A stretch of DNA of 64,000 bases. Source: an uncultured Planctomycetaceae bacterium. GTDB lineage: Bacteria; Planctomycetota; Planctomycetia; Planctomycetales; Planctomycetaceae. The notes under the pieces were generated by a model, which did no database searches, was not told the origin of the DNA, and worked only from the letters and a program-made list of their open reading frames with translations. The number at the start of each line of letters is the position of its first letter. The first letter of the stretch is position 1. Below, piece by piece: positions 1 through 64,000 of this stretch. A program made the translations under genes and the position numbers. The DNA lies in NCBI GenBank assembly GCA_963813715.1, contig CAWFAK010000012.1:399193-463192 (forward strand). The letters run 5' to 3'.

Positions 1-125
1 GTATTTTCTGGCCGCATGCTGTTGGTTGTTCGTCGACGTGACGCGACCGCTCCGAACCGACGACAATCCGGCAGTGTCGTCCGATTAGGCGTCTTCGCGA
101 ATCGGCCTTTTGAGGAGCCCGTGCC

Positions 126-713
126 ATGCGGAATGTCGCCATCCTGATTTTTCCGGACGTGGAAATCCTCGATTTCTGCGGACCGTTTGAAGTCTTCTCC
201 GTTGCCACCCGCGTGGCCGTGCCCGGCGCTTTCCAGGTGTTTACGATTGCCGAGGCCCCGGGTCCCGTTCGCACCTACAACGGACTGAGCGTGAACCCGC
301 ATTTCCGGCTCGACGACTGCCCGCCGCCGCAGCTGCTGTTAATTCCCGGCGGTCTGGGGACGCGCCCGCTGCTCGACAATGCGCCGCTGCTCGACTGGAT
401 TCGCACTCAGTCCGCCAAGGCCGAGTTGACGCTGTCGGTCTGCACCGGTTCGCTGCTGTTGGCGAAGGCCGGTTTGCTGGAAGACCAGGCCGCCACGACG
501 CACGCCGCGGCCATGGATCTGTTGCGGCAACTGGCCCCGAATTCGACTTTGCACCCCGACCGTCGCTACGTCGACAACGGACCAATCATCACTTCGGCGG
601 GAATCGCGGCCGGGATCGATATGAGTCTGCACGTCGTCGAGCGACTGCACGGCGCGGAGGCGGCCATCAAGACGGCAAGCTACATGGAGTATCCGTGGAC
701 GGCCGGCTCTTGA
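126..713 (+). CDS. DJ-1/PfpI family protein
   Basis: DFCGPFEVF, LIPGG, SVCTG nucleophile elbow, TSAGIAAGID motifs; GAGGAG RBS upstream. Confidence 0.9.
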   Translation: MRNVAILIFPDVEILDFCGPFEVFSVATRVAVPGAFQVFTIAEAPGPVRTYNGLSVNPHFRLDDCPPPQLLLIPGGLGTRPLLDNAPLLDWIRTQSAKAELTLSVCTGSLLLAKAGLLEDQAATTHAAAMDLLRQLAPNSTLHPDRRYVDNGPIITSAGIAAGIDMSLHVVERLHGAEAAIKTASYMEYPWTAGS

Positions 714-744
714 GAAAACCTCGCCCGATCCGTTCGAATCGCGA

Positions 745-1365
745 CTAACCGACGGCGGGCGGCCGCAGCATGGACCAGAGCGGAACGCTGGTCGGGTTCT
801 CGAGGTGCTCCATCACGCGAAACCCGTGCCGCTCGTAAAGCCGCACGTTGCCCGTCGTGTGGGTTTCGAGATAACAGGGCACGCGCTCTTCATCGGCCCG
901 TGCCAGCACAGGGGCCATCAGTGCGCCGCCGATGCCGCGCCCCTGGTGTGTAGGATCGACGCCGATCGTCGCCAGAAACCAGTGCGGTCCTTTCGCATAT
1001 TTCTCGTGCAGCCGCCGCTGCTCGTGATCGAAATCGACCAAACGCTGAAAGCCCGCCCAACCGAATCCCAGCGGGAGTCCCAGCATTCCGGAGCGGACTT
1101 CGCGCGCGAAGGACGGCAGGCCCACACCGGGGGGCAGCCAGCAGCAGGCCCCTTCCACTCCGGCGCTGACGTGCACTTCGCCGTAACGCAACGAATCGCG
1201 GACGATGGCTCCATACAGCGTGGCCACGCCCCGGCGGCGTCGGGCGAGCTGTTCGTTCGCGTAGATCATCAGCGGATAGTCAAGAAATGCCCGCGTCAGC
1301 ATTTGGCGAGCGGCGGCAAACTGCTCCTGACGCAGCCGCACGATTTCCAGTCCGGTCACACTCAT
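745..1365 (-). CDS. GNAT family N-acetyltransferase
   Basis: HWFLATIGVDPTHQGRGIG acetyl-CoA motif, CYLET..NVRLYERHGF; start chosen at MSVTG. Confidence 0.88.
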   Translation of the reverse strand: MSVTGLEIVRLRQEQFAAARQMLTRAFLDYPLMIYANEQLARRRRGVATLYGAIVRDSLRYGEVHVSAGVEGACCWLPPGVGLPSFAREVRSGMLGLPLGFGWAGFQRLVDFDHEQRRLHEKYAKGPHWFLATIGVDPTHQGRGIGGALMAPVLARADEERVPCYLETHTTGNVRLYERHGFRVMEHLENPTSVPLWSMLRPPAVG

Positions 1366-1585
1366 TACGGTTCCTGTCTCGACGGTAAGGCTTGGCCCCT
1401 CGGACTCGCGTGTTTCGTTGGTTGATTGCGGCGATATTAGCACATGGACAGGCGTTGCCGGACTGCTGGCAGCCTTGGGCAATTTGATTTTGCGGTCTGC
1501 CCGGGTCCCCGCTATTATTCCGCACCGCAGCCGCCTGCCGCGATCGGCTGCCACAACAAAGTCGGGCCGAAGCAAGGCGCACGTC

Positions 1586-2397
1586 ATGTCCGATCATCGC
1601 GTCGTTTCGTCCAATCATCGCGTCATCGTTGTGAGCATCCCCAAATCGGGCACGTACCTTGTGGCCGAGTTCCTCAAGGCCCTCGGCTACCGCTGGACGG
1701 GAATGCACCTGGCCGAGTTGGCCTACACCGACTACAGCGGCAGCGCGCTCGAAGACGCGCGGCGAGACCCGGGCCGCTTCGCGCGGAGCGAGCCGCTGAT
1801 CATCTCGCTCGAGCGGATTCACGCCGGCGACTTCGCCGTCGGCCATCTACCCTTCAAAGCCGACATCATTGACGCGACCCGCCCGTTCAAGCGACTGTTT
1901 GTAGCGCGCGACCTGCGGACGGCGCTCATCTCTTACATGCGATTCCTGCACTCGACTGGAAGGCTGGAGGCCCGCCATCTCCCGTGGTACTCCGTGTCCG
2001 ACCCGCGACAGCGCTGCCTCGTGTTTCTGCAAACGAGCGCCCCTACATGCTGAAGCGGTTCTACGAACCGATGGTGGGCTGGTCGAAGCTCCACGGCACA
2101 CTGCAGGTGCGTTTTGAAGACCTGACGGGCGACAGCACGCAAGCCGCCAGCGTGATCGAGTCGGTCGCGGCATTTCTTGGTGCTCCGACCGGCGAAGCAC
2201 AGCGCGTGCTTCGCGCAAGCCTGCAATCCGAAACGATCACGAAATCGGACGGTCTGACGCGGCTCGACGATTATTGGAGCCCGGAAGCCGAACGACACTT
2301 CCTCGAAATCGGCGGAGCGGAACTCAACGCGCGACTCGGCTGCTCGGCCGTCGGCAACCTGGCGGCAAGCGACGCTTGCAGTCGGCGTGCGGCCTGA
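1586..2397 (+). CDS. Sulfotransferase-domain protein (frameshift near 2040)
   Basis: SIPKSGT PAPS-binding loop, RDLRTALIS, and VRFEDL in the adjacent frame. Confidence 0.75.
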
Positions 2398-2489
2398 CGC
2401 AGCACCCCGCACCGGCGGCTGCGCTCCGATTTCGTGGCGACTCAATAGAATGAGTTCGGCACGAAAACGGGAGCGAGAGAGCCGATCGG

Positions 2490-3419
2490 ATGAAGCGCGT
2501 CTTCCTCGTCAATCGCAAAGCCGGCTCGGGAATCTCGCCCCGCGCGGTCGAACGCCTCTCGGAATATTTTCGCGCGCGGGACGGCTCGTTCGAGCCGGTC
2601 TTCGCCGAGAGTCGCGACGAAGCGATCCGGCAGACTCGGACTGCGCTCGCACACGGGGCCGAGCAGATCGTCGCGGTCGGCGGCGACGGGACGGCGAACG
2701 CGGCGCTCAACGGCTTCTTCCAGGACGAAGACTGCGGCAAGCTCATCAACCCGGCCGCCTGCCTGGCGGTGGCGCGGGCGGGATCGGGGTCGGATTACTT
2801 CCGCGGATTGAGCAGCGGACTCCGGCGCGATTGGCGCGAGATCGTGCTGCAGCCGTCAGTCCGCCGTGTCGATATCGGGCGTCTCGAACCTGTGGACGGG
2901 CGATCGCTCCGGCCGCTTTATTTTCTCAACATGGCGACGCTCGGTTTCGCAGCCGAGGTCGTTCGCCGCAAGGCGCAGATGTCGCCGCGCTGGCCCCGCA
3001 CGGCCCGCTACCTGTTGCCGACGCTGCAAGGACTGTGGCACGTCAAACCCGCGCGGCTGCGGCTCCAGTGCGACGACCAAGCGCTCGAACGCGAAGCGTT
3101 CTGCCTGATCGTCGCCAAAGGGGCCTACTCGGGAGGCGGCATGAAGTTCGGCAGCCGCGTCGCGCTCGACGACGGCCAGTTCGAGCTGACCCTGTTTCGC
3201 CCGATGCCCGCCTGGCAAATGGCACTCAAAACGCCCAAGCTCTACAGCGGCAATCTCGACTCAGAGGCGAACGTGGAGAAGCATCGGGCCGCGGTGATCG
3301 AGATCGACGCGGATCCCCCCTTCCTGGTCGAGTGTGACGGCGACGTGATCGGAGCAGCGGCCGTGCGACTGAAAGTGGTCCCGAAAGCGATCGCCGTCTG
3401 CTTCCCGTCGCCAGCGTAG
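2490..3419 (+). CDS. Diacylglycerol/lipid kinase family (DagK/YegS-like)
   Basis: VNRKAG, VGGDGT, GSGSDY, ECDGD motifs. Confidence 0.88.
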   Translation: MKRVFLVNRKAGSGISPRAVERLSEYFRARDGSFEPVFAESRDEAIRQTRTALAHGAEQIVAVGGDGTANAALNGFFQDEDCGKLINPAACLAVARAGSGSDYFRGLSSGLRRDWREIVLQPSVRRVDIGRLEPVDGRSLRPLYFLNMATLGFAAEVVRRKAQMSPRWPRTARYLLPTLQGLWHVKPARLRLQCDDQALEREAFCLIVAKGAYSGGGMKFGSRVALDDGQFELTLFRPMPAWQMALKTPKLYSGNLDSEANVEKHRAAVIEIDADPPFLVECDGDVIGAAAVRLKVVPKAIAVCFPSPA

Positions 3420-3486
3420 CCGGATCGACAACCAGCACGCGACGAGCCGGCGTTCAGGCCGGCGTCCAAGAACCCTACGACCGCAC

Positions 3487-3975
3487 TCAAACGGGGCGCG
3501 GCTGCACCGACTTCTTCGGATCGCGACCGGCGATCACCGTGCGGACTTTTTCCAGCAAATCGCCCATGTCGAACGGCTTGTCCATCACGGCGGCCACTCC
3601 GACGCGGCGCGCCTTCTCGTGCGTTTCTTCGTCGCCAAAAGCGGTGATCAGAATCGTCGGCGGAAAGAGCGGGCACTCGCTCGCTCCCTCGACGATGCTC
3701 GTGCCGAACACTCCGGGCATTCGCACGTCGGAGATCACGAGATCGTACTTGGGCGATTCGGGAGGCTGCTGCACGGTCTCGGGGTGCAGATACACGCCCA
3801 GCCGGGCCAGCAGCTCCGCGCCATCGGCGCATTCCGTCACGGAATAGCCCTGCTGCCGCAGGCGCATGGCGATCACGGCCCGCATATCGTCGGTATCTTC
3901 GGCGAGCAAGATATGCGGCGGCCGTGCCGGCGTTGGGTCGGACTGGGTGATGAACATGGGGTCGGTGATAGTCAT
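3487..3975 (-). CDS. Stand-alone response regulator receiver protein
   Basis: ILLAEDT, DLVISDVRMP phospho-Asp, ILITAFG, KPF; start uncertain. Confidence 0.88.
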   Translation of the reverse strand: MTITDPMFITQSDPTPARPPHILLAEDTDDMRAVIAMRLRQQGYSVTECADGAELLARLGVYLHPETVQQPPESPKYDLVISDVRMPGVFGTSIVEGASECPLFPPTILITAFGDEETHEKARRVGVAAVMDKPFDMGDLLEKVRTVIAGRDPKKSVQPRPV

Positions 3976-4069
3976 CGTAAGCACTCGACAGAAGAGAGAA
4001 ACAGACGGGTTGCGTGGGTCAAGCGGGCGTACAACGAGCGGTGAAACATCCCGTTTCTTAACACTCATC

Positions 4070-4084
4070 GCAACGCCTGTGCCA
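4070..4084 (-). promoter_or_regulatory. sigma54 -24/-12 promoter for response regulator
   Basis: Minus strand TGGCAC-AGGCG-TTGC, exact consensus. Confidence 0.7.
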
Positions 4085-4163
4085 AAGCGGCAGGAAGTGG
4101 CCAACTCCGATCCGCGCCGACATGACCTGCCGCCGACCAATGTAAGGCGGCGCGCGGGGCGGT

Positions 4164-5740
4164 TCAACTCGACGGAGCGGCGTGCGGCGAGGCGGCCTCA
4201 ATCGGCCGTGATTCGAACGAGGGCGAGCGGCGGGCGGCACCGTTAGAACCCGCGTCGGTGGACGTTTCGCCGATGCAACGCGTCTCCGCGAGAGGCAAGT
4301 AGATTAAAAAACGGGAACCTTCGCCCGGCTGGCTGCTGACTTCAATCCAGCCGCCATGATCCTGAACGATCCCGTAGGCGATCGAGAGGCCCAGTCCCGT
4401 CCCTTTCCCGACTTCTTTGGTGGTGAAGAACGGATCGAAGATGTGATCGAGATTTTCGGCCGGAATGCCGATCCCCTGATCCTCAATCGACACCCGCGCC
4501 GCCGGTTGGTCCGACGCGTGCCGCGTTCGCGGTCGGCCGGAACGGTCCGGGCTCCACCCGCACGGTCACCGTGCCGCCCTGCGGCATCGCGTGAATCGCA
4601 TTCTCGATGATATTGCTGATTACCTGCTGAATCTGAGAGCGATCGACTTCCGCCATCACGGGGGCATCACCACTTGCCAGCTCGATCGTGACGTTCTCTC
4701 GCCGCGCCACCGGATCGAGCAGTTGCACCGTCTGTTCGCAGAGCTCAGTCAGATCGAGCGTCTGCTTGTGCGCGCGGCCGCGGCGGCCAAAATCGAGCAG
4801 CTGGCGGATCATCGCCGACATCGTCTGGATCTGGTTCTTGATCACCTTGAGACTGCCCATCGTCGACTCGGACGGAGAATCCAGACTGATCAGCTCGGCC
4901 CGCGCGAGGACGACATTCATCGGCGTGCCCAATTCGTGCGCCATGCCGCTGGCCAGGCGACCCACCGTCTTTAAGTCGGTCGGCGTGCCGCAGCTGCTCG
5001 AGCGCGGCGATGCGGGCTTCCGTTTCGCCACGCAGCCGCTCGCGGGCGGCCGCCAATTGATTGCACATCAGGTTGAGCGCGAGGCCCAGTTCGGCCAGCT
5101 CGTCGCGGCGGACCAGATGAACGGGATTCGACAGATCGCCGGCGCCGGCGCGGCGCGTTTTCTCGGTGAGCAGTTGCAGCGGACGACCGACCAGCCAGAC
5201 GCCCAACAGAGACGCCGCGGCCGCGCTGAGCACGATCAGCAGGGCGCCCAGGAGCGCAAAACGCAGAATGGCCGCGCGGGCGATCCGGTCAGGACCATCC
5301 AAGGAGTTGGTCAGCTCGATGGCGCCCGAGCGCGGCGAAGCAACGGCCACAGGGACGTACGTGTGCAAGACGCCGCGGCCACTCGGCTCGCGCTCTTCGA
5401 CGTAGACCAGCTGCCCGTCGCGGACCACCTGCAGGTTGCTTTGGGACAGTACTGGCGTCCCTTCTGCCGCCGTGTTTTCGTCGAGCCAGACCCAGCGGAC
5501 CTTCAGTTGACGATTGTTGTGGTTCGCATCGGCGATCAGTTGCAAGGCACGCTGCTCGCCGCTGGTGCGCCACGCGTCTTGGATCAAGGGGGCAAGCGTC
5601 TGCCCGATTTCGCTCGCTTCGCTTCGCAGGTCGTCCTGCAGGAGCCGTCCATCGTGGCGAATCGCGAAGAACGTGCCCGCAGCGACCACGATCAGCGTTC
5701 CGGCCATCCAGAGCGACACGATCTTGGTGGTCAGTTTCAT
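4164..5740 (-). CDS. HAMP-domain sensor histidine kinase (two frameshifts, ~4975 and ~4490)
   Basis: Two TM segments, [14 protein letters not shown]-box, NAIHAM N-box, DQGIG, FFTTK, GTGLGL spread over three frames. Confidence 0.85.
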
Positions 5741-5888
5741 GACATCTCAATTGTACGGCGCGGAGGACGCTTTTGGCGCTGAGCTCGCATTGGCGTGCCT
5801 CATCTTGTTTGCACTGGCAGAAACCGCGCCGTCGCGTCGCGATTTGGGCGACTTCTCACGCTGCCGATCGGTCATGGTAGCGATCGGG

Positions 5889-7982
5889 TCAGGGTGCCGG
5901 TCGGGTCGAGTCCTCCCCAGGTGGGTTGGGTCGGTTCGCCTCGCGGACGGCCAGCACGGGGATCTGCACGGCGTGCCGGACGGTTCCCGCCGTCTCGCCA
6001 AATAGCCAATCCCCGATTTTGCCGTGTCCGTGGCTTCCCAGCACCAACAGATCGATCTTCTCGTCGGTGACTGTCCGGCTCAGCTCTCGGGCCGGATGGC
6101 CAAAACGCAAAACGCCGCGGGCAGAGGCCCCCGACTGGCGCAACGTCCGGGCCAGCTGCTCGAGGTAGGCCTGGTCGCCTTGCCGCTCCAGGTCGCGCGA
6201 CTCGCTGCCATGCAGCTGGCCGCCGACCCCGTCCACAACGTGAATCAGGATCAGCTCGGCCTGATGATGGCGGGCCAACGCGGCCGCATGTTCCAGAGCG
6301 ATGCGATCGCTGGGACTGTGATCCAAGGCCACGCCGATCCGTCGATAAATCGGCTCCGAGATGTGGGCCGCTACGTCGCGAGCCGTCGTGCGGCCCGCCG
6401 ATTCCGCCGTCTGGGCCACGCGGTATCCAATCACCCACGGTCGGACGATCAGCCAGGCGAGCAACAGACTGACGGCAAACGCCACCGGCACGACCGCAAG
6501 CTCGATCCAAATGCCCCGCGATCCGGCCGAAACAATCCAATCGCGGATCGCGCTGGTCAAGAGTGCGGCGTTGAGGGCAATGATGATGGCCGTCGTGATC
6601 CAGCCCAACACCTGCACCCAGCGCGGGTTCGCGAACTCGCCCATCCGCGCACGCTCTCGAGTGAAGTGCAACAGCGGCACGACCGCGAATGGCAGCTGCA
6701 GGCTGAGGATGACCTGGCTCAAGACGAGCAGGTTGGTCATTTGATTGGCGCCGAAGACAACGACGGTGATCACCGCCGGCAGGATGGCCAACAGCCGCGT
6801 CACCAATCGCCGCGTCCAAGGGCGCATGCGAAGATTGACAAAACCCTCCATCACCACCTGACCGGCGAGGGTGCCGGTCATTGTGGAACTTTGCCCGGCC
6901 GCCAGGAGCCCGATGGCAAAGGCGATGGGGGCCAAGCGCGTCCCCAGCACGCGATGTAACAGTTCGTGGGCGTCCTGCAGCTGGATTTCCCCCTTCGCTG
7001 ACCACAGCTCGGGGTGCCGATAAAACGCGGCCGCCGCAGTAATCAAAATGGCCGCATTCACCAGGAAGGCCAGATTCAGCGCCACAACCGAATCGATCAG
7101 GTTGTAGCGGCAGGCCTGGCGGAATCCCTCGCGCGATTCGTGGATCCGCCGCGTCTGCACGAGCGCTGAGTGGAGATACAGATTGTGCGGCATCACCGTG
7201 GCGCCCAGGATGCCGATCGCCACGTAAAGCGCCTGCGGGCTGCTGAAGACGAACGGAGGCGACGATTGCAAATAAGGAATGAACCCGCCGAACACGGCTT
7301 TCCATTCCGGCTTGGCCAAGGCCAGCTCGAGCAGAAAGCACGCGCCGATCGTGCCCACCAGCATCACGATGAACGCTTCGGTCTTACGAATACCCAGTCG
7401 CTGAATGGCCAGGAACACAAAAGTGTCGAAGGCCGTGATGATCAGGCCGATGAGCGGCGCGATGCCGAAGAGCAGGTTCAGCCCAATCACGGTGCCGATG
7501 ACCTCGGCCAGGTCGCATGCCGCGATGGCAATCTCGCACAGGATCCAGAGCGTGAACGCGAGCGGACGGGAATACGACTCGCCGCACGCCTGCGCCAGGT
7601 CGCGCCCCGAAACGATTCCCAAGCGGGCCGCCAGCGTTTGCAGCAGGATGGCCATCGCGTTCGACATCAACAGGATCCACACCAGCTCGTAGCTGAAGCG
7701 GGCTCCACCCTCGATGTCGGTGGCCCAGTTGCCCGGGTCCATGTAACCGACGCTGATCAGATACGCCGGTCCCAAAAACGCGAAGAGCCGCTTCGCGAAT
7801 CCCGGATAGCTGACCGGGACCGAGTTGTGGACGTCGTCGAGCGAGCGCGACTTAGGAACAGGCGTCCCGACGGCACGGCTCGGGGGAACGGTCGTCTGAC
7901 GCGCGACGTCGTCGCCGGGCGTGTCGTCCGGCGAAAGCGCAGCATCGCCCGAGGAGGTCGAGTGCGAGACGGGCTCGTCCAT
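5889..7982 (-). CDS. mntH: Nramp divalent metal (Mn2+) transporter fused to C-terminal universal stress protein domain
   Basis: YMDPGNW, MPHNLYLHS, GQSSTMTGT motifs; C-terminal USP with LVLGSHGH..FG. Confidence 0.92.
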   Translation of the reverse strand: MDEPVSHSTSSGDAALSPDDTPGDDVARQTTVPPSRAVGTPVPKSRSLDDVHNSVPVSYPGFAKRLFAFLGPAYLISVGYMDPGNWATDIEGGARFSYELVWILLMSNAMAILLQTLAARLGIVSGRDLAQACGESYSRPLAFTLWILCEIAIAACDLAEVIGTVIGLNLLFGIAPLIGLIITAFDTFVFLAIQRLGIRKTEAFIVMLVGTIGACFLLELALAKPEWKAVFGGFIPYLQSSPPFVFSSPQALYVAIGILGATVMPHNLYLHSALVQTRRIHESREGFRQACRYNLIDSVVALNLAFLVNAAILITAAAAFYRHPELWSAKGEIQLQDAHELLHRVLGTRLAPIAFAIGLLAAGQSSTMTGTLAGQVVMEGFVNLRMRPWTRRLVTRLLAILPAVITVVVFGANQMTNLLVLSQVILSLQLPFAVVPLLHFTRERARMGEFANPRWVQVLGWITTAIIIALNAALLTSAIRDWIVSAGSRGIWIELAVVPVAFAVSLLLAWLIVRPWVIGYRVAQTAESAGRTTARDVAAHISEPIYRRIGVALDHSPSDRIALEHAAALARHHQAELILIHVVDGVGGQLHGSESRDLERQGDQAYLEQLARTLRQSGASARGVLRFGHPARELSRTVTDEKIDLLVLGSHGHGKIGDWLFGETAGTVRHAVQIPVLAVREANRPNPPGEDSTRPAP

Positions 7983-8205
7983 GGTTACTCCGCGACCGCC
8001 AGATGCCGCATTCGGTCGTCTCTCCGGACTTCCCCGGACGATCCCCGGTCCAGGCGGTCACAGCACGGAAGAAAAACCTAAGATTAAGTTTAGCGGATCT
8101 GTCAAACCGGCGGTCGTTTGGGCAAGGCTGATCTCTACGTGAACAAGCTGGCTCCCAGACGGCCAGCTTTAGCGAACACGGTCCTTCCACGGTCTACGGT
8201 CGGTC

Positions 8206-8221
8206 GGGTACTGTGTTTGCA
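8206..8221 (+). promoter_or_regulatory. sigma54-like promoter for DUF1614-ftsH
   Basis: GGGTAC-TGTGT-TTGCA with correct GG/GC spacing, ~75 bp before ATG. Confidence 0.5.
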
Positions 8222-8293
8222 GCCTGAACCGGCCCCCCGTCGGGTAGCCGTCCCGAACGCCGCAGCCGACCTTCGTTTCCGGAGCCCCCGTCC

Positions 8294-8977
8294 ATGCACC
8301 CCTCGCATATGCATTATTTTCCGGTTACGGCTCCGTTCGTTCTGCTGTTGTTCCTCGTCTTTGGGGTGATCCTGGCCCTCGTCCAGCTGGGAATCATCGA
8401 ATATGCGTACTCCAAGATAGGCATCCAGCCGCGCTGGATTTTTCTGTTTTTGATCCTGTCCCTGCTGGGGAGCTACGTAAACATTCCCGTAGCGGAGGTG
8501 CCGGCCAAGCACCTCGTCGAGAACGACACTGTCAGCGATTATGGAATTCAATACGTGGTGCCGGACGTGCGGGAGCTGCCGCGAACGATTATCGCCGTCA
8601 ACGTGGGGGGCGCCCTGATTCCGGCCGCTTTGTCGATTTACCTGCTGATCAAGAATCGGCTGTTCGTGCAGGGGCTGATTGCCGTGGCCGTCGTCACGGT
8701 GGTCGTGAATCGGCTCGCGCACCCGGTGCCGGGCGTCGGCATCGCGCTCACGCCGATCATTCCTCCGCTGTTGGCGGCGGGCGTGTCGCTGCTCTTGTCG
8801 CGAAACGCGGCCCCGGCGCTGGCCTACATCGCCGGCAGCTTGGGAACGCTGATCGGCGCCGACCTGCTCAATCTGGGGATTGTGGGCCAGCTCCAAGCGC
8901 CGGTGCTTTCGATCGGCGGGGCCGGGACTTTTGACGGCGTGTTTCTCACCGGCATCCTCGCCGTCCTGCTCGCCTGA
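8294..8977 (+). CDS. DUF1614 family membrane protein
   Basis: SLLGSYVNIP, IAVNVGGALIP, GTLIGADLLNL, SIGGAGTFDGVF. Confidence 0.85.
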   Translation: MHPSHMHYFPVTAPFVLLLFLVFGVILALVQLGIIEYAYSKIGIQPRWIFLFLILSLLGSYVNIPVAEVPAKHLVENDTVSDYGIQYVVPDVRELPRTIIAVNVGGALIPAALSIYLLIKNRLFVQGLIAVAVVTVVVNRLAHPVPGVGIALTPIIPPLLAAGVSLLLSRNAAPALAYIAGSLGTLIGADLLNLGIVGQLQAPVLSIGGAGTFDGVFLTGILAVLLA

Positions 8978-8989
8978 TTGGAACCCTCG

Positions 8990-11188
8990 ATGGACGAACC
9001 GCAACTGCTGCCGCCCAAGCCTCCGCAAAAGGATCCCAAGGGCAAGCCGAGCCGCCCCAGCCTGCCGCCGCAGTGGCGGAGCATTATCTGGTACATCCCG
9101 CTGGCGCTGTTCATGCTCTGGTTCTGGCAGGACATGCTGACGAGCATGCGGGTCAAAACCATTCCGTACAGCGAGTTCAAAGAGTATCTCGCCAACAACG
9201 AGGTGACCGAGGCCGAGGTCAAGCAGGACGAAATCGACGGCAAGATCGTCCCCAAGACTCCCGCAGAAAAGCAGGCGCCCGCCGAAAAGTCACCAAGCGA
9301 AAAATCCGCGGCAAAGCCGGCCGCTGCCGAAAAAAACAAACCAGCTCCCGCGCCCGCGAAGCCTGCCGCCAAAGAAGCAAGCACGAATTTGACGGCAAAA
9401 TCAGAGGTGGCAAAGCCAGAAGCTGCAAAACCCGCAGCCGAAAAGCAGTCGTCGGCCACTGCTGAGAAGACGGCACCGACGCCCGCGACCGACGGCGACT
9501 CTGCTGAGAACGAAAAGACCGCTCCCGAAGGGCCGTTTCTCTTTCGCACGATCCGCGTCGAGGATCCGAAGCTCGTCGACGAGTTGGTGGAGCATCACGT
9601 CCAGTTCGTCGGCACTCGCCCCAGCATCTTGTCGACCTTTCTGTTCGCCTGGATTCTGCCCATCTTGTTCTTCGCCGGGATCTATTACTTCCTCACGCGG
9701 CGGATGGGTTCGATGGGCCAGACGGTGATGAGCATCGGCAAGAGCAAGGCGAAGCTGATCGGCGACAAGGACACGGGCATCAGTTTCAACGACGTGGCCG
9801 GCTGCGACGAAGCCAAGTACGAGCTGCAGGAAGTGGTCGACTTCCTCAAAAACCCGTCGCGTTACCAGGCGCTCGGGGCGAAGATCCCCAAGGGGATCCT
9901 CCTCGTCGGTCCGCCCGGAACCGGGAAAACTCTGTTGGCCCGCGCCGTCGCCGGCGAAGCCCACGTCCCGTTCTTTTCCATCAGCGGCAGCGACTTTGTG
10001 GAGATGTTCGTCGGCGTGGGGGCCTCCCGCGTGCGCGACCTGTTCGAGCAGGCCAAGAAGAACGCCCCCTGCATCATCTTCATTGACGAGATCGACGCGA
10101 TCGGCGGCCAGCGCAGCGTCCACGTCGGCCTCGTCAACGATGAGCGCGAGCAGACTCTCAACCAACTGCTGTCCGAGATGGACGGTTTCGAGGCAAACGT
10201 CGGCGTGCTGATTTTGGGCGCCACCAATCGGCCCGACATCCTCGATCGGGCCCTATTGCGCCCCGGCCGTTTTGACCGGCAGGTCGTCGTCGACTCGCCC
10301 GACATCGACGGCCGCGAGGCGATCCTCAAGGTTCACTCCCGCGACAAACGGCTGGCCGCGGACGTCAATCTGCGCCGCATCGCCCAGTCGACGGCCGGCT
10401 TTTCCGGGGCCGACCTGGCCAACGCGCTCAACGAGGCGGCCCTGCTGGCCGCCCGCCGCGGCGGCTCGTCGATCAACCAAAAGGACCTCGAAGACGCGGT
10501 GGAAAAGGTCGTCGCGGGGCCGGAACGCAAGAGCCGACGGCTCGATCCTGAGCAAAAGCGCCGCGTCGCCTTCCACGAAGTGGGTCATGCGCTCGTCGCT
10601 GCCTTCAGCGAGCATGCCGACCCCGTCCACAAGATCAGCGTAGTGCCGCGCGGCCGCGCCGCGCTCGGTTATACGTTGCAGCTGCCTCTCGAAGAGCAAT
10701 TCCTGATGACGCGGGCCGAGCTGTTCGACCGCATCAAGGGAATGCTGGGGGGCCGGGCCGCCGAGGAAGAGGCTTTCGACGAAATCAGCACGGGGGCCGA
10801 GAACGATCTCGATCGTGCGACGGCTCTCGCGCGTCAAATGGTCTGCATGTACGGCATGAGCGAACGAGTCGGCCTGATGCACGTCGCCGGCCGCCAGGAT
10901 GGATTCCTGCCGACGGTCCCCGGAACTCTGCCACAGCGCGACTGTAGCGAGGAAACGGCTCGGCTCATCGATGTCGAGGTGAAGAAACTGCTCGACGACG
11001 CGCATCAATCGGCACAGAGGATTCTCCGCGAACACCGCGACCAACTGGACCTCGTCGCGAACGAGCTGCTTAAGCGGGAGACTCTCGATGGGGCGGCGTT
11101 CAACGCGTTGCTCGGTCTGCCGGCCCCCGTGGATCGGCCGATTCGCGCCCCGGAGCCGATCGACTCGCCGGCTCCCATCTCGACCTGA
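8990..11188 (+). CDS. ftsH: ATP-dependent zinc metalloprotease FtsH with low-complexity extracytoplasmic insert
   Basis: GPPGTGKT Walker A, FVG pore loop, IFIDEID Walker B, RPGRFDR, HEVGH. Confidence 0.95.
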
Positions 11189-11260
11189 AATTGCGCAGCG
11201 GCTGCGAACAACCCGCGATTCTCCCCGGAATTCTGCCGGCAAAACATTTCGCCGCCATGC

Positions 11261-11276
11261 TGGCACGCCATATGCA
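11261..11276 (+). promoter_or_regulatory. sigma54 promoter for DUF1328 gene
   Basis: TGGCAC-GCCAT-ATGCA. Confidence 0.65.
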
Positions 11277-11399
11277 TTGGCTAGTTGCCGTCAGTCGAAC
11301 AACTTGCATTCAGTTCGCTCGCCGATGCCAAAAGGCAGCCTCCACTTAGAGGAGGGGGCTGGCACGTGAGCCGAGAATCCGCCGAAAGGGAGACCTCCA

Positions 11400-11573
11400 A
11401 TGTTGTCGCTCGCATTGACCTTTCTGATCATCGCCCTGGTTGCCGGCTTGCTCGGTTTCACAGGCGTGTATGTGGCTGCGGCCGGGATCGCGAAGATTCT
11501 GTTCGTGGTCTTCCTCGTGCTGTTCGTCATCAGCTTGGCTGCTGGCGGGATGGCGCGACGGGACCTTCCGTAA
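11400..11573 (+). CDS. DUF1328 (UPF0391) small membrane protein, 57 aa, not in the ORF track
   Basis: Translates [67 protein letters not shown] upstream. Confidence 0.88.
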
Positions 11574-11641
11574 AGACCGCGCAGGCTCGAGCCAGGGCTC
11601 CGGGTTTCTCGGCAGCCTAGGACCGACCGGCGCGTTGAAAG

Positions 11642-11674
11642 CCCTTGCCGTTGCAAAACGGCGAGGGTTTTTTT
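11642..11674 (+). terminator. Intrinsic terminator (possibly bidirectional)
   Basis: CCCTTGCCGTT-GCAA-AACGGCGAGGG followed by a T-run, between convergent genes. Confidence 0.75.
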
Positions 11675-11787
11675 GTTGGCGCGGCTTAGTCTAGTCGGAA
11701 GGGATTCGTCGAGGGGAGGAATGTGGGAGACGGACCGCCACCCCGGTGCTGGGCGGGAAGAAGCTGGATGCAAGCAGGATTCGGCAA

Positions 11788-12285
11788 TCAGTCCCCCAGC
11801 CCCGTGTCGCGATCGAACGCTTCTTCGATCCACGTGCGAATGGCCGTCTCTTGCCGGCGGACGTTCATCACAAATCGCAGCCCTTCTTCGAGCAGCTTTT
11901 GCTGCTGATCCATGGCCTGCTTTTCATCCGCGCCCGCGCGGGCCGCGTTGGCCTCCAGCTCTGCAAACTGGTGCTCCAGCGAACGGCACCACTCCCGGTT
12001 CTTGCAGTCCTCTTCGCGGAGCCCGGTGACTCTCGCTAGCAGTTCAGAATTCTCCTGCTCGATTTCCTCGAACTGCTCTGGATGTACGTGCTCGATGTGC
12101 TCGAGGATCTGGTGCGTCGTTTCCGCGAAGGTCTTCCGCAGCGTGGACGCCCACGTGCGCAATTCACCCGGCACGGGCGGCGTGTCGAGAGCCGTCTCCA
12201 GTCGCCGCAAAGGGTCGGTCAGCGGCTCCTTGAACTCTTTGAGCTTGTTCCCTTTGGTGTTCGGTTTGTCTGTCACGGCGATCAT
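11788..12285 (-). CDS. Hypothetical helical protein, possibly hemerythrin-like bundle
   Basis: 165-aa ORF with typical codon usage; EHIEHVH..IEQEN..V.GLRE pattern. Confidence 0.6.
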   Translation of the reverse strand: MIAVTDKPNTKGNKLKEFKEPLTDPLRRLETALDTPPVPGELRTWASTLRKTFAETTHQILEHIEHVHPEQFEEIEQENSELLARVTGLREEDCKNREWCRSLEHQFAELEANAARAGADEKQAMDQQQKLLEEGLRFVMNVRRQETAIRTWIEEAFDRDTGLGD

Positions 12286-12362
12286 GCCTTTCGAGTCGAG
12301 CCCGCGCGATGCACGCGGGCGGGAAATTTTCTGACCAGTGGTCTGTGCACAGCTTAAGATGG

Positions 12363-12378
12363 TGCAAGGGGCGCGCCC
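12363..12378 (-). promoter_or_regulatory. sigma54-like promoter for 11788-12285 gene
   Basis: Minus strand GGGCGC-GCCCC-TTGCA, ~80 bp before start. Confidence 0.5.
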
Positions 12379-12421
12379 GAACCGGCCGGAGCTCAGGTTT
12401 GGACACTCGGCGTCTGGGCAC

Positions 12422-14488
12422 TCAGCCTTTGGACTCTGTCTTGACCCAAGCTCTCAAAACTTCGGCCACGCTCCAGGCTTGCGCCACGCAGCCGCGCGGG
12501 AGAAACGGTGCTTTCGCGTCGCAGACTTCGCTGATCGAGCCGATACATGCCGCGTGCAGATGAGGCTCGAAGGCCGCGAGAAAGCCGCGGGCCGTTTTGA
12601 AATCGCCCGGATGGACGCGAAGCCACGCGTCGACGAAGGGACCGATCAGCCACGGCCAGACCGTTCCCTGGTGATAGGCGGCGTCACGAGCCCGCAGGTC
12701 GCCGTCGTACCGCGATTTGTAATCGGGTTCTTCCGGCCCCAGGCTGCGGAGGCCATACGGCGTCAACAGCTGCTTGTGCACCGTCTGCAGCACGGCCGGC
12801 CAGCGCGACGAATCGAGCACTGGGTAATCGAGCGAGATGGCAAACAGCTGATTGGGCCGCAGCGACGGATCGTCCCCCGATTCGCCGTCGACGATGTCGT
12901 ACAGAAATCCCCGCGACTCGTTCCAAAACCGCGCGTTGAACGAACGCAGCGTCGTTTCGGCACGCTTGGCCACGGTTTGGGCTGCTGCGAGATCGCCCGT
13001 CTCGCGGCACCAGTTTTCCAGGATTCGCAGCGCGTTGTACCAGAGGGCGTTGATCTCCACCGCCTTGCCCCGGCGAGGCGTGACCACCCAGTCGCCGACT
13101 TTGGCATCCATCCAGGTCAGCGGCAGGGTGGGATGTCCCTGCGACAACAGCCCGTCGGCCGGATCGACGTGAATGCCGAACCGCGTGCCGGCGACGTGAT
13201 GGGCCACGATGTCGTGAAACATCGGCAACAACAGCCGCAGCGTATGCTCGTCGCGAGTGGCCTCAAGGTAGCGCTGCACGGAGTGGAAATACCAAAGCGT
13301 GGCGTCGGCTGTGTGGTAGAGCCCCTCGCGCTGTCCTTCCGGAAACAGGTTCGGCACCAGCCCGTCCCGTACGTAGCGGGCGAACGTGCGGAGGATGTAC
13401 CCGGCTTCCGTTTGTCGACCGGTCGTCAGTGCCAGCCCCTCGAGGCTGATCATCGTGTCGCGGCCCCAATCGGTGAACCAGTGGTAGCCGGCGATCACGC
13501 TGCGGATTTCGTCGCCCGCGGCCTGGGCTTGCGCCGCATCGGCCATGCGGTTCGAGGGGCAGATGATGAACTGATCGGCGGCCAGCACCAACTCGCCGGC
13601 CGTGCCGCTCCGCGCTTCGGGCCGTGCGTGATTGAGTAACCGCGTGCGGCGTTCGAGTTCGGCCGTGCGGGCCGCGGCCGGCTCGGCCGCCAAGAGCGTG
13701 TCCCAGGGCTCGGTCGAGGCAATCAAACAGGCTTCGTCTCCCGCAGTCAAAACGGCGTGGAAAAATCCGGGACTCCACAGACTGCCCGCGAAGGCATAGC
13801 CCCGCGCCTTCTCCAGTCGATACGTCAAATGCCGCAAATGTCCGCCGTCCAACAATAAGCCGGCCTCCGGCGCGACGATCCGCAAACGCAGCGGCGGGGC
13901 GGTGTGCGAGGCGATCTCGAAGCGGTTGCCCACCGCGCTCACCACGTAGGGTCCCTTCATTTCCGAGTCGACCGCATCGTCGTGTCCGCGAAAATGCAGC
14001 GAGGGCCGCATCCGCAGCCGAGCCTGACCGGGTCCTTCCAACAAGCGATACGAGATGAAGGCCGTGTTCTGCAGATGGGGCATCAGGACCCGTTTTTCGA
14101 GGCGGTAGGCTCCCACCTGATATCGCCAGACGGGCAGCCCCGCTTCGAGCTGGAACTCGCCCAGCCAGGCCTCGTCCGCCTCCGATTCCTCGGGAAGCTC
14201 TTCGCGATCGAGCTCGCCCACGTGCCCATCGGGAAGCACGATCTCGACCGAGAGATGATTGAGCATCATCAGTCGTCCGAGAGGAACGGGCAGCGCGGCA
14301 ATCAACAGTCCGTGATATCGCCGCGTGCAGGCGCCGGAGATCGTGCCGGAGGCGTAGCCCCCCAATCCATTGGTCACCAGCCACTCGTCGCCGAGGGGCT
14401 GCGGCCGCGGTCCGGGAGACAGCGATAACTCGGTTGGCGAACGTTCGAGATTCAACGCTCGAGTCGATTGTTCGATTGCTTGCGCCAT
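12422..14488 (-). CDS. Amylo-alpha-1,6-glucosidase / glycogen debranching enzyme
   Basis: EWLVTNGLGGYASG, AGYHWFTDWGRDTMI, TWMDAK, AYHQGTVWPWL, QAWSVAE. Confidence 0.92.
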   Translation of the reverse strand: MAQAIEQSTRALNLERSPTELSLSPGPRPQPLGDEWLVTNGLGGYASGTISGACTRRYHGLLIAALPVPLGRLMMLNHLSVEIVLPDGHVGELDREELPEESEADEAWLGEFQLEAGLPVWRYQVGAYRLEKRVLMPHLQNTAFISYRLLEGPGQARLRMRPSLHFRGHDDAVDSEMKGPYVVSAVGNRFEIASHTAPPLRLRIVAPEAGLLLDGGHLRHLTYRLEKARGYAFAGSLWSPGFFHAVLTAGDEACLIASTEPWDTLLAAEPAAARTAELERRTRLLNHARPEARSGTAGELVLAADQFIICPSNRMADAAQAQAAGDEIRSVIAGYHWFTDWGRDTMISLEGLALTTGRQTEAGYILRTFARYVRDGLVPNLFPEGQREGLYHTADATLWYFHSVQRYLEATRDEHTLRLLLPMFHDIVAHHVAGTRFGIHVDPADGLLSQGHPTLPLTWMDAKVGDWVVTPRRGKAVEINALWYNALRILENWCRETGDLAAAQTVAKRAETTLRSFNARFWNESRGFLYDIVDGESGDDPSLRPNQLFAISLDYPVLDSSRWPAVLQTVHKQLLTPYGLRSLGPEEPDYKSRYDGDLRARDAAYHQGTVWPWLIGPFVDAWLRVHPGDFKTARGFLAAFEPHLHAACIGSISEVCDAKAPFLPRGCVAQAWSVAEVLRAWVKTESKG

Positions 14489-14535
14489 GGTCGTTTCCCA
14501 GCAAAGTAAGCTTCCCGGCAAAACTTCGCGCAACG

Positions 14536-16542
14536 TTAGGCCGGGAGTTCGTGACTCGTCAGTTCCTGTTTGGTTCGGTCGGTCCCGGCGGCGAGGACGA
14601 CGGCCGACTCGGCCGCAATCTGCCAACCGTGGTCGGTTTCGACGGTCGGAGTGCCGCGTCCGCCGTAGCGCACGCTTTCACTGCTCCAGATCAGATCCCA
14701 GGCCCGGCCGGCAGGCGGAGCCAATAAAGGCTGCGGACAGGGCCAGTAATGGAGCTGGCGTCCGAAATTCACGATCACCAGCCGATCCGAGTTGGCCGCG
14801 CCCCGCTCATCGAAGTAACGGACGGCCAGGCAGTCGGCCCCGAGAGCGGCCGCCTCCATCAGGTCGGCGCGCTGTCGGGCGAAGATCGGATCATCCCGAC
14901 GCAGCTTCAGCAGGTCGCGGTGCAGCGCGAGCCATGCGGAATGCTTTTCGCGTTCGCTCCAATCGAGTTGGCTGCGCTCGAAAGTATCGATGCTGGCCGG
15001 ATCAGGAAGCGAGTGCCGCGCCTCCTCGGTGTCGAGCGACGGAAACTGCGAGAGAAACTTGGCGCGGCCCATCGCCACCGCCTGCGCGTCCTCATGGGAG
15101 AAGTCGGCGAAATACAGAAACGGCGTGGACGCGCAAAACTCCTGGCCTTGAAAGATCATGGGCGTCTGTGGCGACAGCAGCCACAGAGCCGTCATCGCCC
15201 GCAGCCGGGCGGGGCTGGTTAATTCGTGAATTCGCCGGCCCGGTCCGGTGTTGGCGATCTGGTCGTGATTCTGCAGGAAGTGGATGAAGGACGTCGCCGG
15301 CAAGCCGCGGGTCGGCGTGCCCCGCCGCTTGTTTTGGTGGCGCGACATCTGCCCCTGGAACAGGTAGCCGCCGAGCAGAGCCGAACGCAATTCGTCGACG
15401 CTCCCCGCGTAGTCCTCGTAGTAGGCTTCGGTGAGGCCCGTGAGCCGCACGCGGGCCGTGTGATGAAAATCGTCGTTGCACGATGCGTCCAGGCCGTGTC
15501 CCCCCTCTTCGACCGGCTGCAAGAGGCGGACGTCTTGCGGCTCATTCTCCGCGAGCAAAATCAGGCTTCGTTCGCCGGCGGCCCGGCGGGCCTCCTGCTG
15601 CATCTGGCTAAGGATGTGAACACTGGAGGCGTCGAAGATCGATTGCGTCGCATCGAAGCGAAATCCATCAAGGTGGAACTCTTCGATCCAGCAGCGGACG
15701 TTGGCGAGGAAGAACTCGCGGACGGGGCCCGACCGCTCGCCATCAAAATTGATGGGGGAGCCCCAATCGTTCGCGTACCGATGCGAGTTGTAGTCGTCGG
15801 AAAATTCACTCACCGTGCAATCGACGGTGCCGAAGTGGTTGTAGACCACGTCCAGAACCACACCCAATCCAAGGGCGTGCGCCCGGTCGACGAACCGGCG
15901 GAAGTCGTCCGGCTGTCCATAATGACGGGTGGGGGCAAACAGGCAGACGCCGTCGTAGCTCCAGCCGAAATTGCCGGGAAAGTCGGCAATCGGCATCAGT
16001 TCGACGACCGTGATTCCCAGATCGACCAGGTCGGGCAATCGCTTTTGCGCCGCCTGCCAGTTCCCCTCGGGCGTGAACGTTCCCAGGTGCATCTCGTAGA
16101 TCACCTGGCCTTCGATTGTCAGCCCTTTCCACGCCTCGTCGGTCCAGCGGAACTCGTCCGCGTCGATGATCTGCGAAGGTCCGGTCGGCCCGAGCGGCTG
16201 AAAACGCGAGGCCGGATCGGGAAGCACACGCGGACCGCCGTCCAGGCAGAATCCGTAGTACATCCCGGCGGTGGCCTCGGGCACCAGCGCGGAAAAATAT
16301 CCGGTTTCTTCGTCCTCGCGCGACAGCGCTTGGCGAAGTTGAGGTTCCCCGTCCTGCCAATCAGACTGCGGCAACTCGCGCCAGAGCAGCAGCTCAACGG
16401 AGTGCCGTTTGGGGGCCCAGACTCGAAAGCTGACCCCCCTGCCGCGGACGATCTCCGGGCCAATGGGCCATGTGCGGTTGAGCGGGCGTGCCGGGAAGTC
16501 GGCGGCAGCCTTGCCTGGCAATTCCAATTGGGGACGATTCAA
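14536..16542 (-). CDS. treZ: Malto-oligosyltrehalose trehalohydrolase (GH13)
   Basis: FRVWAP, PDPASRFQP, DVVYNH, GFRFDAT, LQNHDQIAN, FQGQE; start uncertain. Confidence 0.88.
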   Translation of the reverse strand: MNRPQLELPGKAAADFPARPLNRTWPIGPEIVRGRGVSFRVWAPKRHSVELLLWRELPQSDWQDGEPQLRQALSREDEETGYFSALVPEATAGMYYGFCLDGGPRVLPDPASRFQPLGPTGPSQIIDADEFRWTDEAWKGLTIEGQVIYEMHLGTFTPEGNWQAAQKRLPDLVDLGITVVELMPIADFPGNFGWSYDGVCLFAPTRHYGQPDDFRRFVDRAHALGLGVVLDVVYNHFGTVDCTVSEFSDDYNSHRYANDWGSPINFDGERSGPVREFFLANVRCWIEEFHLDGFRFDATQSIFDASSVHILSQMQQEARRAAGERSLILLAENEPQDVRLLQPVEEGGHGLDASCNDDFHHTARVRLTGLTEAYYEDYAGSVDELRSALLGGYLFQGQMSRHQNKRRGTPTRGLPATSFIHFLQNHDQIANTGPGRRIHELTSPARLRAMTALWLLSPQTPMIFQGQEFCASTPFLYFADFSHEDAQAVAMGRAKFLSQFPSLDTEEARHSLPDPASIDTFERSQLDWSEREKHSAWLALHRDLLKLRRDDPIFARQRADLMEAAALGADCLAVRYFDERGAANSDRLVIVNFGRQLHYWPCPQPLLAPPAGRAWDLIWSSESVRYGGRGTPTVETDHGWQIAAESAVVLAAGTDRTKQELTSHELPA

Positions 16543-16623
16543 AACGACGCCACTTTCGGACAGGGACTCGTGAGACGGTCGAGCGCGCGTCGTCTCGGTC
16601 CAAATTTCGGGCCAGCACGAAAA

Positions 16624-16639
16624 TGCACGAATCGTGCCA
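16624..16639 (-). promoter_or_regulatory. sigma54 promoter for treZ operon
   Basis: Minus strand TGGCAC-GATTC-GTGCA. Confidence 0.65.
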
Positions 16640-16759
16640 AGGAACCCGGCCCGAGAAATCGCGAGCAGTCGCGCAGGCAGTCGGCGCGGCCTGTTCGTTT
16701 TGTCTTTTTTGCAGGTTCGATCGCAACCATGATGAACCGGCGCGGCTCATCTGGTCGCG

Positions 16760-16775
16760 CGGAATGCCGTTTGCT
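16760..16775 (+). promoter_or_regulatory. sigma54-like promoter for glgX
   Basis: CGGAAT-GCCGT-TTGCT with correct spacing, ~85 bp before ATG. Confidence 0.5.
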
Positions 16776-16858
16776 CCGGCTGCGGGCAACGAATATAAGG
16801 AACAGCGTCGTTTCTTTGCCGACATCGACCAACCCTCTGAGCGACTGCGAGCCGTGTG

Positions 16859-19127
16859 ATGCGTGTCTGGCCTGGACGACCCTATCCCCTGGGAGCGACC
16901 TGGAACGGTTCCGGCGTCAACTTCGCGATCTTCAGCGAGCACGCCACGAAGATCGAGCTCTGCCTGTTCAATGACGCCGACGACAAAAAAGAATCGCAGC
17001 GGATCGAGCTCAAGGAGCAGACCGATCTGGTCTGGCACTGCTACCTGCCCGAGATCGTGCCGGGGCAAATCTACGGCTACCGCGTCTACGGACCGTACGA
17101 GCCGGACAAAGGGCATCGATTCAACCCGAACAAGATCCTGCTCGACCCTTACGCGAAGGCCATCGCCCGCGACACGAAGTGGGCCGACGAGCTATTCGGG
17201 TACAAGCTGGACGATCCCAACGCCGACCTCTCGTTCGACGAACGTGATAGTGCCGAATTCGCCCCGCTGGCCTGCGTGGTCGATACGGCCTTCGTGTGGG
17301 GCGATGACAAGCCGCCCCAGGTTCCCGCGCACAAATCGCTGATTTACGAATTGCACGTCAAAGGGTTCACCAAGCTGCACCCCGAGGTCCCGGAAGAGCT
17401 GCGCGGCACCTACGCGGGGCTCGGCACCGAGCCCGTGCTCGACCATCTCAAGAGCCTGGGCGTGACCGCCGTCGAGCTCTTGCCCGTGCACCACCACGTC
17501 GACGAGCGGCACCTGCTGGAAAAAAAGCTCTCGAACTATTGGGGCTACAACTCGCTCGCGTTTTTCGCGCCCGACTCGCGCTACGTCGCGACGCACTTCG
17601 AGCAGCAGCCCGTGCAGCAATTCAAAATGATGGTCCGCTCGCTGCACTCGGCCGGCATCGAAGTCATTCTCGACGTCGTCTACAACCACACGGCCGAAGG
17701 CAACCAGCTCGGGCCGACCCTCTCGATGCGGGGGATCGACAACGCCTCGTACTATCACGTCTCTCCCGAGAACCCGCGGTACTACATGGATTTCACCGGC
17801 TGCGGCAACACGATGAGCATGCGCCATCCCGCGTGTGTTGCAGCTGATCATGGACAGCCTGCGGTACTGGGTGCTCGACATGCACGTCGACGGGTTCCGC
17901 TTCGATTTGGCGAGCACCCTCGCCCGCGAGCTGCACGAGGTCAACAAGCTGGCGGCCTTCTTCGAAATCATCCACCAGGACCCGGTCCTCTCGCAGGTGA
18001 AGCTGATCGCCGAGCCGTGGGACGTCGGCGCCGGGGGCTATCAAGTCGGCAACTTCCCCGTGCTGTGGAGCGAATGGAACGGCAAATTCCGCGACGACAT
18101 GCGCAAATTCTGGAAGGGGGACGGCGGCCTGTTGTGCGATTTCGCCACCCGCCTCTCCGGCAGCAGCGACCTCTACGAAACGGGCGGCCGCCGGCCGTCG
18201 GCCAGCATCAACTTCATCACCTGTCACGACGGGTTCACCCTGCACGATCTCGTCAGCTACAACGACAAACACAACGAAGCCAACGGCGAGGAGAACCGCG
18301 ACGGCAGCAGCAACAACATGAGCTGGAACTGCGGTGCCGAAGGGCCGACCGACGATCCCAAGATCAACGCCCTGCGCTTGCAGCAAAAACGCAACCTGAT
18401 GACGACGCTCGTGCTCTCCCTGGGCGTGCCGATGATCTGCGCCGGCGACGAGCTGGGCCACACGCAGAACGGCAACAACAACGCCTATTGCCATGACGAC
18501 GAGCTGAGCTGGCTCAAGTGGGAGCTCAACGACGAACAGCGCGAATTCCTCGACTTCGTGCGGACCGTTACCCGCATCATGCAGGAGCAGCCGGTCTTTC
18601 AGCGGCGGAATTTCTTCCTCGGCCGCAGCATTCGCGAAGAGGTCAAAGACATCTCCTGGTTCGACCCGAAGGGCGAGGAGATGAGCGACGAGTCCTGGAA
18701 AGCCGGGTTCGCTCGCTGTCTGGGCGTGCGGCTCGACGGCGAAATCATCGGCGAAGTCGACGAGCACGGCAAACTAATCGTCGGCGACACGCTCTTCCTG
18801 TTGCTCAACGCCCACTACGAGGCGATCCCGTTTGCTCTTCCCTCTACCAAGGGGAACCTGAAGTGGCAGGTGCTGATCGACACGGCCGCATCGCCGGCGA
18901 CGGGCGGTGGCGAAGTCGAAACGGAAAAATACGACCTCAAAGGCCGCTCGATGGCCGTGTTGGTCGTGCCTCGAGTTCCCGCCGAAGAGGCGACTAACGG
19001 GAATGGAAAAAGCGTTGTGGCCGCCAAGGCCCCGGGACTTCCCGGAACATCCGACAACAGCGGCGTCGCGGCCGGCACGGCTGCGCGCGATTTGAAGACG
19101 CAAAGAGAAGAGAAAGCTAGGGCATAA
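16859..19127 (+). CDS. glgX: Glycogen debranching enzyme GlgX/TreX (frameshift near 17835)
   Basis: [26 protein letters not shown]; then [29 protein letters not shown] in the next frame. Confidence 0.93.
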
Positions 19128-19177
19128 GCGCGCCCGATCTCGCGCTTCAACCCGGCTGCTCGATCCCCGGTCTCGGG

Positions 19178-19811
19178 TCAACGTGCCGCCCTGATAAACC
19201 TCAGCCACACGATCGCGACGAGGGCTGCCACAGCCAAAGCTGCTCGCACGACCCCGATCTTGGTTTGCGGCAGAATCGTGATGAGCCGCGGTCGCTGTCT
19301 GCGATCCCAGATCCGAAAGATCAAAACCCCTCCGCCCACGAACCCGAACAGATAACTCGCGCAATGCGCAGAACCAAACTGCCATGAAGCGATTCTGCTG
19401 AGAACGGGGAAGCAGTTCGACCCAAGCGTCCGGACGTAACTCCGTCAGCACAAGAATGGAGCGCTCAGAGAGCGCGAAGCCGACGCAGCCAGCCACTATC
19501 GCCGCGGCTGCGGTCGCCCCGAGAACAACAAGCAACGGTCGGTAAAGGCTCGAAATGGGCATCCCAGGGAGACCAGGCGACTGAGACGCCTGCGCGAGGA
19601 GAAACCCAAGAACCAATCCGACGCCAAGCGTAGCAGCAACTCCCCAACACAAAGCCAGCAATGTCGGAGACGAGACTGGGAAGAGGGGTGGGTGTGCGAG
19701 CATGAAGTATTCAATGCACAACCGAGCCGTAATTTGATCGTGGACGACGCCATAGAACATCGCCGCTCCGAGAGTGAGCAGGACGATCTTTGTCTTCTGC
19801 ATCGAATGCAT
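19178..19811 (-). CDS. Hypothetical membrane protein (frameshift near 19370)
   Basis: YGVVHDQITARLCIEYF..HPP; a shifted frame continues AHCASYLFGFVGG..LRFIRAAR-stop. Confidence 0.6.
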
Positions 19812-19890
19812 CCGCCACCCTGCCGAAACTTCCTGGGGGCGAACCGAAGCGGTTCGACCCCAGACACCCCGTTCGCGGACTGCGCGAGTC

Positions 19891-21315
<1,425 letters not shown>

Positions 21316-21371
21316 ATCGTCTACCGCTGCCTTCCGTCAAAAACGGTGCGGGATGTTGCGCGAACGTGGAT

Positions 21372-21878
21372 TCAATGTGTGGCGGGAGAACTCGGCGAGG
21401 CGGGGCTCGAGGGGACGCCGATTGACGCCCCGTCGCCCCCGGATGGGCGGGTCTGGCGAAACATCTTCAGCATTCGGTCGGTGATCAGGAAGCCGCTAAC
21501 GATGTTCGTCATCGAGGCAAACAGCGCAATCGCGCCGAGCATGCGAATCGCCGGTGGATAATCTTTGTGCCCCGTCACCATGATGGAGCCGACGATGGCG
21601 ATCGCCGAGATGGCATTGGTCAGCGACATCAGCGGCGTGTGCAACAGTCGAGACACGCGACCGATCACGCCCATGCCGATGAAGGTGGAAAGCGTAAACA
21701 CAAACAACATCGACCAGTAATCGATCGACTCGGGTTTCTCTTCGTCCGGATCGGCATCGGAAGCCGCGGCCGACGGCGCGGCGTCAAAGGCGATGACGGA
21801 AACGGGCCACGCGCACCGGCTCGGAGGGCCGCCGGGGAACGTTGCGCTGGCCAAGAGAGTCAACAATCCGAACAGCAT
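21372..21878 (-). CDS. pntA: NAD(P) transhydrogenase alpha subunit, membrane part only (PntAB-type)
   Basis: LHTPLMSLTNAIS and NIVSGFLITDRMLKMF; N-terminal signal-like extension. Confidence 0.85.
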   Translation of the reverse strand: MLFGLLTLLASATFPGGPPSRCAWPVSVIAFDAAPSAAASDADPDEEKPESIDYWSMLFVFTLSTFIGMGVIGRVSRLLHTPLMSLTNAISAIAIVGSIMVTGHKDYPPAIRMLGAIALFASMTNIVSGFLITDRMLKMFRQTRPSGGDGASIGVPSSPASPSSPATH

Positions 21879-22044
21879 GGACTGGGTTCTTTCAAATCGG
21901 CATCAAGCGGACGATCAGGCGGCCGCGGCCCGCCGGAGTGAATTGTGTGAACTGCAGCCGTTCGCTTCAATCAAGGAGCAAGAACTTCATCGTCCGGCCG
22001 TCGCGCTTCGCCGAAAGAGCCCGACGGCCTCGCGGAGAGCCTCA

Positions 22045-22668
22045 ATGAGCGCCGAGCCCCCGTTCGTTTATCGCCTGCGCGTGCGGTTCGCCGAGTGCGA
22101 CCCGCAAAAGGTGGCTTTTAACGGCGTCTACGGCCTCTACATCGACCTGGCCGTCTTCGAGTTTATGCGGGCCATGGGTTTTGGCGAGTCCCTGGTCAAA
22201 GGCCCGCTCGACTACCAGGTGGTCAAGCAGTCGGTCGAGTGGACGGGGCCCGCGAGGTTCGACCAGATCGTCGAAATCTCGATCTGGGCCAAGCACCTGG
22301 GTAACACGTCCTTCACGATCGCCACGCAATTCCGCATCGCCGGCGACCACAAGGTCTCGGCAACGGGCGAGACAATCTACGTCCTGGTCGACGCCAAGAC
22401 GCTCACCAAGACACCGCTGCCAGCCGAATTCCGCGCCGCCCTCGCGCGGCGTGCGGTCGCACGCCGACTGCACGCCGCGTCCGCAGCCCACGCTCGGACG
22501 CTGACCGATGCGGTCCGGAGTCCTCATGTTCCCGACTGCCCTTGCGGCGGACGACTCCCCCTTCTGGCTCCCCTTCCCCTTGCGGGGTCTTTGCAAAAAC
22601 ACTGTCCTGCACAACAACTCGGACGGCTGCACAAAAAGTCCGGTAGCGGGTGCGAGTTGAGCCGCTAG
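22045..22668 (+). CDS. Acyl-CoA thioesterase (YbgC/4HBT hot-dog family); C-terminal tail may be frameshift read-through
   Basis: RVRFAECDPQKVAFNG, PARFDQ, LGNTSF, YVLVD. Confidence 0.8.
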   Translation: MSAEPPFVYRLRVRFAECDPQKVAFNGVYGLYIDLAVFEFMRAMGFGESLVKGPLDYQVVKQSVEWTGPARFDQIVEISIWAKHLGNTSFTIATQFRIAGDHKVSATGETIYVLVDAKTLTKTPLPAEFRAALARRAVARRLHAASAAHARTLTDAVRSPHVPDCPCGGRLPLLAPLPLAGSLQKHCPAQQLGRLHKKSGSGCELSR

Positions 22669-23105
22669 GCAGCAGTCAATTGCGGCTAGTCTAAAGAGAA
22701 CGCTACGATTCGCGACTTTTGTGAAAATCGCCGAATCCTGGTGGAAAATCACGATCAGGGGCGAGTCGCGTGCTGACACACTCTTTGACCGCCTGGCAGT
22801 GAAGCCACTCGATTTGGGGAACCCAGATCGTCTCGATTTGTTCGCGAGTCATTTCAGTATGAATGCGGGCGTTCTTTGACGGAGCGCCCTAACGATTCCA
22901 AACCAGTACACGCCGCTCGATACTAGAGCACCCAGCGTCGCCAGAATGGCGCTTCGCCGTCGCAGTGGCCACGTCCAAGTCCGGTCCGGCTTATCGGTCA
23001 TCGGCACGCTTCGCTCATGCCGTGATTGTACCGGGAGCGGCCGACGTGGCCAAAACTCGGAACCGCGAGGGGAGAGGGGTACAAGATCTTCGCGCGGGAC
23101 TCACG

Positions 23106-23793
23106 TCACTTCGCCGTCAGCTCGAGCAGCTTGACGTTCTTGAACCAGACCTTGTGGCCGTGGTCCTGGAAACCGAGGTAGCCCTTCCGCGGAAAGTCCT
23201 TGATCGCTCGCGAAAACTTGTTGCGGTGGCCGTTTGGGCCTTGATGCGGCACCGTCCACTCGTCGCAGTTGAGCTGAGCCACGTGCTGCCCGTTGACTTC
23301 GACGTCGATGAGCGGCCCTTTGCAGGTGACTTGGATTGAGTTCCACTCGGGCGAGAGCGGCTTGTCGAACTTCTTGGGAGGCACGACGTCGTAGATCGCG
23401 CCGAAGTCGTGGTAGCCGGTGCCGACTTCGTTGGCCACTTGCACCTCGAAACCGGTTTGCACGGGATCGTGCGAACTTGCCGACGCGGAAGAAGACTCCC
23501 GAATTGCAAACGGGCTCCATCTTGACGTCGCACTTCAGCACGAAGTCGCCGAATTCCTTTTCGTAGACGATCAGGTATCCGCCCGTATGCTGGGTCGTCA
23601 GCGCGCCGTCTTCGATCGGCGACCCGACCGGTTTACCGGTGTTCGTCCGCCAGCCCGTGTGATCGTGCCCGTTAAACAACAACTGCCAGCCGGCCGCTTT
23701 CTCCGTGGGGCTCAATTCGTTGTCGGCGGCGAGGATCGATCCGCTCGTCACGACGCTCAGGACGATTGACGTCCACAAAACCGCTTTTCCCAT
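23106..23793 (-). CDS. DUF1080 (3-keto-disaccharide hydrolase-like) secreted protein (frameshift near 23470)
   Basis: GWQLLFNG, NSGVFFR, EWNS, GYLGFQDHG..VWFKNVKL. Confidence 0.85.
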
Positions 23794-24176
23794 CGACAGG
23801 CTCCCGGTGTGTGCCGCTGGCTCTCGTGCAGTGTCGCCGCTGATTATCCCCGCCGTCCGCCGGAGTTTTCAATTCGGTTCGAGGCGGATGGGCGACGTCC
23901 GATAAACCGTCTTGCAAAATGCCCCGCCCCTCGCCAAAGTTGATATGCCGCAATTGGACAGGCGGACAGGACGCAAACGGCTGACATCGCTTCGGCCGCG
24001 GGCAGGCGTCCGGAAGTGGCCTCGCGGGGAAACTGGGGCAAAAGTGGATCCGCGATCCGGCCGTCCGTTCTATCAATAGAGGCACCTTGCGGGCCAAGGC
24101 GTCGATTTCACTTCTTTGATTCTCTGGCAGCCCGCACCCACGCTGCACGGGCGGCGCCGCGGGGCAGGTCCGCGCC

Positions 24177-24830
24177 ATGGCCAACGAACCTTTCGAGAGC
24201 GAGATCACGCCCGAGCTCGCCAACCGCGTGATCTACGGCGACAAGGCGGCCCTCGCCCAGATCTTCGATCTCTACCGCGTGCGGCTGCGGCGGATCGTGA
24301 ACTTTCGGCTCGACCGCCGCGTCTTCGGCCGCGTCGATCCGGACGACGTGTTGCAAGAGGCCTACCTCAACGCCCAGCTGCGGATGAAGTCGATCCTGGC
24401 CGACCGGGCCGAGACTCTGTTCATCTGGCTGCGGAAAATTCTCAACCAGACGCTGGCCGACGTCCACCGCCGGCACCTGGGCACGCAGAAACGCTCGGCC
24501 AAGCGGGATGTGTCGATTCACGGCGGCTGGTCGACCGAATCGACCTCGGCAGCCCTCGCCATTCACCTCGCCGGCAGCCTGACTTCGCCCAGCCAGGCCG
24601 CGCTGCGGGCCGAGCAGGCCGCCCAGATCGACGCATCGCTGGCGACCCTCAGCCCCGTCGATCGCGAGATCCTCGCGCTGCGGCACTTCGAGGAGCTGAG
24701 CAACAGCGAAGCCGCCCAGGTGCTCGGCATGACGACGCAGGCCGCCAGCATGCGATACGTGCGGGCACTGACGCGGCTCCGCGAAGTTTTGCCCGTGTCG
24801 CAACTCTCGGCGACGCCGGGCGCTCCCTGA
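24177..24830 (+). CDS. ECF sigma-70 factor (planctomycete type)
   Basis: RLDRR..RVDPDDVLQEAYL, TSPSQAA, DREILALRHFEELSNSEAA..RYVRAL. Confidence 0.9.
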   Translation: MANEPFESEITPELANRVIYGDKAALAQIFDLYRVRLRRIVNFRLDRRVFGRVDPDDVLQEAYLNAQLRMKSILADRAETLFIWLRKILNQTLADVHRRHLGTQKRSAKRDVSIHGGWSTESTSAALAIHLAGSLTSPSQAALRAEQAAQIDASLATLSPVDREILALRHFEELSNSEAAQVLGMTTQAASMRYVRALTRLREVLPVSQLSATPGAP

Positions 24831-24862
24831 CGGAATGGGCCGGGAAGGACCCGCGCAGAATC

Positions 24863-26125
24863 ATGGCGGACGAAACGCAATTTGCCACCGATATCTATGG
24901 CCTGCCCTCGGGCCGGCCGAGCAACGCCACGCAAGATCGCGACCCGCTCGAAGTCTTGGCCAGCGAATTCGTCGCCTCACTGCGGCAAGGCGAGGAGCCG
25001 GGCATCGACGCAGTGGCTGTCGCGCATCCCGAACTGGCGGCCGAAATCCACGACCTGTTTCCCCTGCTGGCCGCGATGGAAGGCTGGAAGGCCTACCGCG
25101 AGACGACGTCGTACGAACATCGGTCGCTCGATACGCTGCCGGGTGGGCAGTTCGGCGACTTTCGCGTCATCCGCGAGATCGGCCGCGGCGGCATGGGCGT
25201 TGTGTTCGAGGCGGAGGAACTGAACTCGGCCCGCCGCGTCGCCATCAAGGTTTTGCCCTTCCTCAAGTCCGACGCGCGACGAGCCCTCTTCCAGCGCGAA
25301 GCCAGCACGGCGGCCCGGCTCTGGCATCCGCACGTCGTCCCCGTCTACAGCTTCGGCGAGCACCAAGGGCTCTGCTATTACTCGATGCGGCTCGTGCGTG
25401 GCGTCGCCCTCAACTGGGTCATCGATCGCCTCTCGGGACACGAAGGGGCCGTCGCCGCCAGCGATGTCTCGCAGGGGTTCGATGGACCCGCCGAAGATCA
25501 ACACGAATCGCACGCTCAAACCGACGCGAAGTTTCCGCCCGGTCGTCTGCCGATCGTCGCCTGGCGGATCGCTCGCAACTCGTGGTTCGAGATTGCCCGC
25601 ATCGGAGCGCAGGTGGCCGACGCGCTCGACTATGCCCACAAGAACGGCATCGTGCACGGGGACATCAAGCCGGGCAACCTGCTGCTCGACTCGGCGGCCA
25701 ACGCCTGGGTGACCGACTTCGGCCTGTCGCGGAACGAGAGCGAGCCGCTCGAGGCGTCGTCCGGCCTCGTCGGCACGCTGCGCTACCTGGCGCCAGAACA
25801 ACTCTCGGGTCACGCGGACGTCCGCACCGACATTTACGCGCTGGGCGTCACGCTCTTTGAACTGTCCACACGGACGGCGGCGTTCGGCCCGGCCCACCTG
25901 TCATTGCTGATGGACCCGCAACGACGACCCGAGCTGCCCCGTGCCCGACACGTGAACCCCAAAATTCCGCGCGACTTGGCAGCCATCGTCTTCAAGGCGA
26001 CCGCGAAAGATCCGGCCGCCCGCTACGCCTCGGCCGCCAGCCTGCGCGACGACCTGTTGCGCTTTCTCGGCGGACGACCTGTCCGCGCCCGCGGACCGGC
26101 CGGCTGGCTGCGTCTACTGTTTTAG
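24863..26125 (+). CDS. Hanks-type Ser/Thr protein kinase
   Basis: IGRGGMGVV, VAIK, HGDIKPGN, DFG, GTLRYLAPE, DIYALG. Confidence 0.92.
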   Translation: MADETQFATDIYGLPSGRPSNATQDRDPLEVLASEFVASLRQGEEPGIDAVAVAHPELAAEIHDLFPLLAAMEGWKAYRETTSYEHRSLDTLPGGQFGDFRVIREIGRGGMGVVFEAEELNSARRVAIKVLPFLKSDARRALFQREASTAARLWHPHVVPVYSFGEHQGLCYYSMRLVRGVALNWVIDRLSGHEGAVAASDVSQGFDGPAEDQHESHAQTDAKFPPGRLPIVAWRIARNSWFEIARIGAQVADALDYAHKNGIVHGDIKPGNLLLDSAANAWVTDFGLSRNESEPLEASSGLVGTLRYLAPEQLSGHADVRTDIYALGVTLFELSTRTAAFGPAHLSLLMDPQRRPELPRARHVNPKIPRDLAAIVFKATAKDPAARYASAASLRDDLLRFLGGRPVRARGPAGWLRLLF

Positions 26126-26136
26126 ATCTCGATCGT

Positions 26137-26718
26137 CTAGATCTCGATCTTCATCAGCGAGCAACTCTTGGCGTAGCCGATCGTGCGTTTGACGAGCGGG
26201 AACGTGCGGGCGACCGCCATTCCCAGGCCCAGCTCGATCAGGGCTTCGTCGCCGTAATGTTGGCGGACGCGTTCGCGAAGCGTTTCGTCTTCGCCGCCGG
26301 ACACAACCGACTCGGCGAAGTGATAGACATCAGCCAACTGGGACGGCAGGCGATCGGGCTGCCGATCGTAGACGGCGCGGAGAATGTCCGGCGATACGCC
26401 GTCGTGTTTGGCGAAGTTGATTCCGATCTGCAGGCAGGGCCCGCAGTCCTCCGACCGGGCGGCAACCAGGTGGGCCACGGCCGAAGCGTCTGCCGGCAAC
26501 GCGTGGCGATATTGAGCGAGCTTTCCAAGCTTGCCGAATTTCAGGAAGGCCTTTGGCGAGACGTTGGCCATCCACCGCGCGTACTCAGCCGAGACGCCCG
26601 ATTTCTTCTCGAACGAGTCGATCCAGCGGAAGAGGAATCGCCGCATAAGGCCGCGGGGCTGGATTCTCTGCTCGTCCTGTTCGGTGCGAGTTGATTTGGG
26701 AGCAACTGTGGTTGACAT
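26137..26718 (-). CDS. AhpD/carboxymuconolactone decarboxylase-like protein
   Basis: EDCGPC motif, helical, YGDEALIEL. Confidence 0.7.
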   Translation of the reverse strand: MSTTVAPKSTRTEQDEQRIQPRGLMRRFLFRWIDSFEKKSGVSAEYARWMANVSPKAFLKFGKLGKLAQYRHALPADASAVAHLVAARSEDCGPCLQIGINFAKHDGVSPDILRAVYDRQPDRLPSQLADVYHFAESVVSGGEDETLRERVRQHYGDEALIELGLGMAVARTFPLVKRTIGYAKSCSLMKIEI

Positions 26719-26901
26719 GGAAGGCTCCTTAGCAATCGCGTCTCTTAGGGAGACATCAAGGCGAAACCGTCGAAAAGACAAAATCAACGAACAGGAGGTA
26801 ACAGAGCGTCATAAACACGCCTCGAACTTGATCTCTCTGTTTCCTCGGTTCCCTCCTGTTCAAAATCTTTTTGCCTCCTCCGGCATTTTGTTTACACACG
26901 T

Positions 26902-27657
26902 CTAGGGCAGCGTCACGCGGCCTCCCGACGAGACCAGCGTTTGACCCGTCATAAAGCTCGAGCGTTCGCTCAGGAGAAAACAGGCCAGTTCGGCGATTTC
27001 CTCCGGCCGGCCGAGCCGCCCCAGCGGCGTCTCCTTTTTGATCTGGGCAATCTGCTCGTCTTTGAGCACGTGGGCCATCTCGGTTTCGATCAGACCGGGA
27101 GCGATGCAATTCACGCGCACACCATGCGGAGCAAAAGCGTCGGAACAGCAGCGGGCCAGTGCAATCACTCCCGCCTTCGACGACGCGTAGTGAATCTGCA
27201 GGGCTCGCGGCCGCAGCGCGGCCACCGACGAGATCAGCACGATCCGGCCGAATCCGCGGCGGATCATTTCGTCCTTGACCGCAAAGACCACGCGGAACGT
27301 GCCGTTCAGATTGGCGTCGATCGTTTCGAACCAGCGCTCATAGGTCAGCTCGGTGTGAGGCGCAATGTTGCTGACGGCCCCGCAATGGGCCAAGAGGTCG
27401 ATTGCTCCCAGTTCGCGGCGGGCGTCGCTGACCAGCGTGTCGATCTGCTGCTGATTGGCAACGTCGCACGGGCCGCAGATCGATTTGCGTCCCAGGCTGC
27501 GAATTTCGGCGACGACTTTTTGGGCCGTCTCCCGGCGAGTGGCGTAGCCGATGGCCACGTTTGCGCCGCCGCGGGCCAGCTGCAGGGCCGTCGCGCGGCC
27601 AATTCCGCGCGATCCGCCGGTGACGAGCGCCACGCGGTTTTCGAACTCTCCCGGCAT
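26902..27657 (-). CDS. Short-chain dehydrogenase/reductase (FabG-like)
   Basis: TGGSRGIG, YASSK, RVNCIAPG, PLGRLG, GQTL. Confidence 0.92.
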   Translation of the reverse strand: MPGEFENRVALVTGGSRGIGRATALQLARGGANVAIGYATRRETAQKVVAEIRSLGRKSICGPCDVANQQQIDTLVSDARRELGAIDLLAHCGAVSNIAPHTELTYERWFETIDANLNGTFRVVFAVKDEMIRRGFGRIVLISSVAALRPRALQIHYASSKAGVIALARCCSDAFAPHGVRVNCIAPGLIETEMAHVLKDEQIAQIKKETPLGRLGRPEEIAELACFLLSERSSFMTGQTLVSSGGRVTLP

Positions 27658-27814
27658 CGTCGACATTCCTCCGTGCGTGGAAAAGCTTTGCTGTGGAGTG
27701 CGGTGGGCGTGCGTGCGGAGGTCCTCGGATTGGCGTCGGGCTGAACCTTCGCCGCCTGCTTGCATTATAGTAGTCGCAACCGTTTCGGGATTCCGTCGAG
27801 GCGAATGACTGCCC

Positions 27815-28522
27815 ATGTCGCACGCGTTCATTTCGATCGAGGAGCTGGCCGACCGCCTGGGCCGCGATCGGCGCGAAGTCGAAAAGCTCGTCAACCGCGG
27901 GCGGATTCCCGGTCGCAAGGTGGGAGGCATTTGGCAATTCCACCCGACCGAGATTCGCCACTGGGTCGAACAGGAGATGCGCGACTACTCGGAGCCAGAG
28001 CTGGCCGCGCTCGAAGAGGCGCAGCGACCGGCGGGGAGAGCCGAAGAGACGCCGGTGCTCAAGCGGATGGCGCTCGAGACGGTGCAAGTTCCGCTGCTCG
28101 GGCGGACGAAGCGGTCGGTGTTGGAAAGCTTGATCGAAGTCGCCGGGCGCACCTGGCAGATCTGGGAGCCCGCGACCGTCCTCCACGCGGTGCTCGAACG
28201 CGAGGAGATTTTATCGACCGGATTCGAGAACGGTGTGGCCATTCCGCACCCGCGAAATCCGCTCCCCGACGTGCTGGGCGGATCGGTCGTCGCCTTCGGC
28301 CGCACGCTCTCGGGAATTCCGTTCGGAGCGCCGCGGCGGCAGTTGACCGACGTGTTCTTTCTGGTGCTCTGCCGCGACTCGCGGGCCCATCTCAGTGTGC
28401 TGGCCCGGCTCGGCCGCATGCTTCAGACGGCTGGATTCCTCGACGAACTCCGCGCGGCCGAAACCAGCGACGCGGCCTACGGCGTGATCGCGCGGGCCGA
28501 CCAGACGCTCGGCGGCGAGTGA
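27815..28522 (+). CDS. PTS IIA (Ntr/fructose-type) protein with N-terminal excisionase-like HTH
   Basis: IPGRKVGGIWQF HTH; ERE..STG.ENGVAIPHPR phospho-His; HLSVLARL. Confidence 0.88.
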   Translation: MSHAFISIEELADRLGRDRREVEKLVNRGRIPGRKVGGIWQFHPTEIRHWVEQEMRDYSEPELAALEEAQRPAGRAEETPVLKRMALETVQVPLLGRTKRSVLESLIEVAGRTWQIWEPATVLHAVLEREEILSTGFENGVAIPHPRNPLPDVLGGSVVAFGRTLSGIPFGAPRRQLTDVFFLVLCRDSRAHLSVLARLGRMLQTAGFLDELRAAETSDAAYGVIARADQTLGGE

Positions 28523-28558
28523 ACGGCTGACCGCCAGTCGAACTCGGAACAGTCAAAA

Positions 28559-29224
28559 TTAGAAGCGGCGAGAATGGTCCTGGCCGAAAGTGGCAAAGCC
28601 GGCCGAATCGCCCAGCGGATCGACGTGGCCCATGTTGAGGGCAGCCAACGTCTCGTTGATGTCGCGCAGCTCGCGGAGCAGATCGTTGAGATCGTGGTCC
28701 CCTTGAGCCATCACGCGGGGATCGTGCACGACCGGCACGTCGATCGGTTCGGGTAGCGACGGGGCCGCCGCACTACCGGTTTCACTCGTGGCGGCTGCCA
28801 CGCGCGATGACAAATAGATGTTGAGCGCCCGCTCGAGGCTCGTCAGCCAGTCGCCCTTGCGGAAGCGGATTTCGCTGACGGTTTCGCCTTTGGCCATCCG
28901 CAGCAGCGTCTGCTCGAGCCGCACGAGGGGCCCAGCCACGCGATGTGTGCAGCGGATGACGTCCCAGATGAAGATCGGGCCGGCGGCAATCGCCCCGAAG
29001 ATCAGCAGCCGATCCTGCCAGGCGAACGCTTCGTAGCGTTCGAGCAGAGTTGGCTGCGCGTCGTCGGCGGTCGGTTGCGACCCTTCCAGGTAGTTCACGA
29101 GGAAGAGCCCGTGAAATAGGAGGACGTTGTAGGCGACCCAACCGATCGCCAATCGGCGAACGAGCGTGCCCTGCAACATCCCGCCCAGGTAGATCTTGCC
29201 GCGACGCGATTGAAACATGTTCAT
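28559..29224 (-). CDS. Two-TM HAMP-like membrane protein
   Basis: Two hydrophobic segments then THRVAGPLVRL..MAKGE..IRFRKGD. Confidence 0.7.
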   Translation of the reverse strand: MNMFQSRRGKIYLGGMLQGTLVRRLAIGWVAYNVLLFHGLFLVNYLEGSQPTADDAQPTLLERYEAFAWQDRLLIFGAIAAGPIFIWDVIRCTHRVAGPLVRLEQTLLRMAKGETVSEIRFRKGDWLTSLERALNIYLSSRVAAATSETGSAAAPSLPEPIDVPVVHDPRVMAQGDHDLNDLLRELRDINETLAALNMGHVDPLGDSAGFATFGQDHSRRF

Positions 29225-29628
29225 GGATTGGCCACGCTGCGAACGGAATCAGGGGAACGCAGTACCAGCTGTCCTCTCGAACCGGTGTTCGGGCACCGGA
29301 CCGGCCTCTGATGTGGCCGTGCTGAAACATAGTTCGCGGGTTGACGTGCCAGCGGTCGAGGAGCAAGTTCGGGCCGGCCGCCTGCCCAAAAAAACGCACG
29401 ATTCGTGACGAATCTACAGGCGGCGCCGTTATGTCCTGGCGGTTTTGACGACTTTAAGGGGGGTAGTGATGAGTGAAATCCCTTAGCGGGTCGCTCGCAG
29501 TCGGCGAACTTCGCGGACTCGGCTCCGTCGATGGGGTGCTTTTCCGTCGACCCCAATTGAATTACGATGAATTAACAGGCTTCTCTGCGTTTCTCCCCCC
29601 TCTTCCTTCGAACGGAACACGGTCTTCG

Positions 29629-30702
29629 ATGTCCGTGGAGACTGACTTTGCCGGCCACGTTTCCGCGGAATCGGCCGGGCCCTTAATGCCGCAGGCCCCC
29701 GAGGCTGCGACGCAGCAGGAGGCCGGGGCGCCCTCCTCCGAGGCCTGCCCCACTCCGCTCGGCTGGGCGGAGGTCCTCGAATCGTTTCGCGCAGAAAGTA
29801 CGCCCTGGACCGTCGACGTCGGCGGGAGCCTCCTGCAGGGACGGACCTTGGGACACGGGCAGCCGCTCTACTTCTTGAACGGCATCTCCGGCAACTGCGA
29901 ACTCTTCTGCCTGTTGGCCTGGCTCTTACGGGACCAGTACCGCTGCGTCCTGTTCGACTATCGCGATCGCGATTCACACGCGGCCAGCGGAGCGAGCGCA
30001 AAATCAGAACGGCTGACCGTCGAACGGCTGGCCGACGACTTATTGGCCGTCGCCGACGCTCAGCACGATTTCACTTTCTGCGTCTTCGCCGCTCCGTTTG
30101 GCAGCTTGATCGCACTGGCCGCTCTGGCGGACCATCCGGAGCGCATCGAGCGGGCCGTTCTGCTGGGAGGATTTGCCCGTCGCCGGCTGAGTCGGGTCGA
30201 GCGGACTCTGTGCCGCCTTGGACAGTTGCTGCCGGGCGACCTCTCTCGGGTTCCCCTCCGCGGCACGCTGCAGGTCGCCAGCCACCAGCGGGCGTTCCCG
30301 CCGTTTGACTACAGCCGGTGGGGGTTTTTCACCGCGAACACCAATCAAACGTCGATCCGCGATCTGGCCGATCGCGCCCGCCTGATGGACCGGACCGATC
30401 TGCGTGGCCGACTGTCGCACGTCAATCGGCCCGTCCTCTTACTGCGCACCGAGCACGAGGGAGCCGTCTCGGCCGCCGGCGAAGACGAGCTCGCGCGGGA
30501 GCTGCCGCGGGCGACCAGCGAATCGATGCCTCTGGCCGGGCAACTCGCGTATCTCACGCATCCTCACCGCGTGGCGAAAGCCGTGCGATCGTTTCTGGGA
30601 GGGGCGACTTTTGAGCCTCGGCCCGCCTGCGAAGCGCTCGGACTCGACAATTCCTGCGGTGCCGACCATAAAGATGAATCCCATGACCGACGCAGCGCCT
30701 GA
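29629..30702 (+). CDS. Alpha/beta hydrolase fold protein
   Basis: [28 protein letters not shown]; the nucleophile elbow reads AAPFG, so it may be catalytically atypical. Confidence 0.7.
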
Positions 30703-31450
30703 CAAACTCGATTTGATCGCCGTCGGAGCCCATCCGGACGACGTGGAGATTGCCTGCGGTGGCACGCTCGCGCGGCTGGTCCAACAGGGCTACAAGGTCG
30801 GCATCGTCGACCTGACCGACGGCGAGCCGACACCGCTGAGCCCCGGGCCGGACGTCCGACTGGCCGAAGCCCGCGAGGCCGCCCGCATCCTGGGTGTGCA
30901 GGTCCGGGTCACGCTGGAGCTGCCCAACCGCAAGCTGTTCGACTCGTTCGAGGCGCGGGTGGCGCTGGCGAAGGTCTTTCGGAAATATCGGCCGACGATC
31001 GTGATGGGCATTCACGACAAAACGCCGATGGCTTCGCCCGATCACTGGCAGGCGATGCAGATCACCGACGCCGGCATCTTCTATTCGCGGCTGACCAAGT
31101 GGGATGACCAATTCGATAATCTGCCGCCGCACACGGTGAAGCACCAACTCTGGTTCCCGCTCGGCTTTCCGTTGGCGCGATCGCAACCGACTTCTCAGTT
31201 TGTCGTGGATATTTCCGAGACGCTGTCGTTAAAATTGCAAGCGATCCGAGCCTACAAGACCCAGTTCCCTCCGACCAAAGAGCGGGTTTACCCTCTCATC
31301 GAGAGCTACAACCGTCTCTATGGGCAGAATGCCGGGTTTGAGGCCGGCGAACTGTTCTATGCCACGTCTCTCCTGGGTGTGAAGGACCTCGTGCATTTCA
31401 TTTCCGTTCGCACGCCGCAGCGCACGCCTTTGGAGCGCACCGAAGGATGA
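30683..31450 (+). CDS. PIG-L/BshB1-like deacetylase
   Basis: [30 protein letters not shown]. Confidence 0.85.
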
Positions 31451-31586
31451 TCGCCCACCGTCGACCTTATCCCACGGATGGCCACAAATCACCTCTCGGT
31501 GTCACACGCAGGGCCTGAGAATTGCACAGCCCGGGAAGCAATCGACTTCAACTGCCGGATCGACCCGCGCTGACTTTCGATATCGC

Positions 31587-32336
31587 ATGGTAATCACAAT
31601 GCAGCTTCGCTGGGGTTTACGAACCATCACCGGCGATTACCGGGACAATAACGAAGATCGCGGCCTGGCCGACGAGCGGGGACGGTATTTCATCATCTGC
31701 GACGGGATGGGCGGCCAGGCAGCCGGCGAAAAAGCCAGCGAGATGACCGTCAAGCTGGTCTCCGACTACCTGGAAAAGCACCTCGACTTCGAGAAGGCCA
31801 CCTCCGAAAAAGTCCGGCAAACCGTCGACGACGCGGTCCGCAACGCCAACGGGGAGATCATGGCCCTGGGCGAGGTTGACCCGCTCATGTGCAAGATGGG
31901 GACGACCATCGTGTTCCTCTTGTGTGTGGGTGGCAAAATCTATGTCGGCGGCGTGGGCGACAGTCCGGCCTTCCGGGTGGCGGGCGGCAAAATCGAGAAG
32001 CTGACCAAGGACCATTCGCTCACGCAGGCCCTGGTCGACGCCGGCACCATCACCCCCGACGAGGCCCGCACCCACCGCTTTAAGAACGTCCTCTGGCGGT
32101 ACATCGGCACCAAAGAGGGGGGAACCGGCACCGACCCCAAGGAATTCCCCGTCGCCCCCGGTGAACGCTTCCTGCTCTGCTCCGACGGGGCCGTCGACGG
32201 CGTGTCCATCGACCAACTGAAGGCCCTGCTCGAGAAGGCGAACGACCCGCAGACCGCGGCCGACGCCGTCGTCGAAACCGCCCGCACGGCCGGCTCGCAG
32301 GACAACATCACCTCGCTGGTCGTGTTCGTCGGTTGA
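31587..32336 (+). CDS. PP2C-family Ser/Thr phosphatase
   Basis: NNED, ICDGMGG, MGTT, VGDS, LLCSDG, GSQDNIT. Confidence 0.92.
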   Translation: MVITMQLRWGLRTITGDYRDNNEDRGLADERGRYFIICDGMGGQAAGEKASEMTVKLVSDYLEKHLDFEKATSEKVRQTVDDAVRNANGEIMALGEVDPLMCKMGTTIVFLLCVGGKIYVGGVGDSPAFRVAGGKIEKLTKDHSLTQALVDAGTITPDEARTHRFKNVLWRYIGTKEGGTGTDPKEFPVAPGERFLLCSDGAVDGVSIDQLKALLEKANDPQTAADAVVETARTAGSQDNITSLVVFVG

Positions 32337-32816
32337 CGGGGCCCTCGCCCCGGTTCGGCTGACGGGCCGTTGGCCCTGGGTTGGCTGACTACTCGGCCGG
32401 CCGACAGTCCAGGCTCCGCCTGCTCCCATCCGCCCGCCGGCCCCCCGCTCGGTGATGCGTTTTGGCAACATGCCGGTATGTTCGCTTCAGGAGCGCCAGT
32501 TGGGGCACTGCGCTTTCCCGGACGAGCGGTCAACTCCGTTTCCTTGGCCAGATTTCCCAGCCGGACCGGGCTGGCTCTTGTGCAGAACCTCTTGAAACGC
32601 GGTAAGATTGCGAACGCTGGCAGACTCGATCAAAATAACAGAAGCTGCTGAAATTCTGGCCTTTTGCGTGCTAGTGCACCAGCACTTCCGCGGGTCGCAT
32701 CGTACACGTTGTCGGCATGAGTCGGTAAAGTTGGGGGATTAGGCTTAGACAGTTGAGTGTAACGGTTGGGCGAAATCCCTCGGGTGAATAGACCCCGTTT
32801 AGTTTGGAGTTGGCTT

Positions 32817-35522
32817 ATGAAATCGGGCTCCCGATTTCTTCTCGCGTCGTTCATTCTGACCCTCGGCCTCGGGACGCGCGAGACCGCGCACGCCCAGCAC
32901 CCGTCGCTGGCGGCCATCGCGGCCGCCAAGTCAGCGACTGCCAGCTCCGAGCGTCCCAAATCGAAGCTCGACCTGGTCACCGAAGGCATGAAGACGGCCG
33001 GCGAAAACGGTCTCTTCAAGATGTGGTACAACGATCAGCGCCTGCTGATCCTCATCAAGTCGAGCGACCTCGATAAGGAATTCATCGTCCTCACCTCGAT
33101 CGCCAAGGGTATCAGCCGCAACGACGTCATCGGCGGCATGTACCTGGGCTTCGACGACGACGTGATCTGGGTCTTCAAGAAAGTCGGCGACAACCTGCAC
33201 ATCGTGCGGCGCAATGTCCGCTTCCTCGCCAGTCCGGGCACTCCCGAAGCCGACGCCGTCTCGATGGCCTACAGCGACAGCGTGCTCTACTCGCTGCCCA
33301 TCGTCACCGATGCCGAGGGCGGGCACGTGGTCGACTTCACCCGCGCCTTCATGAACGACGACCAGATGATCGGCCGTTCGATCGGCGCACCCGGGCCCCC
33401 GTTCCACTTCGTCTCCGACCGCTCGACGTGGGCCAAGGTCAAAGTTTTCAAAGACAATGCCGAGCTCCGCGTGGCGGCCGTCTATAGCGGCATGCAAAAC
33501 CTGCAGACGGTCATCGATCCGCGGGGCGTGCAGATTCAGGTCCACTACGGCATCAGCCGTCTTCCCGCCACCGATTATCGCCCGCGGAAGGCGGACGATC
33601 GCGTGGGCTACTTCCTCACCGTCCGCAAGAACTTCTCCGACAAGGAAGACGACCAGCACTTTGTCCGCTACATCAACCGCTGGAACCTCAAGAAGGAATC
33701 GCCCGAAAGCACCATCTCGGCCCCGGTGAAGCCGATCAAGTTCTATATCGAAGACACCGTTCCCAAGAACCTGCGGCCGTACGTCGCCGAGGGCATTCTC
33801 GAGTGGAACAAGGCCTTCGAGAAGCTGGGCTATTACAACGCGATCCACGTCGAACAGCCGGGCGACTACGAAAAGTACAAAGAAGACATCGATCCGGAAG
33901 ACATCAACTACAACTTCTTCCGCTGGATCACGGCGGAGGCCGGTTTCGCGATCGGGCCTTCCCGTGTGAATCCCAAGACGGGCGAAATCCTCGACGCCGA
34001 CATTCTCTTCGACGACGGCTTCCTGCGGTATTGGAAGCAAGAGTACGAGGTGATGACGCCGCAGACGCTGGCAGAGCTGTTCGGGCATCCGACCGCCAGG
34101 CTCGCCGACGCGAACAAGCTGTTCGAAGAGGCCCATCAGGCACTGGAGCACGGTGCGAGCTGCCGGTGCACGTATTGTCGCGGCATGCAGCACCAGATGG
34201 GCTTTGCCGCCTCGGTGCTGATGGCCAAGGGGGCGACTGACGACAAGGGCAAGCTGCCCGAAGAATTCGTCCACCAGGCCCTCAAAGAAGTCGTGATGCA
34301 CGAGGTCGGCCACACGCTCGGCCTGCGGCATAACTTCAAGGCCAGCGCGTGGAAAGATCTCAAGGAGATCAACGACAAGGCCAAGGCGCCGGGCCAGGCG
34401 ACCGTTGGCAGCGTGATGGACTACGCTCCGCCCAATATCACGCCGGCCGGCGTCACCCAGGGTTACTACTACACGCCCACGATCGGTCCCTACGACTACT
34501 GGGCCATCGAATATGGCTACAAGGAATTCTCCGGCAGCGAATCGACCGAGCTGGCCAAGGTCGCGGCCCGCGGCACCGAGCCGGCCCTGCAATACGCGAC
34601 AGACGAGGACGTCTTCTTCGGCAGCGACCCGCTGGTCAACTTGTTCGACCTCGGGCACGATCCGATGGATTTCGCCAATCGCCAGATGAAGCTGAGCACA
34701 GAGCTGATGCCCAAGCTGCTCGAACGCTCGGTGAAGAAGGGTGAGGGCTACCAGAAAGCCCGCCAGGCCTTCAACAAGATGTTCCAGGAATACTGGCGGA
34801 CGGCTCAATATGCGGCCAAGTTCCCCGGCGGCGTATTCGTGAACCGCGACCACGACGGCGACCCGAATCAGCGTCCGCCCTTCACCATGGTGGACGTCAA
34901 GCAACAGCGCGAGGGGATGAAGCTGCTGGCCGAACACGTCTTCAGCGCACCCAAGTACGATCCGAAGCTGCTCAACTACCTGCCGGCGAGCCACTGGCTG
35001 CACTGGGGCATGGTGTTCCCGTCGCGTCTCGATTACCCGATTTACGAGACGGTTGGCGCCATGCAGGAATTCATCCTGTTCGATCTGCTCAATGCGCGAA
35101 CTCTGCAGCGCCTCCACGACAACGAGTTGAAGGTCGTCGGCGACGGGGACCGCTACACCATGGCCGAACACGTGCGGACGCTCGTCGAGGCGATCTTCTC
35201 CGAGTGGAAAGAGGCCAAGCCGGGCAAGTACACGGATTCGACACCGTTCATCGCCGGCTTCCGCCGCAACCTGCAGCGGATGGCGCTGAGCGATCTGGCG
35301 TTCTTCGTGCAGGAATCGTTCAGCGGTCCGGAAGACATTCGGACGCTGGCGCGTATGCACCTCACCGCGCTTGACCAGCAGCTTTCGGCGCTGTTGCAGC
35401 CGACTGATCCGAAACTCAAGGACCTCAAGCTCGACGATTACTCGCGCGCCCATCTGCTGGATTCGCAGAAGCGGATCCATCAGATTCTCAACGCGCAGTT
35501 GATCCTGCAATCCGTGGATTGA
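32817..35522 (+). CDS. Secreted zinc metalloprotease (DUF5117/DUF4953, EcxA-like)
   Basis: Signal peptide, DDRVGYF, WNKAFE, HEVGHTLGLRHNF, SVMDY, GPYDYWAIEYGY. Confidence 0.9.
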   Translation: MKSGSRFLLASFILTLGLGTRETAHAQHPSLAAIAAAKSATASSERPKSKLDLVTEGMKTAGENGLFKMWYNDQRLLILIKSSDLDKEFIVLTSIAKGISRNDVIGGMYLGFDDDVIWVFKKVGDNLHIVRRNVRFLASPGTPEADAVSMAYSDSVLYSLPIVTDAEGGHVVDFTRAFMNDDQMIGRSIGAPGPPFHFVSDRSTWAKVKVFKDNAELRVAAVYSGMQNLQTVIDPRGVQIQVHYGISRLPATDYRPRKADDRVGYFLTVRKNFSDKEDDQHFVRYINRWNLKKESPESTISAPVKPIKFYIEDTVPKNLRPYVAEGILEWNKAFEKLGYYNAIHVEQPGDYEKYKEDIDPEDINYNFFRWITAEAGFAIGPSRVNPKTGEILDADILFDDGFLRYWKQEYEVMTPQTLAELFGHPTARLADANKLFEEAHQALEHGASCRCTYCRGMQHQMGFAASVLMAKGATDDKGKLPEEFVHQALKEVVMHEVGHTLGLRHNFKASAWKDLKEINDKAKAPGQATVGSVMDYAPPNITPAGVTQGYYYTPTIGPYDYWAIEYGYKEFSGSESTELAKVAARGTEPALQYATDEDVFFGSDPLVNLFDLGHDPMDFANRQMKLSTELMPKLLERSVKKGEGYQKARQAFNKMFQEYWRTAQYAAKFPGGVFVNRDHDGDPNQRPPFTMVDVKQQREGMKLLAEHVFSAPKYDPKLLNYLPASHWLHWGMVFPSRLDYPIYETVGAMQEFILFDLLNARTLQRLHDNELKVVGDGDRYTMAEHVRTLVEAIFSEWKEAKPGKYTDSTPFIAGFRRNLQRMALSDLAFFVQESFSGPEDIRTLARMHLTALDQQLSALLQPTDPKLKDLKLDDYSRAHLLDSQKRIHQILNAQLILQSVD

Positions 35523-35528
35523 TCGTTC

Positions 35529-37085
35529 ATGAATGGACGCCGGACGGCGATCGGCTTCACGCTGGTGGCGGCCGGGTCCCTTGCGGTTCTGTGGCTCTCG
35601 AACCTGCCGCTGGGCGTCCCCGGCGAATGGGAATGGGATCGCATTCCCGTCGCGCGGGGCGAGTGGCTGGCCCTCGTCCTGGGATGGCTGTCGGCTGGCC
35701 TGGTCGGCGGTCTCTACGTCGCGCTTCACGCTCTTGGGCTCTCGGCGAATTGGTGGCGCGTCGCGCGGGCTGGTGGCCGCCTGGCTGGCCGCCGCTCACT
35801 GTCGGCGGCTTTGCCTGGCTGTGGGTCGTGCAAGACAGCCCAGCCGATCCCGCGTTCGGGATGGCGAAGACCGGGTGGGTGCTCTACTTCCGCGGCACCG
35901 AGGGCTACTTCGACCAGGCCCGCTACGAGATGCGGGACGTCTCCTCGTACCTGCGAGGGTACGAGCGACTGATGGCGCAGGGGGACGTGCTGCACCTGGG
36001 CACGCATCCTCCCGGACTGATTCTCTTTCACCGCGCGTGCCTCAACGCGTGCACCGATTCGCCCGCTCTTCGCGAACTGTTGCTGCGGACGCAGCCCGCG
36101 TCGTTTCGCGAGGCGATCGATCAGACCGAAGAATTCAATCGCGGGACTGACCACGCCCTGACGCCGAATGATCGGGCCGCCCTGTGGCTGGCCGCCTTGA
36201 TCACGCAGGCCGTGGCCGCGGCGGCGCTCGTTCCGATTTATTTGCTCGTGCGGCGGGATCATCCGCAGCCGATCGCCTGGCTGGCAGCGGCGATCTGGCC
36301 GCTCGTGCCAGCGCTCGCCATCTTTCTGCCGAAGTCCGACTCGCTCTTACCTTGCTTGGGCGCACTCTTTCTGTGGCTCTGGCTCGACGGATTTCGGCAC
36401 GGACGGCTGGTGTTTTGTTTTCTGGCCGGCGCCCTCTTTTGGCTGACGATGTTTGTGAGCCTGGCCGTACTGCCGATCGCGGCCGCCGCTTTCTTGCTCA
36501 CGCTGTGGGAAGGCGCAGCTGTGCGCGAAAGCCGAACGTCCCGTGCTCCGCGTTCGCGATTGGGCCGCGCGAATCGGCGCCGCGGCCGTCGGCTGGGCGA
36601 TTCCCGTCGGACTCCTGGCGCTCGCCGGAGTCAACCTGCTCCGCGTCTGGAGCTGGAACTATCACAATCATGCCGGCTTCTATCAGCAGAACGTGCGAAC
36701 CTACGGGCGCTGGCTCATTGCCAATCCGATCGAACTCGCCTTCGCCTTCGGCGCGCCGCTGGCGTTCGCGGCGATTTTGGGAATCGCGTTCGCGATTCGC
36801 GCCGGCTGGCGTCGACGGGCGGCGGGCCCAGCCTGGTGCCTGACTGCCGTCTGGGTCTTGCTCTGGCTCTCGGGAAAAAACATGGGGGAGGCCGCGCGGC
36901 TCTGGCTGATCCTCATGCCGTGGGCGGCCTGGTTGTCGGCGGGCTACTTCGAAGCGATGCTCAATCCGCACGCGCCGCCGGCAGAAGGCCGAGTTTCGCT
37001 GTGGCCGGCGCTCGCGCTCCTGGCGCTGCAGCTCGTGGTCTGCTTGGGGACGGTGACGCGGGTGACCGGCTTTCGCTGGAGCTAG
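35529..37085 (+). CDS. Polytopic membrane protein, GT-C glycosyltransferase-like (frameshifts ~35780 and ~36545)
   Basis: Multiple TM segments, HLGTHPPG, PKSD, GEAARLW over three frames. Confidence 0.65.
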
Positions 37086-37153
37086 TCCGCGCAAGTTTCG
37101 CGGTGCGCCATCGGATTTTTTGGAATTTTGTGATTGCGTCGCCGCCGCACCAT

Positions 37154-37175
37154 TTGTATGGTTGTACTAATACAA
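37154..37175. promoter_or_regulatory. Putative YtrA/GntR operator
   Basis: TTGTAT-N10-ATACAA inverted repeat in an AT-rich patch just upstream of the GntR gene. Confidence 0.65.
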
Positions 37176-37212
37176 TTTAGATCGGTCGGTTTCTCGCGGG
37201 CGGCTCTTTCGC

Positions 37213-37623
37213 GTGCAAATTCACATTTCCTCCAGCGACGGCGTGGCGATCTACTTGCAGATCGTCAACCAGGTCAAATACCTGGTCGCCTCGGGGCGTT
37301 TGACGCCGGGGGCTGAGCTGCCGCCGATCCGCGTGCTGGCCGAGCGGCTTTTGATCAATCCCAGCACCGTCGCCCGCGCGTATCGCGAGCTGGAGGCCGC
37401 CGGCATCGTGGAGAAGCGGCGCACGGCCGGGACCTACGTCTCCGACCAGGGGTCGCCGCTGGCCCGCCGGGAGCGGATGAAGATTCTCTCCGAGCGTGTC
37501 GATGCCCTGTTGGCTGAAGCCCGACAGATGAATATCACCTTGGAAGACGTCATTAAGCTGATCGAGCAACGCAACGCGGTCCTGCAAGCGTCGGCCGCTA
37601 AGAGCGATTCTGTCGAGGAATGA
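37213..37623 (+). CDS. GntR family regulator (YtrA subfamily)
   Basis: IYLQIVNQV, LPPIRVLA, INPSTVARAYREL, short C-terminus. Confidence 0.9.
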   Translation: MQIHISSSDGVAIYLQIVNQVKYLVASGRLTPGAELPPIRVLAERLLINPSTVARAYRELEAAGIVEKRRTAGTYVSDQGSPLARRERMKILSERVDALLAEARQMNITLEDVIKLIEQRNAVLQASAAKSDSVEE

Positions 37624-38528
37624 CCATGCACGATCCCCTCCCCTCCGCTGCCCCGCCGATTGTCGACATTCGCCGACTGACCCGGCAGTTCGGCAACAAG
37701 ACGGCCCTCGACGACGTCTCGCTCACCGTGCCTCGCGGCGGCGTGTTCGGCCTGATCGGCGGCAACGGTGCCGGCAAAACGACGATGATCAAGCACATCC
37801 TCGGACTGCTCAAGGCCCAATCGGGAACCGTGCGCGTCTTCGGGCTCGACCCGGTCGCCAATCCGGTCGGCACGCTGGGACGCATTGGCTATCTGTCTGA
37901 AAACCGCGATCTGCCCGAGTGGATGTGCGTCTGCGAACTGATGCGCTATACGCAGGCTTTCTTCCCCAATTGGGACGAGGCCTATGCCGAGGAGTTGCGA
38001 CAAGCCTTCGATCTCGATCCCAACGCCCGGATCAAGACACTCTCGCGCGGCCAGCGGGCCCGCGCCGGACTGCTCGTGGCCCTCGCCCATCGGCCCGAGT
38101 TGCTGGTGCTCGACGAGCCCTCTTCCGGCCTCGATCCGGTAGTCCGCCGCGACATTCTGGGGGCCATCATCCGCACCATCGCCGACGAGGGACGGACCGT
38201 GCTCTTCTCGTCGCATCTGTTGGATGAAGTCGAACGCGTGGCCGACCGCGTGGCCATCATCCACCAGGGGCGAATTCTGCTCACCGCGCCGATGGAAGAA
38301 ATCAAGGACACCCACCGCCGCGTGACCCTGCGCTTCGGCCAGCCGCTCGACCGTCCGCCGTCGCTCGTGGGCACCCTTTCCTTCGAGGGCCAGGGGCACG
38401 AGTGGACCTACATCTGCAGCGGCGAGAGCGGCCAGTTGCGGCGGGCCGCGGAAGCGATCGGCGCCACGGTCGTCGACGACGCGGCCCTCTCGCTCGACGA
38501 GATCTTCGTCTCGCGCGTGTTGAACTGA
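37620..38528 (+). CDS. ABC transporter ATP-binding protein
   Basis: GGNGAGKT, LSRGQ, LVLDEP, SSHLL. Confidence 0.92.
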   Translation: MTMHDPLPSAAPPIVDIRRLTRQFGNKTALDDVSLTVPRGGVFGLIGGNGAGKTTMIKHILGLLKAQSGTVRVFGLDPVANPVGTLGRIGYLSENRDLPEWMCVCELMRYTQAFFPNWDEAYAEELRQAFDLDPNARIKTLSRGQRARAGLLVALAHRPELLVLDEPSSGLDPVVRRDILGAIIRTIADEGRTVLFSSHLLDEVERVADRVAIIHQGRILLTAPMEEIKDTHRRVTLRFGQPLDRPPSLVGTLSFEGQGHEWTYICSGESGQLRRAAEAIGATVVDDAALSLDEIFVSRVLN

Positions 38529-38572
38529 CGTTGCCCGTCTGAAAGTGCCAAGAGAATAACGCAGGAATCGCG

Positions 38573-40156
38573 ATGAAATCTGTTCCCTGGGCAATTGGCT
38601 GGGAAATGCTGCGTCGCGGGCGCTGGGGACTGGTTCTGGCCTCCCTCGGCGCCAATGCCCTGCCAGCACTCCTCTTCGGATTGCTGAGGTATGAGGGGGC
38701 GCTCGATCTTCCGAACGAACCCAGCAGCATCATCATGTACCTGATGACCGTGCAGATCAATTTGTTTCTCTTTGGGACGGCGGTCATCGCCGCGCTCTCG
38801 CCGATGTCGCGGCTCTATACCTATCCGGTATCGACAGCTTCCCTCGTCGGCTGGCACATGGTGCTGGGAATGATGGCGGTCACGCTCGAGATGGCCGCCG
38901 CCATCGCGATCTTGAACGCGAGCTTCGGCTTGGGCTGGCGGCCGTTAGGCCCTAGCCTGTTCGCGGGCGCGACGTTTGCCGCAATACTCGCCAGCTTGTG
39001 GCTGGCCGAGAAATCGGGTTGGCTTCCGGTCGCGTTCGGGGTCGCGGCGGTCCCGTTGTGCCTGTGGTTCAAATCCCGGTACGGTCCCCTGTTTGCCAAC
39101 CCCAGCCATGACTGGACCGAGGTGACCTTTGGCGATGTGGCGACGCTCGCCGTGGTCCCGATCGGTGCCTACCTGGTGGGCGTGTTCGGCGTGACCCGCA
39201 ATCGTTGCGGCAGCCCGCCGTATTCGATCGGGCTGATGGCCTGGCTTCAGCGCGTGTTCGCATTCGGTCCGACGACAAAGCTCGCCTTTCGAAACCCTCT
39301 CCGCGCCCAGCTCTGGTTCGAGTGGCGGACGAAGGGAGTGGCCCTGCCGGCAATCGTCGGCATGGGCCTGTTCATGGGGTTTGGCATCTGGCTGCTCTCC
39401 AGCCGGCATGCGGATGCCCTCTTCGAGGGCTGTATCGCGGGGGGCGCGATGTTGCTGCTAGCCGCGTTGCTAGGCGGCTTCGTGTTGGGCAACGTCGGTC
39501 GCGCCGACAGCGACATCCAGATCGGCCAATTCCTGGCGACCCGCCCGCTCACCAACACACAACTGGCCGCCACGATCTTGAAGACGACCGCCAAGAGCGT
39601 CTTTCTCGGCTGGCTGCTTTGGGCCGTCGCCCTGTTGATCGTCTACGCGACGCTGCTGGCGCTGCGAGTCAACCTGCGTGTCACGCTTCCCGCGCCGCTC
39701 GGTTGGTGGTTCGTGCCGATCGAGCTCGTCGGTGCTTGGACCGCGGCGGGCCTGATGCTCACGCTCGTTTTGACGGGGCGACAAAACCTGGTCGCCGGCT
39801 TCATATTCGCGGCGATCACGCTGGCCATTGGCCTGATGCTCTTCCAGAAGACGGTCCTCTCACCGCAGGCTGGCGAGTATTTCAGTCGGGGCCTGGCTGC
39901 GTTCGGGGGAATGGTCTTCGTGCTGACAACAATTGTTGCCCTGGTCACCGCACACCGACGCCAGCTGATCTCGAGGCGGATGCTATCGGCCGCGGTCGGC
40001 GCCTGGATCGCGTTGTGCTCGCTGGGCGCCCTGTTCTGGCCCCCGTTCGCGGTCGAGCGGTTCGCGCTGGACATCCTGATCGCGGGACTCCTGGCCCTGT
40101 CAGTCGCTCCGGTGGCGACTGCTCCGCTGGCCGTCGCGTGGAACCGAACGCGATGA
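38573..40156 (+). CDS. ABC transporter permease-like membrane protein
   Basis: About 12 hydrophobic segments, follows the ABC ATPase. Confidence 0.72.
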   Translation: MKSVPWAIGWEMLRRGRWGLVLASLGANALPALLFGLLRYEGALDLPNEPSSIIMYLMTVQINLFLFGTAVIAALSPMSRLYTYPVSTASLVGWHMVLGMMAVTLEMAAAIAILNASFGLGWRPLGPSLFAGATFAAILASLWLAEKSGWLPVAFGVAAVPLCLWFKSRYGPLFANPSHDWTEVTFGDVATLAVVPIGAYLVGVFGVTRNRCGSPPYSIGLMAWLQRVFAFGPTTKLAFRNPLRAQLWFEWRTKGVALPAIVGMGLFMGFGIWLLSSRHADALFEGCIAGGAMLLLAALLGGFVLGNVGRADSDIQIGQFLATRPLTNTQLAATILKTTAKSVFLGWLLWAVALLIVYATLLALRVNLRVTLPAPLGWWFVPIELVGAWTAAGLMLTLVLTGRQNLVAGFIFAAITLAIGLMLFQKTVLSPQAGEYFSRGLAAFGGMVFVLTTIVALVTAHRRQLISRRMLSAAVGAWIALCSLGALFWPPFAVERFALDILIAGLLALSVAPVATAPLAVAWNRTR

Positions 40157-40386
40157 CAGGGCGACGCTGAGTTGTGCGCAGAGCCCGCTAGGCCTTCGCG
40201 CGCTGAGCAGTCGCGGGGACTTTGTCGATTCGCGAGACTCTGCCGGTCCGGCCGCCCGACAGAGTGGCGCTTCACACGTTGCCGCCCGCCCTCCATCCAC
40301 CCGGCACCCCCACCCGCCCGATACGAACGAAGGTGACATTTTCAGGCTGGTAATAATTTCAGGCGGCTTTCGTCCGGGCGGTTGTC

Positions 40387-41277
40387 TTGATGCGTTTCCG
40401 TGTGTGCCCCGATTTTGTGCGTCGCACGCTGGCCCTGCTGCTGCTGGCCGTCGGCAGTCTGCTGACGGGCTGCGGGGAGCAAGCGCCGAAGTTCGGCGAG
40501 CCGCGCGATATCGGCGACAAGGTGACCGACGCCGACCTGGAGACGTTCTTCCAGGTGATCGACGAGTTGCCCGAGAAAAAGTTGCCCGAGATGCCGCTAC
40601 TCTTCAAGCGGCCCCCGTCGTGGGACGAACAGCGAACGCTCCCCGTGAACGAGCTGGTGCGGGAAGAGTCGGACGAGCTGGAAAAATTGTGGAACGACGA
40701 GCACCTGATCCGCCACCTCGCCAAGGATCGGCCGCTGCAGAAGGCGCTGCGACAGCGGATGTCGCCGGCGCAGTTCGTCGGCCTGGTGAAAACGCTCGGT
40801 GCGGCGCTCGCGCGTAATGCCGTCCGGCCCGACCAGGATCTGAAACTGATCGTCGAGCAGGGCAAACGGCGAGTCAGCAAGCTGCGATCCCAAACGCAGC
40901 GGTTCAACCAGCTCGCACCCGACCAGCAGCACGACGTGCTCACCACGGCCGTTTGGATCACGCGTATCGACCGGGCCCGTCGGCTGTCGCAAGTGCCGCC
41001 CGAGAACCTGGCCCTCGTCAAAGCTCACTACGACCGGCTGAAGGCCATTTTTCCCCAGGAGTTCTGGGGCAATCCCTTCGACTCGATTGCCGACCAGATC
41101 GAAGAGCTGGGAATGTCGTTCGAGGAGCTGAAGCAAACGGGTCTCGACGCGGAGATCGACTGGAAGGAAAGCGACGCACTCCGCGGCCTGGATCCGCCCG
41201 ATCCGGATCCGCGGGAAATTCCCGTCGCCGCCTCCACCAGACCCGCGAGCCCCGTGCCCGAGCCGCCCCAGAAGTGA
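40387..41277 (+). CDS. Hypothetical lipoprotein
   Basis: Lipobox LTGC after a hydrophobic stretch. Confidence 0.7.
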   Translation: MMRFRVCPDFVRRTLALLLLAVGSLLTGCGEQAPKFGEPRDIGDKVTDADLETFFQVIDELPEKKLPEMPLLFKRPPSWDEQRTLPVNELVREESDELEKLWNDEHLIRHLAKDRPLQKALRQRMSPAQFVGLVKTLGAALARNAVRPDQDLKLIVEQGKRRVSKLRSQTQRFNQLAPDQQHDVLTTAVWITRIDRARRLSQVPPENLALVKAHYDRLKAIFPQEFWGNPFDSIADQIEELGMSFEELKQTGLDAEIDWKESDALRGLDPPDPDPREIPVAASTRPASPVPEPPQK

Positions 41278-41298
41278 CGATCCTGTTCGACCGCTCGA

Positions 41299-41583
41299 CT
41301 ACGGCTTGGTGGCGAGGCGGGCAAAGTACCCGTCGTAGGCTGCCCAGACGCGGACGACCGGTTGCGGTGCGTGGTCCAACAGCCGATAGATGGGCCACCA
41401 CGGCAGGACGAGAATCCGGAGCGGCGCGCGCAGCGTTCGCTCTCCACCATTGAGCTTGAGCACAGCGTACGTCATCGGGCCCGTGCTGAGCGCGTAAACC
41501 GCAAGCGCCAAAATGCCGGCAACCACTCGTGTCGCCCAGCCGACTCGCCGGCGCTCCGGTGCGTCGCTCACGGCGGTCTCCAC
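41299..41583 (-). CDS. Small hypothetical membrane protein
   Basis: LAVYALSTGP..PIY..L..W..Y pattern; directly follows the beta-propeller gene. Confidence 0.55.
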   Translation of the reverse strand: METAVSDAPERRRVGWATRVVAGILALAVYALSTGPMTYAVLKLNGGERTLRAPLRILVLPWWPIYRLLDHAPQPVVRVWAAYDGYFARLATKP

Positions 41584-41585
41584 CG

Positions 41586-42665
41586 TCAGTGGTTCGGAAC
41601 GAGATAGAAGCGAATGCTCTCTCGATGCTCCGCATCTACTATTGCCAGCAGTTTCCCGTCGGGCGATAAGGCGACGGGACCGGCATCCTGGGCGATTGTC
41701 AGGACGGTTCGGCAGTCCGGGATTCGCATGACATCGACATGTCCCTTTGAAGTGTAGGCTACCAAGCGTCCATCGCGGGAAACGTCCATTCGGTACTTAG
41801 GGCGGACAGGCCGCCAGTAAATCAGCTCCGCGCGATCATCAAACAGCCGGTAAAGCTGAAACTCTCGACCCAGCATTGCCAGATACTGCCCGTCCGGCGT
41901 GAGACAGATCTCTCCGCCTCCAGCCAGATGGTACTTGAGTTGCATGGTCGGTGTGCCGCCCGTGCCGGGCCGAACCCCGAGGATCTGTATCCCACCTCCA
42001 TAATTCACCGCCAGCCGCGTTTCGCCTCCGTTCGAAGCCGCCGACGCATCGTCGGTTCCCTTCGAGGTAGTCGTGCCAAACGAGCCGCCGTCAACCAGAC
42101 GTCCGTCGATGTTCCACCACACATGCGGGCGCGGGACCTCATGGGCAGCATCGATTTCCCCGCCAACGTTCTGTTCGACGACACACAAATCCCCGCGCTC
42201 GTCGAACCAAAGCCGTTGAATCCAGAGCATGTTCTGGTCATCTCGCGTGATCACGCCGGACCGGATCAGGTTGTCCAAGATCGAGAGATGCAGCTGCTGT
42301 TTTCTGTCCCAAGTCCGCGTGTCCCAGATATCAAAATCGATGCCATTGCCGTGGAGCACCGCAAGCAAGGATCCGTCGGGACTCCAGGCACATTGGAAAT
42401 AGGCGTTGCCAATATCTCTAACCACGGTTCCGTCGGGGATTTCATAGATTCGAGTCACTTGCTTCCCGCGATCGCCGATATCAAAAACCACGGCAAGCCT
42501 CTTACCGTCCGGCGCGAAGTGCAGGTCGTACGCACCCCATCCATCATGGGTCAGCTCGAGACACGGTTGCAGACCCGGCAAGCATCCAATCAAAAGCAGC
42601 ACCAACGCCGCGATGACCGAGGCGCCGATCGCGAGAACCTGAGTGTGCGTACGTGCCGTGTGCAC
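41586..42665 (-). CDS. WD40/beta-propeller protein
   Basis: FAPDGKRLA, WSPDGSLLA, TPDGQYLA, SRDGRLVA, LSPDGKLLA repeats. Confidence 0.8.
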   Translation of the reverse strand: MHTARTHTQVLAIGASVIAALVLLLIGCLPGLQPCLELTHDGWGAYDLHFAPDGKRLAVVFDIGDRGKQVTRIYEIPDGTVVRDIGNAYFQCAWSPDGSLLAVLHGNGIDFDIWDTRTWDRKQQLHLSILDNLIRSGVITRDDQNMLWIQRLWFDERGDLCVVEQNVGGEIDAAHEVPRPHVWWNIDGRLVDGGSFGTTTSKGTDDASAASNGGETRLAVNYGGGIQILGVRPGTGGTPTMQLKYHLAGGGEICLTPDGQYLAMLGREFQLYRLFDDRAELIYWRPVRPKYRMDVSRDGRLVAYTSKGHVDVMRIPDCRTVLTIAQDAGPVALSPDGKLLAIVDAEHRESIRFYLVPNH

Positions 42666-42719
42666 GGCTGAATTTTACCAGCACGACTTTGTCACGCGCG
42701 GACATATCGACAGGGAAAG

Positions 42720-42745
42720 CGGCTCAGCAGGAGCTTCGCCCTCCC
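42720..42745. repeat. REP-like intergenic element
   Basis: CGGCTCAGCAGGAGCTTCGCCCTCCC, resembling a recurrent planctomycete extragenic repeat (from recall); single copy here. Confidence 0.45.
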
Positions 42746-42762
42746 AGAATTGTCGCCACGGC

Positions 42763-43134
42763 TTACTGTGCGCTCGACATATCCGGCCGCAGCCGCTTGG
42801 CGTCTCGCAGGTAGACGTGCACCACTTCGCTTTGCGGCTTGTCGGTGTTGAGGTGGAGCAGAATGCGGATGCAGCGGCCCATGCTGCCCGGCACTGGAAT
42901 TTCGCAGGTGCACAACAGTGGAACCTGCTTCATCCCCAGGGTCCGCGCGGCCTCCGCCGGGAAGGCCGACGTCAGGTCGCTCGTGGTGGTGAAGATGGCC
43001 GAGGCGATGTCGTCGAACGTCCGAATGTCGTTGGCCCGCAGGATTTCGTTCAATAGCTCGGTCGTGGCCGACAGGACCTCAGCCGGCGTGTCGGCCGGCA
43101 CATTCGTCGCGCCTCGAATTCCCCTCACGGGCAT
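42763..43134 (-). CDS. aroH: Chorismate mutase, AroH class
   Basis: [31 protein letters not shown]. Confidence 0.93.
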
Positions 43135-43405
43135 GTCTCGTTCCGCAGCTCGCGTAAATCCGATTCGGACCGGTCGGACCGCCCAATGTACCAAGAGCGC
43201 AAGGTCTTCGCGAAGGCCGCCCTACGACCTATCCGCGAACAGCTCCAAGCTTTATCCATGCAAGTCGCGAGCCGTCAATTCTGACATCGGAATGACGACA
43301 GCAGTCGCAAATGCGCGACAACGGGCCCGGCCGTCCAATATCGGCCGGTTGGAGAAAACCCACAATTTCCTGGGGATTTCAATACTTCACCCGCGATGCT
43401 TCGCG

Positions 43406-43420
43406 CGGCATCGACCTTGC
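43406..43420 (+). promoter_or_regulatory. sigma54 promoter upstream of structured leader
   Basis: CGGCAT-CGACC-TTGC; predicts +1 near 43432. Confidence 0.6.
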
Positions 43421-43431
43421 GTAAGTAACAG

Positions 43432-43541
43432 CTCACCACGGTGGGGCAGGCACCTGTGAACCGGTGGTTTCTGCCGGCGGAAACGCCGGGGCCTTTCGTC
43501 CATGCGGAGGGGCAGGCGAGAGGTTCCCGGCGCTTTCTTTT
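43432..43541 (+). ncRNA. Candidate cis-regulatory leader/sRNA with terminator-antiterminator
   Basis: P1 ACCACGGT/ACCGGTGGT, CCGGCG-GAAA-CGCCGG hairpin, long stem 43484-43532 plus TTTCTTTT. Confidence 0.5.
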
Positions 43542-43607
43542 CACTTCACTTCAAGGACTCCTGCAAAGTCGCTTCCCACGACGGGCTCATCCTTCACCGG
43601 AGGAGTC

Positions 43608-44485
43608 ATGATCCCAGCCATCGGCTACTCGATGTGCGCGGCCGGCCGACGCCCGCTCAATTCGACCGCCAACCGAACCCCACTCGTCACCGCCTGGTCC
43701 CCCGAAGCCCAACCGACCGCCGTTGAAATCGACCTGGATTGCTCGAGCCGCAGCCTGGAAACGCTGTGCGACCTCGAGGGCGAAAGCGTCACGCTGCACG
43801 CCGTCTCCTTGTCGGACGACGCCCATAATCCGACCGACGCTGCCCTCTGCCGCCTGACCGACCTCGCGCGTTGCAGCGGCGCTCAGGCCGTCATCGCCCG
43901 CCTCGATTCCGCGCCGACTGCTTCAACGAGTACGACGGAAACGGTTGCCGCAGGGACCCGCGCCTCAGTTCCCGCGCCCGCGCCTGGAAGACCGAGACGG
44001 CCAACCTCTCCCAGCAAGTCGAATCGGTTCAGACGCGGCTGGGCGAAATTCCCTTCTACCTCGAGTCGACCGTCGAAGCCGAGTGGTTCAAACGCAACAG
44101 CCACGGCAAGCGCGTGCTGCGAAAAGTTCTGGCCGGCACCGGCTGCGGCTGGTTCGTGGATGTGACGGCCATCTACGTCGCCGCGATGAACTCGGCCCAG
44201 GACGCGGCCGACTTGATCGAAGAAGTGCTCCCCTCCGCCGACCGCGTGCAACTGCGGCTCACAGGCGTCTACTTCGACGAGCAAGCCGAACGCTGGATCG
44301 CCAGCGACGCGCATCCGATTCCCGAAGCGGTCTTCGAGCTCTACGCCTTCGTGCTGGAAGTCGCGCTCGAAAAGGTGGACGCCGTCTTCGTGCGGCAAGA
44401 ACCGGCCGACGCCATCCAGCTCAACTCCGAAGCCGAGATCCAGACCGTCCGCGAAATCGCCGAAGGCGTGAGCGCGATCGTGTGA
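43608..44485 (+). CDS. Divergent DUF692 (MNIO/UPF0276)-like protein (frameshift ~43915-43990)
   Basis: GGAGGAG RBS; LHAVSLS, VQTRLG..FYLE, TGCGWFVDVT, HPIPEAVFELY, KVDAVF. Confidence 0.7.
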
Positions 44486-44505
44486 CCCGCGCCGCGGCTC
44501 GCCTC

Positions 44506-47500
44506 TTAACGTTCGAATCGATCGGACGTGTAGGACAATGTCGTTTTCGTGGTCTCACCTTGTTTGATGTCGACGGTCAACTGCTTGTCCAAGAAGCCGG
44601 CCCGTTCGTGCCAGACCCGGAGGGAATATTTGCCCGCCGGAAGGTCCGCAATCTCGAAGGCGCCCGAGTCGTCCGTCACCGCCGCAAAGGGATGGTCGAC
44701 CACAAGCAGCACCGCCCGCATCCGCGGATGCAAGTCGTCCCTGATTTCGAATGGTATTCGTTCCGGCACGAAGTAGGCATCGAACTTTGCCTCCTGTCCG
44801 GGTGCCACCGCCTGATTGATCGTCGGGTTGCGTGACGGAAACAGATGGAAGTTTCCCGGCATCCGGCCGTCATTCCGCAGTGTCAGCGTTTGCCCCACGC
44901 GAGCGATGCCCGCACGCGGAGAAAAGGCCGCGCCATCGGTCCTGAGCAGGAAGGGCTGCTGCGGGACTGCCGCGGCTGTTCCGCTGGGAGCTTGAGGCAA
45001 GTACACAAAGACATCGGCAATTCTCGTCCCGGGAGTTTTTCCCGCCAGCCGCACGAGTCCAATGAAACGACCGACATCGGTTCGAGCCTTCTGCTCAGCG
45101 GTCGCTCCGGCAGTCCGAGTTTCGAGATGCCTGGCGACGGCGCGTGATTCGGTCTGCGTCCGTTTGTCGTTACTGCTCTTCGGCGGCAAACCTTTCGTGA
45201 CACGGAACTCGAGGTCGTATTCCGCCCCTTCGACGACCTTGATCTCGCGCACGACATGGCCAAAACCAGGTCGCACGTCGCCCACGACCCCGAACGGTCC
45301 AGTGCCAGAAACGTAGATCCAATTTGTCCCCGGAGGCAGACGCATCTCGAAGGTCCCGTCCTTCTTGACGTCCGTGCCCTGAATCGAGGCGCCGCTGCGG
45401 GGGCGCGACGGACCGTGCGCGCCGATTGACGCCGTCTCGTCGCCGGTCAGCATTGCGGGCTGGCCGGTGGCGTCATCGATGAGACGACCTTTGATCAGGC
45501 CGCCTTTAATCAGGCGAATCGGTGGTGCCTCGACTGTTTGACTTTGCCGGACCTCGAACGAATCGAGTGCCGCGAACGTCAAACCGGGCGGATTTTTCCG
45601 CAGATAGACGTTGAATTTCCCCGCGGGGAGCGACGTGAGGCGATAGCGTCCGCCCTGGTCAGTCTGGGCCGTCGTCCAGTAGCTATTCGCTTTCCGACTC
45701 TGCTTGTCGATCCCCTGCAACGCCAACGTGAGTCCCGGGGCCGGCCGGCCTGATTCCCCGTCGACGACCAGGCCGGTGATGACCGCGCCCTTTGCCAACT
45801 CAATGTCCATCCGGTCCGGAACCTGTGTGTACGGAATCGGCGTGCCTTCGTAGTCGGGATGCTGAATGACGAGGCCCGGTGGGTTGAGATGCGTGGCAAT
45901 CCGCATTTCGACGGGAACATTCGGCTCGACGAATTTGAACTCCGCCAGGTCATCGATCACGAAGACGCCCCGGGCGTCGGTCATCGAGCAGCGAATTCCC
46001 GGAATCGGCTTCTGCAAACAAAACTGATCGAACCACGGAAAGACGAGCGCTCCGGTGACGGGTTGGCCTTGCTGGTTCTTGACGACCCCTTTGAGGGTTG
46101 CCGCCTTCCCCAGCTTGATTTCGTCACAGTCGCGTCGCCGCCATACAGCCCGCAACTCTGTCGCGAGTCCCTTGGAGCGGAAGACGAGGGTGTAATATCC
46201 TTCCCCTGGTTTCCTCGGGAGCGAAACGTGACGAAAGACGAATTGCCCAGCATCGTTCGTCGTCATCCGCTCCATGAACCGCTGGCCGTCGCCAACGCCG
46301 ACTTGATACAAGTCGACTTGAACGCCTGAAATCGGCTTTTCTTCTCTGTCGAGGCACGTTCCGCCGAGGTCGTCCGGCCCGGGTCGGAGTTCCGCCGTCT
46401 TTGGCGGCTCGGTTGCGGCCGGTCGTGCATCGGTCCGCGTCGGCGCCGACTCGACGTTCGGCGGCCTCACGGAGACGCTTGCCGCGATCAGGCTGAGAAC
46501 GGCGAGGACCGCAACTACGGCGGCTCGAACGCGGCCGGAGCAGTGGAGAGTGATGGCATCGGCTTGATTGAGAATCGTCGAGATTCGCAGCGCGAAGCCT
46601 GACGGGCGCTCCCAGATTCCGACGGCGTTCGACACGACGATTCGCCGCACGCCGGCCAGGTCCCGCGCCCAGGCGACAAGTTGCGCGGCATAGTCGGCGG
46701 GTCCAATCAGCGAGGCCGCGGCCGCGTCGGCCAGGAATTCTTGATCCTGCCGGATGCGTCGGCGCAGCCACCAGTAAACCGGATGCGCCGAAAGGAGCGG
46801 GAACAGGCAGCGATCGAGAGCCAACAGCCACAAGTCGCCGTTGCAAATGTGGGCCCACTCGTGACCCAGCACGGCGCGCAACTCACCGCACGGCGAATTT
46901 TCGGCAAAGTGCGCCGGCAGCACGATCGTCGGCCGGAGCGCGCCTGTCGCCACCGGCGTCACGAGCCGGGCATTGAGCCGCAATCGAGGCAAGCGGGCTC
47001 CCTCGCCGACAATCGCCCGCAATTCGTCGACCAGTGTGGGAGGAGCCGTGAGACTTTTCCGGATCAATCGCGACGCCTGCCAGGCTCCAACCGCCAGGCG
47101 AGCCGCCATCAAGACGGCACCGGTGAGAAATAGAAGGACGGCGTCACCAACAATCGTTCCTGTATCAATTCCGGCACCGGGCGGATTCTCGACGGCGATT
47201 GCAGGCTGGGAAACAACGTCGGTCGGCGGCTCTGGATCCGCCTGGTGCGGCGGATCGATTTGCTGTTCGGGAGCGGGCTGCTCGGACGCGAACGGAATCG
47301 CGGAAACCGGCGGCTCAGGGGCTTGTCGTTCTGCTGCCTCGACTGGGACAGCCGGCCGTTCCTCGCGAGCGAAGAGTTGCGCGGATCGATGCGCGGACGC
47401 GACGCCAAGAGACAGAAGACGGCTGCCACCAGCAAGCTGACAAGCGTGCCCCAAGCGAGGGCCATCCGCCGCGCCGGCTGTTTGATCAAGCACAGGGCAG

Positions 47501-47582
47501 CGCCCGCCAGCACGAGGAGGATCGTCGCCGCCAGGTAAAAGTCGGCCAGCCACAGGGCGATTGCATCGAGCCAGGGCGTCAT
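44506..47582 (-). CDS. BlaR1/M56 peptidase with carboxypeptidase-regulatory-like extracellular repeats (frameshift ~47380)
   Basis: N-terminal TM, RPTIVLP, LGHEWAHI, HPVYWWL..QEFLAD; TD..G.F/Y repeats. Confidence 0.85.
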
Positions 47583-47989
47583 GTTTCGGGCCCTTTCTTG
47601 CGCGACGGTCGGGTTCGCTTGCGGGCCTCGGCGATCATCGCGTCGAGGCGGGCAAGCTCCGCTTCTTTGAGTCTGCGCGAACCGAGCACGTGGACCAGGT
47701 ATTCGTCGACGGCCCCGTCGAAGACTTTGTCGAGGAAGCCCCCCGCCAGTTTACGGACCGTCGGCTCGCGGCCGACCTTCGCGAAATAGGCGTAGGCCTT
47801 GCCGACGCGCTTGTGGCCCACCAGCCCCTTCTGCTCCATCACCTGCAACAGGCTCAAGACGGTCGTGTAGGCCAGGTCGTTCTCGGCCGCCGTCATCTCG
47901 CGCCACACATCGCGGACGGTCGCCTCGCGGCGCTGCCAGAGCACTTTGAGGGCCTCGAGCTCACGATCGGTGGGGACAAGATCGGCCAT
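47579..47989 (-). CDS. BlaI/MecI/CopY family repressor
   Basis: RELEALKVLW, LAYTTVLSLLQVMEQKGLV, FDGA. Confidence 0.93.
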   Translation of the reverse strand: MADLVPTDRELEALKVLWQRREATVRDVWREMTAAENDLAYTTVLSLLQVMEQKGLVGHKRVGKAYAYFAKVGREPTVRKLAGGFLDKVFDGAVDEYLVHVLGSRRLKEAELARLDAMIAEARKRTRPSRKKGPET

Positions 47990-48016
47990 CTGAGGTCCTA
48001 TTGCTTCGGGGCGTCC

Positions 48017-48064
48017 TACTGGTTGAACAGTAGATCAAGCGACAATGATACTGGTCGACCAGTA
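48017..48064. promoter_or_regulatory. Tandem BlaI-type operators
   Basis: TACTGGTTGAACAGTA (48017-48032) and perfect palindrome TACTGGTCGACCAGTA (48049-48064). Confidence 0.75.
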
Positions 48065-48114
48065 GATTGCAAGAGCGCGCGTAAAAGAAACACATTCGAA
48101 AGAAATGAAGAGAA

Positions 48115-48144
48115 GAACCGGCGGGCTGACACCCGCCGCTCGCC
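48115..48144. repeat. REP-like hairpin
   Basis: GAACCGGCGGGCTGACACCCGCCGCTCGCC; GGCGGG/CCCGCC stem. Confidence 0.45.
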
Positions 48145-48172
48145 CGCGGGTGCGTCAGTTCTTGCACGCGTC

Positions 48173-48742
48173 TCAGTTCTTCTCGTCAGCGGCGAGCTTG
48201 ATCACTTTCACGGCGCCGTTGCTCTCGAGCTTCTTGCCGAATGAGAGTTCGACCTTGGTGGACACGTCGAAGCCGGGAACGCCGACCATGGGGGGCGAGC
48301 TATAGCCCGCGCCTCCCTTCGTGACCACGAACCGCACAATCTTGCCGTCCTTCACCTCGGCGTAGGCTTGGGCCGGCTTCGTGGGCCACATCTCGCCGCG
48401 GCTCCGCACGTAGCGGTAGTAGTTGGAAACTTCGTCGAGCCGATCGTTGGTGACGCCGTGCGGGCCGAGCGCGTCCATCAGTGCTTCTTTGTTTTGACGC
48501 ACTTGCTCGGGCGCAGGCCGCGAGCCGGCCGGTGCGGGCCGGACGTGGCTGAACGCCTCGCGAAAAACGTCGGACGACACACCCAGGGCGGCCGCGATCA
48601 GCACGACGGGCCGGCCCCGATCGCGTCGATCGGTGTCGTGGCCGCCCGAAAATTTTGCAGGCACGCGGGTCATCGAAGGATCTTGATCCGAGTGGGCGAG
48701 CGAGCAGGAACTCGCGAAGAAGAGACAAATGAACGCAGCCAT
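48173..48742 (-). CDS. Hypothetical exported protein
   Basis: Signal-like N-terminus; GGHDTD.RD.GRPVVLIAAALG, RLDEVSNYYRY, GAGYSSPP; start uncertain. Confidence 0.7.
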   Translation of the reverse strand: MAAFICLFFASSCSLAHSDQDPSMTRVPAKFSGGHDTDRRDRGRPVVLIAAALGVSSDVFREAFSHVRPAPAGSRPAPEQVRQNKEALMDALGPHGVTNDRLDEVSNYYRYVRSRGEMWPTKPAQAYAEVKDGKIVRFVVTKGGAGYSSPPMVGVPGFDVSTKVELSFGKKLESNGAVKVIKLAADEKN

Positions 48743-48772
48743 TGGCAAACGTCGCACGGGAGCACGCATTCC

Positions 48773-50083
48773 TTACAGATAGTCGTTGACGATGTTTTCC
48801 AGCATTTCCTGCCGGCCGCTTTCGTTGGCGGCCGCGTTGCCCTTTTCGAGCATGTATTTTTCCAGGCTGGCGAAGCTGGCCGTGCCGTCCTCGATCTGCT
48901 TGCCGATGCCCGCGTCGTAGCTCTTGTAGCGGTTCTTGACGAAGTCGGTCAGCACGCCGTCGGCCCGCATGCGGGCGGCGATCTTCAAGCCGCGGGCGAA
49001 CGCGTCCATGCCGCCGATGTGCGAGTGGAACAGGTCGATCGGCTCAAAGCTCTCGCGCCGCACCTTCGCGTCGAAGTTGACGCCGCCGGGCGCCAGGCCC
49101 CCCTGCCCCAGAATCACCAGCATGCACTGCGTGGTGAGATAGATGTCGGTCGGGAACTGATCCGTGTCCCAGCCGAGGAGCATGTCCCCCGTGTTGGCAT
49201 CGATGCTGCCCAAGGCGCCTTGAATCGACGCGTAGACCAGCTCGTGCATCATCGTGTGGCCGGCGAGCGTCGCGTGATTGGTCTCGATGTTGAGCTTCAC
49301 GTGCTCCTTGAGGTCGTACTGCCGAATGAAATTGAGGCAGGCCGCCGCGTCGAAATCGTACTGGTGCTTGGTCGGCTCTTTCGGCTTGGGCTCGAACAGG
49401 AACTGCCCGCGAAAGCCGATCGACTTGGCGTAATCGACGGCCAGGTGCATGAACCGAGCCAGGTGATCCAGCTCGCGTTTCATGTCTGTGTTGTAGAGGT
49501 TCTGATACCCCTCGCGGCCGCCCCAGAAGACGTAGTTGCCGCCGCCCAGTTCTTGCGTGGCCGCGATCGCCCGCTTCACCTGGGCTGCCGCGTAAGCGAA
49601 GACGTCGGCGTTGCAGCTCGTGGCCGCTCCGTGCAGATAGCGGGGATGCGAAAAGAGGTTGGCCGTCCCCCAGAGCAATTTCACGCCCGTGCGGTCCTGC
49701 GCACTTTTGAGATGCGGGATGATCGCCTCGAAGTTGCGATTGGCCTCCGCCAACGTCGGCCCGTCCGGCGCGACGTCCCGATCGTGAAAGCAATAAAAGG
49801 GCGCGCCCAATTTAGAGATGAACTCAAAGGCCGCATCGACTCGCCGCTTCGCGTTGTCGAGCGATTCGCTGCCGTCGTCCCAAGGCCGCTGCAAGGTCGG
49901 CGCGCCAAACGGATCGGCCCCGGTCGCCCGGAACGTGTGCCAATAACAAACACTGAACCGCAGATGGTCACGGAGCGTTTTGCCTTCAACCACCTCGTCG
50001 GCGTTGTAGTGCTTGAACGCCAGCGGATTCTTGCTCTTGGGCCCCTCGTAGGGGACCTTGCCGACTTGGGGAAAGTAATCCAT
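48773..50083 (-). CDS. xylA: Xylose isomerase (class II)
   Basis: CYWHTF, FHDRD, FWGGREG, EPKPKEP, NIETNHA, GWDTD, NFDAK. Confidence 0.97.
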
Positions 50084-50278
50084 GGATGTCGAACCTGAGA
50101 TGTCTAACTGGGGGGATGTCCAACTGAGTTGTCGACCAACGGGGAAAGCCGGCCGCTTCCACGCGTTCGCTCGTTATACCACGACCATGTCGCGAGGACG
50201 ACGAACCGGAAACTGCGCGGGGCTCTCGCCGCGCAGGTGTTGCGCGGCTGGCCGCGCCAATCACGCCGCCCGACGCGA

Positions 50279-51100
50279 ATGAACATTCCGTCAGAAACGC
50301 CCGACAACATCGTCGAGATCACCAGGCTGTTGCTCGCGGCCGGCGCCGACGTGAATTCCGAATCCGACGCCTACGGCGGCCGATCGACAGCGCTCGGTCT
50401 GACAGCCACGAGTTGGCATCCCGAGAAGGCCGGCGTCCAGCTCAAGCTCCTGGAGCTGCTGATCGAGCACGGCGCCGTGATCGATGGCCCCGAGGGAGGC
50501 AGCGCGGTCAATGGCTGCCTGCATAACGGGCGGGGGAAAGCAGCCGAATTCCTGGCGACTCACGGTGCGCGGTTGGACCTGGAAGGGGCCGCCGGAGTCG
50601 GACGTCTCGACGTCGTCAAGAGTTTCTTCAACGACGACGGCAGTCTGCTTCCGCCGGCAACACAAAATCAAATGCAGGCCGGCTTCGCCTGGGCATGTGA
50701 ATTCGGTCGAACCGACGTCGTCGAATTCCTGCTCGAGCGCGGAATCGAGGTGAGCGCGGCGGCCGAACCGCTGGGGGAAGCGACCGGTCTGCATTGGGCC
50801 GCGTTCGAAGGACACGCCGACATCGTTCGCCTGCTGCTCGAGCACGGCGCGCCGGTCGTCATGAAAGATCGACGGCACGACGGGACGCCGTTGGAATGGG
50901 CCCTCTACGGCTGGACCAACTCTCGTCACAAAGCCGTACCCACCGACGGCTACGAAGTGGTCTCGCTCTTGGTCCGCGCCGGCGCAAAACCGGATCCGCA
51001 ATGGTTTGAGGCGGTCGAGAACCGTCACTCGGTCGCGAAGGCGATTCAGTCCGACCCGCGGATGATGGCCGCGCTGCGTGGTGAGCGATCGTCGTTTTGA
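50279..51100 (+). pseudogene. Ankyrin-repeat protein, probably 5'-truncated
   Basis: LLLAAGADVN, TGLHWAAFEGHADIVRLLLEHGA, TPLEWA; ORF begins mid-repeat without an RBS. Confidence 0.6.
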
Positions 51101-51101
51101 T

Positions 51102-53395
51102 CTACAGCTTGGAAACATCCCAGATGAGACACGTGCCGTCGGACATGCCCGAGATCAATCGCTTGCCGTCGGGAGTAAAGACCATCGTCTTGACGCGATT
51201 GGCGAGCGGCCGCGCAAATCGCTTAAGCAGCCGGCCGGTGTGCAGGTCCCACAGCCGGATCGACTGCTTTTCGGTGCCATGGTCTTCGCCGCCGACTGAG
51301 GCCGAAGCCAGCACGCGCTTGTCGAGAGAAATCGCGAGCACGTTGCCGATAAAGCCCTCGGCCTCCCTCGGAAGGTCGACTTGACCGACTTGGGTCCCCA
51401 GCGAGAGATCCCACAGCGTGGCAACGGGGCTCGACCAAAGGCTCATCGCGGCCAACGAGCCGTCATCGGCGATCGCGGCGGCACACACCTCGTGGGATCG
51501 CAGACGAGCATCCGCGGCCGGCGCTGCACTCTCGTGTCGCAGTTCTCCCCTGCCGACGTCCCAGCTGCTGACCTTTCTGCCTTCCGCGACGACGCTGACA
51601 CTCGCCCCGTTGGTGGAAAAGGCAAGGGCTTTGACGTAGCCGCCGAGCTTGATTCGCTGTCGCTCCGCGCCCGTTTTCGCATCGACAATCAAGAGCGTGC
51701 GGCCGCGAGGCGGCTGTTTCCCACCGGCGCCCCGTTTAAAGTTGTCATCCAAAAAGAACTCTCTGAAGTTGCTCGTGGCGATGGCCAAGCGGCTCCCATC
51801 GTGCGAAAAGGCGACGCCGGACACTTCGACGTCCGGCGCAATTCGAGTCGGACGGCACCGCTCTCGACATCCCAGATCTGCACAATGCCGGTGTTCTGTC
51901 CATCCTTGGAGTTTGGCCCTCCCGCGACGATCGACTTTCCGTCAGGAGAAAAGGCGACCGAGCGCACCTCGCATGGGAACTCGTCGCCGATCACGAACGT
52001 GCGAAGCGTCTTGCCGGTGGCGCTGTCCCAGAGGCGAACCGTGCCGTCTCGGCCTCCGCCCGTCACGATCCGCGTTCCGTCGGGCGAGCAGGCCAGCCCG
52101 GCGATGGATTCCGCATGCGAGTCGCAAAAGTCCGGCGTGGGCCGACCCGTCGCCGCATCCCAGATCGTGACGGTATGGAGCGGGGCGTTCACCGACGCGA
52201 TCCGCGTGGCGTCGGGCGAGATCGCGAGCGAGGTGCCGCTGAATGCCCATGAGTCGTGAATCGGTTTGTCGCGTGCCGGCGCGGGCAGCCAGAAGTTCGC
52301 AATCCGTTGCTTGACCTGGCCTGTGGGAACGTCCCAGACGAGGAGCGAATTTTTCTGCCGCGACGCAAGCGTGTGGCCGTCCCGGGACAGGGCCGCCGTG
52401 CACGCTCCGGTTTCCGGTGGCGTATGGGTGAAGTCGCGGACCACCTTGCCCGTCGCCACGTCCCAGATCCGCATCCGGGGATCGCACTGGACCCAATCCG
52501 GCTTGCCCGGAACCGGGCGGTATTCCGAATCGCCTGCTGAAAAAAGAGTTTTTCCATCGAGCCCGAAGGCGAGGTTGAGGATTTCCTGTTCGTGTGCATG
52601 CTCGATCTTGCCAACCGCGGCGCCGGTTTCCGCGTTCAAGAGACGGATGTCGCCGTTGACGCTGTAAGCCAGCAGCTTGCCGTCGGGAGAAAACGCCAAC
52701 GATTGGATCCCGCCAGCACGTTTCCCTAAATCGACCAGCAGCCGCCGGCGTCCACTGTTGTCGGCATCCCACAAGCGAATGGCGCCCCTGAAGCCGGCCG
52801 CCGCGAAATGGCGTCCGTCGGGAGCAAAGGCGATGGCCACGGGGCCCTGTTGTTCTTGCCCCTCTGACGCTTCCCTCAATTCCAGTCCCGAGCCGACGTC
52901 CCAGAGTTGCACTCCTCCGCGCCTACAGACGGCAGCCAGCCGCGCGCCATTCGGCGAGAACACGGCCCTTTGGGGCGGATTGGTGACCGACCCGAGCAAC
53001 GTCCGCATCAGCCGGCCGGTCTGCACGTCCCACAATTGAATCCCGGGATCGAGCGAGGCGACCGTCGCCAGTGTCTGGCTATTCGGAGAGAACGCGACGC
53101 TCAGAACGTTGCTGGCATGCCTCAGCCGAATCGTCCCCAGCCTCAACACGGCACCGGCCGGCAACGGATCGCCAAACAGATCCCGGGCCGTGCCGGCACT
53201 CGCGTCCGGCTGTGCGTGGTCGCCCGTGTCACGACGGTTGGATTTGTCAGCAGGCCCGGCCAACAGACATCGCGAGGAAGAACTCGCGAGCACCAGGAAG
53301 GCAGCGCCCAGGCACAACAGGATCGCGGCCCGACAACTCCACCCCCGACAAAGCACGCGCCGCAGCAGTTCAACCGACGGAAGCTTGATCATCAC
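51102..53395 (-). CDS. Secreted WD40-repeat protein (frameshift ~51835)
   Basis: DLFGDPLPAGAVLRLG start motif, many FSPDG..LWD..TG repeats. Confidence 0.85.
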
Positions 53396-53775
53396 CGAAC
53401 CCTAGCACTGTTGGTGCTCATGCCAGAGCGGCACCTCGAGGAGCGTTCCGAAAGCGAGATGGGTGCGATTTCTTATACCAATTTTTCCGCGGCTCCCGCT
53501 GACAGTCTCTGGGCGCCGGCTTGGGGGACAGTCGCAAGCACTTTTCGACGGAAGCGCGCCGGTGCCGTAGAAAGTTTCGAGTTGGTTCTGCGCCGTAGAA
53601 CCTCCGTCTTCCCGAAGGTGACTTCGGCGCCGTAACTTGAATGGATCCGGCTGACGGTCGGCGGCGGTCGGTCAACTTCGAGCCGGGGAAGCATCCCCGG
53701 CGGGGACGAAAAAGATCCCCGGCGGTGATGGGGTCCTTTTTCACTAAGGGGGTGATCTTCATCCCCGGTAACGCT

Positions 53776-54249
53776 GGACAGACTTTGTACACGGAGGGAC
53801 GGTGGAGGGACGGGACGGGATTTTGAACAAGGACAAGAACGGGACGGGACGGCACACGAACCACGGGACGGAAGTCCGGTCTCATCTGGTCCGGTTTCAT
53901 CTGGTCCGGGTCTGGTCCGGTCCGGTCACGACGGAGAGGGGACCGGAAAACGGGACGGGACCTAAAGGTCCTTCATCGTGTCCCAATGTGCGGAGCTACG
54001 GTCTAGCGGGCGTAAGACTCGACCTCCAAATACGTTACGCGATCCCAACGCAGAGCGGGACACGGGACGGGACAAGTTCAGGAGATTGGGACAAGTCGCT
54101 AAGACCCGGGCGGACCCCCAAGGTCCGGACACTTTCTCGGAAAGGGGACCTGACGGGTCCGGACAATTTCTTAATTGGGACAAGCCCGGGACAAACCTCC
54201 GATCAAGCTGCTTTTCAGTCCGGACGCTCTTATCGGGACGGGACCGGAT
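53776..54249. repeat. Dense GGGAC/GGAC-GTCC short-motif array, intergenic
   Basis: About 18 GGGAC and about 34 GGA on + strand, a TCTGGTCCGG tandem block, three GTCCGGAC palindromes. Confidence 0.8.
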
Positions 54250-54454
54250 TCCAGCAACCAAGACGACCATACCCCACCCGGCAGGGCGCCGCTTGCGGCG
54301 GCTCGCGGAGCGCAGGCCGCACCGGGTCCAGGGGCGCGCCCCTGGGCTTGAGGGGATTGGGGAATGTTGGGACACTACGCCCCCTTTTCTTGGTCGTCTC
54401 TTGGATCACCCGTTCGGTTTTGCTGGGCGGGGTCTGGTCTTGTCGTCCGCCTTT

Positions 54455-55058
54455 ATGACCCACAAGCGTTTGCTGCCGTTGGCGTTGGTCGTGTGCGCGC
54501 TGGCCGCGTCGTGCACGACCGTTCCGACGATGCCGCCGTCCGGGTCGCTGGCGAACGCTCCGCCGCAAACGCCGCCGTTGTTTCTGCCTGCCGGCAACGA
54601 TCCGAACGCGGAGCTGGCGGTCAACGAGCGGGCGATGGACGTGCTGCACTACTACAATTTCGAGGTCGACACGAGCAACCAGCTCGAAGGGACGATGGCC
54701 ACGTATTACAAGGTCGGCTCGGGCATCATCGAGCCCTGGCACAAAGAATCGGTGGGGTTGGCCAACCGGCTGGAGAGCACGGCCCAACCGATCCGCCGCA
54801 AGGTGCTGATTCATTTTGTGCGAGTCGACGGCGGCTACCTGGTCAGCGTCGAGGCGCTCAAGGAGATCGAGGATTCTCGCCAGCCCCAGCCCGAACTCGC
54901 CCGGCAACTCGACCTTCCGCGACACGTACCCGCTGCAGCGCGATTTGAACTTGGTCGTTGGCCAATCGACGCCTTCCGGCTGGATCCCCCGCGGACACGA
55001 CGTGGCCCTGGAGCAGGACATCCTGGCGCGGCTCAAAACGGCCTACAGCTGCCGGTGA
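54455..55058 (+). CDS. Hypothetical lipoprotein (frameshift ~54885)
   Basis: Lipobox AASC; YKVGSGIIEPW..NRLEST.QPIRR; continues GWIPRGHDVALEQDILARL in the next frame. Confidence 0.7.
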
Positions 55059-55137
55059 TGTGCAGCGCTGACCAGAGCGGCCGCATCGATGGGCGGCGCC
55101 CTTGCGGATCGGCCGTCGGTTTCGCACGATTCAACCT

Positions 55138-56553
<1,416 letters not shown>

Positions 56554-56605
56554 CGGCGGCCTTCTCTGAATCACTCGGTCGGGTATAATGAAGGACCACA
56601 CATGA

Positions 56606-56679
<74 letters not shown>

Positions 56680-56683
56680 CTGA

Positions 56684-56722
56684 AACCCCGCGGTTGCGAA
56701 TAGCGCAACCGCGGGGTTATTT
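56684..56722 (+). terminator. Intrinsic terminator after tRNA
   Basis: Perfect 15-bp stem AACCCCGCGGTTGCG/CGCAACCGCGGGGTT then ATTT. Confidence 0.8.
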
Positions 56723-56955
56723 GTTGCGCGGCGGTCTTGGCTGTTGGCGTCGCTTTCCCAAGTTCCACCAGCCTGAGGGTTTTACTGAGGTTCGGCCCCC
56801 CGCGTCGTCGCGAGCAATTATTCCCTAAAAGTCGGGCTGTCTGTGCCGGTTTTTACGATTGGAGCGAAAGTTCCGCTTTTGCGTGTGCCGAAGAATTGAG
56901 AAGGGACGGAGCAACGCCCGCGCGGCGTATCCGCGCAAATAAGGGGGGGTTCGGC

Positions 56956-57354
56956 ATGAGTCCAGCAGGTGAGAAAAGCGATCCGGTGTCTCTCGCGGAA
57001 CCCCAAACTCCATCGTCCGATATGCTGGAGTTCGTCAAGAACTTCATTCGCGACGATGCTCGAGTCAGCCAGAGGGGGGAATTCGCTCGGCATCCGCTCG
57101 TTTACGAGGCGATGACGATCCCGCTCGATGAACAGCTGCAGCCCGTTGGCCACCCGTTTAAAACGCTGGCCTGCAACGTGTCGTTGGCTGGGGCATCGTT
57201 GGTTCACAGTGAACCGATCGATGCCTCGTTCCTTCGGGTCTCTCTCGAAGTCGTCAACCTGGGCACGACAATGGTCGCGAAGGTCCGGCGGTCTCGGCAG
57301 ATCGAGCAGCAGTATTTTGAAGTCGACTGCGAATTCGTCTCGCGGGCTGCCTGA
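56956..57354 (+). CDS. PilZ-like domain protein
   Basis: QRGEFARHP (RxxxR-like), NVSLAGASL (D/NxSxxG), VDCEF. Confidence 0.65.
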   Translation: MSPAGEKSDPVSLAEPQTPSSDMLEFVKNFIRDDARVSQRGEFARHPLVYEAMTIPLDEQLQPVGHPFKTLACNVSLAGASLVHSEPIDASFLRVSLEVVNLGTTMVAKVRRSRQIEQQYFEVDCEFVSRAA

Positions 57355-57546
57355 CACGAGTAACCTCAGCAACTGCGCCTGCAAATCGCAAATCCGCTCG
57401 TCGATGTGTCGGGACAGATGCGGATGCCCGGTCGGCTCGTCTTTTGGGTTGGTTGCGGCTCGTTTCTTTGCCCCTTGCAAAGGGCTCCGGAGCAGGAGTT
57501 TTCTTTGCCAGCCACGACGACCTGTACCAAAAAGAGAGAACACCGC

Positions 57547-58707
57547 ATGCGAGTCGACCAGATTCGGGTCGATGAGGCCCAGGTTGTGGAAGAAGCCGAC
57601 AGCCTAAGACTCACCTTTCCAGTGACGCATGGACAAACGCAGACTCCCGTTTGGTTCACAGTCCGCAATGCAGACGCTGCACCCTCGGGAAATGCTGCTT
57701 TGGCGATTGCGTTGGTACCCGCAATGAGAGCTGCGCGATCGCTCGTACTCGCCGATTCACTTTCACCCAGACTCTTCGCGTCTCAAGCGGCTATCCAAAA
57801 GCTTTTTCAGGACTGGGACGACCGGTTCAACATCGTGGGGATCACTGCTCCTCTTGGCGAGCCCCCTCAGGCGTCAACCGGCGGAACCGGTCTTTTCTTC
57901 ACCGGCGGTGTCGACTCATTCTTTTCGTTGTTAAGGCATCGGGAAGAAATTACACATCTGATCTTTGTGCGCGGATTCGATCTCAAGCGTGATGATCAGG
58001 AGGTTGATTGTTCGGTGCTGCCGGCCATTCGAGCGGTGGCGGCCCAAATGAATAAAACTCTCGTCGAAGTCAGCACAAACATCCGAGAGTTTTCCGATCC
58101 CATCGTTGAGTGGGCACTCGATTACCATGGCACCGCCCTCGCCGCTGTGGCACTCCTTCTGGCCCCGACGCTGAGCAAGGTTTACGTCGCAGCGTCCCAT
58201 TCGGAAGGGGATACGTTTCGCTGGGGGTCGCATCTGTTACTCGACCCTCTTTACTCGACGGAAACGTTGTCATTGATCCATGATGGGGCGAATGCAACAC
58301 GTGTCGAGAAGGTGGCCGCTATTGCTGATGATCCGCTGGTGCAGCAGACACTAAGGGTGTGCAACAAAGCGGGCGCCTATAACTGCGGTCGTTGCGAAAA
58401 GTGTCTTCGCACAATGATCAACCTCCGGGTGGCGGGCGCGTTGGAGAAGGTTGTCACATTTGATCGTCGCCTACGATTAAATGAGGTGCGGCTGATACAC
58501 GTTCGCGACGAAAACAAGGCGTCATTCGTCTCGGAGAACCTAACGGCGCTTCGAGCGAAGGGCGTCGATGATGACCTGGCCTTGGCACTGAATGACGCGC
58601 TGAACCACCGCTTTTATAAAGGGTGGGGCCGACTGGAAAAGCCACTGATTAAAGGCATGAATCGGCTTGCGAATTGGCTACCGTCTCGCGGCGCGCGGGC
58701 ATCATGA
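57547..58707 (+). CDS. Hypothetical PP-loop/QueC-like protein
   Basis: FFTGGVDSF motif and RVC..NCGRCEKCLRT Cys cluster. Confidence 0.7.
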   Translation: MRVDQIRVDEAQVVEEADSLRLTFPVTHGQTQTPVWFTVRNADAAPSGNAALAIALVPAMRAARSLVLADSLSPRLFASQAAIQKLFQDWDDRFNIVGITAPLGEPPQASTGGTGLFFTGGVDSFFSLLRHREEITHLIFVRGFDLKRDDQEVDCSVLPAIRAVAAQMNKTLVEVSTNIREFSDPIVEWALDYHGTALAAVALLLAPTLSKVYVAASHSEGDTFRWGSHLLLDPLYSTETLSLIHDGANATRVEKVAAIADDPLVQQTLRVCNKAGAYNCGRCEKCLRTMINLRVAGALEKVVTFDRRLRLNEVRLIHVRDENKASFVSENLTALRAKGVDDDLALALNDALNHRFYKGWGRLEKPLIKGMNRLANWLPSRGARAS

Positions 58708-59118
58708 GCGTGGCCTGGATGAGCGACGAGCCGAGCGGGAAGGCCGGGCGGCGATGGCTCGCTCTTTGTTGCGTGCTCGGAGTCGCCGCACGCTTGGCGG
58801 CTTGGTGTTTCCAGGAACCGCCTCTGAGGCCTGAGGTTCGCCGCAACGGCTGCGCGAGAGGCCGGTCACGTCGTTCAATCTGGCGGACGCTGGCTTAGAT
58901 TGCCCGCGCAAAAAATTCTTCTCCACCCGCCAGACCCCTTCACGTGTTGCAATCGTTAAAGTTCGGCAACCTGAAGATTCGATAAATCCCTCAGAAATGA
59001 GGGGCAGTTGGTCGTTCCGCCAAATCGTGCGCGCACAACCTGACCCTCGGATCTTTGCTGTTTGGCTTACGCCGAACCGTTGGCGTAATCAAGCCACAGA
59101 CGCTGCGGGGGGATCTCG

Positions 59119-60357
59119 GTGGGCCTGCGTCGCAAGATTCGCTCCGTCATCGAACGCCACGTAGTGGTCCGTCACCTGATACGGCGGGCACGACGCGCGA
59201 TGGCTGATCGCCCGCGGTCGTCGGGCGTGCTGATCATGGGGTGGTACGGCAGGGAAACGACCGGGGACAAAGCCATCCTGGCGTCGCTGCTCGACAACAT
59301 CGCAGGCCACTCCGTTCGCATCTTGAAGTCGACGTATGACGTCGATTACAGCCGGCAGACGTTGAACGAGATCGAAGCGCCGACCGTTCGCTGCTTACCA
59401 AACGACATCGCCTCCTTCGTGAGGGCGCTCGACTGGGTCGACGTGATCGTCATCGGCGGCGGCCCGCTCAAGGAAAGCGGCCAAATGCTCGAATGGTCCG
59501 AGCGGGTGACAATTGCCAAAAGTCTCGGCAAGAAGATCATGGTTTACGGCTGTGGTATCGGCCCGTTGCATTCGGCGCCGGTTCGCCAGCATGTCGCTCA
59601 AATCCTGCGCCTGGCGGATCGAATCACACTGCGGGATGCCATCGCGGTCACCAACGCAACCGAGCTCGGAATCCCCGCGGATCGCATCACTCTCGCCGCC
59701 GACCCTGCGATGGGGTTCACGACCCCGTCAGTCAAATCCGCTGACCGGAATGGAGAACCGTTGAAGATTGGAGTTTCCTTGCGGCGGCTGAGCAAACACT
59801 ATGCGCCGACCGGCAAGGCGATCGAGGCGACCAGGCAAGAGTCGGCCTTTCACGATGCTGCCAAGCACACGCTCCGCCGCATCCTGCAAATGAACGAAGC
59901 TCGAGTCGTGCTCGTTCCCATGGCATTGCGTCGCAAGGATGATGATCGCGTCGTTCTGAAACAGATGCAGACGGAGCTTGGGCACGATCCGCGGATCTCA
60001 CTGATCGAGCGCTACGCTTCGCCCGCCGCACTCCTGGAGCATTTTAAAGGGTTCGACTTCTTCGTCGCGATGCGCTTCCATTCGGCTGTGTTCGCGATGC
60101 TCTCGGGGGTCCCCCTCGTGGCAATCGATTACGACAGTCGGGGTGGAAAGACCACCGGCCTCATGGAGGCGATGGGTCTCTCCGAGTTTGTGCTGAACAT
60201 TGCGGATGCGACGCCGGAGCGCCTCTGGACGCTGGTTGAAACGGGCCTCAGCCAACGTGCAGCGATCGCTCGTCGAATCGCAAAGAACCTCCCCGCGCTG
60301 CGGGATCGGGAGCGAGCCAATGGATCGACGCTGCGCGAGCTGCTCAAAGCCGCTTGA
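59119..60357 (+). CDS. Polysaccharide pyruvyl transferase family (CsaB/WcaK-like)
   Basis: GWYG.ETTGDKAIL, IGGG, GCGIGP, ITLRD, ADPA, AMRFHS. Confidence 0.88.
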   Translation: MGLRRKIRSVIERHVVVRHLIRRARRAMADRPRSSGVLIMGWYGRETTGDKAILASLLDNIAGHSVRILKSTYDVDYSRQTLNEIEAPTVRCLPNDIASFVRALDWVDVIVIGGGPLKESGQMLEWSERVTIAKSLGKKIMVYGCGIGPLHSAPVRQHVAQILRLADRITLRDAIAVTNATELGIPADRITLAADPAMGFTTPSVKSADRNGEPLKIGVSLRRLSKHYAPTGKAIEATRQESAFHDAAKHTLRRILQMNEARVVLVPMALRRKDDDRVVLKQMQTELGHDPRISLIERYASPAALLEHFKGFDFFVAMRFHSAVFAMLSGVPLVAIDYDSRGGKTTGLMEAMGLSEFVLNIADATPERLWTLVETGLSQRAAIARRIAKNLPALRDRERANGSTLRELLKAA

Positions 60358-60381
60358 TCGCCCGCTGCTGGTGGGGCTGCC

Positions 60382-61607
60382 ATGAGACTTTGTCTTTACA
60401 CCGAAACAGCGTTGCCGACAATCGGCGGCCAAGAGTTGGTCGTCGATGCGCTCGCCAAGGAATACACGAACCAGAGTCATGAGGTGGTCGTGCTCGCGCC
60501 CACCCGCGCGGGTCGTTAGTGGCTAACGATCGCCAGTTGCCCTATCGCGTGATCCGGCACCGGCGTTTTCTTTCGACGCGCCGGCTCATTGACTGGTATC
60601 AATATCCGCTCCTCAAACTTCATCGCCAGTTTCCGTTCGACGTCCTTCATTGTCACAGCGTCCATCCGTGCGGATATCTCGGCGCGTTGTGCCGAGACCG
60701 ATTGAAGGCAGCGCTCGTCTTAACCAGTCATGGGGGAGATATTCGGGAGGGCGGCGCGCGGATCCGCAAGCCCGGCGCACGATCCCGCGCCATCATGGCT
60801 CTGCGAGAGGCGGACGCCGTTGTGTCGATCAGCCGCTTCACAACGCAGGCCCTCATGAGCTTGGAGCCAGCGACCAAGATCGTCGAGATTCAAAACGGCG
60901 TCGATCTCACCTCCTTCGAGAATCAGTGGGCGCGCCCGCCACAACTCGACCCACGAATTCGAGCGGGCGAGTACGTGCTGTTTCTTGGGCGACTCCATTC
61001 GCGCAAAGGACTCGACATTTTGTTGGAAGCCTGGGCCGCGAGCCAGACGAAAACTGATCCGAGCAGGATGCTGGCAATAGGCGGTGATGGCGGCGAGTTC
61101 GAGGCGCTGAAGGAGCAGGCGCGGCAATTGGGAATTCTCCCAAGCGTCTGTTTTCTGGGACGGGTAACCGGTGCAACCAAGACCTGGCTTTTGCAAAATG
61201 CTCGATGCGGCTGCATGCCGTCGCGCGATTGGGAAGCGTTTCCCTTGGTTGTGATGGAAGCCTTTGCCGCTGGCAAGCCGATGATCGGCACTCGCATTCT
61301 CGGACTGAAAGACTTGATCACTCACGGAGAGACGGGCTGGCTCGTCGCGCCCGAATCACCGGCCGAACTGGCCGCAGCTCTTCACGAAATGTGGGTCGAT
61401 GATAGATCGTTGCTCAAGTATGGTGCAAACGCGCGCCGCACGGCTTTAGGGCATGGTTGGCCGTCCATCGCGGCCAGACATCTCGCGCTCTATCAAGCGC
61501 TCTGCGGGCCCGAAGCGCAGACGGCTTGCGCAAAGGATCGTCGAGAGAGGGAAACGTGCGACGCGCGAGAACGACTTGTGCGCCGTCCGACTCTCGCGAT
61601 CGGTTAA
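60382..61607 (+). CDS. Glycosyltransferase family 4 (frameshift ~60500)
   Basis: N-terminus MRLCLYTETALPTIGGQE in another frame; TSHGGD, FLGRL..RKG, EAFPLVVMEA. Confidence 0.88.
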
Positions 61608-61703
61608 TTCCGCCGTGGACTTCGCCCGTTTGCTGATGCCGATTCGACGCGCGCTCCCACGGCGGCACCGGCTCGGATCCGCCCACAACCCACGTCAAGA
61701 ATC

Positions 61704-63572
61704 TTACTCGGGCGAATCGGGCACGAGGTGCCACAGCTCGTCGCGGCCGCTTGCGGTCTTCGTCGTGAGCGATTTGCCATCCCGCGAGAGGAAAAACTCC
61801 TGCTGGCTGGCGGATTCCGGATGCTTTGTGTCGGGGAACTCGAGGATCAGTCCCTCGTCAACGGGGGCCCAGAATCGCGCCCCGGAGTCGTCGGGATGCT
61901 CTTTATCGAGATAGGTTCCGTCCGAAAACAGCACCATTTCTTTCCGCCCGGAAGTTTTCCCGCCTCGTCGCTTCGTTCTGTTGCTCTTGGTGGGAGTTGT
62001 TTCTGCCGTTGGCGCTCTCGATTGCCCAGGTGGCCACGGGATGCGGAGCCAAGACCTGCCCGGCCTCTTCGGTCAGGGCCGCTCTGAGCTTGTCGTCGTG
62101 AGCTTTCGCGGCGCGGTCGATGGCGCGATCGAAGGCTTTTCCGGCCGAGTCGTGCGCTTCCCGCAGGTCGGTGCCGTACTTTCGCAGCCAGCGCCGCATC
62201 GGGGCCGACCAGGGGATCAGCCCCTTGCTCTTGAAGGTCTCCTTTTCAGCGTCGACCACGGCCAGCAGGTCCGCGTCCTTCTTGCTCCCCTGGAGCTTTT
62301 TGATTTCGGCGTCAAATCGCCTGAGCAGGTCGTCGTTGGCCTTGTTCACCGCCTCGCTATATCTCGATTCAGCGCGGAACAGCTCGACATCCCGCAGCGG
62401 GAACTGGTCACCCGCGCCCGCCGCCGTCGCCGGGGCGAGTTCTTCGAAGTCGATCTCCTTGAAGATGACTTGAGTCGGGGGCGGGTTGCCGGCCATTCGC
62501 CAGGCGATCAGTCCGTCTTTGGGCAGCGAGGGGAAGTCGGCATTGATCATCTTGATGCCGTTGACTTCGATCAGGACGTGGGTCCCCTGGCAGCGAATGC
62601 GGAAGTGATTATCGGCGGGCTTGATGAACCGCTGCAGCTTGGGTGGCGATTGCCGCTCGACCGAGCCGCGCGGCTCGACGGCGACGCTGCCGGCGCGGGA
62701 ATTTTTTGCGTCGTCGCCCGCTGAGACGACGCACTCGTATCCGGACAGGCGGATTTTGTCCTGCTCTTGGAGTTTCGAACGGAACTGCACGCCACAGTCG
62801 CCGCTGGGACCGACGAACGAGACGCGGAATCGGAGGTCGAAGTCCCCGTAGGCCTGCCGGCTATACAGAAAGGCCGGCGCGGTCTGCCCGGCTGGCAGTG
62901 AGCCGACCAGCGTCCCGTTTTCGACTCTCCAAACGCCGGCGCTCCCTTCCCAACCCTGGAGATCCTGACCGTTGAAAAACGGTGCGGCACCCGGGCTCGC
63001 TGCCGCGACTTGCTCCGCGGGGTCCGCAGTTTTGCCAGGCGGAGTGGTCGCCGAAGGTGGTCCGGCCGTGTCTGGATCTTGGGAAGCGACCGGAGCCGGC
63101 GACTGCTTGACGTTCGGCCCGGGCTCATTCAACGCCGCCGCTTCTCCCGGCATCGTTGGGATCGCGGGTTGGCGGGCCTGAGCGGGTGAAGTGTTCTTGC
63201 CAAACGCGGGCTTGTGCGATTCGTCGGCAGGAGAAGCAGAAAGTTGAGCCTGCGCGTTTTGCCCGCTCGAGCGGGCCCCCGCTATCGTCGACTTCTCGAC
63301 CACGGGAGGGCCGGAGTTCTTGGACAGGTTCGAGAGGCTAAGTCCCAAGCCAATCCCAACGCCCAACACGAGAATTCCGGCACCAGCGAGAGCGGGCCAC
63401 AGGAGCTTCCGCGAGCGACTGGGCTGAAATGCCGTGCCGCGTTCTGATGCGACTCCGGTCGGGGGGAGCGGCGGCGGAACAGGCTGGACCGCGGCTGCCG
63501 GCGGACGTTTGGCGGGCGGACCTTGTGGAGAGCCCTGCGCGGGGCTGGCCGGTTCTTCGGGCTCTCGGTCAT
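61704..63572 (-). CDS. Membrane-anchored DUF1080-domain protein (frameshifts ~63540 and ~61940)
   Basis: Pro-rich N-terminus, one TM, FFNGQDLQGW, GDFDLRF, CGVQFRS, helical tail. Confidence 0.7.
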
Positions 63573-64000
63573 CGGTGCCGATGCCACCATCCGTGTGCGA
63601 ACCAAGGAGCGACCGGAGCAGGCTGGACCCAAAGGCCAGTGTTGCTCGCGATCGCTTGCTGCTCGGCGTTGCCCAGCGCCAGGTCGTAACCGTCGTCGGC
63701 GAGATTGAAAGCCATGCCGTCGTGAATCTGCCGCTCGTTGAGATTGACGCCGTCGTGGAGAAAGACGTGGGCCACCACCGTACCGTCGTGGTCGACGCCG
63801 ACCTGGAAGGTCCGCACGTGGTGATTCACGGCCAGCGCGGCGAGGTGTTGTTGGGATTCGGCGAAGAACGGTTGGCCGGGCAGCGGAGCGGCAACCCCGG
63901 CGAGCCGCACCGGCCGCGCGATGTTGGCCGCATTCAGAACTGAGAGCGTGTTGCCAGTGGGCGCGCTCACCACGAGTCCGGAATTTGAAGCCGGCAGATA
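63569..64000 (-). CDS. Thermonuclease (SNase)-like protein, 5' end outside window
   Basis: GNTL, VRLAGVAAP..GQPF, NLNERQIHDGMA, AEQQA..NTGLW. Confidence 0.7.
   Translation of the reverse strand, partial: YLPASNSGLVVSAPTGNTLSVLNAANIARPVRLAGVAAPLPGQPFFAESQQHLAALAVNHHVRTFQVGVDHDGTVVAHVFLHDGVNLNERQIHDGMAFNLADDGYDLALGNAEQQAIASNTGLWVQPAPVAPWFAHGWWHRHR

What the first reader, a model, noticed from the sequence alone, without database searches (positions are those of the whole stretch)
43406..43607. sigma54-driven structured leader RNA with mutually exclusive terminator/antiterminator: candidate new riboswitch or sRNA
Seen: the promoter CGGCAT-CGACC-TTGC puts +1 near 43432, right where a stem begins (ACCACGGT pairing with ACCGGTGGT, enclosing GGGGCAGGCACCTGTGA). 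Next is a perfect GNRA hairpin CCGGCG-GAAA-CGCCGG (43474-43489). Its 3' strand is also the 5' base of a long hairpin (43484-43532) followed by TTTCTTTT, so the two cannot fully coexist. A strong GGAGGAG RBS and the DUF692-like gene follow ~65 nt later. I do not recognise it as a known riboswitch class. Inference: a ligand- or protein-dependent attenuator, or a ~110-nt sRNA with read-through.
Basis: partly seen in the sequence, partly recalled or inferred. Interest (0 to 1): 0.7.

Follow-up and report, generated by a model that had tools for sequence, protein, structure and literature searches.

The report
New planctomycete small RNA gene
One genus of soil bacteria (planctomycetes) carries a short RNA gene, matching no catalogued family, with its own enhancer-controlled promoter; half of the genus has no gene behind it to switch, so it most likely acts as a free regulatory RNA rather than as a riboswitch.

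Summary
The sequence features are real; the riboswitch reading is weak. Homologues occur in 10 of 12 genomes of one Planctomycetaceae genus (both misses at contig ends) and 14 metagenome contigs, divergent from aroH wherever that DNA is held. All 22 with upstream DNA keep a sigma54 box; 21 of 21 aligned keep an enhancer-like site 113-117 nt upstream. Length from +1 to the stem end is 94-101 nt. The 5' half varies. The 3' hairpin covaries and holds an invariant, Shine-Dalgarno-like GGAGGGGCAG segment. One sister clade has no DUF692/MNIO gene here, only a convergent gene, so there is nothing to regulate in cis. The GAAA 'antiterminator' is perfect in 3 of 13 MNIO-clade members, and opening the terminator base costs 8-14 kcal/mol. 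No Rfam match. Best reading (0.65): a stand-alone ~105-nt sigma54 sRNA, with leaky read-through into a conserved MNIO lacking most iron ligands in one clade. A regulated attenuator in that clade is not excluded (0.2). One candidate target (HEAT-repeat gene leaders) is suggestive only. The scan's look-ups showed no earlier finding of this.

The parts
42763..43134 (-). aroH, chorismate mutase; divergent neighbour and synteny anchor of the RNA gene
   Evidence: TIGR01796 E 8e-41, PF07736; next to the RNA in the homologues that reach that far
43282..43320 (+). Conserved upstream activator-like site: two imperfect palindromes of TGTC-N10/11-GACA type, 22 nt apart; inferred binding site of a sigma54 enhancer-binding protein
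   Evidence: GA(C/T)GACA in 21 of 21 aligned sequences, 113-117 nt before the -24 box, with variable DNA on both sides
43406..43420 (+). sigma54 -24/-12 promoter; predicted +1 about 43432
   Evidence: YGGCAY-N5-TTGC in 22 of 22 homologues with upstream DNA, spacer varies; genome encodes RpoN and more than 20 sigma54 activator domains
43432..43541 (+). The RNA, about 105-110 nt
   Evidence: +1 to stem end 94-101 nt in 22 of 22; single copy in the genome; transcriptome contigs of 2 of 4 runs begin at 43434-43446 (weak)
43437..43479 (+). 5' half, conserved only in the MNIO clade: hairpin 43437-43458 whose loop holds a second GGGCAGG, and hairpin 43460-43478; alternative pairings are possible
   Evidence: 98% of cells paired but no change on both sides; unalignable in the other clade
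43474..43489 (+). GAAA hairpin proposed as antiterminator; not a genus-wide feature
   Evidence: perfect in 3 of 13 MNIO-clade members; closing pair broken in 8 of 9 aligned, other five pairs kept in 9 of 9
43484..43541 (+). Conserved 3' domain: 15-bp stem with one bulge, a 2-bp apical stem with variable loop, then a U tract. The lower stem is the common planctomycete terminator type
   Evidence: 17 sequences: 99% of cells paired, 2 pairs change on both sides, 4 on one side; weak hits elsewhere are generic terminators
43506..43516 (+). Invariant, largely unpaired GGAGGGGCAGG segment, Shine-Dalgarno-like; inferred business end
   Evidence: invariant in 9 of 9 genome sequences found without this pattern; the metagenome set was selected on it
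43542..43607 (+). MNIO-clade 5' UTR behind the terminator: invariant CAAGGA (43552-57), GAYTCCTGC (43556-64), CCCACGACGGG and RBS GGAGGAG (43599); RBS predicted paired
   Evidence: alignment A4; folding of 13 sequences
43608..44485 (+). Orphan MNIO (DUF692) homologue lacking most iron-ligand motifs, under purifying selection; one-base gap near 43976 in this assembly
   Evidence: no precursor ORF found upstream and no same-strand partner gene downstream, unlike family relatives

Best explanation
A stand-alone small RNA gene. An enhancer-binding protein bound about 115 bp upstream activates sigma54 polymerase, which makes a ~105-110-nt RNA ending at an intrinsic terminator. The RNA acts in trans through the invariant G-rich, Shine-Dalgarno-like segment in the upper part of its terminal hairpin. 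Most likely it pairs with C-rich stretches in mRNA leaders (candidate: leaders of a genus-specific HEAT-repeat protein family, site at -29..-20, where binding would more plausibly hinder than help ribosome loading); less likely it is a decoy for a GGA-binding protein such as one of the ~11 CsrA paralogues. In one of two sister clades the U tract is interrupted and part of transcription runs on into a conserved, probably non-catalytic MNIO gene, so there the RNA doubles as a leaky leader. Shown: conservation of enhancer-like site, promoter, length, stem and loop; absence of a same-strand downstream gene in one clade. Inferred: transcription from this promoter, termination, action in trans, the target, the direction of regulation.
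For: Promoter 22 of 22 and length 94-101 nt; enhancer-like site 21 of 21; stem covariation on the + strand, including G-U changes that would be mismatches on the - strand; no MNIO gene and a convergent gene in the sister clade; RpoN and activators present; transcriptome contigs in 2 of 4 runs cover the RNA and nothing between it and aroH. Target hint: 6 of 16 HEAT-family leaders score in the top 1% and 9 of 16 in the top 5% of 400 leaders of this genome; that family was found in 12 of 12 genus genomes and 0 of 60 other genera at E 1e-25.
Against: No read-level 5' or 3' end. The contig ends at 43532 overlap the next contig by 30 nt and look like an assembly-graph junction; two other runs cover the promoter itself, so DNA may be present. 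Only 2 pairs change on both sides and kin are not independent. No enrichment of the loop's complement near starts, and seed hits are no better than shuffled seeds. The target was picked by the pattern; a control pattern also gave one distant orthologous pair; this genome's own two copies score 204/400 and 22/400. Opening the 10-mer costs 7-8 kcal/mol in the MNIO clade against 4-5 elsewhere. No Hfq found (genome 83% complete).
Confidence: 0.65

Rival explanations
1. In the MNIO clade the RNA is a regulated attenuator or riboswitch. A ligand, protein or partner RNA favours pairing of 43437-42 with 43460-66, which frees 43474-78 to pair with the terminator base and lets polymerase enter the MNIO gene; a second layer hides the RBS.
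For: The whole 200-nt leader is 91% identical in 9 sequences while synonymous divergence in the gene behind it is 0.15-1.8, mostly 0.6-1.2. Both alternative helices stay pairable in 9 of 9, some through wobble changes. The U tract is interrupted in this clade. Contigs bridge the terminator into the gene in 3 of 4 runs. The RBS is predicted paired.
Against: The same promoter, length and 3' domain persist in a clade with nothing to regulate. Energy gap 10-14 kcal/mol. No change on both sides in any 5' helix. Pairing of the terminator base with upstream sequence in the nascent RNA is matched by 5-126 of 150 shuffles in 16 sequences (7 of 150 here). No known aptamer.
Confidence: 0.2
2. Relic of a peptide operon. 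The ancestor had sigma54 promoter, precursor peptide, hairpin, MNIO. The precursor was deleted, the enzyme decayed or was lost, and the hairpin is kept mainly as a (bidirectional) terminator.
For: 21 of 27 family homologues of this MNIO have a Cys/Arg-rich precursor ORF just upstream, 6 of these 21 with a loose sigma54-like box; the lower stem is a generic terminator; the hairpin faces a convergent gene 56-182 nt away in the no-MNIO clade; post-precursor hairpins of two relatives resemble it weakly.
Against: A relic would not be expected to keep the enhancer-like site, promoter, transcript length and an invariant unpaired 10-mer in both clades. The resemblance (3 of 200 shuffles, among 54 tests) is not beyond multiple testing. 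As an account of origin it remains possible and is compatible with the best explanation.
Confidence: 0.1
3. The functional RNA is on the minus strand (a leader of aroH or the 3' end of the convergent gene), exposing a C-rich anti-Shine-Dalgarno loop and a GNRA hairpin.
For: The minus strand also folds (z -2.57 here) and would show CCCCUCC and, by eye, a GNRA hairpin in several members; aroH lies downstream on that strand.
Against: Promoter box and U tract face the + strand in 22 of 22; G-U/A-U/G-C interchanges in the stem fit the + strand; + strand folds are lower in energy in 4 of 4 pairs compared.
Confidence: 0.05

Closest known systems
GlmY / GlmZ sRNAs of Enterobacteriaceae (PMC3045617, passages read)
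   Same: Small RNA gene from a sigma54 promoter with TGTC-N10-GACA-type activator sites more than 100 bp upstream; stand-alone, acting in trans.
   Different: No sequence or Rfam match; shorter; two imperfect sites rather than three; activator unknown; no Hfq found in this genome; GlmZ frees an RBS (per the paper), whereas folding did not show RBS release for the candidate target here.
Other sigma54-driven sRNAs: Qrr of Vibrio (search listing of PMC10162802 only), CrcZ of Pseudomonas (recalled)
   Same: About 100-nt RNA with its own terminator under an enhancer-binding protein (Qrr length recalled).
   Different: No homology found; single copy; the conserved part is inside the terminal hairpin rather than upstream of it.
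CsrB/RsmY-type CsrA sponges (PMC13443453, passages: CsrA recognises GGA in hairpin loops and is common in Planctomycetota)
   Same: An invariant GGA at the 3' side of a small apical hairpin; the genome has about 11 CsrA homologues.
   Different: One GGA, not the many repeats typical of these RNAs (recalled); in most members it lacks the ANGGA context (consensus recalled).
Transcription-terminating riboswitches and attenuators
   Same: Structured RNA between a promoter and a gene, ending in a hairpin with U tract; alternative helices possible in one clade.
   Different: No conserved aptamer-like 5' domain across the genus; half the homologues have no downstream gene; no Rfam match; no paper found joining DUF692 and riboswitch (0 papers).
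MNIO (DUF692) RiPP clusters such as bufferin BufB or HvfB
   Same: The downstream protein belongs to PF05114; family relatives sit behind a Cys-rich precursor and before a conserved partner gene.
   Different: An intact homologue of this clade scores 56 bits against a cut-off of 310; ligand motifs lost; no precursor or partner at the locus.

Membership tests
Any Rfam family | Score at or above the family's gathering threshold | tested here: not met
   best 15.3 bits against 80; 8 loci, 4 chance hits, none reaching gathering
sigma54-dependent sRNA gene | Conserved -24/-12 box at the right distance from the RNA | tested here: met
   22 of 22
sigma54-dependent sRNA gene | Upstream activator sites about 80-150 bp away; RpoN and activators in the genome | tested here: met
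   21 of 21
sigma54-dependent sRNA gene | Conserved intrinsic terminator and no conserved ORF inside | tested here: met
   stem covariation; 5-9 T in the 11 nt after the stem; indels of 1-3 nt between members shift any reading frame
sigma54-dependent sRNA gene | Discrete transcript with mapped ends | tested here: inconclusive
   contigs only, depth 2-6; starts at 43434-43446 in 2 of 4 runs; the 43532 end is probably a graph junction
trans-acting base-pairing sRNA | Conserved complementary target | tested here: inconclusive
   for; against
riboswitch / attenuator | Consistently upstream of a same-strand gene of coherent function | tested here: not met
   10 of 23 homologues lack the MNIO gene; 8 of these face a convergent gene, 2 are cut short
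riboswitch / attenuator | Conserved, covarying alternative helix | tested here: inconclusive
   five pairs invariant in the MNIO clade only, none covarying; no excess over shuffles across clades
riboswitch / attenuator | Ligand-dependent folding or read-through | not testable with these tools
   needs in-line probing and transcription assays
CsrA-sequestering sRNA | Several GGA motifs in loops | tested here: not met
   one conserved GGA (alignment)
Active MNIO maturase (downstream gene) | Iron-ligand motifs and an adjacent precursor | tested here: not met
   SDH, EN, H-x-x-G and ERD motifs of 11 relatives and the genome's canonical MNIO are replaced in 9 of 9 clade sequences (their role as ligands is recalled); no RCCRCC-type precursor found in the genome

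The most novel reading that the evidence does not exclude
An Hfq-independent, enhancer-controlled RNA that works as a ribosome-binding-site mimic displayed from inside its own terminator, and that in one lineage became a two-state leader co-transcribed with a catalytically dead MNIO kept under selection after losing its peptide substrate, possibly as the RNA's protein partner. That would be a metalloenzyme scaffold and its operon RNA recycled into a regulatory module.
Probability: 0.1. Interest if true: 0.8.

Novelty: new member of a known kind. Interest (0 to 1): 0.5.

Why it matters
I found no paper describing a sigma54 sRNA in Planctomycetota (listings only). This phylum has large sigma54 regulons and CsrA (PMC12316311, PMC13443453), and no Hfq was found in this genome, so how it does RNA regulation is open. 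This gene gives a complete, testable unit: enhancer-like site, promoter, RNA, terminator, invariant segment and one candidate target. It also shows how a stand-alone sRNA can look like a riboswitch in a single genome. Its range is narrow (one uncultured genus), which limits the reach. Two by-products may interest RiPP specialists: a Cys/Arg-repeat precursor family in Planctomycetaceae and a conserved MNIO pseudo-enzyme.

Tried and rejected
Rfam, window and 8 homologous loci: nothing. Paralogues in the genome: none. Wider homologues: model R1 in 146 family genomes gave 3 strong hits, all in the genus, and 8 weak ones judged chance. Model R2 gave 14 weak hits in 150 family genomes and 5 in 150 phylum genomes (33 bits or less against 87-93); 0 of these 19 had the promoter or the G-rich segment. 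These searches score only 21-32 candidates per genome, so diverged relatives may be missed. Upstream of aroH in 27 genomes of other genera: no strict promoter match. Viral contigs: 24 pattern hits, none with the full hairpin by eye. GTDB pattern scan: 8 of 10 hits Planctomycetota, 2 chance. Metagenome scan: 58 of 72 loci dropped as chance. A conserved CGGC 'antiterminator' across clades: present in 16 of 16, but 24-91% of shuffles have it too and its place varies 6-37 nt. Homology to post-precursor hairpins: not significant. A regulon from the enhancer-like matrix: only this site scores well (65.7, next 14.2). Target by genome-wide seed pairing: no signal. RBS release (activation) of the HEAT leaders or of the MNIO leader: not shown. 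Earlier scan notes: one unrelated, otherwise none. A small ORF across the leader: open in some genomes but in different frames.

Full report
Observation. The region folds somewhat better than shuffles (z -2.5) and matches no Rfam family. It lies between a divergent chorismate mutase gene, aroH, and a DUF692/MNIO-like gene (PF05114). Records of the closest relatives are labelled uncultured Planctomycetaceae or Planctomycetota.

Homologues. The RNA is found in 10 of 12 genomes of the genus, this one included. In the two misses the contig ends in or just after aroH. A pattern scan of metagenomes gave 72 loci, of which 14 score 75-167 bits with a covariance model; the other hits in that call score at most 18. 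That set was selected on the G-rich segment and part of the stem, and several members are near-duplicates. Outside the genus nothing convincing was found in 146-150 family genomes or 150 phylum genomes, and the genome holds one copy.

What is conserved. (a) A sigma54 box in 22 of 22 members with upstream DNA, with a variable spacer. (b) An island 113-117 nt further upstream with two imperfect TGTC-N10/11-GACA palindromes in 21 of 21 aligned. This has the form and distance of the GlrR sites of glmY (PMC3045617, passages). The genome has RpoN and more than 20 activator domains. (c) Length: 94-101 nt from predicted +1 to the end of the stem. (d) A 15-bp terminal stem: 99% of cells paired in 17 sequences, 2 pairs changing on both sides and 4 on one side, slid controls at most 59%; this is modest evidence among kin. 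(e) An invariant GGAGGGGCAG segment, mostly unpaired, beside a variable apical loop. The 5' half is not conserved between subclades.

The decisive comparison. An aroH tree splits the genus into two sister clades (100/99 and 99/97). One has the MNIO gene 75-82 nt behind the stem (13 members examined). The other (10 members) does not: 8 show a convergent gene ending 56-182 nt away, DUF1501 in the one scanned, and 2 contigs are too short. Its 4 genomes, 67-96% complete, show no copy of this MNIO paralogue elsewhere. Enhancer-like site, promoter, length, stem and loop are the same in both clades. So the conserved unit does not need a downstream gene, which argues for a stand-alone RNA.

The proposed switch. 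The perfect GAAA hairpin is seen in 3 of 13 MNIO-clade members; in the rest its closing pair is broken. At equilibrium the terminator wins in 22 of 22, by 8-14 kcal/mol. In the nascent RNA the terminator base pairs upstream about as often as in shuffles. Against dismissing it: in the MNIO clade the whole leader is 91% identical while synonymous sites of the gene have diverged by up to 1.8; five pairs of the hairpin and two alternative 5' helices stay pairable in 9 of 9 without covariation; the U tract is interrupted; and the RBS is predicted hidden. Leaky read-through is likely there; regulated read-through is possible but unshown.

Expression. Four of 15 listed metatranscriptome runs were laid, all as contigs at depth 2-6. 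All four cover the RNA. Two (X6, X10) begin at 43434-43446 with no cover between there and aroH, which fits the predicted start. The other two run across the promoter and may include DNA. Three bridge the terminator into the gene. Two short contigs end at 43532, but the next overlaps them by 30 nt, so I read that as a graph junction, not a mapped 3' end. This is a weak hint only.

The downstream gene. Its one-base gap here is absent in close relatives. Family homologues are RiPP-type clusters: 21 of 27 have a 39-46-residue precursor ending in Cys/Arg repeats, with a conserved same-strand gene behind in the 4 where the script showed one. The clade's version has no precursor or partner and has replaced the usual His/Glu/Asn/Asp motifs, yet dN/dS is 0.03-0.48. 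It is best called a conserved pseudo-enzyme. Whether the RNA descends from such an operon or the gene was inserted behind an older RNA cannot be told from two sister clades.

How it may act. The invariant segment looks like a ribosome-binding site; a near-identical string precedes a start codon in this genome. Its exact 11-nt complement is not enriched. Among 30 loci fetched of 83 matches, one distant orthologous pair had it just before an RBS, in a HEAT-repeat protein family found in 12 of 12 genus genomes and 0 of 60 other genera. Of 16 leaders of that family, 6 rank in the top 1% and 9 in the top 5% of 400 leaders of this genome; two of the six are the discovery pair, and this genome's own copies are unremarkable. 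A control pattern also gave one distant orthologous pair among 30 loci. Folding shows no consistent RBS release. I put this target at about 0.25. A CsrA decoy role is the alternative: about 11 homologues but only one GGA. No Hfq was found.

Literature. Searches for Planctomycetes with small RNA and sigma54, with sRNA and chorismate mutase, with CsrA, with riboswitch candidates, and for DUF692 with riboswitch (0 papers) listed no description of this RNA; I saw listings and abstract starts only. Passages were read in PMC3045617, PMC12316311 (sigma54 regulon in Planctomycetia, 0 mentions of sRNA), PMC13443453 and PMC12452194 (0 mentions of planctomycetes or the RCCRCC repeat in the main text). 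Searches were listings. No supplements were read, and most subscription papers are not in the library.

Verdict. A real, conserved RNA gene that I could not match to any catalogued family, most likely a sigma54-controlled trans-acting sRNA (0.65), restricted to one genus. The riboswitch reading survives only as a clade-limited possibility (0.2). New member of a known kind; interest 0.5.

Noticed in passing
L030:880-1005, L031, L034-L039, L041-L049, L054-L056 and L032 (upstream of family MNIO homologues): A family of 39-46-residue precursor ORFs with a K/R-rich 'AVRELKxLRT' leader and a C-terminal RCCRCCRCC-type repeat, before an intact MNIO in 21 of 27 loci. No Pfam or NCBIfam match for the one scanned; not mentioned in the main text of PMC12452194. 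Candidate undescribed RiPP or metallophore class.
   Followed up: partly
L030, L031, L043, L045, L047, L048, L054 leaders: A small hairpin of GAGAYGGTCTC / GGGGTGGTCCC type recurs in the leaders of these precursor genes (seen by eye).
   Followed up: no
L040, L053: Further MNIO paralogues in other genera that lack a precursor and have lost several ligand motifs, so pseudo-enzymes may have arisen more than once.
   Followed up: partly
window 43608-44485, near 43976: One-base gap, probably an assembly error; genome G003 also shows a frameshift in this gene at another place.
   Followed up: yes
G000 C5 near 135.6 kb (+) and C9 near 610.6 kb (+): Two other intergenic sigma54 boxes have a TGTCGC-N8-GACA site upstream and may share the activator.
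   Followed up: no
window 44506-47989 (-): BlaI-like repressor (PF03965) followed by a BlaR1/M56 peptidase fused to carboxypeptidase-regulatory domains. It sits between the MNIO gene and the xylose isomerase-like gene, which follow each other more closely in relatives.
   Followed up: no
G002 C13 95410-95515 (L023): A duplicate of the last ~100 nt of the MNIO gene lies 2.2 kb downstream in the closest relative, suggesting an insertion with a flanking duplication.
   Followed up: no
L292-L320: Genus-restricted HEAT-repeat protein family with a signal-peptide-like start (by eye), often in tandem, with conserved C-rich leader elements.
   Followed up: partly
L121, L124, L127, L129-L132, L136, L138, L142, L144 (viral contigs): An unrelated perfect hairpin whose arms are GCGGAGGGGCAGG and its complement recurs in 11 of the 24 viral hits.
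   Followed up: no
G000 whole genome: About 11 CsrA homologues and no Hfq found.
   Followed up: no
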